64,000 nucleotides of DNA from Tricharina praecox (GCF_024521635.1 NW_026250404.1:2170001-2234000), one strand, 5' to 3'. Positions 1-64,000 are shown, counted from the first letter of the stretch. A program made the numbers and translations. The notes: a model not told the origin generated them from the letters alone.

Positions 1-973
1 ATATACGTAGGCTTACCATTTACGTACTCCGTCCCCGCAATTCCGCCCAGTGTCTACCAAACATACGTCCATAGCAAATGGTAATCACATACATAGACCC
101 ATTACTGCATTTAACGTTGAGAATTCCGATATCGGCCGGGAGTACTCTACTAACTATAGGTAGGGTGCAGACCGCTCATTGGAGATTCGGCGCAGAGATT
201 CGGCGCAGATCACTCGGTCAACGAGTGAGAGGCAATGTCGTCCCGCAGGTCCGCGGGTCCGCAGGTGGGGAGGTCGGCAGTGCGCGCAGTGCAGCGACAA
301 ACCTCAGCCCGCCCATCCAGCCGGAGTCGGTTCAAGGTATGTATGATCAGTGATATCTACACCGGATTGCACCGGACTTTTCGATTCCGGCCGAGCGGAG
401 CTATCGGTAGAGTATGTACGACTGCGGAGGGGGTGCAGTCTTACATACAGGCCAGGGGGGAGGGTTATGTATTGCAGTTTGTATGTAGTGGGCAGTGGGG
501 TCTGGCGAGCTTAGATTCTACTATATCTACCGGTACTCTTCATACTCTATGCACTGGCGGGATGGATTATGCTTACCGGTATGTAGGAGGTAATCTACAT
601 ACATGCTTATTGCCCAAGAGCTTGGCTGCCGACTACCTACCTGGTAGTTGCATGTATTATCCCCGTCCGCCGAAGCGTCAAACGTCCACTCGCTGCCTAA
701 GTAGAGTACCTAGAATGTAGGTACATAAAGAGATGAATCTTCTCTGCAGGACTCGCACATTCGCACAGTGGCACTCATGCATCTGCAGCCCTCCCTCCTC
801 CCCCCTAACGCAATCCCCTGCGAGTACTTTGTTCGTCTTTGTTTTCGTTTCCTCGTTATTCACGTACCGCCCACCAAGAATCCAAGACTATAGCCAGATC
901 CAATGCGCATACGGAGTGCAAATTATGTACCTACTGACAGCCCAGCTCGAGTGATCATCGTGACGCACCTCTC

Positions 974-1033
974 CCAATACCAATACCAATACCAATACCA
1001 ATACCAATACCAATACCAATACCAATACCAATA
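974..1033. repeat. (CCAATA)10 microsatellite
   Basis: Perfect hexamer tandem repeat read directly from the sequence. Confidence 0.95.
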
Positions 1034-3749
1034 CCTACCAATTCACCATACGTAGGTACGTACGTACGTAACTACCCCGCCAATACTCTACCTACCAGGC
1101 AGTTATCTCAATCTCCCGTAGCTAGTCCCACAAAACACCCGCTCTCCTCCTCTCCCCTCTCCTTCGCGAGTCGCATCGCGAGAAAACGGTACGGTATGTA
1201 GCATTAGAGTTTACATGGACCGGCCCCCGGGCTTGCTTGGGCTGCTGTACTCCACTCCACTCCACTCTATCTACCCTAAGCGCCTGCCCAGGTACTGTGC
1301 AGTGCACAGCCACTGCGTAGGACTACTACCGTGCTACCCAGTTACATACCACTATAAATTTCCGCGTTCGGGAATCTCGTAGCGCGCGCGAATCGATATC
1401 TTTATCTCTATATCTATCTATTGGATCGGTCGCGAACTCGCGGGCGCCACGATTTCGGCGAGCGAGAGGCGACTCAGCGAGGCTGCGAGAGGAGGAGGTG
1501 CGTGTAGAGTAGGTAGGTAGGGCAGTGAGCGGTGAGCGGTGAGCAGTGGGGCGGGTGCAGCGTGGCTGGTGGGATTTGAAGGAGCCATTGGACGTAAGGC
1601 ACCTCACCACAGTCTCGCATGCTGTTTTGCATGCTATGCTGTCGTTGCGTGCTGTCCTGTCCTGTGCTGTCCTGTCCTGCGCTGCGCCGCTGCGTTGTTC
1701 TAGCGGCGTTCGAGAGTCGAGAGCAAGACAACGGCGGTGCTCGAAGTTCAAACGGCCAGCCATTCGAAATCCGAACGTGCAGGAATACCGCTCATCGCAA
1801 CGGCTAATTGGAACCATTCAATGCTTTCTTCTTTCTTCTTTGTTCGCCCGTTCCGTCTCGTTTCGTTCGTTTCGTGCAGATCTTTTCGTGTACATACTCA
1901 GCCACGCCCTGTAGGCTGTAGGTTGTTTCATCGCCGCCACCACCGCCGCCTCTGTGCGATCCCTTCGATAAAATCATAAATCATAATCGTCGTCATGCTC
2001 CGCCCACCTCCCACCTCACTCCTGCACGACAGCGTAGGCGAGCGAGAGCTCGGATCCGGAGAGGCTGAAACCGCCACCGAAGCGGTCGCCGGTACCGAGA
2101 ATTCAGTTCAAAGGGTCGGCTGGATCATCGGACGGGGGGGGATCTGAAACCGAAGGATCATGGATTCATGGATGGATGACGTCCGGATGTTTCGAAACAA
2201 ATGAACGCAGATTGCAGGGCTGGGTAGGTAGGTAGGTGCTAGGTAGGTATTTGCGGATCTCGGAGCGGATGCGGGGAGGAGGGGACAGGGACGGGGATTG
2301 CGGATGAGAGTGTGTACATATGATCGATATCTGAGTAAGTGCTGGTAGATGGATAGATATCTCTCATCAAGGCAGCAAGTAATCATCAGATTCTAAACGA
2401 ACGAACGGAGCCCACTGCCCAGCGGGAACCCGCAGTCCCATGGCGCGCGCGCGCGCCGGGAGTGCCTAAACAGGGGGCCCGGCCGCCAGGCCGCCCGGTG
2501 GGTAAGTACCGGTATGTAGGCAGGTGTGTATCCATCAATCCTCGCAACTAACGCCGCGACCGTTTATATTGACGTTCGTATCCGATAGACCAAAACCCAT
2601 CAAGCGGAAAATGGGTGCCGGTATAATAGTAAAGTAGAATAGAGTAGGAAAGCGGTAAAGGCTGCCGAAATTTCTCTCCGTTGTTTTGTCGGTTGCCGTT
2701 GGGCCGGGGGATGGGGGATGGGGGATGGGGGATGGGGGTGTGTTGGCAAGGCCATCGCTCGCAGAGTCGCAGCCATCGAACAACGAACGGGTTCCTGCAG
2801 CACTGCAGCACTGTAGCGTAAATAGGTGCTGTGGAATGTCGTGGATCTCGCCAACTGCTGAGTGTGTGCCGCTGCAAACGATTGTACGAGCACCCAGAAA
2901 ACGGAGGAAGCCTGAAGGAGTCAGGACAACCAATCTTCGGGACGCTGCAGAGCAGCAGAGGTCGCTCAGGTCGGCGGAGAGGCTTTTTTGTCCGTTGCCA
3001 GCGTTGGCAACAGGAAGTCATCTGTGCATGTAACCTCAGTAAGTAAGTTTAGGTAGTTGTTCCAGACTGCGGAAGTAGAGTACCTACATAGACCAGAGTA
3101 CTTGCACCGACGAAGAATTCGGCGGCATCGATGCAGTCACAGGCAAGTCACTGCGCGCCACGTTTGTACATACGGTCACGGGTGCATGTGCTATCCCTTC
3201 ATCTCATGCTGCTGATGCTCCGGTGTTTGTCGGTGACTCGGTGGAGGAGTCGGTAGGTGTACCTTGACATGCCTAGGTAAAAGTATCGATGTAGTCAGCA
3301 GGAACAGGTAGAAGCCTCGGCATAGCACCTACAGCTAGAGTCTGGTACTTACCTGTGTAGATGCATTGCAACCTGCACTGTTAGGCGCATAAGCGGAGTA
3401 TCGCCAGGTCTGGGGGAGGGGGGAGGTGCCTCTGCTCCATGGACCATGGGTGGCTGCGTTGTACTGGAGCCTGGCGTTCGGTGCGGTAAAGGGAGTGCTC
3501 GGGCCTCGACTGGCACCCAGCCCTACCGGTATAGCAGGTACCGGAGGGCGCGGATATATAGTTTGTTCCGTCGATGCGGCGGTGCCGGTGCCGGTACCGG
3601 TATCGATGTCGATGTCGGTCCCAGGTATGCATCGGGAAGTGGGAAGCGGCCGAACCGGTCCGAGCGATTTCGTGGTTGGGAAGGGGAAAGAAACACAGCT
3701 CGTTATTCGAACGAACAGCTCCACCAGCAGCTGGTACCTAACTACGATG

Positions 3750-3785
3750 CGGGTTAATCGGGTTAATCGGGTTAATCGGGTTAAT
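3750..3785. repeat. (CGGGTTAAT)4 tandem repeat
   Basis: Four perfect 9-bp copies. Confidence 0.9.
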
Positions 3786-6700
3786 CGGTCAATTCCACTT
3801 ACCACCGCGCCCCAACATCTTCACCAATGTCACCAATATCACCAATATCATCACCATCATCTCCCTCACACAAGACGAAACCTCGGCCACCGAGCTTTGG
3901 ATTACCCCTCCCCATCGCCAGCTCTGTTCGAGAGCTGCTCACGAACCTCTCTGCAGTACTAACTATAATAGTATTATGCTATCATACTGCCGACGTCGGA
4001 CCGCGCGTTTCCTGAATATAACTCTGTATCTAGGTGGTTATTCCCTACAGTTCATCCCGCTCGCATCCCCCTCTCCCCCGTTGTCAGTCCGAGCACCCTT
4101 CTCGGTTAGAATCGCAATATCCAGTGAAGAAAGAGAGGCCTGCCAACAATCAACAATCTCCACAAGTCACATCGTCAAGTCGTCGACGTCTAGACCAGAC
4201 CGGCTCGAACAGCTCAACCGGGGGACATAAGGACATGGGAACAAGGACAAAAGGACACGATGGGGGGAAGACATCTGAACCTCTCAAGCTACATCATTTC
4301 TCATCCATCACTCTATCTTTAGACTTTGAGTCTTTGTTTGCCTGTGGATTGCGTTGGGAACTTATGGGAAGCAGCCAGTCGCTTCAGCCAGCCGTCGGAG
4401 CCGAAATTTCTTTATCAATAGAGTGTGGAGCGGAGTGCCGGTGACAGTTGGTCTACCAAACGAGCATCCTTAAGCTTCCAGGCTACCAGCTTCCAGGCTT
4501 CCAGCTTCCAGCGTTCGGTGAATGGATCATGGATCATGGAAGATGACAAACGTCCGTACAGTAGGTAGGCACGGTTTGTGATTGATGTCGATGCGCAAGA
4601 GATGTGTGTATGATACATTTATACCTATGATACCTACTTCCTATGATACGTACCCCGACTCTCCGAGTCTGCCAGTCTGCGCTCGCCGTTTACACGGTTC
4701 TGACAACACACCTAGGTCCTATGTAGGTCCTGGGCTCGAAAGTGCAAATTACAATTGTGCCCCCACTACAATTTTCATTATACATGCTATTCTTGCAGTA
4801 CAGAACTGTAATACTGACGTTATCCACACGGTTTGCAAGAAAGAAAGAAAGAAAGCGAAAAGATACTTCAGTCCGACTTGACTTGACTTGACAGATCATG
4901 ACCATGACCATGATAACCGTTGCTTCCGTTGCTTCTGTAATGCTGCTGCAGCCTGCAGCATATCTGCATGCATATGACAACGTGGTGGGCACTGGGCTGT
5001 GGGTGTGGCTTTGTCCGGGGTAATTCCAAATGGAGGAGACGAGAACGAGGAGCCTGAGGCGGAATTAAGAAAGCAGGAAAGAATATTCTGGGGCGGCGCC
5101 GTCAGACGGTCAGAACTTTTTTCGAGACAAAGGGTGCGCCCTGCTGCTGCTGCGCCGAAGATCCGGGTCTATGTATGTATGGACATTGGAGTCTATGGGC
5201 GACGTCGGTGCTTGCGAGTCTGCGACATGACAAAACACGGCTGGCTTTGTCTGTACGTACGCAGAGTACATTGCCTGCCTGCCAGCTACAGCCGCTCGTG
5301 ATCAGTTTCCACTGCCCAGCCTCCAGACTCCAGTGTCATCATTCAAGATCGCCTATTAAAAGATCTGCAGGGCAGGGCAATGGACATCACAAGCCACACC
5401 CCACAGACGCACGCACCCAGCATCCACCATCCACCATCCACCATCCACGCGGAAACCAGCCACACACACACATGCGGTGCGACTTCACCGGTGCACTCCG
5501 AACATAGGTAGAGCAGCAAGCCACCCCAGTGCCCACCCCGAAGCAAAAAGGAATTGTTTCATCCAAACATCCATCCCCCCCATGGGCCATCGCGCGGACC
5601 CTTGGGCCTTCAGGCTTCTGGCGGCGGTGGTGGCGGCGGTGGTGGCGGTTAATTTAAGGACAGCCGTGAGCGTGAGCGGCAGTGGTGGTGCAGGTGCAGG
5701 TGGTGTGATGATTGATCCCCCTCCCAGGCTTCCCTTCCGGGGCTTTCCCTTCCCTTCCCTTCCCTGCCCGCCGGGGTGCTGGCTGTTTCTTTCCCGCGTG
5801 CGGCGTGTGAGAGCGAGCGGCGCCGATCAGAGCGAGAGTTAGTCTGCGCTGTACCCAGGTATGTTTACCTAGGATGCCAGGTACTCCACTCTATGTGTGT
5901 AGCAGGCAAACCTCGCTTCTTTGCCGGGTACATAGGTGGGAGCCTGGGAGCCTGGGAGGGCCACAGGAGGCGGCCACTGGTGTAATCCATCCGATTGCCC
6001 GTTCTTCCTGGACAAGGCTCCAGCAGACGGAGCCTGGGGCGTGTGGCTTTGGCTTGACCGTTGACGGTGGAGCTGCGGAGGAGCAGAGGAAGGAGATGTT
6101 CGAGAAAATCCTGGGTGGTGATTGTTGGAGTGAGTACTGTGCTCCAGTAATCGGCTCCGCCGTATGTAGAATACTCCGACTGATCCGCAGTGAGTATCTA
6201 CCGCAACCGGGAGATTTCTGCGCCACACCTTCATGTTCGTGAACTGTGTGCCTACAGACAGATGCACACGGCAATCGAATGCCACTTCCCTTTGTCAGCT
6301 CTGTGTATGTGCAGTTATGTGTCGGGGGGTGGAACTGCACTCCTGTTGTACGGAAGGTATGTGTGTACGCAGATAGTTACCGGCTCCTGGGTGCCGCTGC
6401 CGCATTCCTAGATCCCTAGAGACTCTTCTGTAATACGGTACTCTGCTGCCAGTTGCCGAGTATTGCGAGAGAGTCGCTGACGCTTGCAATCTCCCAGTGA
6501 TGCCCAAATTAGCAACGGACAGCCTAAGTAGAGTACATCGCAGGCGAGAATGACTTGGTTCATACAAACGTACCGCGGAGGGATATGATGACAGGACTGG
6601 GTGGGTGGGTGGGGGATGTGCCAGGAGTGCTGGTTCCTGAAGAGTCGAGGGTGAGATGGTGAAATCCGTCGGCGATAGTGATTGTATGTAGTCGTGCTGG

Positions 6701-7499
6701 TGAAGTCGGTGAAGTCGGTGAAGATAATGAACAATCACTGTCGCCGAGCTCACCCTGCGAGGGACTGGATAATGATGGTGATGATTGTGCCGCGGGATAC
6801 AGAGCAGCACACACACTCTCGCATCAATATGTAGCTACAACAAAGACGACATCGTCAGCAGTACGTACTATTACCATTGACGAAGAAGGCTCTGTTGTGG
6901 CTCTTGCTTACTTTTCCTTCAGCAAACTACACGTCCACACAACACTCCACCGAGCAGCTGCACGCACACGCACGGTCCATAGCTGTATGTAGCTACACAG
7001 CCAGACCGTCCTCTCCATGTCCCCCCAAGACGGTCCATCGCTGTAGCCACACCGTGCTTGTCCTCCCAAGACGGTCCAGCGTATTTAGTGCCCCCCAAAC
7101 TTCATGGAAACAGGGAAGACGTGCACTGCACTGCCCTGCCCAAGGGCTAGAGCGAAGCCATCCTTGACATGCCGAGCCCACGGATCCGACCAACCACATC
7201 CAACCCACTGAACTCGGTGTGTGTGACGCTCTAAACTTGAAGGTCGCCCTGCCTTTGAAAGCCCAGCGTCCCACAAACCACAATTATAAGACACGCATAT
7301 AAGACATCCCTCCCACCATCCTCCAATCGTTCAGTCAACTCGAACTTCCTTCTTTTCCCGCCTCCCTTCTCCGTCGCTATAACCTCGCGTTCTCCCTCTA
7401 CTTTCCACAGTCACTCTCTACTGAACTTCACTACACCTTTAATTCTCCATCCCGCAACCAAAACATCACCCAACCTTCTCAAGACAAATCATACACAAG

Positions 7500-8410
7500 A
7501 TGCAGTTCACCGCTTTTCTCGCTGCGTCCCTACTCGTCGTTGCTGCCTCCGCGCAGAACGTTGAGAACCCCGAACCTGCTGCGGCTATCCTCGACAACCC
7601 CGTTGGTGTGAGGTACGTTACGTGTCGACGAGCTCCCGTCCCAATTCGCTGGCATTGAGTTGTCGCTTCCACCGGATACATCTTGCTGACATCTCTCCTT
7701 TGCTAGCTACTCCGCGACCTTCGATGGTGCCAAGGGTGTCACTGGTGCTCTCACCTTCGTTGCCGGTGCCGACGGCAAGGGATGTGACATCACCGTCAAG
7801 CTTTCTGGATTCGAGGGTGAAGAAGGCCCGTTCGGATACCACATTCACGACCAGCCCGTCCCTGCCGACGGTAACTGCACTGGTACCAAGGCTCACCTCG
7901 ACCCGTACGGTCGTGGCCAGGTCACCCCTTGCGACGCTACCAAGCCCGAGACCTGCGAGGTTGGTGATCTTGCTGGCAAGCATGGCAAGATTCCGGCTGC
8001 TGAGTATGGTATGTTATCGTTCGCTTCGAAGCCATTGATCGTTAGCTAATAATATCCCCCCAGGTGCCGTAGATTACAGCACTTCGTACAACGACCTCTA
8101 TGCTTCCACCAAGGAGGGTCTCGGTGCTTTCTTGGGAAACCGTTCTATCGTCATTCACAGGAATGACGCGAACAAGACCCGTCTTGCTTGTGTGAACATC
8201 GTCGCGGATGAAGTCACCGGCTACCCGTCTTCGACTGTCACCGCTGGACCCGGCACTACTGGATCCCCCTCCAACAATGCGACCAACACGACCGTGCCGT
8301 CGTCACCGGCCTCCCCCGAGGAGACCTTTGTCGGCTCCGCGTCGTCGTTCGGCATCAGCTCGCTGGTTGCTGTAGGAGGTCTGTTCGCCGGCTTGATGAT
8401 GGCTCTCTAG
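7500..8410 (+). CDS. Extracellular GPI-anchored Cu-only superoxide dismutase (SOD5-like); exons 7500-7612, 7707-8008, 8064-8410
   Basis: Spliced translation gives signal peptide MQFTAFLAASLLVVAASA, then FGYHIHDQPVPADGNCTGTKAHLDPY, CEVGDLAGKHG and GNRSIVIHRNDANKTRLAC, an S/T-rich stalk and a hydrophobic C-terminus. Both introns are GT-AG and keep the frame. Confidence 0.93.
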
Positions 8411-9774
8411 ACTGTGGTATGATGAATTCATTGGAGAAACAAGGGTGCTCAGGGATATGATTGGTTAGAGACAGTGTGTTTTTACAATGGATGAGATCGA
8501 TCTTCTAGAGTGCGATATCGGGTTGGGCCTGGAGTTTTTTCCTTCTTTTTTCTTCTTTTTTCCGTCTTTCTTCCTTTCCCTTTCCGCTACTTTTTTTTAT
8601 CCGTGTGTACAACTTCATCTGCCAGTTCTGGAGGTGGGGATTGTATCGCGTGGAGGAGGAGGGGTAGTCGGTTCGATTGGGGAATGGGAAGGAGGAGGGG
8701 GAAACTTCTTTGTGCATACCTTCATCTTCTTTTACCGGGCAGGCGTCATTTGTCTGTTTTTTTCTTTTTGCGTCTCTTTTTTTTTCTGGGCACTGGCAGC
8801 TCCTTTCATTCAACATTGCGGTGTCTGGGATACATTACTTGAGCAACTTAATTCTTAATATACGCACAAACTTGATTCCCTTGGCCTCACGAGTCACCGT
8901 TCGCATGATCGCTTCTTGATGTGAAAGTGCCCGAGAGAGAGAGAGCTCTCTCCTATCCCGTGTAATTAGGTGTGGGTGGTGGGTGCCCACCGACCAGTAT
9001 TCGCTGCCCAGTGCCCCCCAGTACCCAGTGCCGAGCCATCCACGCCGGTGGGGGGAGCCTGGAGAGAGGCTAAGGCAGGGGTTTAAGCTTGAAAGCCCCT
9101 ACCCACTCTAAGTAGAGTCCTAGTTAGAGTATCCACTCTATGGAGAGCACACATCCTGGCAGGCTGGCAGAGGTAAACAACAAGGACTCAGGAGCAGGAA
9201 GCCAGGGAGGCCAGCCATCGCGACCGGTGTGTATGTGCATATGTGCATATGTGCATATGTGCATAACTAACGGCTGTGAAAGGGTGAAAGGGGGGTGGGG
9301 CGTAAGCAGTGCACATCATCATCATCGAAGGAAAGAGGAGGAGGATGAAGATGGGAGAGGAGAGGAGAGGGGCATGAAGATCGCCGTGCGCTCTGGCTCT
9401 GGTTCCGACTGCGACTGCGATCGGCGGATGGTAGTATGGTACGCGTCAGCTCCCGACCGATTGACCGAGCGGCCGAGCTCCCGACTGACTGACTGACTGA
9501 CCGAGCGGTGGGTGGACCAGTGGACCGGTGGGTGGCTACTGCTTTGGTATAGCAGTGTTGGCAGTGTTGGCTCCGTGGGGAAAGGGGCACGTGGACGAAA
9601 TACGGTGCATGCTTGGGTAAGTACATTGTGTAGATACCCTGACTGTGTATTCTAGTTACTATTAGAGTAGATAGTGCTCTGGAGTCTATGTGAAGCATCT
9701 ACACACACACTTTGAATTGTAGTCAACGGGTATCTATTGTAACTATTGAAGGAGTCTCGGTCAGTGCCTGCCGC

Positions 9775-10144
9775 TGTCACGAGTCACGACCGAGTAAGTG
9801 ACTACGCAACGAACGACCGATTAAGCAACGAACGACTGGAACGACCGACTGGAACGACCGACTGGAACGACCGATTAAGCAGCGAACGACTGGAACAACC
9901 GACTGGAACAATCGACTGGAACAACCGACTGGAACGATCGACTGAACGGCCGATTAAGCAACGACCGATTAAGCATCGACCGACTCGATTACAACTCGTT
10001 ATGCACACAAGTCACACACTCGTTATGCACACTCGTTATGCACACTCGCTACACCAACCTTCCGCTTCCACATTTGAATCACGAATCACGGCTGGTGAGT
10101 GACGAGTCAAGCCTCCAGGGCTGAAGTTTGAACATCTTGTGACA
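9775..10144. mobile_element. Candidate solo-LTR/MITE-like relic containing a compound minisatellite
   Basis: Termini TGTCACGAG...CTTGTGACA (TG...CA, 8/9-bp inverted). Internal 13- and 15-bp tandem units. No clear target-site duplication. Confidence 0.35.
9808..9990. repeat. Compound minisatellite of AACGACCGATTAAGC (15 bp) and AACGACCGACTGG (13 bp) units
   Basis: About 12 degenerate units visible in tandem. Confidence 0.9.
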
Positions 10145-11230
10145 CGGCAACAAGCAAACATAATCCAATTTATGCACATTGAGTAGGTATGTACGCAATT
10201 CTGGAGGCTGGGAGCTGAGTGCGGGGTACTTCTCTACTTAGATACCGTCTGGTCGTGTTGTGCATAGGGCTGCGCGCGCTGGTTGGTCGGTTGGTCTGAC
10301 GGTCGGACGGACAGTTGGTTCTTGGGTGGAAGGCTGAGTGAACGGTCAATCGCGACGGTCAATCACCACCGGCGAACGTGATTGGCACGGTGTCAGGGCA
10401 CGATGTAGGGAGGCTGGAAGCGAGGCTCGAGATGCGGCTTTTTTTTTTGTTTATTCATTGATTGCGTGAGACATATCTATCTGGAGTATATACTCTAGAC
10501 TATGGCGAACCGCCGCCCTCCTTCTATTACTGTTGGAACTTGGTTGGAACTTGGTGGGCTGGGCTCGGAGACGAGTGACCTCTTGGGTGGAAGTGTGGAA
10601 CTTGGAAGAGGTTGGGAGGGGCTGGTAGTAGTTGGTATACCTACTCTATAGTTGGTATATGCTTTACTATATACAAGTAGGTAATAGCTGGTATCCATAT
10701 CGCGAGTTTCAACTTTCAACAGCTATTTACACATTGCACATTTTCATTCCACGCGGGACATGCGCTAGATATGCGGTAGTGGGCCACGAACAACGCCGTA
10801 GGAATGTGCCCTCTCCGCCGCATTCTCCACCGTCCGGCCGTTTCGCCGGGCCGCCGCAGGAGGGAGGGACACTGGGAGGGAAGCCGAGTAAGCGGCCTGG
10901 ACCGGAGTGCGGAAGTCGAGTGTATTTAAAGAGGATGAAACATGACACATGCGAGTGAGCAGAGTGCCTAGAGTAAGGGGCCTACATACCGTCCGGTGAA
11001 GCTGCCTGGGCCCTGCAGGGCACTGCGGGTATAAAGTGAAGATATAACTAGGAGGTATGTATGTATGTAGGTAGGTACCGCACATTGCGGACGGGACGGG
11101 CGTGTTGGCATGTTTGAACTTTGCACTCTATAACTCTATAACTAGAACAGTATCCCAGGAATCCAGGAATTCAATCAGCGATTCAGCGATTCGACGATTC
11201 AGCAGGACCTCAACTTACGTGTGACTCACT

Positions 11231-11473
11231 CGATATCGATATCGATACCTATTATATTGGTTGTAATAGTCAATGGTGCCTGCGCGGCTCAGAATCAGGG
11301 CTAGATTTCAATGTTGAAAGTTGGATCCCCCACCACGATACTCGATATCGGTACCTACTTTTGTTAAATAGTAATAGTGGCTGCCTGCGCGGCTCAGAGT
11401 CAGGGCTCGAGTTGAAGTTCAATGTTCAATATTCAATGTTCAATGTTCAATGTTCAATGTTGGATTCCCCCAC
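11231..11473. repeat. Diverged direct duplication (about 105-130 bp units)
   Basis: GATATCG.TACCTA...GTAATAGT...TGCCTGCGCGGCTCAGA.TCAGGGCT...TTCAATGTT...TTGGAT.CCCCAC occurs twice. Confidence 0.85.
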
Positions 11474-12300
11474 TCACTCATACGGGGTGGCGGGTGCTAG
11501 GTAGGTAGGTATCTATCTGGCCGATTAGCCGTTGGGAGGAAGTGCTCACCGGATGCACAGCTCGCGATTTCCAACCCTCCTGTGCCAGTGCCAGTGCCAG
11601 TGCCGGTGTTGGGTTTCACGGATTTGGTCATGAATTCCATAACTTGACTCCCCCCGCGGCCGACTGCCCGCCCAGCGCATCGTCTTCCACCATTCTATAG
11701 TTAGGTCATAGATGAGAGCTTGGAGCACCAGTCCTCGCACTTTCACGTTCGAATCTTGAATCTTTGTGGGCAGAGAAGACATGGGAACTAAATTCAAAAG
11801 GTTGTACTTAGCTACCCGCTTCTGTCAAGAGCTATCGACGGCGGGTTTTCTTTTTTTTCGTCGTGTTGCGTTCGGCCGTTTCAGGTGGAAAAAGGTAGAC
11901 ACCTATTTTCGTCTCCTCTCGATCCTTCTCAGTCCTGCTCAGTCCTGCTTAGTCTCCGCCTCGGTCTACTAGAGGAGCATTACTTGGGCCTGCCAGAGTG
12001 CTGTAGTGCGTGTGCGCATGTTTTATCAAAGGAATAGACGGCTCTGCTAGGTATATTAGAGCCGGTTTATCTTCTACTTTGTGTTTGTTTGAGGATTTAT
12101 CGGTGATCACTCATGCTTCGTGGGCTGATGTTCTCCAGCGCCTCGGTCAGATATTAACAAATTCGGCCATTCTACGCCGCCACACCTGCGACCAACTATG
12201 TCTGAGAAGCATCCGTCACGACAGCTCCAGGCGTGCGACTGCCGGCGATTGGCGTCGAACTCCCCGTATTCCCTGCAGCGTCATCGGCCAACAACAACTC

Positions 12301-15300
12301 TTACACCGCCTTCTTTCCCTCAGGCGTCTGCTTCTCCGTCCCATGCCCTCTACACACATCGAGCGGGGTTTCTCCCCCAGCATTGAGCACGTTCTTATCT
12401 GCGCCCCGCTCCAACAGCAACCTCACGACCTGAACATGTCCGCCAGCGGCAGCCCAATGTAGCGCTGTATTCCCGCAGGACTCGGCGATCTGAATATCCG
12501 TACCAGCGTCGAGCAGCGTACGGGCAATATCGGCATGGCCGCACTCACACGTCCAATGAAGTGCGACCATTTCCCCACCGGGCACCCTCAAGTTGACGTG
12601 CTTGGACAGCAGCAGCTTGACGATCTCGTGGCGACCGAATCTCGCGGCGCACCTGAGAGGGTTCACGGAATCGTAGTGGGTATCCGGCGCATCGAGGTCA
12701 ACGCCGAGGCCAACGAGGACCCGAGTGGTGGGCTCGTCGCCGAATTCGATTGTGCGGTGGAGTGCGGTCACCGCGTCGATGCCATCGTGTATGAGGTGTT
12801 TTACGATCTTGGGGTGGCCGGGGCGGAGACATGCGGTGAGTAAAGGAGTCCTGCCGCTGTCGTCTTTGAGAAGCTTGTCCGCGCCGTGCGAGATCAGCTC
12901 CCGCACGGTATCTTCGTAATCGCCTGCTCCGTTGGCGGCGTGATGGAGTGCTGTCCGCTTGTCCGTGGAAGAGCTGTTGACGTAGGACTTTTGGTTCTCG
13001 CCTGCCTTCTCGAGGAGATGCACGACGATTTCGGTATGCCCGGCTGCAGCAGCGAAATGCAAGGCATTGCGGCCGTTCTCCTCGTCTCGGGCATCAATGT
13101 AAACTCCCTTCTCTGCTAGAACCTTCACGTTGTCTAGGTCGCCGTTTTCTGCTGAAGATTTCAGGGCCACTTGAGCGTCATGGTCGTTTTGTGCGAGAAG
13201 CCCCATCACGTCCATGTGCTTCTTCACCACTGCCAGCACCGCCGCCCTCTTGCCGTCCTTGTCTTTCGCTTCCTTTAGGTCGTCGGAATCTTTCACCAGG
13301 AGCTTGACGCATTCCATCCGAAGCCACTCCTCCTCGCAGAGACACGCAGCATGGAGCGGAGTTCGATCGAAGTCGTCCCTTGCATCCCGCGAGGCCTTAT
13401 ACCTTAAAAGCAATTTCACCACGCTGCAATTTCCCAAAAACGCACTCTAATGCAACGCCGTACGCTGGTGCCGATCGGCCACATCGACATTCGCGGCTCT
13501 CTGCTCGGGAATGTGCCGAACGATCCCTTGTACACCGCCCATAGCCGCACAGTGCAGTGCTGTCAACTCGTCTCGCCCGCGCAGCATGATGTCGGCCTTT
13601 CTTCTCAAGAGCTCCGTCGCCTGCTTGCGTTTCCCCTTGAGGCATGCATACATCAGGCAAGTATAACCCATGGTGTCCTAGGCGTTAACATCCGCACCAG
13701 TATCTAGCAATGAACTGAGCAACAGCGGTCAGCAGCCATCGGAGAGCTCAACAAGTCACGGCTATGGATATTTGTACGTACCTGATTAAAGCTTCATTGT
13801 CCCGCCCCGGAATGTTCGCAGCATAGTGCAGTGGAGTAAATCCCAACAGATTTCTCTCGTCCAGGAACCTCGGATTTTCCACCTTGGTGAACTTGCCGGA
13901 AATAACGTCTTGGTGCAATGGCGTATAACCTAGGTACATCGCGATCTCTACATCATCTAGCTGTGTTCTGTCATTGGTGCCTGGCAGCAGGTCTTCGAGC
14001 CCTCCCATCCGGTCTTGATTCTCGTAAAGCACATGGAGGTAGGTCATAGTCTTTTCATCAACTTTTTCCAGCTGTGCTTTCAAGTCGTCTTTCAGACTGA
14101 CTAACGCTGTGGCATCTCGAAGTTTTTTGGTGTTGGGTTCGGTCGCGAGGACGAGGGTTCGGTAGTACTCTATATCAACGAATTTCGTCAGAATGTGATG
14201 CCCTGGCCTCATGTATGCTTTATAATCTTCATACCTACAACCGCGGCGACAGCCTTAAAGCTGAAAGGGCATAAAGCGCCCTCGGGGCTTTCATGAAACG
14301 TGGAAGCGAAGCGGAGCAACTCTATATATACCGTGCTGAGCTCTGGCAGGGTACTATCCGCCTCGCGGACCTTCATCGTCTGAATGATTGAGTCCACAGC
14401 AGCGGCGGCTGGTAGATTGTTTGCCATGCTGAGGGGCGGTATGATGCACAGATATCCTTCTTCAAGAGTTCCCAGCCCAGACTTTTGCACCGCGCGAGCC
14501 ATCTTTTCGAGCGTATCGTGGTCGATTGCAATGGAGCTCCATGCAGTGGGATTGTTGAACATATCCAGTTGCCGGGCATTGGCTTGGTTTTCGATTCTAG
14601 ACACTTTTCGAGAGATTGCCCACATGAACGAGGACAGCAGCTGCTGCCCACATGAGATCTCGAGGCTGTTGTCCGTCATGACAGCTAAAGAACCTGTGGC
14701 TGTTGCACTGGCCTCGATTTCATCAAAGGCCACTTTTTCTGCATTGTAATTCAGGACAATTGGCTCGGTCGCACCATCACCGCTGGTGTTGGAAACGTTG
14801 GAGAATCCTGTGATCTTAGTATACGGTGTTTGTGTGTGTGGGGGGGTCCAGTGGCGGTTATCGCTACCGTTCCTGGACTCGGGCCGAAGTGGTTAACCAG
14901 TGTAGATGATGCTACTGGTGTGATACTGTTGATTCGCAAGAGAGTCGATCTGCGCGGTGTCCACCACTTGAGGTCGCGAAGAAGACACGGCGTATACGGG
15001 CCTAGGAACTGTGGATTCTGCCGCTGCAATGCCGTTTCTCCGTGTCTCAGCCAGTCCTCCTCGGAGTCCTCGGGATCTAAATTCTGCGTCACCATAAAAT
15101 TGTTTCGATTCCACGAATTCCGCTCCGTCTCGCGGGTGTGGTATATCCAAAGTGAGAGTGCGGCCTCGATCTCGGCCGCATTTGCTGCCCATGGCTTCGT
15201 TACGCTGGATCTTTTGACCGTAAATTCGATTCGCTCGTTCCTATCGCCTAATTGCACATTTACCGACTATGTGAATACGGTAGCTCCCTCCTCACTGAAG

Positions 15301-15614
15301 TTAAGCAGGTTCATAGCTTCGTCGATGGAAGATGCGACGGAGACGGCGAGCTCAGAAGTCAGACCTGTCCACTTGCTGAGCTTCCCCAATCTCATACGAA
15401 GCTTGACGAGATTCTGTGATGGATTCATCGGGTCTGTCGAGGACGTTGGTCCCCACTGACCATCCGCCCTAGCATTTTCTCCTGTGAGGATTCCCCACGC
15501 CCAGGGGTATTCTAGGGAATCGTCGCTCAAGAGGGTTTTGTTTGATTGCAGAAGTTCGTGCACGGCAATGTTCTGCCAGAACGTTTTTCGGTTCTTACCT
15601 ATTCCCCCCCCCAC
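12301..15614 (-). pseudogene. Disrupted ankyrin-repeat protein gene (fungal-type N-terminal region plus many ankyrin repeats)
   Basis: Repeated TPLH/TALH..A...G motifs. Introns 14234-14170 and 13781-13715. In-frame TAG stops at 15267-15269, 13678-13680 and 13447-13449. Frame change between about 14890 and 14750. No convincing 5' end. Confidence 0.8.
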
Positions 15615-16107
15615 TGGAATGAAGCCACGCCGTGCATGTTGTCGAATTCATACTTTGTATGCACGAATTCTGGTCAAGTGGGATTTGCTTGAGGCTTGTT
15701 TCTTCGTAGTGTGATTCTGCCGTACCTCCACGCTCATTGAGATTTTGAGAATACCCGCTGCATCCGCAAAAAAGGTGACATCGTCCGCTCTTTTCTAGTC
15801 CTTCCCGCTACTGTCACTCGGGTTTGGCAAATTCAAAATCACAGTAACACAGCGATTTGCCGGCGACACCCGAAGGCATCCTCACATATCACGATTCCGT
15901 CCGCAGAAGCAGATAGGTAAATCATGAAGAGTGGCCGTCACCAAGTGGTGCCGTAGAGGGGTTCGTTTTGCACATAAATACAGGCAATGATCCCAGCAAG
16001 GAAAAAAAATCAAACCAGAACACCCAGCGTCATCCCAGCAGCACCTTGATAGAAACACATGCTTTTATTATGCGCCGTTCCCCCCAAATCCCCCTTCAAT
16101 GGCAAGT

Positions 16108-16832
16108 TTACCGGACGGTGGCATCGTACTTGGCCTTGAACCACTTAACAGTGTCGGCGGACGAGATCTTGTGCGAGTGACCGACGCGAGACTGGCAGCG
16201 TCTGCGCTTGGCAACACGGAGACCAGGGCGGGACCTAATCAACATCATCAGCAATCGTCCAACACACACTTTCACCTGGTGGGGCTCTGGAAACGCACAT
16301 GATGACGTAGAAGTCCATTCCGTAAATTCCGATACCAGGGTCGTACTTGATTCCGAGATCGATGTGCTCAGAGATACCGAAACCGAAGTTACCGGTTGCA
16401 GAGAAGTTGCGCTTGCGCAGCTCGTACTCCTTGACCTTGAGACCACGCTCCAAGATCTCCTCAGCCTTGGGACCACGGATGGTGACGTGGACGGCGATCT
16501 TCTCGTTACGACGGATACCGAAGGTACGGACGGTGTAACGGGCCTTCGAGTAGACGGGAGTCTGACCAGAAAGCTGCTCCAACACCTTGGCGGCACGGGT
16601 AAGTCTGTCACCAGACTCTCCGACGGAGATGTTGAGAACGAGCTTCTCGATGCGGAGCTCCCTCATGGGGTTCGCCTCCTTCGATTGAGTCTGAGTCTCG
16701 GCCTTTTTGTCCCCGCATAGTCAGTTTATCCGTTGCCTTCTCGTTTCTGAAACCGGCGTCGTCGGATTTATCTCAATAGCAGAGAAACGAATCTCCGACG
16801 AACAGAACGGATAGATTTTCGGAACTGACCAT
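16108..16832 (-). CDS. RPL11: 60S ribosomal protein L11 (uL5); ATG-only first exon (16832-16830), intron 16829-16703, second intron about 16298-16235
   Basis: [64 protein letters not shown]...[23 protein letters not shown]. Confidence 0.98.
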
Positions 16833-17034
16833 TGTTGAATCTGGGTATGCCTGCCGGTGCCGGGGAATTCGGTGTGTTGGGTGTCGGTCGGTAGGGTTGG
16901 GCGTCGTGGGGGGTTGTCGTACCGTCTTTCGCTGTGGATCCAAAGCGCCTTGTTGGATTTGCGGAACTTCGCGATAGTGCGGAAATTCTGTGTGCGTGGG
17001 CATAAACATCAGTCACTGTCAGCAGAACCAGGGC

Positions 17035-17080
17035 TTAGGGCCAGGTGAGTCCCGCTGAGCCGCAATCGCGAGCTGACTCA
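17035..17080. promoter_or_regulatory. Candidate motifs in the RPL11/SMB1 bidirectional promoter: TTAGGGC (GCCCTAA) and TGACTCA
   Basis: TTAGGGC at 17035-17041 resembles the Tbf1-type ribosomal-protein promoter motif. TGACTCA at 17074-17080 is a Gcn4/CpcA/AP-1 consensus. Confidence 0.4.
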
Positions 17081-17263
17081 TTTCTCATCTAATTAGTCGT
17101 GTGATTACGAGCTAGCGCGAAACACGAAGCAACCTTCTTCGCCAACAGCACAGCACCCCAACCTCACGCCTTCAACGCTCCGCACCATCATCCGTTGGAC
17201 GGCGATAATTCTCGATACCCCACCCCACCTACACGAACTCAGGGCTATTACCAAGCTACAATC

Positions 17264-18082
17264 ATGTCGAAGCAACAAGGGAAAATGGTGAGTTTCTGCT
17301 GCTGCCCCCAGGAAGATATCTTTCGTTGACAAGAGCTGCAAGATGCTGATACACCCTTCCGCAGGCCAACCTCGTAAGCGCGCCCACCGACCAATGCTGT
17401 CGCGATAGAACGAACTCCAGCTGATGAATTGGATAGATCAACTACCGGATGAGGGTCACCATGGCCGACGGCCGTCAGCTCACTGGCACCTTGCTGGCAT
17501 TCGATAAGGTACAAGCCACCCACACCTAATTATCATATAACCAATGCTAACATTGTCCCTTAGCACATGAACGTCGTTCTCGCCGACACCGAAGAGTTCC
17601 GCCGTATCAAGCGTAAGCCCGCCAAAGCCGCCGCCTCGCAGGCCCCTACCATCTCGGAAGAAAAGCGTACCCTCGGTCTCATCATCCTGCGCGGTCTGCA
17701 TATCGTCTCTCTGTCCGTCGAGGGCCCGCCGCCCGCCGACCCGTCGACACGTCTCGGAGCCACCCCGACCGGCGGCCCTGTTGGAGGAGCTGGTCCTGGT
17801 ATTGCTAGACCTGCCGGTCGTGGTTTGCCCATAATCGGTATGGGAGGACCGCCACCACCCGGAGGACCTGGTGGGATTCCTGGTCAGATGGCTGGATTGC
17901 AGGGCCCGATGAGGAGTGTTGGACTTGGACAAGGCCCCCCTGGTGGTCCCCCTGGCCCTCCTGGCGGGTTCCCTGGTGCTCCCCCTGGCTTCGGTGCTGC
18001 CCCGCCTGGTTACCAGCCGCCTCCTGGGTTTGGTGCTGGTAGAGGCTTCCCGCCGCCACCCCCCGGTTACCAAGGACGGTAA
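17264..18082 (+). CDS. SMB1: Spliceosomal Sm protein B; exons 17264-17287, 17365-17373, 17437-17508, 17564-18082
   Basis: Spliced: [49 protein letters not shown]...[24 protein letters not shown], followed by a Pro/Gly-rich tail. Confidence 0.96.
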
Positions 18083-19229
18083 ACGGTGAATGTTTTGTTT
18101 GTGATTTGAGAGCACAGTATGGTTGCAATAACAAGACGCGCCTTGTTTAAAAAGTAGGTACTGCAAGTGACACATGTACGTAGGGCGATTAATACTGTGG
18201 GTTGAGAGTGTGCTACGAACAATCATCCATACACTGTCATCCAATGCGGCAGTATCTTGGATAACAGCAACGAGGGTATATGCTTTGGATGTATCGTGAG
18301 ATGAACCACCACAATATCCCACTTCCGAGCACGCAGCAAAATGGAACCGAAGACTGCACGCTGCCCCACATATAGAAGCGACGCTGCATATCTGCATTCA
18401 ACGAGAAGCAGAGGGGCTGCTGACAGTGTAAAACTTCCCTCCTACCCACCAGTCCACGCATCAGTTCTTTTCATTTGCAAAAAAAATCGAATCACTTGAA
18501 CATGCACACACACATCCAGCCAACCGCGCAATAATCACGAGCAATATCTAGACATCTCCTAAACCCCAGGTTCGCGAGACCGTACCCAGAAAGAACGGGT
18601 TTTCTCGGGATGAGATGTTACAACCAATGAGGGGCACCTACTCAAACCTTGCTCACAATAACGGGGGACCTTAAACTCTCGGATGCCAGTGTTGAGGCTG
18701 TGTTCAAGGCTTGCCTTTCCGCACCTATCAGAGCTGAGTTTGGAAAGATGAGTGTTGTGGGCCAGGGAGAATTCGGCGGGGCTTTGCCACGACTATTCCC
18801 GAGTCGGTTCCCCCCAACTATGCTCCTCTAGCGGTACGAAACGCTTCATGAGGTTATTGCGCAGACTGGGGATCGTAATAAAGTTGGGCCAGTCTTCAAG
18901 CGGGAAGTCTTGATTGGTTCAAGTGATATTTGGTTTGCAGTTCAGGTTGCCTTCTTTTTAGTTTCCTCCGTACACTGCACTGAGTTTGAGCTTGGAATTT
19001 GGTCCCGTACAATCAATTCGGGGGGTCGATGCCATGATCGAAGCCAACAGTGAGACATGCGACACGTGACATAGAATTTATTTTCCTCTAACTGCTTACT
19101 GACTAACCCGGCATCATACCGCCGCCTGCAAAACCCTCCACCAAAAAAGCAGGCGTCCGTCAAAACCGAAGACAACACCATGAGCCCACCATCACCAGGT
19201 CTTCACGAAACATAATACATCACACTCTC

Positions 19230-20804
19230 ATGAGCCGTTGTCGACTCCCGCTTCGGTGCTGTCACCCAGTCGCCGCCGCTCGCCAATCCGCCCCACCACC
19301 ATCCCTCCCGTTCCTCTACCAAACTCGCTCGATCTACAGCCCCGCCAACAGCAACAATAAGAGCACTAGAAGAGGAGGCGGAGGATGGAACGGCGATGGT
19401 GGTAGAGATAGCATGGTTGGCGAAGATATACCATTCGAAAACGCATCACTAAATGTAGAGGACTCATCGGATCCTTTCGCATATCTCTACACCCCACCAC
19501 CAAAGCCAATTGACCGACGTCCGCCACCCCCGATCTTCGCCGCAGCTCCACGGACAAAGCGACCTCACCACGACGCCGAGTTCCCACGGTCTTCAATCAC
19601 CCTTCGAGAGCGCGAAATCTTCACCCGTATCTTCGAGAGCATCCTCAACACTCCATCAGCATCCAACCGAACCTCTCCTCTCGCAAAATCCTTCGATGCC
19701 ACGCCACGAGCCCGTGGACTCCCGCCGCCGCCGGCGCTGACCGATCTTTTTACGAGCACCATCGGCCCGCAGAGCACGGGGGGAAATCTCAGTTTTGCGC
19801 CACAGCAGCTGGCAAGTCAGCGTGAAGGAGCAACCGCAGCCATGGCATTAGTCTCTACATTCGCCTCATACCCACCCTCGTTGCGTGCTGCTGCAGCACG
19901 CGCAGCAGGTCTCAAAGACTGGGCGACGGTGCAGAAACTCGAGGCACAGATCGATGTCGAAGCCCTCGAAGCAAAGAAACGGAGTCTCCGCGCTTGCTTC
20001 AGCGATGTCAAAGTCCTACAATGGATGGAAACACATGTTTACCCATTACCTAACGACCACTCTGCTCCCGAAGCGTCATTCTACGCAGAGCTCTTGGCTG
20101 AGGCTATGGATATCTTCCGGCGGGACTACAACGACCTCGGCAGCGTGGTAGCCGTCTTCGAGCGCGCGAAATCCCTCGGCGCAGAGTCCTACGTCCTTGG
20201 TTGTACCAGTGCGGTCTATAACCGCACACTCGCCGCAGTGTGGGATGGCTTCGGCGATATCATGCGTGTGCGTGATCTCGTCGAGGAGATGACTGTCAAC
20301 GCCGTTGGTGGAGACGTCCATACCGCCGAGATCCTCAAGAAGATCTGCGATAACGTCGATTCTACCTTCTCTGGGGAGAAGGGCGAGCTGGCCGCTATGA
20401 TGGTCGGACGACAGGAGATGGAATGCGTGGACTACCTGCGGAAGAGGGCCAGGAGACTCGAGGTTAACGGAACCCTCGACAAGCCGCCGGAGATCCAGGC
20501 TAGAGAGCGTGAGGAACGAGAGGCTGCCGCTCTGGAGAAGGGGGCGAAAACTAGGACTGCTAGAATGATGTCTGCGCTCAAGGGGCGGAGTGCTGTGAAG
20601 AGGCTGGATGTAGGTCCCGGACGGAGTGCGGCGGGTGCGGGACGGGGTGCGGGTCGAGATGATAGGCAGCAGGAGGGACGTAGAGTAGAGGGGAGGCGAG
20701 GACTCACCGGAAGGAAACCGAATTTCCCCGGCCGCGCTTCGGCGTCAGATATTCGGACAAGACAAGATGCTAGTAAAATATGGAACAGAGGAAAGGAGGA
20801 GTAG
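19230..20804 (+). CDS. MTF2: Mitochondrial Mtf2-like protein
   Basis: 524-aa ORF with an Arg-rich presequence-like N-terminus, REREIFTRIFESI, and C-terminal FERAKSLGAESYVLGCTSAVYN...W...EMTVNAVGGD motif typical of the Mtf2 family (from recall). Confidence 0.7.
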   Translation: MSRCRLPLRCCHPVAAARQSAPPPSLPFLYQTRSIYSPANSNNKSTRRGGGGWNGDGGRDSMVGEDIPFENASLNVEDSSDPFAYLYTPPPKPIDRRPPPPIFAAAPRTKRPHHDAEFPRSSITLREREIFTRIFESILNTPSASNRTSPLAKSFDATPRARGLPPPPALTDLFTSTIGPQSTGGNLSFAPQQLASQREGATAAMALVSTFASYPPSLRAAAARAAGLKDWATVQKLEAQIDVEALEAKKRSLRACFSDVKVLQWMETHVYPLPNDHSAPEASFYAELLAEAMDIFRRDYNDLGSVVAVFERAKSLGAESYVLGCTSAVYNRTLAAVWDGFGDIMRVRDLVEEMTVNAVGGDVHTAEILKKICDNVDSTFSGEKGELAAMMVGRQEMECVDYLRKRARRLEVNGTLDKPPEIQAREREEREAAALEKGAKTRTARMMSALKGRSAVKRLDVGPGRSAAGAGRGAGRDDRQQEGRRVEGRRGLTGRKPNFPGRASASDIRTRQDASKIWNRGKEE

Positions 20805-21229
20805 GGGGCAGCGATATGCTAGATTTTTTTCCCGCTATACTTGCTTACTTGCCTGTTTGCTTGATTTGCATTTCGGGATTTGGTGCTATAGATTGTGTGT
20901 ATAAAAGCTGGGTTGGGTTTGGGATGCCGATTGCCTGTGGGTAGGAGATGGATGGGAATGGTATTGTACGATATGATTCAACGATGGTGAATGGACAGAT
21001 TGCTTTCATGAAAGGGAAACGTTTCACGATGGATATACGGTGACAATGCGGGATATCAACTTCATTTGTTTTTTGTGTGGAACCGCCAGATAAATTTGGA
21101 TGATGCAAAACCGTCGCCGACCTCCCTTGCCGCACCGCTGTCCCGTCTAGTCTAAAATCTAGAAGTACAACAGCTTCACCTCTCCGTACCCCAACGCATG
21201 CATGTAGATTTCCATCCGCGAGCGAGCAT

Positions 21230-21988
<759 letters not shown>

Positions 21989-22944
21989 TGTGTCTGCTGT
22001 GGTGGCCGTAAGGTTGACGTCGATGGTGGAGGTGAGGGCGTGTGGTGGTGGAGGTGTTGGGGTCTGGTGGGTTGCTTGGTGGCTGCACCTTGCGGCTAAG
22101 AAGGTTGCTTATAATACTCGACTGCTATTGGCCACACCCGTTTACCGCGAGGAAGAAAAGTTGTGACGACGTTAACCGCAAACACGAAATAATACCAAAC
22201 AATCCGAGATCAAGTAAGACGAGACGGGAAGTCACTTGATCCATTTAATCCCGTGACAATATTAGGAAGCAGTAAGTTAGTCGCGAAAATTGTTGTCATG
22301 GACAGCAGTGAATAAGCATACGGCCAAGCAGTTTACACAGCGGATCGATGAAGGGAACACAACTTGATTCTTGGCCACTCCTTCACTTGGAGAACTGTGG
22401 CACTCTACCTTCCACGGAGCTTTGAAATGTCCAGTTGGATAAGTATGTAGGGGCCAGTACAGACCTAAGATTCAGGAGTTGAATTGGAGTTCAAATGACA
22501 ATACATTTTCCTCCCGGCAGTCGGAAAGAGCTTCTGCCACGAGAGATTCCCGAGTGAAGCTGCAAGTCCTAGTGTGTGGCACCTGGTGATGCTTCGTGAA
22601 GAAGCGGTGGCCGACGAAAGGGATAGCGGGGATAGCGAAGGCAGAGCCGCACGGCCGAGACAGCAAGAAACAGAGCAAAACCGGAACCAACGGGAAGATA
22701 GAAGTATTATTTGGAATTTAGAGTTCTCAAATCAGACCCATCGTATTTCCAGAAGATTGAAGGATTCCATACATTTTTCTGGTGGCGGTGTCAGCATCGG
22801 CACCCTCGGGTCTCAAATCTTTCCCGGCGCACCAACTTCTGCTGGGAACTCAAATCGTCACCGATCATATCCAACATCCACCCACCACCACCAGTTCAAC
22901 CCCACCACCGCTCCGCCCATCAACAAATCACCCACCTACACGCA

Positions 22945-23610
22945 ATGTTCAGAACGGTTGTCCTCCGCGCGTCCCGCGCCATTCGCCCCGCTGCCATCCA
23001 CCCCATGGCTCTTCCCCGACTTGCCGCTGTCGCCCCGGCGAAGACCGCCTACCCCATGGGTGTCCGCTACTACTCCGCCCCGGCTTCGCTGTCAAAGGAG
23101 GAGGTCGAGGGAAGAATAAAGGACCTTTTGAAGGGCTTCGACAAGGTGGGTTTCCATGGCCGCTTTGGGCAGGACAGGATCATAGACTGACGAGTGGCGA
23201 TTGTAGGTTACCGACGAGGCCAAGGTTCGTAGATTGTTTTCGGCCAAACACGCAGGCAGCTGCGGCGGGTATTGATGTTGATTGCTGGCGGCAGGTTACC
23301 GGCAATGCCCACTTCTCCAAGGATCTCGGTCTGGACAGTCTGGACACTGTTGAGGTTGTGATGGCCATCGAGGAGGTATGTGTATAATGGCTTCAGCGGA
23401 GCGGAGTGAGGCGGTGAGGAGCTCAATATTGACTTTTTCGTAGGAGTTCAGCATTGAGATCCCCGACAAGGACGCCGACAACATCCACAGCGTCGAGCAA
23501 GCTGTCAAGTACATCCTGTCGCAGCCTGATGGTCAGTTTCCCGACTCTTGATTCCGTACCGGGAACGGTGTGGCTAACATTTCTTCCTTCTTTCTTTGCC
23601 AGCCCACTAA
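22945..23610 (+). CDS. ACP1: Mitochondrial acyl carrier protein (complex I NDUFAB1/ACP), 5 exons
   Basis: Presequence MFRTVVLRASRA..., then [30 protein letters not shown] with the phosphopantetheine Ser in DSL. Canonical splice sites. Confidence 0.96.
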
Positions 23611-24338
23611 TTGCATCGTCCATTGTCGGGATTACGGGATGTATGCGTGCCACACATAGAGGGGAAAATGGTTGGGTGGGGAAAATAACTTGTATTCCAG
23701 CAACTTGTATATGATCTGTGAAACGCCGGCGATGTTGCTGCTCTGCTCTGCTTGTCTCAGACGTATATGCATGGTCAAATATCGTGGTGATCGTATTTGT
23801 ATCAACGCTCTCTCTTTCTCCCCAATCAAACCGAATTCCGACTTGGTGGAGATCAAGCCCCCCCCACGTGTGTGAAATACATGGGCTCATCAGGTACTTC
23901 TTACCGGTGGACGCCAGACACCTGAATGCCTGAATGCGCTGCACCACTCAGCCACGCACCCAGCCGTTCACTCCCGAAGCCAGCTGACTGGCCAGACATC
24001 GCCCCTTCGTTGGAGTTGGACACCTTTAAAGCTAACCTTCTTTTTTACGATCTCCATCAACCTACAACAACGCTCACGTTGATCGACGAGAGAAAGAGAG
24101 AAGAAAAGAGAGAGCGACATCCGGAGTTACTAGCACTGGGTTCCGCGCGTCTACCCAGGTATAAACTGTTCAATTCTCCTAGCGAGAGTACCTAGCAACC
24201 GCACCCAAGCACCTCAACCAAGAACACCACCAACGCCTCTACTCTATCTACCCCTAGCTTCACGCCTCAACCGCAACAACCCACCACCTAACACCACAAC
24301 CCTCGCACAACCCTCACTACACACGCACCCTTCACGAG

Positions 24339-25691
24339 ATGGCATCGACGGCCGGATTGACGCGGCGACGAGGAGGAGGTGGCGGCGGTGGTGCCGATGC
24401 GACGGAAGACGGAGAAAGGAGTAGCAGTCCTGCTGCCCCCCGGCCGCAACAGCGCGACAGTATAGGAACCGGAGAGACGGCGTACACCACCGAGAATGGA
24501 CACAAGATTGGTGAGCCACCACTTCCACCACAATCACCTCCGCTACACCTACGGGGAAGGGGGGAGGGGGTGGAGGGGGGGGGGGGGTGGAGATGTGAGA
24601 CAACGAGCATGGGACTGATTGCTATCGAGTACAGCGTACGATCCTAGAGATATCAGCGAAAACCAGGAGAGGAACAAGTTGCCCAAGTTGACGCTTATGG
24701 AGGAAATATTGTTGCTAGGCTTGAAGGATAAGCAGGTGCGAACTGCTGCTACTTGTGCGAGCTGTCGGTTGTCTGACTAACGGGAAATAGGGCTACCTCT
24801 CTTTCTGGAACGAAAACATCAGTTACGCCCTTCGCGGCTGCATCGTCCTCGAACTCGCCTTCCGTGGCCGTATAAGCATGCAGAAGGATTCGTCGCGGCG
24901 CCGGTACCCGCTCGCCGACCGCGTTATCGAGGTGGTGGATGACACGTTGACTGGCGAAGTGCTACTGGATGAGGCGCTGAAGATGATGAAGACCAGTGAG
25001 AAGATGAGCGTTAGCGCATGGATTGACCTGATGAGTGGTATGTCGCACCACCACGCCCTCCCGCCCTTTCCGCACTGACATCAATCCAGGCGAGACATGG
25101 AACCTGATGAAGATCGGCTACCAGCTCAAACAAGTACGCGAGCGCTTAGCAAAGGGCCTAGTCGACAAAGGCATCCTGCGCACCGAAAAGCGCAATTTCT
25201 TGCTCTTCGACATGGCGACCCACCCGGTAGTCGATGGTGGTGCCAAAGACGAGATACGTCGCCGAGTACGCAACGTACTCACCTCTCGCACTGTGGTCCT
25301 GCCGGCAAACCCCTTCCTCCCCGAAGACATGGAGTACCGATACCTTCGGACACTGGCGATGGTATGCGCAGCCTACGCTGCCAACGTCCTCGAGAACGCG
25401 CTTAGTACGCTCGGTCACGAGGCGCGAGAGCGCGCATTTGCCAACGTCGACGAACTACTCAATGAGTTCTCGCAGTGGCCGTTTGCAAGGAGGAATATGA
25501 CCTCTGGTGTGGGGCAAAATCTAGGACAAGTTACAGCGGAGGAAGTGGGTGACAATAAGGACAAGGAATTGCAACTAGAGGTGTGTTTGAAAACCCCATC
25601 CATCTCTTTCCCCTTCCATCCACTAACGATACATGAACAGGTCGTGGCGGCGGTATTGAACGTATTTACGAGATTGGATTCACTACTCTAG
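24339..25691 (+). CDS. VPS74: Vps74/GOLPH3 (GPP34) Golgi phosphoprotein, 4 introns
   Basis: [12 protein letters not shown]-terminus; [81 protein letters not shown]. Confidence 0.96.
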
Positions 25692-27938
25692 CCCTTCCCT
25701 TCTGCCGCGCTGTCTGCTTCCTGTCCACCTATCCGTCTGCCTGCCTGTCTTTTCTTTCTTTTTTCTTTTCTTTCTTCTCTCGTCGTTCTAGGAGTAGTCG
25801 GAGTTACCGTATGAACGAAAACTTCGAAGGCTCTACCGAAAATACCTACTTCTTATTTATTTTTTTCGATTTGTGTGTCGTGTTCATGTGTTGTGTTGTG
25901 CTTGCCTCGATGTCCGTGGCGGGGAGAGGTGGGAAGCAAGGTAGATGATACAAAAAGCGGTTCGGCTGGGGGCGACGTAGGGCGGACGGTCATAGGTACT
26001 AGTACCGGGTATGTTTGTTCATAGTATCTATTCCAGAGATCAGGTTAGGGACGGAGGTGAGAATGAGAATGGAAGTGTATTCGATCGGATGGTTTGTGAA
26101 AATGGGTGAAGTGACGGGTACGGTGACCGGTAGGACGGATTGCTATGGGGATAGGATAGGATATGCCATACAAAGGTGGAACTGGTGTGGGGCTTGTCAA
26201 TGCTATGGTTACTCATCTGTACCGCAGCGCGAGTGTCGATGCAGGTTACTGAAACTGTGGAGGGGAATGGGTATGCCCTCAAGTTTTGGCGGGTGATACC
26301 ATGTGAAGATGGTCATGAACCGTAACTCGTATTTGAGATCATGTAGTGGATGAATGAATTTCGTAGTGAATAGATCTCGCTGGCAGTAGCTTGACATAGT
26401 GGTGCCTGCTGTTGAAGCATCCTTACGATGGTGTACCCAGTAAAATGAGATAATAGCCATTGATCTGTTCTTGGATAACTTGGCAATTTGGCTGGTTCTT
26501 TGAGTTTCCTGTTCTTGCACCCACCATTCCGATTTAACGGTGTCTGTAGTTAGATTGCTACATCGAGCCAGGTATCTGGACCGCAGATAGGATTAGGAAG
26601 AAGGTGTATAGAGTATCGCCATAGTCTCAATGGGCTACATGCTATCAACGGAGAAACAGACGGACGAACAATGTTAGTAGTTAAAGCCAAAAGTCGCTTG
26701 AAGGAAGCATCTTTCTGCTGCGAGAATTCGATCGGTCCAAAAGCGAATCAGGACTCGGAGTTTCGACTCGGCCTCCACAAGGTATCACTCCTCGCTGGTT
26801 AATGCGCTAGGAATATCCACCTTCGTGATCGCCAAACCGTCGACCGGATTGAGTGCTGCCATTTCTGACAGGGAAGGGCACTCGATCGGATGCGACTCGA
26901 GGGCATCCATACAAGTAGTTATGAGGCTCTTATGGCAGCCCCTTGAAAGTGACGCGCGACGCGAGGCTAGAGAACGAGAAAGAGGAATCGACGTGATTGT
27001 TGCGTGCTTGATCGTTGCGGACGGCTTCAGCATTCGGAGCAGGTCGGCACATGATGCGCCTACAATCGCATACGATTCCTCCGAGCAGAGGAATTCTAAT
27101 CGTCATACTGTAGAAAGCGTAGATCCAAATTGGGTGGAGTGCGTACCTATCTTGAACACCACCACCACACACCACACCATATCTTCACCGCCACCACCAG
27201 CACTGTACTCCACAACCTCTAAATTGAACGATACCTTGAACCGAAAGCCTCGAGCAACGCAACTGACAAGCTTCAACCCGTCACCCGCCGCATCCCAAAA
27301 AGAAACTCACACCCAGCACATATCTCACCGCAGCGGGGGAAAAACTCTTCTTCTCCCCTTTTTCCCACACCTCGCCCACAACTATCGCGAACAAACGAAA
27401 CAACTCACTGCCCCTAGTCAGCAGCAGCAAGCAGCAAGCAACAACAACACAACAAGAAATCTTTTAAAAAGCGTCGTTCTTGCCAGCGCCTTGGTGTGTG
27501 CGTGTCGTTTCGTCCTGCGCCCCCGGCACAACCGAATCCACTCCTACACGAACGAGTACGGACGAACAATGCGAACACCTCAACGGCGATAGCTCAACCG
27601 AAGTTTCTTTATGGGATTTCGCTTGTCGCTCGTCATTGGACACCAACTACACACCGTCACTCCCCCAACACCCCCCCAAACCACAAGACCGAACCGGACG
27701 AACGAAGCCGCAGCCTACGATCACGAAGCCCCATCTGCGCCGAACCGATCCGAGCACCAGCTCGCCCACTCAAGCTGCGAAAGAAGAAACAAAGAAAGGG
27801 CACGAGGAAGACGACGGGTCCAAAAGAAGAAATAATCACGAGCAACAACCCACTTGCTCGCTATAATAGTGCAGTCTACCTTTCCCCCTACTACCTCACG
27901 CCCTTCCTGTCGTCGGAGTCGGAGTCGGTTGCGATACA

Positions 27939-30479
27939 ATGACGGAAGTAAATACCTCCCGATTCACGGCCACCGCCGCCATCACCGCCGCCGCACCCCC
28001 GGATTCGTCCGTCACATCTGCTAGTCCCGAGCGCTCACAGAACGGCGGAGGCCTCCTCGCTGCCCCCGATGCAGGTACGCGAGCCTCGTCGGCAGACGAG
28101 GATAGGGACAAGAATGGTGCGAAAGATGGACCGAGTGCCACGGTATCGGGATCCTCGAGTGTGTCGGGGGGGAACAGTCATGCGGGAGGAAGTGGAGGAG
28201 GTGGTGGTGGTGCTGGTGGGGGACAGACGATACCGGCGGCGTTCGCGCCACTGTCGGCGAAGAAGGGGCCGCAGAGCTTCTTCTCGGGAAGTAAGATCAA
28301 GCATCTCAAGAAAGCTGATGGTATCCCACTGTGGCGAAACGATATCCAGTTCGAGTTCCTTCGCGCGGTGTTCCACAATAAGGATCCGGTGTTCACGAAT
28401 GCATATACCAAGGAGAAGGGACATTCGTTCGCGGATATATACATCGATGCAATGGCGAGGAGTAGTAAGACGAGCAAGATCTTGAGAGACAAGTTGCTGT
28501 CGGAGAGGGAGAATGCGCTGAACATGGCGATGGTGTGTTTACTGGTCAATGTCGGCAGGATGAATACCACACTTAACTGTATGTCGTTTTGCGTTCTTGG
28601 GTGCTTAAAGAGCTATGCTGATTGACGTCGCGATGTTAGTCTTCCCAGAGATGAAGGCCCAGCTAAGAACCTACCACGCGATCCCGTCGCTACAAGCGCA
28701 TACCGACAGCAACGCCTACAAGCAGCTCCAAGATGCGCCGCGTCTCAAGTCGATCCTGAAAGGAGCATGCGAGGACCGCCAAGAACCCCAGACGTTGGAA
28801 CAGATCATGAACGCGCCGCTACCAAGAACTAATCCGATCAATCTCGTCTTTGTCCTATCCACCTACGCGCCGAAGGTGTCGGAAACGCACTTTCCGGAGA
28901 ACATGGACTTTTACGATCTGGTTATGAGGACGACGCTGTCGTCCAAGAGTAGAGCAAAGGCGTTCCTCTGGTTGATGTGGTTGTACCTCGAGAGCGATTT
29001 CACGGACCAGGAGTGCCTTGAGAATCCGTTCGGAAAAGGGAAGTTTGGCAGAGACAAGTCGAAGCCAATGTGCGTCCCGGAGTTCGAGTACCTGACCGAA
29101 GAGCAAGCGCAGAGGGAGAATGTTGACACTGAAGAGGAGAAAGCGTTTGGAGAGGCCAAGCGTGAGGAGAGAAAGCGTATGTATCATTGCCATGCAGCTG
29201 GAACAAGGAACAGCCCACGCGGGAACCCACAGGATACTAACAGTAAGTTTACAGGTTTGCTCGGTGAGATACATAATGGCCCGGTACCTCAAGGGAGAGG
29301 ACGTGGAAGGAAGAGCTGTAAGTCCGATACAATCACCCTTCAGTACAATGTTCGAATGGTTTCTAACTCATGCGTCTGTAGTGGCTACAGCAGCTTCTCC
29401 GGACACACAATCGCCCAACGTTTCTCCTGGAGGTACGAGTCATATCCTATGCGGAGATCACTAGAAGCGACATGGCTGATGTTTGATGATCAGGTTCGGC
29501 ACGAAGAGGTGGTACGCGCTTCCACTACGAGTATGAATCGGACACTCGCACCCGCTCCGTCTCGCCAGAAAGCCAGTACACCACGCCCGCTGGCAACAAA
29601 TCCGCTCGTCGAAATATCATCAAACTCACCAGCATCTTCAACGGCGAGAATGCCATGTCACCCATCGAAACACCAAAGAATAAAGGTGGACGACCCAGAA
29701 ACGCCGCCAAGCGCACGTACGACGGCGAACTGAAGCCGCTCGCTCAACGCATCGTTCTCACCAAAGGCGGCCGCCCCCTCGCAACCCCCGAAAACCTGAA
29801 CGTCGGCCGTCTCCAATCCATGGACCGCTCCAGCCCCGTCCAAGTCAGCACCGGCCCCCGCCAACGCATGACATCCCACCAGCTTGCGGTGCAACAAAAC
29901 CGCAAAGACCGCGTCAACCACGTTATAGACCGCAAGATGCAGCGTCTGGACGCGCGGAAAAAACGGCAGCGTCTCAAGCAGGGAGCTTTCATCCGCGCCT
30001 GGTCCCGTATCAAGGATATCGAAGACCCACTGCAGATGTCCGATGACGACGAACACCCGCTCAAGCATACCGCCGAAATCGTCGTCGATGACGCAAACAC
30101 TAATGGCGACGACGACACACATCCCAGCAAGCGCTCGAAACTCACACACCGCACCACCATATACATGCGTGGCCCGGCCGGCCTCATACCACGAAAGGAC
30201 GAAGAGCTCGCCAACGACGTCGACGATTTCGGCGAAGAGGCTATGAGCATCGCCGCCGCCATCAGGAGGACCAAACGTCGGCTCGAACGCTGGGAGCTTG
30301 TTGATGCCCGCCACGAGGTCGGCGAGGAAGTGTCTGATGCCGATGCCGACGCTGACGCTGACGCCGACGCTGAGGGAGACGAGGGGGTGTGGGACGAGGA
30401 GGAGGGGGACGCGCCGCCCGAGGTGCCGGTCGAACAGGAAGAGGAGAGCGATGAGGACGGCGATGTCGATATGGAGTAG
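27939..30479 (+). CDS. IES1: INO80 complex subunit Ies1-like, about 4 introns
   Basis: KIKHLKKADGIPLWRNDIQFEFLRAVF...YIDAMARSSKTSKILRDKL...NVGRMNTTLNFFPEMKAQLRTYHAIPSLQ...LQDAPRLKSILKG; acidic C-terminus. Confidence 0.88.
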
Positions 30480-33129
30480 ATTTTTTCACTGTTTTGACAT
30501 TATTACACTGGGTGTTTGTTTGTTTGCTTTGATTTTCTGTGTGGCTCCTGCTTCCTTTCTTCTTCTTGCAGCAGCAAAGGTGCGATGCGATTTTCTGTGT
30601 GTGTGTGTTGCTGTTTGCTCTGTTCATTTCATGGTTCTTTACTTTACTTTTCGCTTCTTTCCCCGGTAACTATAAAGGTTTTTTTTTCACTTCACTTCAC
30701 TTACTTTTGCTCTGCGTTTATGGTACTGGACGGACAGACTGGACTGGACGGGAGTGTATTATTATCGCTGGCTGATGCAGATGGGCACTAGGCGGTGGAC
30801 ACGGCGCCGTGGACACGGGGGATAGGAGTACGGTACGGTACGCTAATGAATGTATTTGTATCATCATCCACTGGAATATCGTTATCGCCGCCCAACGTAC
30901 ACCGTCGTCTTTGGTATCATAGGATCTTTGGTAGGAGTCATTTGGTAGCTAATGGACAGTTCTAGTTTCTAGAAGCTTGCAGCCGCTGTGCATCTGCGGG
31001 CACGTGTGTATAGTACTATGTATACTATAGTTGCTGGCTGGCTGCTGGCGGGAGAAATATTCCGAAGAACTCGGAGTCGGGGAGTCGGAGTTGTGCGGGC
31101 GGGCACATGCACCATATGGCATAGGTACAGCCTACGAGCGTGAAGACGGCGGGATGGTTCCGATGGAACAGATAATGGATGTTATATATGCGTCGGTACA
31201 TATGATGGGTACACTCTATCTACACTGCACGGAATGTTGCCCTCGGGCAATTCTGTAGGGCGAGAGTTTTCCAGACGAAGTCTGTCGCATAGGTAGATGG
31301 ATGGATGCATTGGAGCATCACTGCCATCATCACCATTACTGCCATCATCACCACCGTCGTACACCCGACCAACCAACCAACCCACAAATAAAACAATGTC
31401 CAAGGTCCGTGTGTTGACTTGGATTGACTTGACTGGTGGTGGGCCAGGAAGGGAAACTTATCCGGCAAGCACACAATTTCAAAGGTCTCAGTTCTCCACC
31501 GTACACGGACTCGAAAGCTACTGGTGACAGCGCTATTGGAGTATCTATCGGGGATGGATGTACTCTAGATAAGTACCGCACGTTCGAGGACCTGCGTGAA
31601 GTATGGATCCGCACGGGGGAGCGGAGGGGAAGGGGGGTATCTACATAACCCCGATAGATGATATGATGGGGATGAGGGTTGATGGATCATGGTGTTGGAC
31701 ATCAAAGAGACATCCATCCACCACATGCGGTCACGACGTATAGCGGAACATCCAATATCACACCAAAATGAACTTCTCAAAAAAATGTCGACGCGATCCT
31801 TGCAGTCGGGCTCACCCAGTCGTCTTTCGACGCTGCTGAGAACGAGTATAAAAAACTCCCCCTACTGCACCCAAGATCCTGTCTTTATTCTCCGTCACCA
31901 CCGCGATCACGCAGGAATGGTTGGACATCCCGTGGGTCGTGGACTCCAACGCGTGTTGCCACGGTCGGTCTCGCACCGGTTGTCCCGAAACTTGGTTTCC
32001 TGCTGAGAATGGGTGGTGATGTGATATTTTGCGTTGTTTCGTAACGAAGAAAGTGGGGTGTGGGGGAGGAGGGGCTTTTATAGCTGGCGGGGATGGACGC
32101 CAAGACGAAGGGTTTTTTTGGCCGACGCGGCTCGCTGGCTTGCTCGCTGGCTCGATGGCACTGGCGTGCCCCATGGCGGAGCACTCGGCTCCTGGGTCGT
32201 ATGTGCTTGCTTAGTTGGCTTACGTCGTCGTCGCCGTCGCCGCAGAGCCGGCCGAGGAGCGGCATCGTAACCTACTACCTAACGCAAAGGTGTGTGCAGA
32301 TGCATCTGGGCTTCAGCTTGTCGTCAATCTTTACCCGCAGCCACCAACTTCCACACAGTCGGGGCTGAAGAGTGCAGATTCGACCGGGAGATGTCACCTG
32401 ATATTCCCGCTATCCCGCCACGGCAGTCGTATTCGTACGTCTACATATAGTGCACAGCCATGACCATCCATCGCGAACTCCGGACAAACACGCTTCCGAA
32501 GACGATCTCTCAAGAATCAAGGCTTCTTCGACAGCTAAAGCGTAGCATACGCGGCTTTCTGCAGTCGTTACCTTTGAAGAGTCCCGCAGCTTCCGAGTGT
32601 AGGACGCCATCTCGCGGATTGGCCTCCGCACTCTCCTCCGTATGAAATGCGGCTGCATGTTGAGCCGCTGCCGCCTGGGGTCACTCTCGAAGCTGGCTCG
32701 CATCAGCTTTAAGGCCAAGCGATTGCAGAGATGCTGACCACTATTTTTGAACCGGGCAGTGGCGGGGCAGATCCTTAACGTGTTGCGCGGCGCGCGGAGC
32801 ATCATGCACACCCAAGACCGACTCTTCTCGGGCTGGGCGGGCCAAGTGAACATGTGCGAGTCCGCGAGAGCCGTCTTACATAGAACGAGCGAACATCATC
32901 TCTTCACGATTTCGACTTCATCCTCAGACTGCTCTCGAGATTCTTCGCTCTTGACGCAGACACAGCTGCAGAACTTCCCACTTGTCACTTGTCTGAAACT
33001 AGCGAGAAACCCCCCCGTCTCCGACATCCCCCTTGTCACATCATAATCACAACCCCTAAATTCATTCCACTTTCTAAGCTGCCTGCTCAGTCCCCTGCTT
33101 GCCTTCCTCTTCTTCTTTCAACTGCACTG

Positions 33130-33170
33130 CTTCTTCTTCTTCTTCTTCTTCTTCTTCTTCTTCTTCTTCT
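33130..33170. repeat. (CTT)13 microsatellite upstream of the syntaxin start codon
   Basis: Direct reading. Confidence 0.9.
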
Positions 33171-33539
33171 CTGCACTCCTGCCCAGCCATTTTTCGTACT
33201 TCATACCCAAAACCCACCGTCATTCCCTCACTCTTTTGCCCGTTCATTTGTTATTGTTCATTTGTTGTTGTTTGTAGCCGCCGTTCTTCTGTGGTGGCGC
33301 ATTAGCACCTCGACCATCATCTGCATAGTAAACGAAGCCGCCGCCGCCTCCTGCTTCTTCGTTCGCTTCCTCCCTACCAGACATCCTCGCTTGCATCGCC
33401 TCACAACTCACCCATCACCCTACATACTTCAATACCAACTACCACCTGGCAAACCCACTTTTGAGCGCGCGAACACTACTTAAAGTCAATACTTCTCTAC
33501 ACCTTCTCCAGGCGATATTTACAGACCAGATAAATCACA

Positions 33540-34985
33540 ATGAGTGTATGTTGCTCCCCCTTCCCCTTCCCCGGCCGGGCGCGTTCGGTCCAGCAGCTAA
33601 ACTCCGTGCGCTGAACAGGGAGGTTACGGGTATGTTCGATCCGCAATTCGCACCGCACGTCCACTCGCGCTCAACTGACCCGATCGCAACAGTAACCACG
33701 CGGCGTCGTCGAACCCGTATGCGCAGCAGCAAGACAGCTACAACCCATATGGCGGCGGACAAACCACAGCCTACAACCAAGAGCCCGCAGGTTCGCTCCC
33801 CCCCCTCCAACCCATCACTCTCTCCCCTCCCAGTCAGTTGTACGGAGAGAGGTTGATCCTGTTTTTCACCGTGTAATTGTTGCTTCAGAGACTAAAGTTG
33901 AACCGTACTCGCCTCTGAATTCAGGAAACTATGAGATGGGCAACCTGAATGGCGGAGGAGGATACACCGCGCCACCGCCGCAAGACAATGTCCAGGACTT
34001 CTACGCCGAGGTCGACCAGATCCGTGGTGGCATCGAATCCGTCAATGCCAATATCGCGCAGATCGAGAGCCTGCACCAGCGCTCGCTGAACGATATCGAC
34101 GAGGCCGCGCAGCAGATGACGACTAATCGCCTCGAGGCGCTGGTTACAGAGACGAGCGCGTTGAACACCAACCTGGCCACCAGGATCAAGGCCCTCAAGG
34201 GGAAGGCTTCGAGGGATCCCACCAAGGCCCCTCAGGTCGGTGTGTTGGATCGGAATTTCAAGGATTCCTTGAGGAAGTACCAGCTCGTCGAGAAGAGCTT
34301 TGCCGATCGGACGAGGGAGCAGATGGCTAGGCAGTACAGGATTGTCAAGCCCGACGCTTCCGAGGATGAAGTGCGACAGGCGTGTGAGGATTCGCAGGGA
34401 CAGCAGGTCTTCTCTCAGGCTGTGAGTATATCGCGCTCAGCTCCGCTCGACCACCACCCGAAACCGTACTGACGGACACATACAGCTCCTCTCCGGCAAC
34501 CGCCGCGGCGAAGCCCGTTCGGCGCTGCGAGAAGTCCAGGCGCGCCACACGGAGATTCAGCGGATCGAAAAGACCATCATCGAGCTGGCACAGCTGTTCA
34601 GCGAGATGGAGCAGATGGTCACGGAGCAGGACGAGATGGTGCAGGTTATTGACCAGCGCGGCGAGGAGATCACCCACAACGTCGATAAGGCCCAGGAGGA
34701 GATCGGTGGTGCCGTCGAAAAGGCCCGCTCCGCTAGGAGAAAGAAGTGGTGGTGCTTGTTGATCGCTCGTGAGTACTCCCTGGTTTTCTTGTCGTTGATT
34801 TGGCCTCCTTTGGTACCATGCCGAGGCGCCCTTCTCCGTTCCTGTTCGATGCCTGTTCGCCGGCACTCCACGGCATCTACTCTACTTGATGGCAAAATGT
34901 AATGGTATTAATCAACCTTATAGTGCTCATCATCATCATCATCGTCGTCATCGCGGTCGTGGTTACGCTCGTCAACAAGAAGTAG
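33540..34985 (+). CDS. SSO1: Plasma-membrane syntaxin (Sso1/2-type t-SNARE), 6 exons including 6-nt and 11-nt first exons
   Basis: Habc region (QIESLHQRSL...RQYRIVKPDASEDEV), SNARE motif EVQARHTEIQRIEKTIIELAQLFSEMEQMVTEQD, ARSARRKKWWC and a C-terminal TM segment. Confidence 0.93.
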
Positions 34986-37403
34986 TGGTGGGGGGGCAGC
35001 CCAGATAATTTTCGATTCCCGGCTTCTTCTTTTCTTCTTCTTCTTCTTCTTTGGGGGGAGGAGGGATGGAGGCGGACCTTACATACTACTACTTCTTCTT
35101 TTCTTACCGCTTTTACTTACTTAATCGCCCATTGTGTTTTTCTTCTTCGTGCGAATGTGGTTTTTTTCTTTTGTGGTTTTTCTCTTGTGTATGGTGTGGG
35201 TGTGGGTTTTGGTGAGGATTATGGTGAGGATTATGGTGAGGATTGTGGTGAGGTTTATGAGAGGAATTGTGGGGAATTGTGGGGAATTGTGGTATCTGTG
35301 TAGAATACATGTATACTCGTTTTTCGTTATGCATACTTCCTTACTCGTGGTGAATTGGGTTGTGCTATGATGTGGTTGATGCGGTGTGATGTACTGTGAT
35401 GCGGATGGCCCGTAGGATCCTTATCGATACCGTGATGGCACGGCTTGTACGGTCTCGAGGTGGGAGTTGTGTTACTGGTGGAGAAGGACCTTCTACCAAC
35501 CGTGGAGAACCTGTGTAGTGGACAGAGGCTCTGGGAATCATGTTCAAACTCAGCCAGCCATGCGTTAATCAGTTTGTAGGCCTTTACGTTGAAGGGCACT
35601 GGGTTTTTTTGGTCAAATCATCGGTACATACTCGCATTCAGTTACCATATACCTAGTGGTGTCTCCTACTCTCCACCCTCGGGGGCGCTCAGCCTTCTTC
35701 TCTCCATCTATAGTACCTACAAAGCAACCAATCTCGCAAATTTTTTTCATTTATTGATTGCGTGCGACCTATTTAGATCATGGCAATATCACCCCGTCAC
35801 CCCTCCGTTTCCACGCCACTGTCCAAACCTAACTTTCGTCAGGCGTCCCGATGTGGCTTTCCCTGCCCCCGTCGTGGCCTTTCCCAAAAATATATCGCCC
35901 CCGCGCCCGCACTCGCGCCCGCACCTGTTACAAAGCAACATATCTCTCAACATTGCACAGCCATATCCATCACCGTTTCCCACTCAAATCCGAGTGACAC
36001 GCCATGCGGCGACCATCAGTATTTACATATCTAATCTACCTATCTAATCAGATCTCGCACGCTCCGTCCGACCTCGGTGAATTCCTACCTGGTACCCCGC
36101 CTAGAGTATAGAGTAACTATGTGCCCGCATGACAACCACCACCATCGGTATGTAACCAAGAAGTTTTTTTCTTTCTTTCCGATATATGTATGCATACCTC
36201 GCGGGCACCGGGAACTAGTGGGCGTGAGACCTATCAGTGTTCGATGCGTGGCCGTGCTACATACTAGTTTGCAGAGATGGAGGGGGCGGGGGAGGTGGCG
36301 CTAAACGCGATGTTGTGTTGTTGTTGTTGTTTTGTCCGAGGAGTCGGGGAAGAGGGGGAAGAGGGAGAGGGAGAGGGGGGGAGCGTTGCGGTGTTTTTTC
36401 TTTGAGGAGAATGGGGAGAATGCTCGGTGGTGATTGGGCGCGCGGAAACCAGCGCTGCGGCGGCGATGGATGAGTGAATTCATGCCTTCGAGTCATGAAA
36501 TACCTATGGTGATGCCGATGATCGGTGCTCTAGATGCGAAGGTAGAGTACTCTATCATACCTATGGCCTTCCCGCCATCGCATGGCTCGGATACTCTACC
36601 TACCAAAGGTATCACCCTGGGGGAGAAATAAGCACTCACAGCAGCTGCAGCTCAGGGATGCAGGTGCATCATACCTACCTCTACTACCTACCCCGCCCTC
36701 CGCCGCGGTAAGAAATGTTTGCGAAGTCACAGGTATCACCAGACAACTCAGTACAAGTACAGCTGCTACCCTCCTCCTCCCCGAGCTTCAGGATTCAGTA
36801 AACAGCAGCGTCGGCGTTCGGAGCGTTATTATTCACAGCGACTTGGAATTCTACAGCTAGTACGTATTTCCCTTCTTCACCTCGGTCTGTGGGTGTGGAG
36901 AATCTGAAGAGGACGGAGGAGGGAATGAGGGAGGAGTGACGACCTGGAAGCCGGATGCATGCTATGCTACCTACCTGCCCACGAGTGGACAGATGGCACG
37001 CACCTGGCGTCATTTGATCTCATTCCCAGTTTCCCCATTCTCTTTTTTCTCCCTCTGCTGTTCCGTATATATCTCATCCTCCATGCCTGTCCGCCTGCTG
37101 ATTTTGCCGTCCGTACGTTGTCGATAGGTACATAGCTCCAACAATTATACACATTACATACGCATCATGCATTTCCTCTCGGTCCGCTGTCTGAACTGCC
37201 ACAACCTCGACACCTTCCCGCGGCTCAGCTACGACCAGGTCCCATTTTGCTCACAGGCACATCCCCCCGAGCTCCTCCAGCTCGTTATCCACAGCTAATA
37301 GATCCCCCAGTGCGCCTCGACCAACAGCCTCGTCCCCGAAGGTCCCCTCTCGGGGCCGACACCCACATCCACACCGACGCCTGCCCCGCCGCCACCGCCG
37401 CAA

Positions 37404-38108
37404 ATGTCCAGCGCAGACGACGACTTCGTCGCGCTCTTCAACCGCAACCTATTCTTCAGCCACCCACCGGCGGCCTCGCCGCCCACACCTCCCCTCACCA
37501 GCCCCGTAGCCGCCACATTTTCGATATCGCGGCACTACCACCACTCGTCGCACCCGGCGGTGGTGCAGCCGCCGCCCTCGCCGCCCTCGCCGCCAGCCAC
37601 CACCGCCACCTACGACGACGAGATGGCCGACGACGCATCGGCGCAGCTGCTGCATGAGCACCAGCAATCCTACTACCACCACCAGCAGCAGGTCAAGTCC
37701 TCGGACCGCGAATACGCCGAGTACCTGATGTCCTCGGACCTCAGCTCCCCCAACTCGCTCAACGAACTCGAGATCGCGCTTGCGCACGAAATAATCTCCC
37801 CCGTCGAGTACCAGCGCTCGCTGGAATCCTACACGCACCGCTCGCAGCTCGAAGAGAACGCGCGGCGCCACCAGGTGCTCATGGGTTCTTCCGGAGGGGG
37901 AGGGGCCGTGGCTCTGAGCGAGAACTGTAGTGCTATGGAGATGCTGGCTGCGGCGAAGAGGAGCAGCAACAACAACGTGCCAAGTCGGAGTGAGTGGTGC
38001 AATGATTACTACGGAGGCGATATGGGCTACGAGGACGAGGATGAGATGGCGCCGTGCGCGGTGTATACCGGTGCCAGTGGGTGCAGGTTGGCGCCGTTTG
38101 ATTATTAG
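37404..38108 (+). CDS. Hypothetical protein, 234 aa
   Basis: Single GC3-rich ORF with good start context (GCAAATGTCC), followed by a T-rich 3' region. Contains FSISRHYHHSSH. Confidence 0.65.
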   Translation: MSSADDDFVALFNRNLFFSHPPAASPPTPPLTSPVAATFSISRHYHHSSHPAVVQPPPSPPSPPATTATYDDEMADDASAQLLHEHQQSYYHHQQQVKSSDREYAEYLMSSDLSSPNSLNELEIALAHEIISPVEYQRSLESYTHRSQLEENARRHQVLMGSSGGGGAVALSENCSAMEMLAAAKRSSNNNVPSRSEWCNDYYGGDMGYEDEDEMAPCAVYTGASGCRLAPFDY

Positions 38109-40367
38109 GAAGAGGGGGCTTTTTTTTTATCGAGTGAGAGTGAGAGTGGGAGGGGGAATGGGGCGAATTGTTTTTCTAATTACATACGAAGTTTTTGTTA
38201 TACCTTTTCCGTTATTGTGGGTTTTGTAGGTATTCTGGGTACCTGGTCTAAAGGTGTGCTGCCGTGCTGTGCGGTGGTGGCTTCTGTACGTGAAGTACGT
38301 GTACGTTAGATTTTCTTTTACTTTTTTTCTTTTATACATCTTGTTCATTGCGAATTGGAATTGGCATGGGAAGGAGCGGGACGGGGAGGGCGTCATGTTA
38401 TGTACCTATGTTTGCGGGTTGTGCGTGCAGGTTGGTTGTGTATGTAGTTAAGTGGAATGAATGGATGGCGTTTTGGGGTGGTTGTTCACCGAGGTCCCGC
38501 GAGAACACCGACTATGTACCTACGAAGCAGTACTGAGATTGGTAGCTCTCGCGTGAAATCATTCTCGTCTATGTACGAAGTAGTTAAGTGAGTCTGCGGC
38601 CTATAGACGCGTCGACCAGCCAGCCAGCGCCGATGCTACCATACAGGAACCCTTCATGCCCGCCGGACCTGGATGGGCTCGCCGCTCCCCTTCGTCGCGT
38701 GATGAGGCCGTCCTGTCCTGTCCTGTCCTAATCCCAAGAGACGACGGAGTCCGCCTGCTGCTGCTGCACGTATAGGGTAGTAGACCCGGACTTCATCGTG
38801 CCTGCAGCCTGCGGGACCGCGAGAATCGAGTATGGTAAGCCGATGAGCGCGGTGATGCACTCTAGGTTGACTCAATGCAGCGCCGATTGAAGCGGGTGTA
38901 TGTATGTGGACGTATGTATGGAGAGCTTTAATCTTCTCGATCGTCGGCGCTGATCCTGGGTGTTCTGATAACGTGGCCGCCCGCCCAGTCCTGCCCAGTC
39001 CCACCGTCGCCGATGGGTGCGGAGGTGGTGCGGCGGTGGTGCAGCGGCGGTGCGCTGTGAAGTCTCAGACTCTCGGGCACTTGGGCACTTGGGCACTTGG
39101 GCACTTGAGTCTCAGTCACTTGAAGTCTTGGATGAATACTTGGATAAGAGTACTCGATACTTGGATACATGCGAACTACCACCTAGCAACTAGGGTATGA
39201 TAGTTAGCGGGCGGGGCGAGACCGTCGGATACACACGGTACCTAGTTGTGCGGGGAAGCAGAAAAAGACCGGGCTGGGGTTGGGACGTCCGAAGTGCGAA
39301 GGTCGCTCGCTCGCTCGCGCTCCCGGGCCGTCTGGACTCTGGTTTCCTTTTCCTTGTTGAACCATGGAGTGCTCAGTAGTGCCGAGCGAGCGAGCGAATG
39401 CGTGCAAGATAAAAATAGGTACGGATCAGTTCGAGGGTTCGAGGGTTCGAGGGTCCGAGGCTCAGAGTCGAGACATGGTGTGAACTTTGAAGGAGACGGA
39501 GACGGGGACGGAGACGGAGAGGGGCAGATGGGCAATGAGAAGCGAGCGAGGGGGAGGGACAGAGAATGTGAAAGGGAAAAAAGGAAAGGGAAAGGGAACG
39601 ATTCACGAGAAGTCAGGTTTGGAACTTTAGAGGCAGCGCTGCCGGAGTTACAGCATCTGGTGATCCCAACTCCAGCCAATCATCAATAGCAACCGGAATC
39701 CCGATTCCCCCTGTGCAGGCCCAGGTGCCATGAAGTCAGCGGCTGGCGAAACCCGCCATCCATACACACCCTCCCACCACCACCCATCAGACATCTAAAG
39801 CCTGCAGGGTGCCAGCAACCACCTCTGCGTACTCGAACTCTACCTACATGTGGTTTGGCTCAGATCGGGCGCGTGATGACGAGCCCATCCTGCCTGCATC
39901 TACTCTAACTTTCAACTTTCAACTTTTTGTCTTGGACCTTACCTAACGCCATACATACAAGACCGCGACACCGACAAGAAAGGCGGCATACATAAAGGTA
40001 CTTCTACGACCCTCTCCCTCCCTCCCCCACTCGGCCCGTGTGAGGAGAAATAACAATTGACACCGATAGACCCTCGACGACACTCTACGAACCACCGCTA
40101 CCACCACCGCGTCCTACAGCCCGTTACAAACAACAGACGTACAAACAACTATCCGCCTCACTGTCGGACATACCATACCATATCGCCTCTACCCCACTCG
40201 ATCGTAGCCTACCTCCTACCCAGCAGACCAACATCGAACAAACGTACGCGCTTCAACTCGACCGACCACGCACTTCGAGCGCTCATAAGTCCTCCGTCCC
40301 TCCTTCTCGTCCATTCACGAGCCATCCCGAAGCACCACCCGTCCGTCCACCGTCCACCATCCACAAA

Positions 40368-40675
40368 ATGTCGATCCGTCTTCCGCGCCAGACCGCGTTC
40401 ATCTTCCTCCTGGTCCTGCTCGGCCTGACAATGTACATCAGCCTTGCCAGCGCAACTTCGCAGACAGCTGAGAAGCGACAAAGTACGCATTCCTTCACAG
40501 TCTCCCCATCACCCGCAGACACATAGGCTAACGCGCAGCAGCATCGTCAGCCCCCTCCTTCCGCTTTTCGGTACACACCCACTCCGAGAGCGCGGTCAAA
40601 TACTCCATCAGCCCGATCTACGTCACGCTGTTCATCGGCGGGGCGAGCGTGCTAATCGCGGGATTGATGATATGA
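40368..40675 (+). CDS. Small (83 aa) secreted/GPI-like protein; exons 40368-40482 and 40539-40675
   Basis: Start context CACAAAATGTC. Intron GTACGC...GCTAAC...CAG keeps the frame. Hydrophobic N- and C-termini and a KR site. C/A-rich 5' and T-rich 3' flanks like the neighbouring genes. Confidence 0.7.
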
Positions 40676-41672
40676 TACAAACCATCACCACCGCCACCAC
40701 TCGTTCGGCCCACGATTTTACTATTTTACTATTTTTTTTATGGATGTGGGTGGGATTGGACTTTTGACTTTGACTTTGGCTTTGGGAGGGCGGGGCATGG
40801 AGTTTTTTTTTGGGGCTGATTAGCATCGGGTCGGGTCGAGGGGCTTTGGTCGGCGGGGGCGTATTCCTGTTTTTTCTTTCTTTCTTTCTTTTCTTTTCTT
40901 TTCTTTTCCCTTCCTGGTTTGCTGGAAATCGGGTTGCGCAAAAACGAGATACGATGTTATGAGTATGATTGATTGTTTGATTGACCGATCGCGAGAGTGC
41001 CCAGGTCAGCACGGAACGGATCCTCGGCTTTGCGGGGTTGGGTTGGGTTGGGTTGCGGACGGAAGAGCAGCGTGCCGACTGACCGACCGACCGACTTTTC
41101 TGCTGGCTAGCTGGCTGGATGACTGGCTGACTGAGTGCTGGCTGGCTTGGGAATGCGGATGTGTGTATGTAGTGTGACAGCAGTTATTGCTATGGACGAA
41201 TGGCTGGAGGTTGTCGAGTACTAGTAGTGGTGGGTGGTGCTATGTAAATTATTACCGTGAGCGATCAGGTTTTGCACCTGGAAGTCGGGAAGTCGGGAAG
41301 TCGGGACCTGGATGGGGGCGGGGCGGAGGCTTCAATTCAATTCAAGTCCAGCCTTTCTATGTACTTGCACAAGTTTATTCGCCAAAAGAAGTGGCGGCTA
41401 AGAAGTTAGAACTACATATAATTGCACGTGATTCTTTTAGTCCCCAGTCCCCGTGACCCCCAAATACAAGCCCCGCCATCTGCCCCACCACCACCACTTC
41501 TCCCGATAAGTACCTACATCGCCTCGTCCGTCCGCCATATTTCCCACCTTCGCTTCCACGTCCACCACCACCACCACCACCACCACCACTGTCGATACCC
41601 CGCCCCGCGCCGCCCAGCCCCAGCGTTCCTTTCGCCGAAAAGAAAAAGAAAAAAATAAAGCACAGGAAAATC

Positions 41673-42707
41673 ATGGTGCCGCCGCCAAAGACCTGGGGTG
41701 TGTCCCTCCTCTGTGACTCCACGGCGATGGTGATGGTGATGACTGACGACACGGACAGAGGACGAGGAGGACGAGTCCTCCGAGGAGGAAGAGAAAGCCA
41801 GCAAGACCGTCGCACTGGGCTCGAAAAAGAAGTGGGACGACGAGGAATCCGACGACGACGTTGGCGCCCCCTCCCCCCGCTCCCACTCCTGCTCCTGCTC
41901 CTGCTAACGCACTCTTCCTTCCTTAGGTAATTGATTCCTGGGACGCAGCAGACGACTCCGAAGAGGAGCGGAAGAAGGCGGACAAGAAGGCTTCTGCGGC
42001 CGCGGCGGCCGCCGCCGACGCGCTCGCGAACAAGAAGAGCACTGCGGAGCGGCTGGCGGAGAAGAAGGCTATGACGGCGGTGCAGCGGGCGGCGGAGGAG
42101 GCGGCGCGCGACGCGCTCGAGAACGAGACGCCGGCCGAGAAGCGCGCGCGCATGCAGGCGCGCGAAATCGAGGCGGACCTTGCGCACGCTGAGGATCTGT
42201 TTGGTGCTGTGGGCATTGGTGCGGGGAGTGGAAGAGAGGTTAAGACCGCCGCGATTGTCGATCCCAAGGATCCGACCAAGGTGGTCGATCTCTCGAGCTT
42301 GGAGATCTTCAAGCCTACGACGAAATTGCAGTTCGATGCGCTGAGGGAGGTCATCACGCCGCTGATAGCCCAGAATGTTAAGAAGGGCCACTACAGCATG
42401 TTCCTGCAGGAGTTTGCGAAGGCTCTGGCAAAGGACATGAACAGTGAGCAGATCAGACTTGTTGCTAGCAAGCTCACGGTCCTGTCGAATGAGAAGCAGA
42501 AGGAGGAGAAGGATGCGCAGAAGGGCGGCAAGAAGAAGGTGGCGCCCAAAAAGGCGGCTCTGGCGGCGTCTGGAAAATCCATGGACACGGCGGATACTAG
42601 GTCTTACGCTGATGCCTACGACGATTTGTGAGTTTCTTTTATCCCACTTCCAGCCACGTAGTCCCAGAACTTTGAGACTGACTCATGGTAGTGACGACTT
42701 CATGTAA
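41673..42707 (+). CDS. HCR1: Translation initiation factor eIF3 subunit j, 3 introns
   Basis: KKKWDDEESDDD|VIDSWDAADDSEEE...EADLAHAEDLFG...IFKPTTKLQFDALRE...LSNEKQKEEK...DDFM C-terminus. Confidence 0.94.
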
Positions 42708-43121
42708 ACGCCTCGACGCTTCTGGATTGCTCGTGTGATAGAAAAAAAGTTGCGGATGCGGGATGAGCGGAGGTCTTTCTTTCATTTGGCTGGTTACATG
42801 TACTTGATTGGTGTTCAAGGCTGGCTTTTTATGGGGTTGGGTGGGGCAGTAGACTCGGCGTGGCTCTGAATTTACACCTTTTCATACTTTCGTCTTCTCA
42901 GTCTGGGCGGGTGAGAATTGTGGAAATGACTTGCATCGGCCATCACTCACAATGGAATCAACTCTTTGCATTTCTGAATACTCGCATTCTCAACTGCAGA
43001 ACGAGAGCACAAAACGGCCATCTCGCAGAATAGTGTCTTTGATAGCATTATATACAAATTCCAGTAACTCCTCCAGAGACCGAAAAAACAACTTTTTTTT
43101 GATATCCCTCTCGCCCACAGC

Positions 43122-44228
43122 TCACATCTTCCTCCTCTTGGCGGCCATGCCCTTCCTGCCCTCGTAATGCTCACCGATATTCTTCCCCTCGCCCTCGCCA
43201 CTCTGCCGCTTCCTACTCTTGTCGAGCGCCTTCTCACCGCGCCCACTCCTTCCGACCCTAGCGGTGATCCTATCCAGATCACCCGCGAAGCCCCTCCAAT
43301 CCTCACCACCAAACTTATCCGCGGCCGCAAGCATGCCCTTCTGCCTACCCGCACGAGCCTCCTTCTTGCTCGGCTTCGGCAACCGCACCAGATTCGCCTC
43401 CTCGAACTCCTGGCGCTCATGCTCCACCCGCTTATCGCGCGCCGACTTATGTCCGCCACGACCACCATCCACGATCGTCGTGCCAATCGACGGCTGCGCC
43501 AGTGGCGCCGTGCTCAGCTCGTCGGTGACGAAGTCGTCGAGGAGGTGCGCCCGCGGCAAACGCTCCGCCTTCTTCTCGCGCCCCACGGTCGTAGGCATGC
43601 TCGTGGCCGCGATGCGTGGCGGCCGGTACACTCCGACTCCGTCCGCAGCCTTCTCGTCGTCGGCGGCGGCACCAGCCTTCCCGCCAGCCCGCAGCAGCGA
43701 AGACGGGTTCGGTCGGTGTGCCAGATCCGCGGGCGCGGTAGCGGCCGCCGTGGCGAGCAGCGCCTTACGCCCCGCACCCTCGTCTTCCGACCCTGCGCTC
43801 TCGTCGCCGGAATCACTTTCTTCCCCGCCCTCCTCCTCTCCATCCTCGCCCTCGCCCTCCCCACGCTCACCCCTCCCCGCCGCCACAACGACCTTATCGA
43901 TCTGATACTTGAGCTTCATTTCCAGCGGCCTGACGGCGCGCTCCAGCAGCAGCCTTAGCTTGACCAGCGCGTCGACGGCGGGTGAGCCTTGCAGCGGCGC
44001 GGAGCGCAGCCGCAGCAGCGAGAGGAAGACGAGGTGCTGCAGATACGAGAGGAGGACGTCGTTCTTGACGTCGAGGAGGGAGATCCCGTTGCGTGGCGCG
44101 GAGATCAGGGCGCTGTCTGAGGTGGACGGGAGGGAGGTGTGCGTGCTGCTGAGCGAGGCCGCGAGGGTGCTGAGGTGGGTGAGGAGGTCGGGGGGTGCGG
44201 CGGAGGAGGGGGCGGGTGGGGTGGCCAT
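43122..44228 (-). CDS. LCP5: U3 snoRNP/SSU processome protein Lcp5 (neuroguidin; Sas10/Utp3/C1D family)
   Basis: NGISLLDVKNDVLLSYLQHL...LVKLRLLLERAVRPLEMKLKYQIDK; VYRPPRIA; ERQEFEEANLVRLP. Confidence 0.92.
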   Translation of the reverse strand: MATPPAPSSAAPPDLLTHLSTLAASLSSTHTSLPSTSDSALISAPRNGISLLDVKNDVLLSYLQHLVFLSLLRLRSAPLQGSPAVDALVKLRLLLERAVRPLEMKLKYQIDKVVVAAGRGERGEGEGEDGEEEGGEESDSGDESAGSEDEGAGRKALLATAAATAPADLAHRPNPSSLLRAGGKAGAAADDEKAADGVGVYRPPRIAATSMPTTVGREKKAERLPRAHLLDDFVTDELSTAPLAQPSIGTTIVDGGRGGHKSARDKRVEHERQEFEEANLVRLPKPSKKEARAGRQKGMLAAADKFGGEDWRGFAGDLDRITARVGRSGRGEKALDKSRKRQSGEGEGKNIGEHYEGRKGMAAKRRKM

Positions 44229-46913
44229 GGTTGGGTGTGTGCGTGTGTCTGTGTGTCTGTGTGTCTGTGTGTGGAGGTGGAGGAGGAGCAGCCGTGGAAA
44301 GCGGGAAGGTGGGATGGCACTGCGCAGAGGTGGTGGAAGTTTAAATCGGATTGGGAATTTTTGGGGATTGACACAGGGATGTGTGCTTTTGGTTTAGTTA
44401 GCGTACCTACAAAGTTAGCGTGGTGAGCTTCTGTTGATGGGGTCATGGAGTGGCACTCGCACTCGCACGGGCCCGATGAGTTTGCCGGGGGATTTCGTCG
44501 AGGGATTTGCTTTGCCTTTCAACTGCCTTTCAACTGCCCAAGACGCAGGGTCTAGGTGGGGTACGGGCTAATACACCGAGCCAGTGGTTTGAACTGTGGG
44601 AAGGACGTGGAAAATTGCAGGTACATACGCCACCATGATCTCTATGATGGCCCATGGATCGTAACTTCGTAAGTTTACTATAGACTCAGAGTTCCAAAAC
44701 GACTAGGTACGCAATCTCGAAACGTAGGCCGCATAAGCCCCGAGAGTTTAAGGAGAGGGTTTTCTTCTACCTCCTGGCCACATTATGGTGCGATCTAGAA
44801 GTCTCCACCCTTCTGGCTGGTTTCATAAAAGAAACGAGGCATGAGGTCAGCGGGACTCTCGCGTTCCGGCGAGCCCAAATTGCCGACAGAAAGCTGGTTG
44901 GTTCAGCGCAATAACAGTATTCTACATCGTGGAGACTTCGGAGAGTAAAGATATGGTATACATAGTAGAAGCTATCTGGCGTCACTAGCTCCTCGAAAGA
45001 CAAAATACGCATGAAAAAGGGCAGTGACACAGGATATCACTCGCTAGAAGGCGACATTGACAAATTTGTACTGCTGGAGGAAAGTGTGCCTTAAACCATC
45101 ATTAGAACCACCATGATATAAATCAAAACCCTTCATTAGCACCTAAAGAACAACTCTATCCAAGTAGCCATAGTCTTAATCCGGGTGTTTGTGGTGGGTC
45201 CGGCTGGGTGGAGGAGTGGCCGTTTCTGAGGCGATTTTGGAAATTGGAACTCCAGCGCGCCTCCATTCATGGGATAGCAGCAACTATTATAACGTACTGT
45301 ACTTTCTTAAATCTTTTAAATTCCATGCTAAGCACCCGAATGATATAGAGTCGTATGTACCTATCACAACAGAAGAATGTATGATGTATGTGACATCGGA
45401 GGAAATGCCGAAGGCCCAATACCTACGGGCGTGTGACCTACCCAGTGGGCGGAGTATTAAGCTTCAGACATCCGGCCATCAACCACGTTTTAAGTTTTAA
45501 CCACCCAGCCGTGCACCGGCCTTCCCCCCCGCGACCTCCCAGCGATCACCAGATTGGTTGTTCGCCGTTCCTTTGTTGCCTTGATCCCATCGCCCCCACG
45601 CCCCTCTCAGTCACCACAGCTATCACCCCCCCACCCCGCCCCCTCACGTCGACCCGCAAAACCTGCACTCCGCGTACCTGCACTCCGCGTACCTGCACAC
45701 TGCGTAGCGGCGTATGTAGGCGGGTAGTTATCCCACCCTGTCCCACCCCACCCCACGCCATCCCACGCCATCCCACGCCACCCTATCGGTCGGTCCCTCA
45801 GTCCCCCCACCGCCGGGAATCAAAAGCCGGTGCTGTGCGTACTGCGATCTCGATGATGTTGTGTCACTCGTGACGAGCAGGTATCAGGAATGTTGGAAAC
45901 GTGGATGCAACATTCCAGCCCCGTCGAAGGGGTTTCATAAGGGAACTAGGAAGGAACTAGGAGGGAAGGAAGGGAGGGAGGGGAGCAACTGGTTTCTGGG
46001 TGCTGGCTGGCTGGAGCTAGAGGGACTGGAGGGGCTGGAGGGAGAGGGGCTGGCAGGATTGGATACGGCGAGTGAATACTGGAGTCGCTGTGGGTTGGCA
46101 ACCTGGGGAACAATGGTGTTTTGGCCCATCTGGAGGTAAAACACTGATGATACGACGATGTCTACAAGGAACCGGAACGAAGTATGATACTTTCTATAAG
46201 TGAAGCCGCCATGTAACTCCACAAAGTACGTACACACAGCACACCGACGTAGTGAGTGAGAATGATGATACAAAAGATGTTTAAAGAATGTTACAGATGC
46301 ATTGAAGAAAAGAAAAACCGGCAAAACCCCCTCCTTTTGCCAGTCTGTCCCAGTAGGTAGTTCCGTCACCCGTTACTTCAAAAAGTAAAGTAAAATACAA
46401 GAAAAAGGCAACCCCTCATGTCCATGTAAGTTAAGTACCATAGTAGATTACACCCTGAAGTAGAAGAAAAGAAAAAGAAAGTTGTAAGACCATCGACTGC
46501 CGGAAATGAAGGTAGGCAGCACCCATTCCGTATACAACACAGCGATGGTATGTACTTAAAGTAGTACTTAATGATACATGGAAAAGAAAAGAAAAAAATG
46601 CATTACAAAGTCAACCGATTTCAAAAACTACCCAAAAAATAAGGACATGGATCGAATATTTAGTCGGTCGATCTCGATACTGGAAACGGCCCGAAATTGC
46701 TGTGTGTTGCGTTGCCGGAGGGGATTCGGTCGCCGTTTAGATATATCGAGGTATGGTAATAGCCGTGGAAGAGGGAAAGAAAATATTCGTTCATGGTAGT
46801 CGATTCGTCGGTCCGCTAGGTGTACTGGAAGGGCTGGGGGTTAATCGGTTGTAACTAGATTGGAAGCGAGTGGGGAAGAGAATAAACTTACTCGTTGGTC
46901 GGTATTGATCGGT

Positions 46914-47942
46914 CTAATTGCGGGGAGGCTTGCCAACGGAGGGGATCCAGTCAGGCTCGGGAGCGGCCTCACGCTTTGGGGGCTTGCCGACGGAGGGGAT
47001 CCACCCAGGCTCGGGAGTGGCCTCACGCTTCGGGGGCTTGCCAACAGAGGTGATCCAGCCAGGGGCGGGAGCGGCCTCACGCTTCGGGGGCTTGCCGATG
47101 GTGCTAATCCACCCAGGCTCGGGAGCGGCCTCACGCTTCGGGGGCTTGCCGATTGTGGAAATCCACCCAGGCTCGGGAGCGGCCTCACGCTTGGGTGGTT
47201 TGCCGATTGTGGAAATCCACCCAGGCTCGGGAGCGGCCTCACGCTTCGGGGGCTTGCCGATTGTGGAAATCCACCCAGGCTCGGGAGCGGCCTCACGCTT
47301 GGGTGGTTTGCCGATTGTGGAAATCCACCCAGGCTCGGGAGCGGCCTCACGCTTGGGAGGTTTGCCGATTGCGGAAATCCACCCAGGCTCAGGAGCGGCC
47401 TCACGCTTCGGGGGCTTGCCGATGGTGCTAATCCACCCAGGCTCGGGAGCGGCCTCGCGCTTCGGGGGCTTGCCGATTGTGGAAATCCACCCAGGCTCGG
47501 GAGCGGCCTCACGCTTGGGTGGTTTGCCGATTGTGGAAATCCACCCAGGCTCGGGAGCGGCCTCACGCTTGGGAGGTTTGCCGATTGTGGAAATCCACCC
47601 AGGCTCGGGAGCGGCCTCACGCTTGGGTGGTTTGCCGATTGTGGAAATCCACCCAGGCTCGGGAGCGGCCTCACGCTTCGGGGGCTTGCCGATTGTGGAA
47701 ATCCACCCAGGCTCGGGAGCGGCCTCACGCTTCGGGGGCTTGCCGATGGTGCTAATCCACCCAGGCTCGGGAGCGGCCTCACGCTTCGGGGGCTTGCCAA
47801 TTGTGGAAATCCACCCAGGCTCGGGGGCGGCCTCACGCTTCGGGGGCTTGCCGACTGATGTGATCCAGCCGGGCTCTGCGGCGGGCAGAGCTAAAATGCC
47901 AGGGGCACAGGACAGAGCGAGAAGCAATACCTCAGGCCGCAT
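46914..47942 (-). CDS. Kex2-processed repeat protein (KEP) precursor; candidate alpha-type pheromone precursor with 18 peptide copies
   Basis: Signal peptide MRPEVLLLALSCAPGILA, then 18-aa units EAAPEP-GWISTIGKPP-KR (KR plus X-A/X-P dipeptides). Many differences between units are synonymous in this frame. Confidence 0.92.
   Translation of the reverse strand: MRPEVLLLALSCAPGILALPAAEPGWITSVGKPPKREAAPEPGWISTIGKPPKREAAPEPGWISTIGKPPKREAAPEPGWISTIGKPPKREAAPEPGWISTIGKPPKREAAPEPGWISTIGKPPKREAAPEPGWISTIGKPPKREAAPEPGWISTIGKPPKREAAPEPGWISTIGKPPKREAAPEPGWISAIGKPPKREAAPEPGWISTIGKPPKREAAPEPGWISTIGKPPKREAAPEPGWISTIGKPPKREAAPEPGWISTIGKPPKREAAPEPGWISTIGKPPKREAAPAPGWITSVGKPPKREATPEPGWIPSVGKPPKREAAPEPDWIPSVGKPPRN
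46925..47880. repeat. 54-bp coding tandem repeat, about 18 units
   Basis: The Trp-codon context recurs every 54 nt from about 46945 to 47863. Confidence 0.97.
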
Positions 47943-48142
47943 GCTGAAACGATGGTTTGTCGGGTGTAAGGAACGGCCGTTATCGAGTGTGAAATCGGAG
48001 ACGAATCGGAGAGAGCAATGAATGCGGTCGGTATGAATTGCCGAAGATGAGCGCCGGAGGAAGATGGTCTGTGTCTTTAGAGTGAAAGACTGAGGAATGT
48101 TGCTGGTGAGGAATGTGAGTAGAAGGTCGGATATCTTCTGTC

Positions 48143-48148
48143 TTTATA
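48143..48148 (-). promoter_or_regulatory. TATA box of the KEP precursor gene
   Basis: TATAAA on the minus strand about 200 nt upstream of the ATG, followed by a pyrimidine-rich leader. Confidence 0.55.
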
Positions 48149-49668
48149 GGATAAAGTTTCCAGTTGGGAGGGATGAGTACTTTTCAAGGGAAACACCGTG
48201 GTGAAGGTGGGAGGGAAACGGTGGGCCATGTGGTATAACTGTTCTCATGTAAGGAGCAGTGTGGGTGTCGGCCTGCCTGTCTGTTAATGGACATTCGTGA
48301 TCTCCACGGGCGGGCCGTTTGAATGGAGCGTCCAAGGTCCCACACAATCACTTGACATCACTCGTGGTGGCGTCAACACCACCCTTTTGCCGCCCTCACC
48401 GAAAAATAAAACCCAACGAAAGCGGTAGGGAGGACGAGGATCTCCATGAGCTTGACATCGTATCTTAGGTCAGGCGCTAAAAGGGTGAAATCTAGTGCTC
48501 TCTTCACCGTCCAGAGGATGGCCGCCGCCACCAAGTTTTGAGGCCCTAGTCCGGACACGCCCGTCTGGAATGTCCGTTCTGGAAGGTTCTTAGCCATGAG
48601 ATACGTATAGCCATCGTGCTTAAAAGTCCTTTTGCATCGCGGCGTAACGCTCGCTTCCGCTTAGATGCGCCGAAGAAAATTGAGGAGGTGGATGGTACGC
48701 ATGTGGGACTCCTTCATGATTCCATTCAGACCCCTATTAGGATTAGTGTGTTTCTCTGTGCTGAGGGGACACAATTTATGATTCGTCATTTCCAGCAAAA
48801 ATGTATACGCTAACTCCCAAACGGGGTCTGAACGAAGTGCCAGAACTCAATTCCGGCGCTTCCGACGTCCTTGGTGATGGCAACTTCTTTGTTCCGCCTA
48901 CCTAAAACATGTAAGGTCATGAGGCAAACGCTGAAGCCAACAGGTAAGATTTCGTTGACTATCACGCACAGTGTAACGTATGGTTCCCACGCCGTGTGGA
49001 TAGCTTCGGCTGGACGGGTATGGAGAGGTAAAGATACTCTATCTGTGTAGCTAAGCGAGAGGCCGTCTATGGCGCACCCCGTCGCGCCATAGATCAATTT
49101 ACTATCTCTCGATGAGGTGAGAGAAGTAGGGTGACGGCGTTCGAGAAACGAAAGAGTGTTGATTACATGCGATGTGAGGAGAGGCAGGCGGATGTATTTT
49201 GGTTTGCTCATTCACAGTGCATTCTCGGTATAGCGTTTGCAATGTGGCAGAGGCTTTGAATATGGTGGATTCCAGATTCACTCCTGCGATAGGGCCAAGC
49301 TGGCGAGAACCATCTCAACTGCAGCCTCGTAACTTGGCCCCCATCTCGACTCCAATAGGCGAAGAACTCCTCTCGATCGCAATCCCCGCCGCGCCGTCCG
49401 TCGCCACCGGCGTTGGCGATGAGACTGTCCACCAGTGCCAGGCTAAAGTGGTCTTTCAAAGTGTTCGTCCTGCTCTCCCTCCCTAGGAGGCGATATTGCA
49501 CAGGTGGTCTTGCACCTCACGCGGATCATCACAGTCCGGGGCATCCAAAGTCGAAGAATGTGGAAGTCCTGATATTTCCATCGATGCTATTGAAAACCAC
49601 AAGCGTCGAGCAACACCAACATCTCGATACCATTGAAGTTGGGCCCGCCCCGTCACCAACTCCATCAT

Positions 49669-50546
49669 CTAACCGTATATGGAAGCCAGAATGAAGGCGG
49701 TTCCGAAAGACACCCTACTCAGCAGCACCAAGCAGTCAGTTAATGTCATCCTGTTCAAATTTGCGAAGAACAAGCGTCTCTGTGACTAGAATGATAGTGG
49801 AAGTGAGGCGGTGTTTTGTCCCAAAATTGCGTGTTGCATAGCAGCATTCAACGCCATTCATGTAATGCACAGAATCCGAGAGTTGAAGTTTCATCAATAA
49901 TGCCATCAATACAAACCAAGCGGGCTTCTGTATCATCGATGCTCCAAGAGGGTTTCCACCGACGAGGAATCAGAGGGCATGGCGAATCCAAACGAAATAA
50001 GGGGGCCCACTTGAATGCAGTGTTCTTCATTATCAATCCTCTCACATCCACCTCCTCCGCCCAACGCCTAAGCTTCCCAGCAGGCACGAGATCGATTCCT
50101 TGCCGTGCGAGAGTCTACCGGGCACATCAAAGTCAGTCATGATCCCCGTTGTGGCAATCTCGGGTCTTGTGTGAATGTTGGTTGACCCCTCGCGGGGATC
50201 GCCGAAGGAAACCCACCTCAACTATCAACATCAACGCCCCAAGAATCAAGCACAGCGTCTTCCCGAAACGGGAGACACACAGGCCTAGCCCCATGCCCAC
50301 GAAACTGCCCGTCGAGATCTGCCGATAGATCGCTGGATTGTATCCGTTCCGGTTCCTTGGTGGTGGGGCCATAGGCTTGCGGCTCGTCCCCCAGGGTAAT
50401 CCGAATCCGCCGAAGGCCGAGCTGGGAGCTTCGCATCGGTACGTCGCAAACAGACTCGACGGCCTATTGCCACCGTGACTGAGATACCCGAGGCCGGCGG
50501 CGGCACCGAGAACGGAAATGGGAGGCGCAAAGAGTCGGAATGCCAT
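49669..50546 (-). CDS. FUN14: FUN14-family mitochondrial outer-membrane protein; exons 50546-50217, 50114-50011, 49714-49669
   Basis: RQISTGSFVGMGLGLCVSRFGKTLCLILG..LIVE|TLARQGIDLVP...KNTAFK|VSFGTAFILAS; canonical splice sites. Confidence 0.85.
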
Positions 50547-52005
50547 TGTTCGTAAGCGTTGTTGTTGATGATGAGGTTCGGTGATGCTGGTGATACCGGG
50601 CGGGCGAGATCAACGTAGCTACGGCTTGGTAGTTTGATGACGTCGCGCCTCAATCCACCGTACCTTGGCGGTTGTTAGTACCACGCGATCCGTGCTCTAC
50701 ACGCATAAGCGCGGCAAAAGTAATGGCCAAGCATATGTAAAGGACTTCAGCTGCTTTCCTGTTTGGACAGAATTCCAAACAGCGAGAGCAGAGACGCCGA
50801 AAGGCCTGTAAATAGAGCAGGTTAGGATAACCAATGTGATGCCCCTTTCCAAATTCAGTCAACGATTACCGTCGAGTTTATGACCACGACGAGCGTCGAG
50901 TGTCTAGGTAGTTTAAGTTCTTTAGGCAATCAGTTGGGGCCCAACCGAAGTATAAACGGTCCCATGCTTTTGACGACAAAGGCTTACGACGCACTTCCTA
51001 CTCTAGTAGCTTCTGACAGAGTGGTATGACACCGGGTGGACTCGGGACTCGAGATATCTTGGATAGTGTATACGGAGCTCGTGCTTGCCTTGTTACGAGG
51101 GTGTAGATTTGCGGATTCAGCTCCGAATGCCGGAGGCCCGAACTCGACCTGACCTCGAAGCTCCCGTGCCGAATCGTGGTCTACCTATCACGTTCCGATC
51201 GTAAGCGTGCAGCGCTATCTCAGCACATACTTAGCCGGAAAACCATCGCACAGTGCACAGTGCCTCAGCCGAGCTGCGAGCAAACATCGCCTCGCACCGC
51301 TTTCGAGTACCTGTTGACGCTGGTCGGTGTTTCTCCAACCTCAAAGTTCTCCAAGATTGGACCGTAACCAGCACCAGTAACTCGCAATGCTTTGCAGATC
51401 AACATCTACCGTCCTTCCTTTCTATCAATACCGTCCTTCCTTCTATCAATACCCTTCATCCATCCTTTCTGCATACCTGCCTTTGATCCGGATCGAAGCG
51501 AGTGATCCTCCATTCTTGAGTAGGTACCGTACGACACCACTGGTTTCCCCTCGCCACTAGACCGCACAGCCACACAGCCTTCGGTTACACTTCACGCTAA
51601 GGAAGCTTGCGCCACACCGACTATTGCAGCTAGCGCAGACACTTTTTTATTCGACCAACCCAACCCTCCCACTTCGCACAATCATTCTGGCACTCCATCG
51701 CAGTCACAAAGCCCTTCCATCCACCCCCACCAGGGCAACACCAAAGGTTCGTGATCCGCTTCCCCCCCAACCCCCCCATATTGGAGGTTGGTGATACACA
51801 ATTCATCAACCCCAACAACGCTTCACTCTTTCCCTTGATTGAATGAGTGTGGCTCTTGTGGAATTGAATATCGCTAAGCTCCTGTCGCGCCCATCGTCGT
51901 CGCTCTCGCGTCGTCATTGACCCCCCACCATCTCCCCCCATGAGGAGAGAGGGGAGGGGTTAGTGCGACAAGAGTTGTCGACGACTGCGCGGATGTTTAC
52001 TGTAG

Positions 52006-55000
52006 ATGAATGAAGAGGAGCTGCGCATGCTCAAGGCGGCCCTTGGGTCTGTCGTTGAAACTCAAGAAGAAGACTGTGCCCCGCCCGTTGGGCAAATTGA
52101 ACAAGTTACGACGGATCCCGTCGAAGGCGACCCCGAGGTCGTAGAATTGGGTGAAGAGGATCTTAACTCGTTGCTCGCTCAATTGCAGCAGCCACAGGAC
52201 GGTGAACCGGATCATCCCCTCTCTCCTTCCGTACCGACTGGCGAGACCGAGCAGTTTTCGGGTGCGGACGAGTTGCGCCTCGATCCGTCTGTGCTTGAGG
52301 AGATTGCACGGGCTCTTCGCGGAGGTGACGCCGTAGGAGCGACTAGTGCGCCCGGGGGAGCGAAGGAGGACAGCAGTGAACACCAGCTCATCAACGCTCT
52401 ACAGAAGGCTTTCAAGGAAGATGGACACAGCAATAATCATAATGTTTCTTCGGATTCTACACCGACAGGCCAATCCCCAGAGCCCCAGGCTCAGGGGAAC
52501 GCTACTCTGTCAATGCTGTTGCAGCGCCAGGAACAAGTTGGGCTTCTCATTTCCAATGAGATGTATCGTCAGCAGAATGGAGATACCAGGGGCGAGAGCT
52601 ACTCCCCCGAAATCGGTGAGGAGGACGCGAGTATGCAGATGGGAGACTACGACGATGCCTCCAAGCATGCGGAGCGCGAGAGAATTCGAGAAGAGAATCG
52701 AGAAAGAAAGAAGCGATGGCGCGAAGTAAACCAAGATCGAAGTGAGTGATACAATGCTTGATTCTATGGAGTATTGACTGACAATATCTAGACAAGGACA
52801 ATGATCTGAGATGTCGAGTCACCAAACGGGCAGCTAGGCTCTTCGGTTTGGGATCCTCTGCAACGAAGACTGCATGGGTCGCAGCGGAATTCAACAAAAG
52901 GAAACAGAAGAGAGAACAGAAGGAGAAGACCAAAGGAGGAGACGGTCTGAACTTGTCTAGTGTGTTCGCATCCTCTCAACCACATGCGTTCGCAGGCTCT
53001 GGCGACCATAGTGGAGTGATCCGTGGGTGCGGAGATGAAATCACGATGGAAAGCCTCGTCGAATTACTGGCGAAAGCTCCACCAGAGCTTGTCGCCGAGC
53101 TTCATCAAGTTGCGAACGACATCACTGGAACTCAACTACCACTAGGACGGAGCCGGATGGGGCAACAATCACGGAACCCGACGTCATCCCAGATACCTCC
53201 AGCTTCATCGTATCAGCAACAGCCGTCATACACACCGCATGTTCATTCTCCTCCTCCACCACCTCCACCAACAATGCACGGCCGATCCTTTGACACGGCC
53301 CCCGGCTCCGTTCCCGCTCCCCTTCCCCAACCAGAGCCCGAGCCGGCTGTTACTACACTGGAGGGCGTTCTCCAAGGTCTTGTTGCTGGAGGTGAAGTTC
53401 CCGAAGGCTTCGACCTGCTGCTTGCCGAGTTGGCGGCAGAGCCAGAAAAGTCCACTCCAGAGGTTGAGCAGGAAGCACAGCCCGAACCCCAGCCACAGCC
53501 CGAACCTCGATTACAGACCCAGCCGATGACCCAATTGCAGTCTCAGAAAGTACCCCAGGCACAGACCGAGGAAATCACTCAGCACCAGCCGATGACCCAA
53601 TTGCAGTCTCAGCAAGTACCCAAGGCACAGACCAAGGAAATCGCCCAGCCCCAACCCGAGTCTCGGCTCGAGTCACAAACCGGGCACCAGTCCCAATTCA
53701 CACCTGAGCCAGTTCCCACCGAACTTCAATCCGAAGCCGTGCCCAAGCCCGAATCATCTGGAGAGCCATCATCGATTGTGACAGAATCGACACCTGCGAC
53801 TTCTGAACCGCCATCCTTGGTTGAGACCAGACAAGCTTCCGTGGCTCCAGAGCCGACGCTTCTTGCCGAGAACCCGGGACCTCCTGAAGTACCAGGATCT
53901 GCACCGATACTTGGGGCTGTAGAATCATCCGCGACCCAGGAGTCCACACTTCAAGCCGAGACCACAGGATCTCGCGCAGGATCTCCCGAAGAAACCGGTG
54001 GCGAACTTGCTGATGTCAACGTCGACGAGCTCCTTGCAGCTCTCGCGGCAGCTGGCGAAGATAATGACGAACACGCTGGAATCCTGGAAGAAATCCTTAA
54101 CGGCTACGGCATGGAAGAACATTCCATCTCCGATGAATTCGTGGCTGATACAGCAGTGGTCGATGAACCCCTGGCTGACGATGAGTCCATAGCGGACGAT
54201 GGCGTGGATGTGGAGGCGCTGCTCGGAGAGCTGGCGGCCTCAGAAGAAAGCAACGGAAAGTTGGCGGCTTCGGAAGAAAACGAAGACGAGATGACAGAAG
54301 AGGCACTTGAGAGGATTATCAAGGAGTGCGGATTCGATCCGACGAGTGTGGCTCTCGGGACTTTAACCGATGAGCAGCTGATGAATCTTGACGCCATCCT
54401 CACCAACGTTACTGGAGAGGGGGCCAAGCAGAGCGAACAGAATGAGCAGATCGAGGATTTGAGTCCCGAGATAACCGAAAACATGTCGGTAGACGACATC
54501 GACGCTCTCCTGCAGAAGCTTAGTTCGGAATCCGAAGGCCCCAGCGTCAATATCGCCCCCCTTGAACAGCCGTTCGAGAATCGAGTCTTTACACAGACAC
54601 CGCAGGAAGTGGCGGCTCCGTCGTCAGCGAGGGATAACTTTGGGGGATATACAAACGAGAACCTTCGCGCCATCCTGACGGTTGTCCTCGGTGGCATTGG
54701 CATCCCGCTCGTACCAGCTCGACAAGAGATGCCACGTTCTCTTAAGCGTCCGTCGTCAGCTTCATATGTTCCTCCTCCGCCTGCCAAGCGTCCGCGCGGT
54801 CCATCTCCCAACGTTGTTGCCCCTAGCGCGGTCAACCAACTTCAGGGAATCGTCCAGAGCAGTGCCAACATCATCCGTCCCTCGCCAACTCCAACGCCAC
54901 TTTCGCCTGCGTACGTCGCGAGCTTTGGCAACACCGAGGACATGAACCGGCGATTGATGGCCATGAAGCCCCCGCCATACAGACCTGGTGGTGGAACCCC

Positions 55001-55154
55001 TAGAAGCACGCATTCGGCAAGCAGTGCGCCGATTCCCTCGCCGCTCCCTCTTATCCCTCTCCCCGCGAGACCTAAGAGCGGAGAAGACGAGAAGCGCATC
55101 AAGGCAATGGGATTCCCACCTCTGCTCGCGGGCGTCAAGCGAAAGGCTGAATAG
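52006..55154 (+). CDS. DUF3020-domain nuclear protein; intron 52742-52791
   Basis: REENRERKKRWREVNQDRNKDNDLRCRVTKRAARLFG...WVAAEFNKRKQKRE, a long acidic/Pro-rich region and C-terminal KRIKAMGFPPL. Confidence 0.82.
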
Positions 55155-56532
55155 ACGGACCAGGGACTGGCATTTCTTTAACGGCGTTATCTCTTCAAAT
55201 ATGTCGGTTGGCGTTGGGCATATTTTCCTTTCTCATTCCTTCGGCGATACCTACAAGCCACATCTCTTTCGGATGAGGCGGGCGTTACAGGCGACTACTT
55301 GGAGGGGGCGTGTGGTTGGGGGCGTTTACCTGTTTGTGTTTTCTGCTTTTTTCTTTCTTTTTTTTTCCCTTTTTCTTTTTTTTACATGTTGCCATTTCTT
55401 TTCACTCTATGGGGGCAACAAAAAGTTTTTTTCTGTTTTATCTCGCTGGTCTGGCGGTTTTTCTTTTTTCTTTTTTCTTTTCTTTCTGCGTGGAAACTCG
55501 AATTTACGTGCTGAGACTTGGTTGATTTTGAGTTGCTAATGTGCTTTACTTTACTTTTTATCTCTGGTTCATCATGATTGGTACTCTAGTAACGAGTCGA
55601 TGAGCGGAAAGGCGGGCGGGTGTGGAATTTGGGGATTTGGGTACTGGATTTTCGCGGGTTGTTCGTGTTTGCTACATACAGACATATTCGGCGGCGGAAT
55701 GTTGTACCTACCTCATAGAGGATTGTCATTGTTTGGTGAAACAGACTGATGGGTCAATCGTATGTATGTGCTTTGTGGACTACCGAGTGTATGTGATTAT
55801 TCATGTGGGTTGATGGGATATGAAGCCCGTGGGACAGATACTTGATACTTAGGTAATTTGTGTTCTTGCTGGTAGGTATTTGGTGGAGGTTGGATAGATA
55901 CTTGGATACGGTACCTACAAGAATGAACTTCACCAACCAGTGTTCGTTCGTTCGAGTCGTCGTGAATCGTGATGATTAGATCCTCGGGCTAAATCCTCCT
56001 TGCTATACCCGAGTAGTTTACCACCGCTGCTTCCTTCTGCCAGGCTTCACCACCGGCCCACCAGATCATAGGTAATTAATCATGCCACACCGTTCATCGT
56101 AGCCAACGGCCTCTACATCCCACATCCCACATCCCGCAGGCTGCAGATCAGGTTTTCAGTGTCTACTCGGTCATCTGGCCGAAGTTCGATCTGGCCGATG
56201 TTCGAACCGGCTCTGTTATTGTACACTGTGCGGGCCAGTTCACAGCGTGACCGCGCTGGGTATGGAATCCGTCAAATCCGGCGAACAGCCATGTTATTTG
56301 CCAGTCGAGAAAGATGGCCTCGAACTACCTATCTACACGATTACCAAAAGACGATCAAGTTTCAATAACCATAGAGCCAGTTCGCCACCAGCTGCAACGC
56401 ATAAACCGCCGCGATGGACTTCGATATGTAGATTACTAGTCAGGAAGCTCGCCACGTATGTTCCCACATCCACATATTGCAGGCATAGGTATCATAGGTA
56501 GAGTAGTAGCAGGTGTACATGTACTGAGAGCA

Positions 56533-56967
56533 CATACCTGCTCGTAGGACCTTATCCAGGGCGGTGAAGAATGCGTTACGTATCTTTAGATCTTGGCGGT
56601 ATGTGCGGGATTCCCGACGGCCGCTCGTATTCGTGGCGTCCCGGCATCAACAGACGCTGCCGGAGCTCACACAGACTGGTAGCTATGTCACTCAGGTATA
56701 TAGAGTTACATACCTGTTCGCAGGGTCATGTCCAGGGCGGCGAAGAAGGCGTTACATATGAAGGTAATACCTACGTACGTACGTATCTTCGGATCTTGGC
56801 GGTATATTGTACAGTATATACGAAATTCCCGACAGCTGCTTGTCTTTGTGGCGTTCGGACTCTGGACATCATCAGATCCTAACTACCTGTTATGTAACGC
56901 TGCCGAAGCTCCCCCAGACTGGTAGCCATAGCAGAAACCCCCCTCCCCCCGTAGCCATGTCACTCAG
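56533..56967. repeat. Diverged tandem duplication (about 165 bp and 255 bp copies)
   Basis: CATACCTG..CG.AGG..TCCAGGGCGG.GAAGAA.GCGTTAC...ATCTTGGCGGTAT...TTCCCGAC...ACGCTGCCG.AGCTC..CAGACTGGTAGC...ATGTCACTCAG is present twice. Confidence 0.85.
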
Positions 56968-59900
56968 AAAAACAGGCTACTCCACCAGCGAGAATCGTGG
57001 TGGGGAATCCCGATACCTACCAGCTATCTGTTGAGCGGGCTCCACTTGCCACTCACTCGGGCAAGTGTCCGGACCTGCTTTGCTCTGCTCGAGGAAGTTA
57101 CAACTCACAAGGAAGGGAATCTCCTATACAGCTGTAAATCAGGTTTACATTAAGTACATACCACCCGGAAAATTATTCGAGAATTCCACGTCCACGGTTG
57201 CCAAGAGCCCAATGTCGTCGTTGACGACGACGACTTGACGAGGATCGATTGAAGACTCCTTTAACTACCCTCCATTAACATACTTACTTAATGTACATAC
57301 AGGTATAAACGAGCACAGATTGCATGGCCTCCGAGACCACGGGCCACGCACACCGTCACCCATCACATGCACATCTGCTGCCCATACGGACTCCGGAGAG
57401 GAGAACCGTCTCCGTCTGCTTCTCCTTCTCCACGCGAATGTTTGGTTGGTTATGTGATCTAGATCTAACCATCCAACTATCCATCGGTTGATAGGACCGC
57501 CGATAATACGTACGTAGGATGGTAGGAAGAAGCATGGAGTATTGAGCTTCGCCGTCGGGTACATACGGCCAGGAAGCACCAAGACTTTGTTTCATGGGAG
57601 TAGGTAGTATTGAGTACTCCGGTAGGTAGGTAGCTTCCCGCCTGCCCGCCCGACCATTACGTTATTCAACCGAGCGGAAGGGAAGGGAAGGGAAGGGTAT
57701 TCCCGGGCAGCCATTGCTCCCGTTTTCGTTCAATCGAGGCGGTCTCCCCCAAGCCCCCCCCCCCCCCCCCCCCCTCCGGCCCGTTTGACCGCACTCTACC
57801 AGTAACTGTAGTATACGGTACAAGGTAGTAGGCGAACTCGAGAAGAAGTTGTACGCGGTGGAGACCTCCGAGCCTTGAGGACGAGACGGGATTGTACGTA
57901 CGTACGTAAGTATAGTTAGGGTACGGTATTGGGTATAATTTTCATATGGAGACTGGAGTTAGTTAGTGGGTGGTTGGTGCTGGTGATGGTGCTGGTGCTG
58001 GTGAATTGACAGGCAACCCTTGCGGAAACTGAGCTTCGCTGGGGTAGGATATGTGAAGAGGTCTACCTGTCTGGCGGCTGATAAATGTGTAGGTATCATA
58101 GGTGGAGCACGTAACTAGACGGTAGACTCGCCTCCTTCCTTTCCCTTCAGACATGGCATCGAGAGAGCTACTCTACTCATCGGCGGGGGGGCACATGCTC
58201 GAGCTCACTCACGGACAGAGCCGAGATCAATCATCACGATTGACATTCCCAGTGGCGGGAAAAGTCTTTTCCTTTCCCTTCCCCCCTTCCCGAAAGTGCA
58301 CACATCGCTTGGAGGATGCAAGCGAGGCTTGATATGAACTTGATAAGTAGCTTGTACCTACACACCTACAATGTACCCATCCATCGAGATGACTCCCTTC
58401 CCCCCCGCGCGGTCATAGACTCATAGCGGCCGCTCTATACCCTATGGACCTATGTTGTATGTTGTATGTTGTATGTTGTATGTATCGGGGAGTTGGGGAC
58501 TTTGGCGTGTTTTAACCGGACGGAGAGATGTGGTGGGTAAAAACCGCACTGGGAGAGAAGAATAATAATACTCTATGTAGGAAGTATTCACCACCTACAG
58601 TGTCCACTCCCCACCGGCCACCGGGGAAATCGAATCCGAAGATTCCTCCAGCAACTCTTGGCTCTTGGCAGCAAAACAAGCATCGCCAATACTCGATATC
58701 AATGATATCAATGCGGGAAGTAGCTACCTACTGTTAGGTAGCAAGTAAAAGTAGGTATGCACGGTGGTTAGAGTAGACCACGCGTCTCCCGCCTCCCACC
58801 TCCGCTCAGCGGTCCGACGGACACTCCGGGCCACCACCCACAATCCGCCTCCTCGACTGGTGGTTTGAGCGCGGTGGATTCGTCTGTCTGTAGGGGAGGT
58901 TAGTAGGGTAGGCAAGAGGTAGGAGGTGCGTACCGGATTTCTCGAGCTGCCTCCTAGAGTCCTAGGTATGAAAGTTGGTAAATACATCTCTGCCAAGAGA
59001 ACGGTATGCAGGAATGCAGGAACCATCTTATACCACATACACCGCACCGGGATCGTGCTTTCGGAGTTTTGAGCAGGTATGTACCTGCTACCTGCTACTA
59101 CACTGCTACCTGCTACTACATACCTGAGTATGTACGCATGCGCTCCCACGTCCAACTACCTACCTACCTACCTACCTACCTACCTAGCGCCGGAGAAGTC
59201 CACGTCAACACATAACGGCGGTCGTGTTAAGATGCGACTGGGGGAGCGACTGGGGGCGTGGTGTGTGTTTGTTTGTGGGGCGGGGGGTATTAGGGTATTG
59301 ATCGTCGTCCAGAGCCATGAGCTTCTCGCTTTGAATGCAATTGCGCACCTGTGATTCGTCCGGAGCGCGCTGCTCCCGAATTCTCCGCCAGAACGCAGAA
59401 CGGTAGGCAGGTAGGTAGGCCGGCCCGGGCCCGGGTCCAGAACACAAGGTTAGATACGCGTGGCTTCGAGATCTTAGCCGCGCGAGGGAGGGAGGACCCC
59501 TGGTGGGATTTGGTTCCCGAGGGCAGGGTATGGGGGCAACCGATGCATGCATGGAATATAAGGCTGCGGGGAATAGAGTACAAAGTTGACGGAGGCTTAC
59601 GCGGCAATGCACTGCTGCTGTCTAAAGTGAAACGTCCTATTGGCTGGCTCGACGTCGAGTCGAGGGAACTCTGTTTTTTACTATGGACGGGGGAAGATGA
59701 TGGTATGTAGATGCATGCAGCTGCGGGCCATAATCTGGGTAAAGACTAAAGTTCTGTCGAGGAAGGGAGGAAGACTTGCTCCAGAGGACCAACGTTGCCT
59801 GGTTGCATGTCATGCATATCATACTTGTTACAAGCAAGCGGGCAAGCAAGCAAGCAGGAAAGCAAGCGGAATTTCGAAAGGCCACTTGCTTGCTTACTGG

Positions 59901-60348
59901 AGAACCTGGACATCTATGCACATGCTGCTGTGTAAAGATTTCTTCGATGAGGATCCCTCCTGCCTTGCTTTGCTGTTCGTTAGTTAGGGGCGGGATTGAC
60001 GGTTACATTGGGATATGTCCGTCTGTCTGTCTGTCTGGAAGTTACCGGGGCCGGGAGAATATATCGAGCAACTGTGGAGACGCGTATGTTCTCTATGTAT
60101 GTAGATTCAACTCCCCCCTGCGCCGCTGCCAAGTTCTAACTGTGGCTGGTATGTAGGTGAGTAGGAGCCAGGTGCCAGGATGGAGATTGGCACTGGCCCT
60201 CGAGGGAAAAGTGACGAAGAGGTATTCGCGTTCTACGTGGAGTATAGTAGGTACATGCCTGCTTGCTTGCTAGCGAGAACAGCCCGTCGTACTGTAGTTA
60301 CTGCGGAGGATACTGATCATGGGCTTGATGGAGCTCGAGAAATCGGGA

Positions 60349-60355
60349 TATATAA
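60349..60355 (+). promoter_or_regulatory. TATA box of the dioxygenase-like gene
   Basis: TATATAA about 160 nt upstream of ATG 60514. Confidence 0.5.
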
Positions 60356-60513
60356 GATTCTGGGTGTATCCCCTCAACTGCTTCCATATCCTCAACCACC
60401 ATCACTCACTCACACACCCACTCACTCACTCACTCAACCAGCAGAAGCCGGCCTCCTTTCCCTCAATCCATCTTTTCAGATCCAATCTTCAGTTTACACC
60501 CCTCGCAATTACC

Positions 60514-61719
60514 ATGCAATTCTCCCAGATCCTATTCCTCCTCTCGGTGGTTGGCAGTTCGCTGTCGCACCCGGGAGCGCACGAGGGGCACGACATTGCG
60601 AAGCGCACCGCGTTCCTCGGCAACGCCAAGCGGTCCCTGGCGGACTGCTCCGAGCAGCTGAAAACGCGGGGGATCGAGGCTGCGGCCATTGCCCGTCGCC
60701 AGGCGCTGGCCGACTCGCTCCGCGAGAAGCGCGAGATCAAGAAGAGGGCCGGATACAACCGTGTCCGCCGCGATGTCGACGACGTCTTGAACACAGATCA
60801 TAAGTCGAGCTTGACCGGACTCACGGCGAGCAGTGATCCGAGCGTCCTCTTCACTGGTGACCTGAAGTGTGTCCTCCAGCCGGAGGTTACCCAGGGCCCG
60901 TACTGTGAGTGGTTATGATGCGCCCTTTGGCTGGTGCTTTTGCTGACGGGATTAAATAGACGTCGATGGTGAGCTCATCCGCGCGGATATGCGCGAGGAC
61001 CAGCCCGGTATCGATCTGTACGCCGACGTCCAGCTCATTGACGTCAACACCTGCACGGTGATGCCGAACGTCTACCTCGACTTCTGGCACTGCAACAGCA
61101 CCGGAGTGTAAGTCCATCCCCACCTATTTTCCAACCCAACAATCACTGACCCACTCTTAGTTACTCCGGAGTCGTAGCCAGCGGCAACGGCAACAGCGGC
61201 GACGCCAGCAACATCGACGCGACCTTCCTGCGCGGTTTGATCAACACGGACGACTCCGGCGTCGCTCAGCTGACGACGATCTTCCCTGGGCACTACACCG
61301 GGCGCGCAACACACGTGCACATCCTGGCGACACAGGACGCCACGGTACAAGCAAACAACACCCTGACCGGCGGTACGGTCTCCCACGTCGGCCAGCTCTT
61401 CTTCGACCAGAGCTTGATCGCGGAGGTCGACACGGTCGCGCCGTACACGGGCAACTCGCAGGCGCTCACGACGAACGCGCAGGATAGCATCCTCTCCCAG
61501 GAGGCGGCGTCCATGGATCCTGTCATGGAGTATGTCCTCCTTGGTGACGATATTGCCGATGGACTCCTCGGTTGGATCACCATTGGTATCGATGCCACCG
61601 CTGAGTATGAGGTCAGCTCTGCGTCTACGTTGACGGAGAATGGAGGCGTTGCGAACGCCAACTCTGGTGCTGGTGGCCCCGGTGGTGCTGGTGGTCCCGG
61701 TGGTGCTCCTCCTTCTTAA
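60514..61719 (+). CDS. Secreted intradiol ring-cleavage dioxygenase-like protein, 2 introns
   Basis: Signal peptide; CVLQPEVTQGPYYV, DFWHCNSTGVYSG, FLRG, TIFPGHYTGRATHVH (Tyr/Tyr/His/His Fe ligands), HVGQLFFDQ. Confidence 0.92.
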
Positions 61720-62957
61720 GTAGGGGGTTGCTGGGAATGAGGGTTGGTTGAGAGGGCAGGGGAGGGGGTGCTCGGTGTAGTTTTAGGACGGTGGCGGAGA
61801 GGCTGTGTACTGTATTAGAAGACTTGTTGGAAAAAATGGATATTCCGCACGGCGTGTTATATCACGAAAATATCCGGTTCAGAAACTAACCGAACGATTT
61901 CCTGGTGATTTCTTTCCCGGCTAAATACGATCAACTTACTAGTCTGCCCTTCTCTTGGGTCGCAGGAAGTACTGGACGCAAGAGTAGTCGTTCTTTCTCG
62001 GGACATAGATAACATTGTTGGCTTTCGTCACAGAATTGCACTCGGTGTGTTTACCTGCACTTTCGTTGCGATGGGGCACTCGGCTGTTGAGTGTGCCATA
62101 GCCTGGATTGGTCGTACGTAAGGTATTTGTGAAGGGTCGGGTGTATGTAGCTGTAGGATGCGTACCGAAAAATTACTCAGTGATTATCAATGTCTCGGTT
62201 GTTGTTTAACGTTACAAAGCACGGGATCAATAGATTTACCCATGGTGAATTGCAATTTCAATCTGCCAGACCATGGGCGAGTATATAAAACCTCACATAT
62301 GGGGATAGAGATAAATTCTTCCGCCGACAGCCTTCTATATTGGCCAGGTGCTGTCGCAATGTACTCTAGAAAGGTAATATTGGGAGGCGGCAATACTGTC
62401 CAGTACATAGTACCTAGCGTGGATTGGTTCCGAGCATTAGCTATGACTACTTAAGTACAGTAGCAAAAAGTGGGGTGCGATTACTACCTGAAAAATACCA
62501 GGGTTATCGCAATACCAAAGAACTATCAGATTTTTACTTAACCCGTATTTTTTCTCTTCAAAAAGAACCAGACGGCACGTATTTTCACATAGAAAAAAGG
62601 GCTGCCATCTTTCCCACACCACGTATCAAAAAAATACGTCTGCTACAGACAACGAGAGTTATACAGCGTTGCAGTACATTTGCAGTATACCACGTAGTTA
62701 TAAACCCTGCATAGTTGTAGAACCATATGGTAAACAAAATTGCGTGTTGGGTTACTTCCGATGGTACTACGTGATGTTCACCAGATGTCTGCGATATATC
62801 TACCAAAAGACTTCCGTGCTTGCAAAAGCCGGTGCTCACCACTACCCTTAGGGCCCGTACAATGCGATCTTCTGGAGTATCATAGGGTTGGGTATCTGCA
62901 GCAGAACAACGGATTTGCAGACGGCTCCATTGCAGAGTGATGGGAGACAGGATGGGA

Positions 62958-63124
62958 GAATGACTCGTCACCGAGCAGGAATGACTAGTCACCAAAGTGG
63001 GAATGACTCTAGCCACCGAATGGGAATGACTCTAGAAACCGAGTGGGAATGACTAGTCAATGAATGGGAATGACTCTAGCAACCGAGTGGGAATGACTCT
63101 AGGCACCTAGAAATGACTAGTCAT
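62958..63124. repeat. Minisatellite of 8 units (20-23 bp) with core G(G/A)AATGACT(CTAG/AGTCA)
   Basis: Direct reading. Confidence 0.9.
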
Positions 63125-63914
63125 CGGCGCCAGTATTACCTGTATGGCCGCACGCGGAGGGTGAGGGGGGGGGGTCTCCTGGGCGACACCAGTACTGCCT
63201 CCATTGCAGTGGGAGGGGGTCGGCGGGTGAAATCGAATGTGATTAGTAGTGGGCTTCAACGTTGGCGGGCATGGCGGGGTCGACCAAGTGCGGAGAAGTA
63301 CTTAAGTCCGCCCCGCAACTCCTCCCCCTTCTCCCGCCGCAACTCCTCTCTCACTACAACTACTCCCCCACCACAACTTCTCCCCCACCGCAACTACTAC
63401 ATCCGCTGATACCTCCCTTCTGATATAGCTTCTACTCCTGCCGTATCTCCTGCTCTCGCCATAACTGCTACTCCCGCTGCAATTGCTATCTCCCTCCTGC
63501 CACAACTCTATTCCACTTGATAGCTCATATCTCATATAGCTTCCACTCCTGCCGCAACTACTACCCCCCGCCGACAGTTCCTCTTCATCTCGAAGACAGC
63601 TTCTCCTTCTCACTGATAGCTCCCCCTCGCTGGTAAGTCCTCCTCCCTAGCACTCCTCCTCGCTAACCACTCCTCCCCACTGACAAGTCCTCCTCACTGG
63701 CCACTCATCCTTTTCGCTAGTAGCTCTTCTCGCTGTCAACTCCTCCACCTTCTAGCCAATAGCTCCTCCTCTTGCAAACAAGTACTCCTCACTAATAACT
63801 ACTCCTCGCTAACAGTTTCTCTTTATCTTGCCGACACCACTGCAACCTGCCCACAGACAGTGTAAGAAGGGCACCGGTGGCAGGGTGCCTGGATTGGAAG
63901 CACGAGCCGCCTAC

Positions 63915-63932
63915 AGTAGTAGTAGTAGTAGT

Positions 63933-64000
<68 letters not shown>
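63915..64000. repeat. (TAG)n microsatellite running off the window end
   Basis: About 28 copies with one interruption. Confidence 0.95.

Follow-up and report, generated by a model that had tools for sequence, protein, structure and literature searches.

Does the tandem-repeat gene found in a stretch of Tricharina praecox DNA encode a mating pheromone, some other secreted peptide signal, or the precursor of a modified peptide? The gene lies on the minus strand at positions 46914..47942 of a 64,000-nucleotide stretch (GCF_024521635.1 NW_026250404.1:2170001-2234000; hereafter the window), where the ORF list and translation give an ATG-initiated reading frame of 342 codons plus a stop. The protein begins with a signal-peptide-like N-terminus of about 19 residues (MRPEV...GILA; 47886..47942, minus strand), recognized by hydropathy and by its layout of a basic n-region, a hydrophobic stretch of about 14 residues and a small-residue c-region; the Kyte-Doolittle mean over 9 residues reaches 2.7. 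A 54-nucleotide tandem array (46945..47854, minus strand; Tandem Repeats Finder and unit table) encodes 18-residue units, each made up of three dipeptides, a 10-residue core and KR, and the units occupy residues 19–342 of the precursor. Tandem Repeats Finder assigns the array a period of 54 nucleotides, 16.9 copies, 92% matches and a score of 1470, which is far beyond chance.

Translation of the units yields 18 cores: thirteen GWISTIGKPP, two GWITSVGKPP, and one each of GWISAIGKPP, GWIPSVGKPP and DWIPSVGKPP, the last of which is terminal and is followed by RN and the stop codon. KR follows 17 of the 18 cores, and splitting at these 17 sites gives a 36-residue first piece (the hydrophobic start and the first core), sixteen 18-residue units and the last unit. 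All 17 spacers are in X-A/X-P phase with three dipeptides each (15 EAAPEP, 1 EAAPAP, 1 EATPEP), and the LP-AA-EP that follows the hydrophobic start is likewise in dipeptide phase with the first core. The core count and core variants reported by an earlier reading made from the DNA alone (the sequence-only reading) are reproduced exactly, and the alpha-factor-type architecture it described, with signal peptide, KR sites, in-phase dipeptides and 10-residue cores, is exact. An antisense reading frame on the plus strand (47098..48021) was dismissed as a by-product of the repeat, as the orientation of the 3'UTR intron described below is that of the minus strand. Kex2-processed repeat proteins (KEPs), as defined by Le Marquer et al. 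2019 (PMC6339444), combine a secretion signal with at least three similar motifs that are split by KR, RR or KK and make up at least 15% of the protein. Here the n/h/c layout and hydropathy point to a putative signal peptide, and 18 motifs are split by 17 KR sites; the best reading is that the gene encodes a secreted KEP-class polyprotein.

Relatives of the precursor were sought with word-indexed searches (188–599 aa), exhaustive HMMER searches and a family profile (59–279 aa). These searches recovered the precursor P0001, the P0116 sequence and a group formed by P0060, P0117 and P0118, along with weak matches of canonical pheromone type (P0002 and P0119). Only P0001 was clearly related in the exhaustive HMMER search; the other 80-odd matches, of which 16 were inspected, were rejected as unrelated Pro/Gly-rich or bacterial repeat proteins. 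Six of the chance matches (P0007, P0033, P0055, P0057, P0083 and P0086) form a bacterial-looking family of their own, secreted and with tandem units of about 18 residues such as SGWTWTEGxDGRRVVYP. P0002/P0113 (416 aa; metagenome, Logan) is a separate repeat protein with NSRCQRPGQPCS cores of the canonical Cys-pair type, which are preceded by AAPEPGW and split mostly by single R or SR instead of KR; it is possibly the precursor of an alpha pheromone and, if so, one that depends on atypical cleavage sites. The word-indexed, HMMER and profile searches yielded no named Pezizomycete protein, and a cluster look-up of P0001, P0060 and P0002 returned no names.

The closest relative, P0001, has the same signal peptide as the window precursor, EA-DP-EP spacers, eight copies of SWIPGVGKPP and a PPRN end. 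Two further loci were reached through a neighbouring gene of the Sas10/Utp3 family (43125..44228, minus strand; Pfam PF04000, E 2.5e-16), which serves as a synteny anchor and whose family assignment bears out the earlier label of LCP5. Both loci are from metagenomes, and their anchor genes are 73% (L001) and 59% (L002) identical to that of the window. L001 carries a P0001-type gene with eleven copies of SWIPGVGKPP about 8 kb from Sas10/Utp3, the two being separated by a local inversion of the Sas10/Utp3-eIF3j block. When positions 6900-20700 of L001 are compared with 33700-48000 of the window, the block inverted relative to the syntaxin and peptide genes comprises Sas10/Utp3, eIF3j and two unnamed genes. 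The different copy numbers of the SWIPGVGKPP precursor, eight in P0001 versus eleven in L001:19476-20123, reflect either copy-number variation between strains or collapse of repeats in assembly. L002, to which P0116 corresponds in type, encodes a KEP of 112 residues with the cores AWFPDGGNPSI, KWIPLKGKGPH and two DWIPLQGKGPH, separated by LA-DP and WA-DP spacers.

In the synteny comparison proposed by the sequence-only reading, L002 keeps the order of the window on one strand (small membrane gene, KEP, Sas10/Utp3), and L001 has the inverted block. In the window, the upstream neighbour is a three-exon gene for a small membrane-like protein of 159 aa (49669..50546, minus strand; gene model and spliced contigs of runs X2 and X3), and a homologue of one of its exons adjoins the L002 precursor gene. 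The earlier label of FUN14 for this neighbour was not confirmed, as its exon ORFs had no Pfam match at E up to 0.05.

The more distant group has cores of the form [K/E]WVPMPGEPI, and the first repeat of P0060 is TWCPMGGEPI, followed by WVPMPGEPI. P0060, P0117 and P0118 are three ORFs with KWVPMPGEPI repeats on a single 5351-bp metagenome contig; they are either tandem members of a gene family or pieces of a single gene split by introns or frameshifts. Every unit in the family alignment has the same W, G and P, the same KR, and the same A and P in its dipeptides, giving the core consensus x-W-[I/V]-x-x-x-G-[K/E]-P-x, in which the first residue may be G, S, D, K, E, T or A. In the window and L001 precursors the terminal copies end in PPRN; the L002 cores end in GPH. 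Of the units in the window array, those at the edges (WIPSVGKPP) are closest to the L001 core, which suggests that a derived variant expanded recently to form the central WISTIGKPP block. The position of the window among the ascomycetes was judged from its Mtf2-like neighbour (19230-20801). Its best named relatives are from Wilcoxina mikolae (57%), Sphaerosporella brunnea (56%) and Pyronema omphalodes (51%), with further relatives in Rhizina undulata (37%) and Choiromyces venosus (34%), and the comparison of this protein places the window in the Pezizomycetes, near the Pyronemataceae but outside all five of these genera.

Variation at synonymous sites, spliced RNA and the same kind of gene, with different cores, close to the same neighbours in two related contigs together establish that the gene is real. 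In the window, one 18-mer is encoded by thirteen units whose DNA exists in 6 versions; these differ at nine sites, including a Ser-Thr pair that is written as TCC-ACA or AGC-ACC. Differences among the repeats fall almost entirely at synonymous sites, and nearly all amino-acid changes are in the edge units; only about one quarter of random single-base changes in a unit would be silent. Because the thirteen units maintain one peptide in six DNA versions, and because L001 does likewise (9 internal units, 7 DNA versions, one peptide), selection acts on the encoded peptide.

The stretch is also present in soil metagenome runs, two of which are DNA runs (X1 and X4). Splicing with GT..AG joints is evident in two further runs, X2 and X3, at 42628-42691 in eIF3j and at ~49714-50009 and 50115-50216 in the neighbour upstream; both runs leave the bins 44672-45673 and 51018-51685 empty, and both bins are covered by X1 and X4. 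These joints and empty intergenic bins indicate that X2 and X3 hold spliced RNA. The precursor gene is transcribed, as both of its ends are covered by RNA contigs of the two runs. The gene start and leader are covered by contigs of X2 (47827-49714) and X3 (47769-48102). An X2 contig that joins 46108-46824 to 46892-47028 spans the last two repeats, the stop codon, an intron joint and a long 3'UTR. The 67-nucleotide intron in the 3'UTR (46825..46891, minus strand; GTAAGT...CAG) starts 22 nucleotides past the stop codon and is supported by this single contig of a single run, with 137 nucleotides on its short side. The second 3'UTR exon extends to the limit of the RNA contigs (46108..46824, minus strand) and is also covered by an X3 contig (46218-46790). 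Within 47029-47768, parts of the array have no contig listed for either RNA run, the pattern that collapsed repeats should give. The X2 contig 47827-49714 is continuous between the final exon of the membrane-protein gene upstream (stop at ~49669) and the start of the peptide gene, which implies either a 3'UTR of at least ~1.5 kb for the upstream gene or read-through into the promoter and leader of the peptide gene.

Similar to L001, in which a matching box is located at -214, the window gene has a TATAAA box (48143..48148, minus strand) 206 nucleotides upstream of the ATG. The MAT1-1-1 motif YYATTGAB (PMC8022922) is absent from the 1 kb upstream of the gene in the window and in L001, with one occurrence at -940 in L002; no Ste12-type TGAAACA lies within 1 kb upstream of the window gene, and a scan for HMG sites was negative or at background. 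These motifs are derived from Eurotiales and yeast and may not transfer. The promoter, free of MAT1-1-1 and Ste12 motifs, would suit an orphan KEP, one that yields the same linear peptides for an extracellular signalling role other than mating while a separate ppg1 lies elsewhere in the genome. Transcription in two RNA runs of possibly vegetative condition favours the same explanation.

Maturation of the polyprotein by Kex2, Ste13 and Kex1 is proposed by analogy, with the order of steps modelled on the established alpha-factor pathway as given in the background sections of PMC6339444. Signal peptidase would take off about 19 residues, and Kex2 would cut after each of the 17 KR pairs. A Ste13-type dipeptidyl aminopeptidase would then strip the dipeptides that stand in X-A/X-P phase (LP-AA-EP before the first core, EA-AP-EP between cores), while Kex1 would trim the C-terminal K and R. 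The predicted output is about 18 linear, unmodified peptides per protein, most of them GWISTIGKPP. All 21 of the spacers in the relatives are in dipeptide phase (L001 10/10, L002 3/3, P0060 3/3, P0117 3/3 and P0118 2/2), and this strict phase in every family member is the strongest internal evidence for Ste13 processing. The sequence-only reading had suggested that the Pro-Pro end may resist Kex1 and leave a Lys. The last core of L002 ends in GPH at the stop codon, exactly where KR would begin, and this arrangement supports a mature C-terminus free of K and R, with which normal Kex1 trimming would fit better than a retained Lys. Linear x-W-[I/V]-x-x-x-G-[K/E]-P-x peptides released from a Kex2/Ste13/Kex1-processed precursor are the best reading of the product.

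The most likely role of these peptides, with about an even chance of being correct, is that of an alpha-type (Ppg1/MF-alpha-like) mating pheromone. GWISTIGKPP would act on a Ste2/Pre2-type receptor of a Pezizales fungus, with both Cys of WCxxxGQxC replaced and G-Q replaced by G-K. Section 8 of PMC6339444 notes that, among Ascomycota, a STE13 signature is as a rule reserved for alpha-type pheromones. This restriction counts against an orphan KEP; the clean multi-dipeptide signature found here is not reported there for most orphan KEPs of ascomycetes. Alpha-factors are described in PMC10569646 as cores of 9-14 aa that follow STE13 XA/XP dipeptides and precede KEX1/2 sites, in up to 18 repeats (Botrytis fragariae). 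The core length of 10, the copy number of 18, the in-phase spacers and the KR sites of the window precursor fit this published range.

As in Ppg1, Ccg-4 and PpgA, a signal peptide leads directly into tandem short cores, each preceded by in-phase X-A/X-P dipeptides and followed by KR; copy numbers up to 18 and the lack of a DUF3328 neighbour are also shared. The cores also agree in having W near the N-terminus, G at +5 and P at +7 from W. WISTIGKPP matches the Sclerotiniaceae peptide WCGRPGQPC in length and in the W1, G6 and P8 positions, and the WCPMGGEPI of P0060 has equal spacing. The argument from W-x4-G spacing made by the sequence-only reading is strengthened by these relatives, which keep the spacing of W, G and P. 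With its WC, the first repeat of P0060 resembles a link, and possibly an intermediate, between the Cys-free and canonical types; this tie to the canonical peptide argues against placing the family among orphan KEPs.

Unlike Ppg1, Ccg-4 and PpgA, the window cores have no Cys pair, contain G-K in place of G-Q and lack a C-terminal aromatic residue. The earlier statement that the Cys pair is missing from the cores stands, but its absence is less unusual than was implied, as section 8 of PMC6339444, citing Martin et al. 2011, describes Cys-free alpha pheromones of Pleosporales with the C-terminal motif PYG[L/M]P[I/V]G. These have the same KEP architecture and show that alpha-type pheromones of Pezizomycotina can lack both Cys, although their core motif is unrelated and they belong to another fungal class. 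MF-alpha1/2 of Saccharomyces cerevisiae follow the same Kex2, Ste13 and Kex1 logic to a linear unmodified product (PMC6339444), but differ in their long pro-region and in having 2-4 copies of a 13-residue peptide.

Neither MF_alpha nor MF_alpha_N of Pfam matches the precursor, for which Pfam gave only a sub-threshold chance match. In the Protein Atlas, the MF_alpha cluster was at rank 4 with a score of 0.81 and the best matches were unnamed clusters (0.84-0.87), all below the reliability line. P0119, a canonical-type precursor, was reached by the family profile at E 5.5e-4 through spacer residues; apart from such weak matches, Pfam and HMMER did not detect membership of the precursor family in a sequence family with validated alpha precursors, which sets it apart from Ppg1, Ccg-4 and PpgA. 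A GQ or PG beta-turn dipeptide, found in "the vast majority" but not all of Leotiomycete alpha-factors (PMC10569646), is absent from the window cores, which read I-G-K-P or V-G-K-P. The L001 and L002 cores also have G-K, and P-G occurs only in the distant P0060 group. The lack of either dipeptide is a further point in favour of an orphan KEP.

The pheromone genes of this group of fungi appear difficult to recognize. In the genome paper of Pyronema confluens (PMC3778014), all parts of the pheromone pathway were found except the pheromone genes, which were not findable by homology. Such an escape would be expected if the pheromone of the family is of the present divergent type, and it speaks against an orphan role. 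Among the rows of Umemura's table examined, none of the Pezizomycete KEPs bears the flag for a fungal pheromone. The same table assigns KAA8908145.1, a KEP of Sphaerosporella, to type #2, which also contains the canonical pheromone precursors, and this protein was not among the relatives found by the word-indexed, HMMER or profile searches. On these grounds Sphaerosporella, from a close family, may own a canonical-type precursor, which would favour an orphan role for the gene studied here. The sequence of a Tuber alpha-pheromone is said in PMC3864998 to be known, and for desert truffles a published table gives receptors and processing enzymes without a precursor. Like the cores of the window, the Tuber alpha-pheromone is not known to contain Cys.

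An orphan KEP is a real possibility, if one short of even chances. The peptides would then serve a purpose such as self-signalling, hyphal communication or interaction with other organisms. Several KEPs per genome are the rule, with 7-9 in Pyronema and 6 in Sphaerosporella and 11 in Fusarium graminearum, in which deletion of 6 non-pheromone KEPs gave no sexual phenotype (PMC10589705). Tuber borchii and T. magnatum have a single KEP each (PUU72457.1 and PWW72679.1). In PMC7329392, 2560 of 7878 KEPs stand alone. Like the precursor of the window, the orphan KEPs described in PMC10589705 have secreted, KR-separated repeats without known function and are often lineage-specific. A more specific version, offered as tentative, is that Pezizales have another linear peptide signal, not recognised before, which this gene encodes and the pheromone-processing machinery produces. 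It would have a receptor of its own, coexist with a canonical ppg1 and act outside mating, for example in hyphal self-signalling or as a signal to plant or microbial partners in soil.

The remaining readings are unlikely even when taken together. One of them, itself very unlikely, is a RiPP precursor: other parts of the genome would encode enzymes that cyclise the cores or modify them in another way. Precursors of ustiloxin and phomopsin (UstA-like) also combine a signal peptide with short KR-separated cores; the KEP architecture is common to ustiloxin-type precursors (PMC7329392), and the window represents only 64 kb of the genome. However, UstA-like cores contain Tyr and their genes lie beside DUF3328/UstYa genes, neither of which is true here. 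Tyr is the cross-linking residue of dikaritins. No Tyr is present in any core of the window, L001, L002, P0060, P0117 or P0118. No DUF3328/UstYa match was obtained by Pfam scans of 204 of the 210 stop-to-stop ORFs of at least 100 aa in the window (the six omitted are those on the repeat array), of 81 of the 100 ORFs of 60-99 aa between 38000 and 57000 (the 19 omitted lie on the eIF3j, Sas10/Utp3 and SPP41 coding regions), or of 123 of the 148 ORFs of L001 and L002. Other tailoring enzymes were likewise absent from the scanned ORFs of the window. DUF3328 genes are on average 3.09 genes from their KEP (PMC7329392). The neighbours in the window are all housekeeping genes, with Pfam matches to an ankyrin protein, ribosomal L5/L11, LSM, Mtf2, GPP34, syntaxin, eIF3j, Sas10/Utp3 and SPP41. 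The earlier claim that UstYa/DUF3328 genes are absent from the window holds in these scans, and its preference for a linear unmodified peptide over a cyclic RiPP is upheld by the absence of tailoring genes. The lack of both a DUF3328 gene and Tyr in the cores instead matches the pheromone KEPs of PMC7329392, which have no DUF3328 neighbours.

A host- or partner-directed mimic of plant peptide hormones (CLE/RGF/CEP-type) is highly improbable. Many Pyronemataceae live with roots or in burnt soil, and the GPH ends of the L002 cores and the PPRN ends of the terminal copies in the window and L001 recall the His/Asn ends of such peptides, which the cores also resemble in an aromatic residue at position 2 and Lys-Pro-Pro near the C-terminus. 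Against this, trimming would leave 17 of the 18 window cores with Pro-Pro at the end and not His or Asn, the first residue of the core is not conserved, and Trp, unlike the Tyr of the plant peptides, cannot be sulfated. A structural Pro-rich wall protein ranks low among the explanations.

The architecture of the precursor is textbook, and the peptide family was not found in searchable papers and supplements. The exact peptide strings had no match in a literature search blind to PDFs and subscription papers, and short motifs of the relatives and of a truffle peptide gave only irrelevant matches. The supplements of PMC10569646, PMC7329392 and PMC6339444, as far as accessible, gave no match either; key tables are partly PDFs, which makes this absence weak evidence. 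Alpha-type pheromones are sparsely documented in Pezizomycetes. This class of early-diverging filamentous ascomycetes includes truffles, morels and fire-following cup fungi. Judged by its precursor, the peptide is a good candidate mating pheromone for a group in which the gene is hard to find. The precursor family is conserved and transcribed, lacks Cys and has a clear consensus, which makes it a concrete candidate for synthesis and for assays on Ste2-type receptors. If the peptide is a pheromone, it would add to what is known of the changes open to the WCxxxGQxC peptide; if it is not, it would be a well-defined orphan signalling peptide with three sequence variants for comparison.

One further observation concerns the DNA between the 3' end of the peptide gene and the Sas10/Utp3 gene. 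Contigs of both soil DNA runs (X1 and X4) break at 45088-45119, within the interval 44672-45673 in which X2 and X3 are silent, and their loose ends continue in unrelated sequence. This break may mark a structural variant or a mobile insertion that differs between strains.
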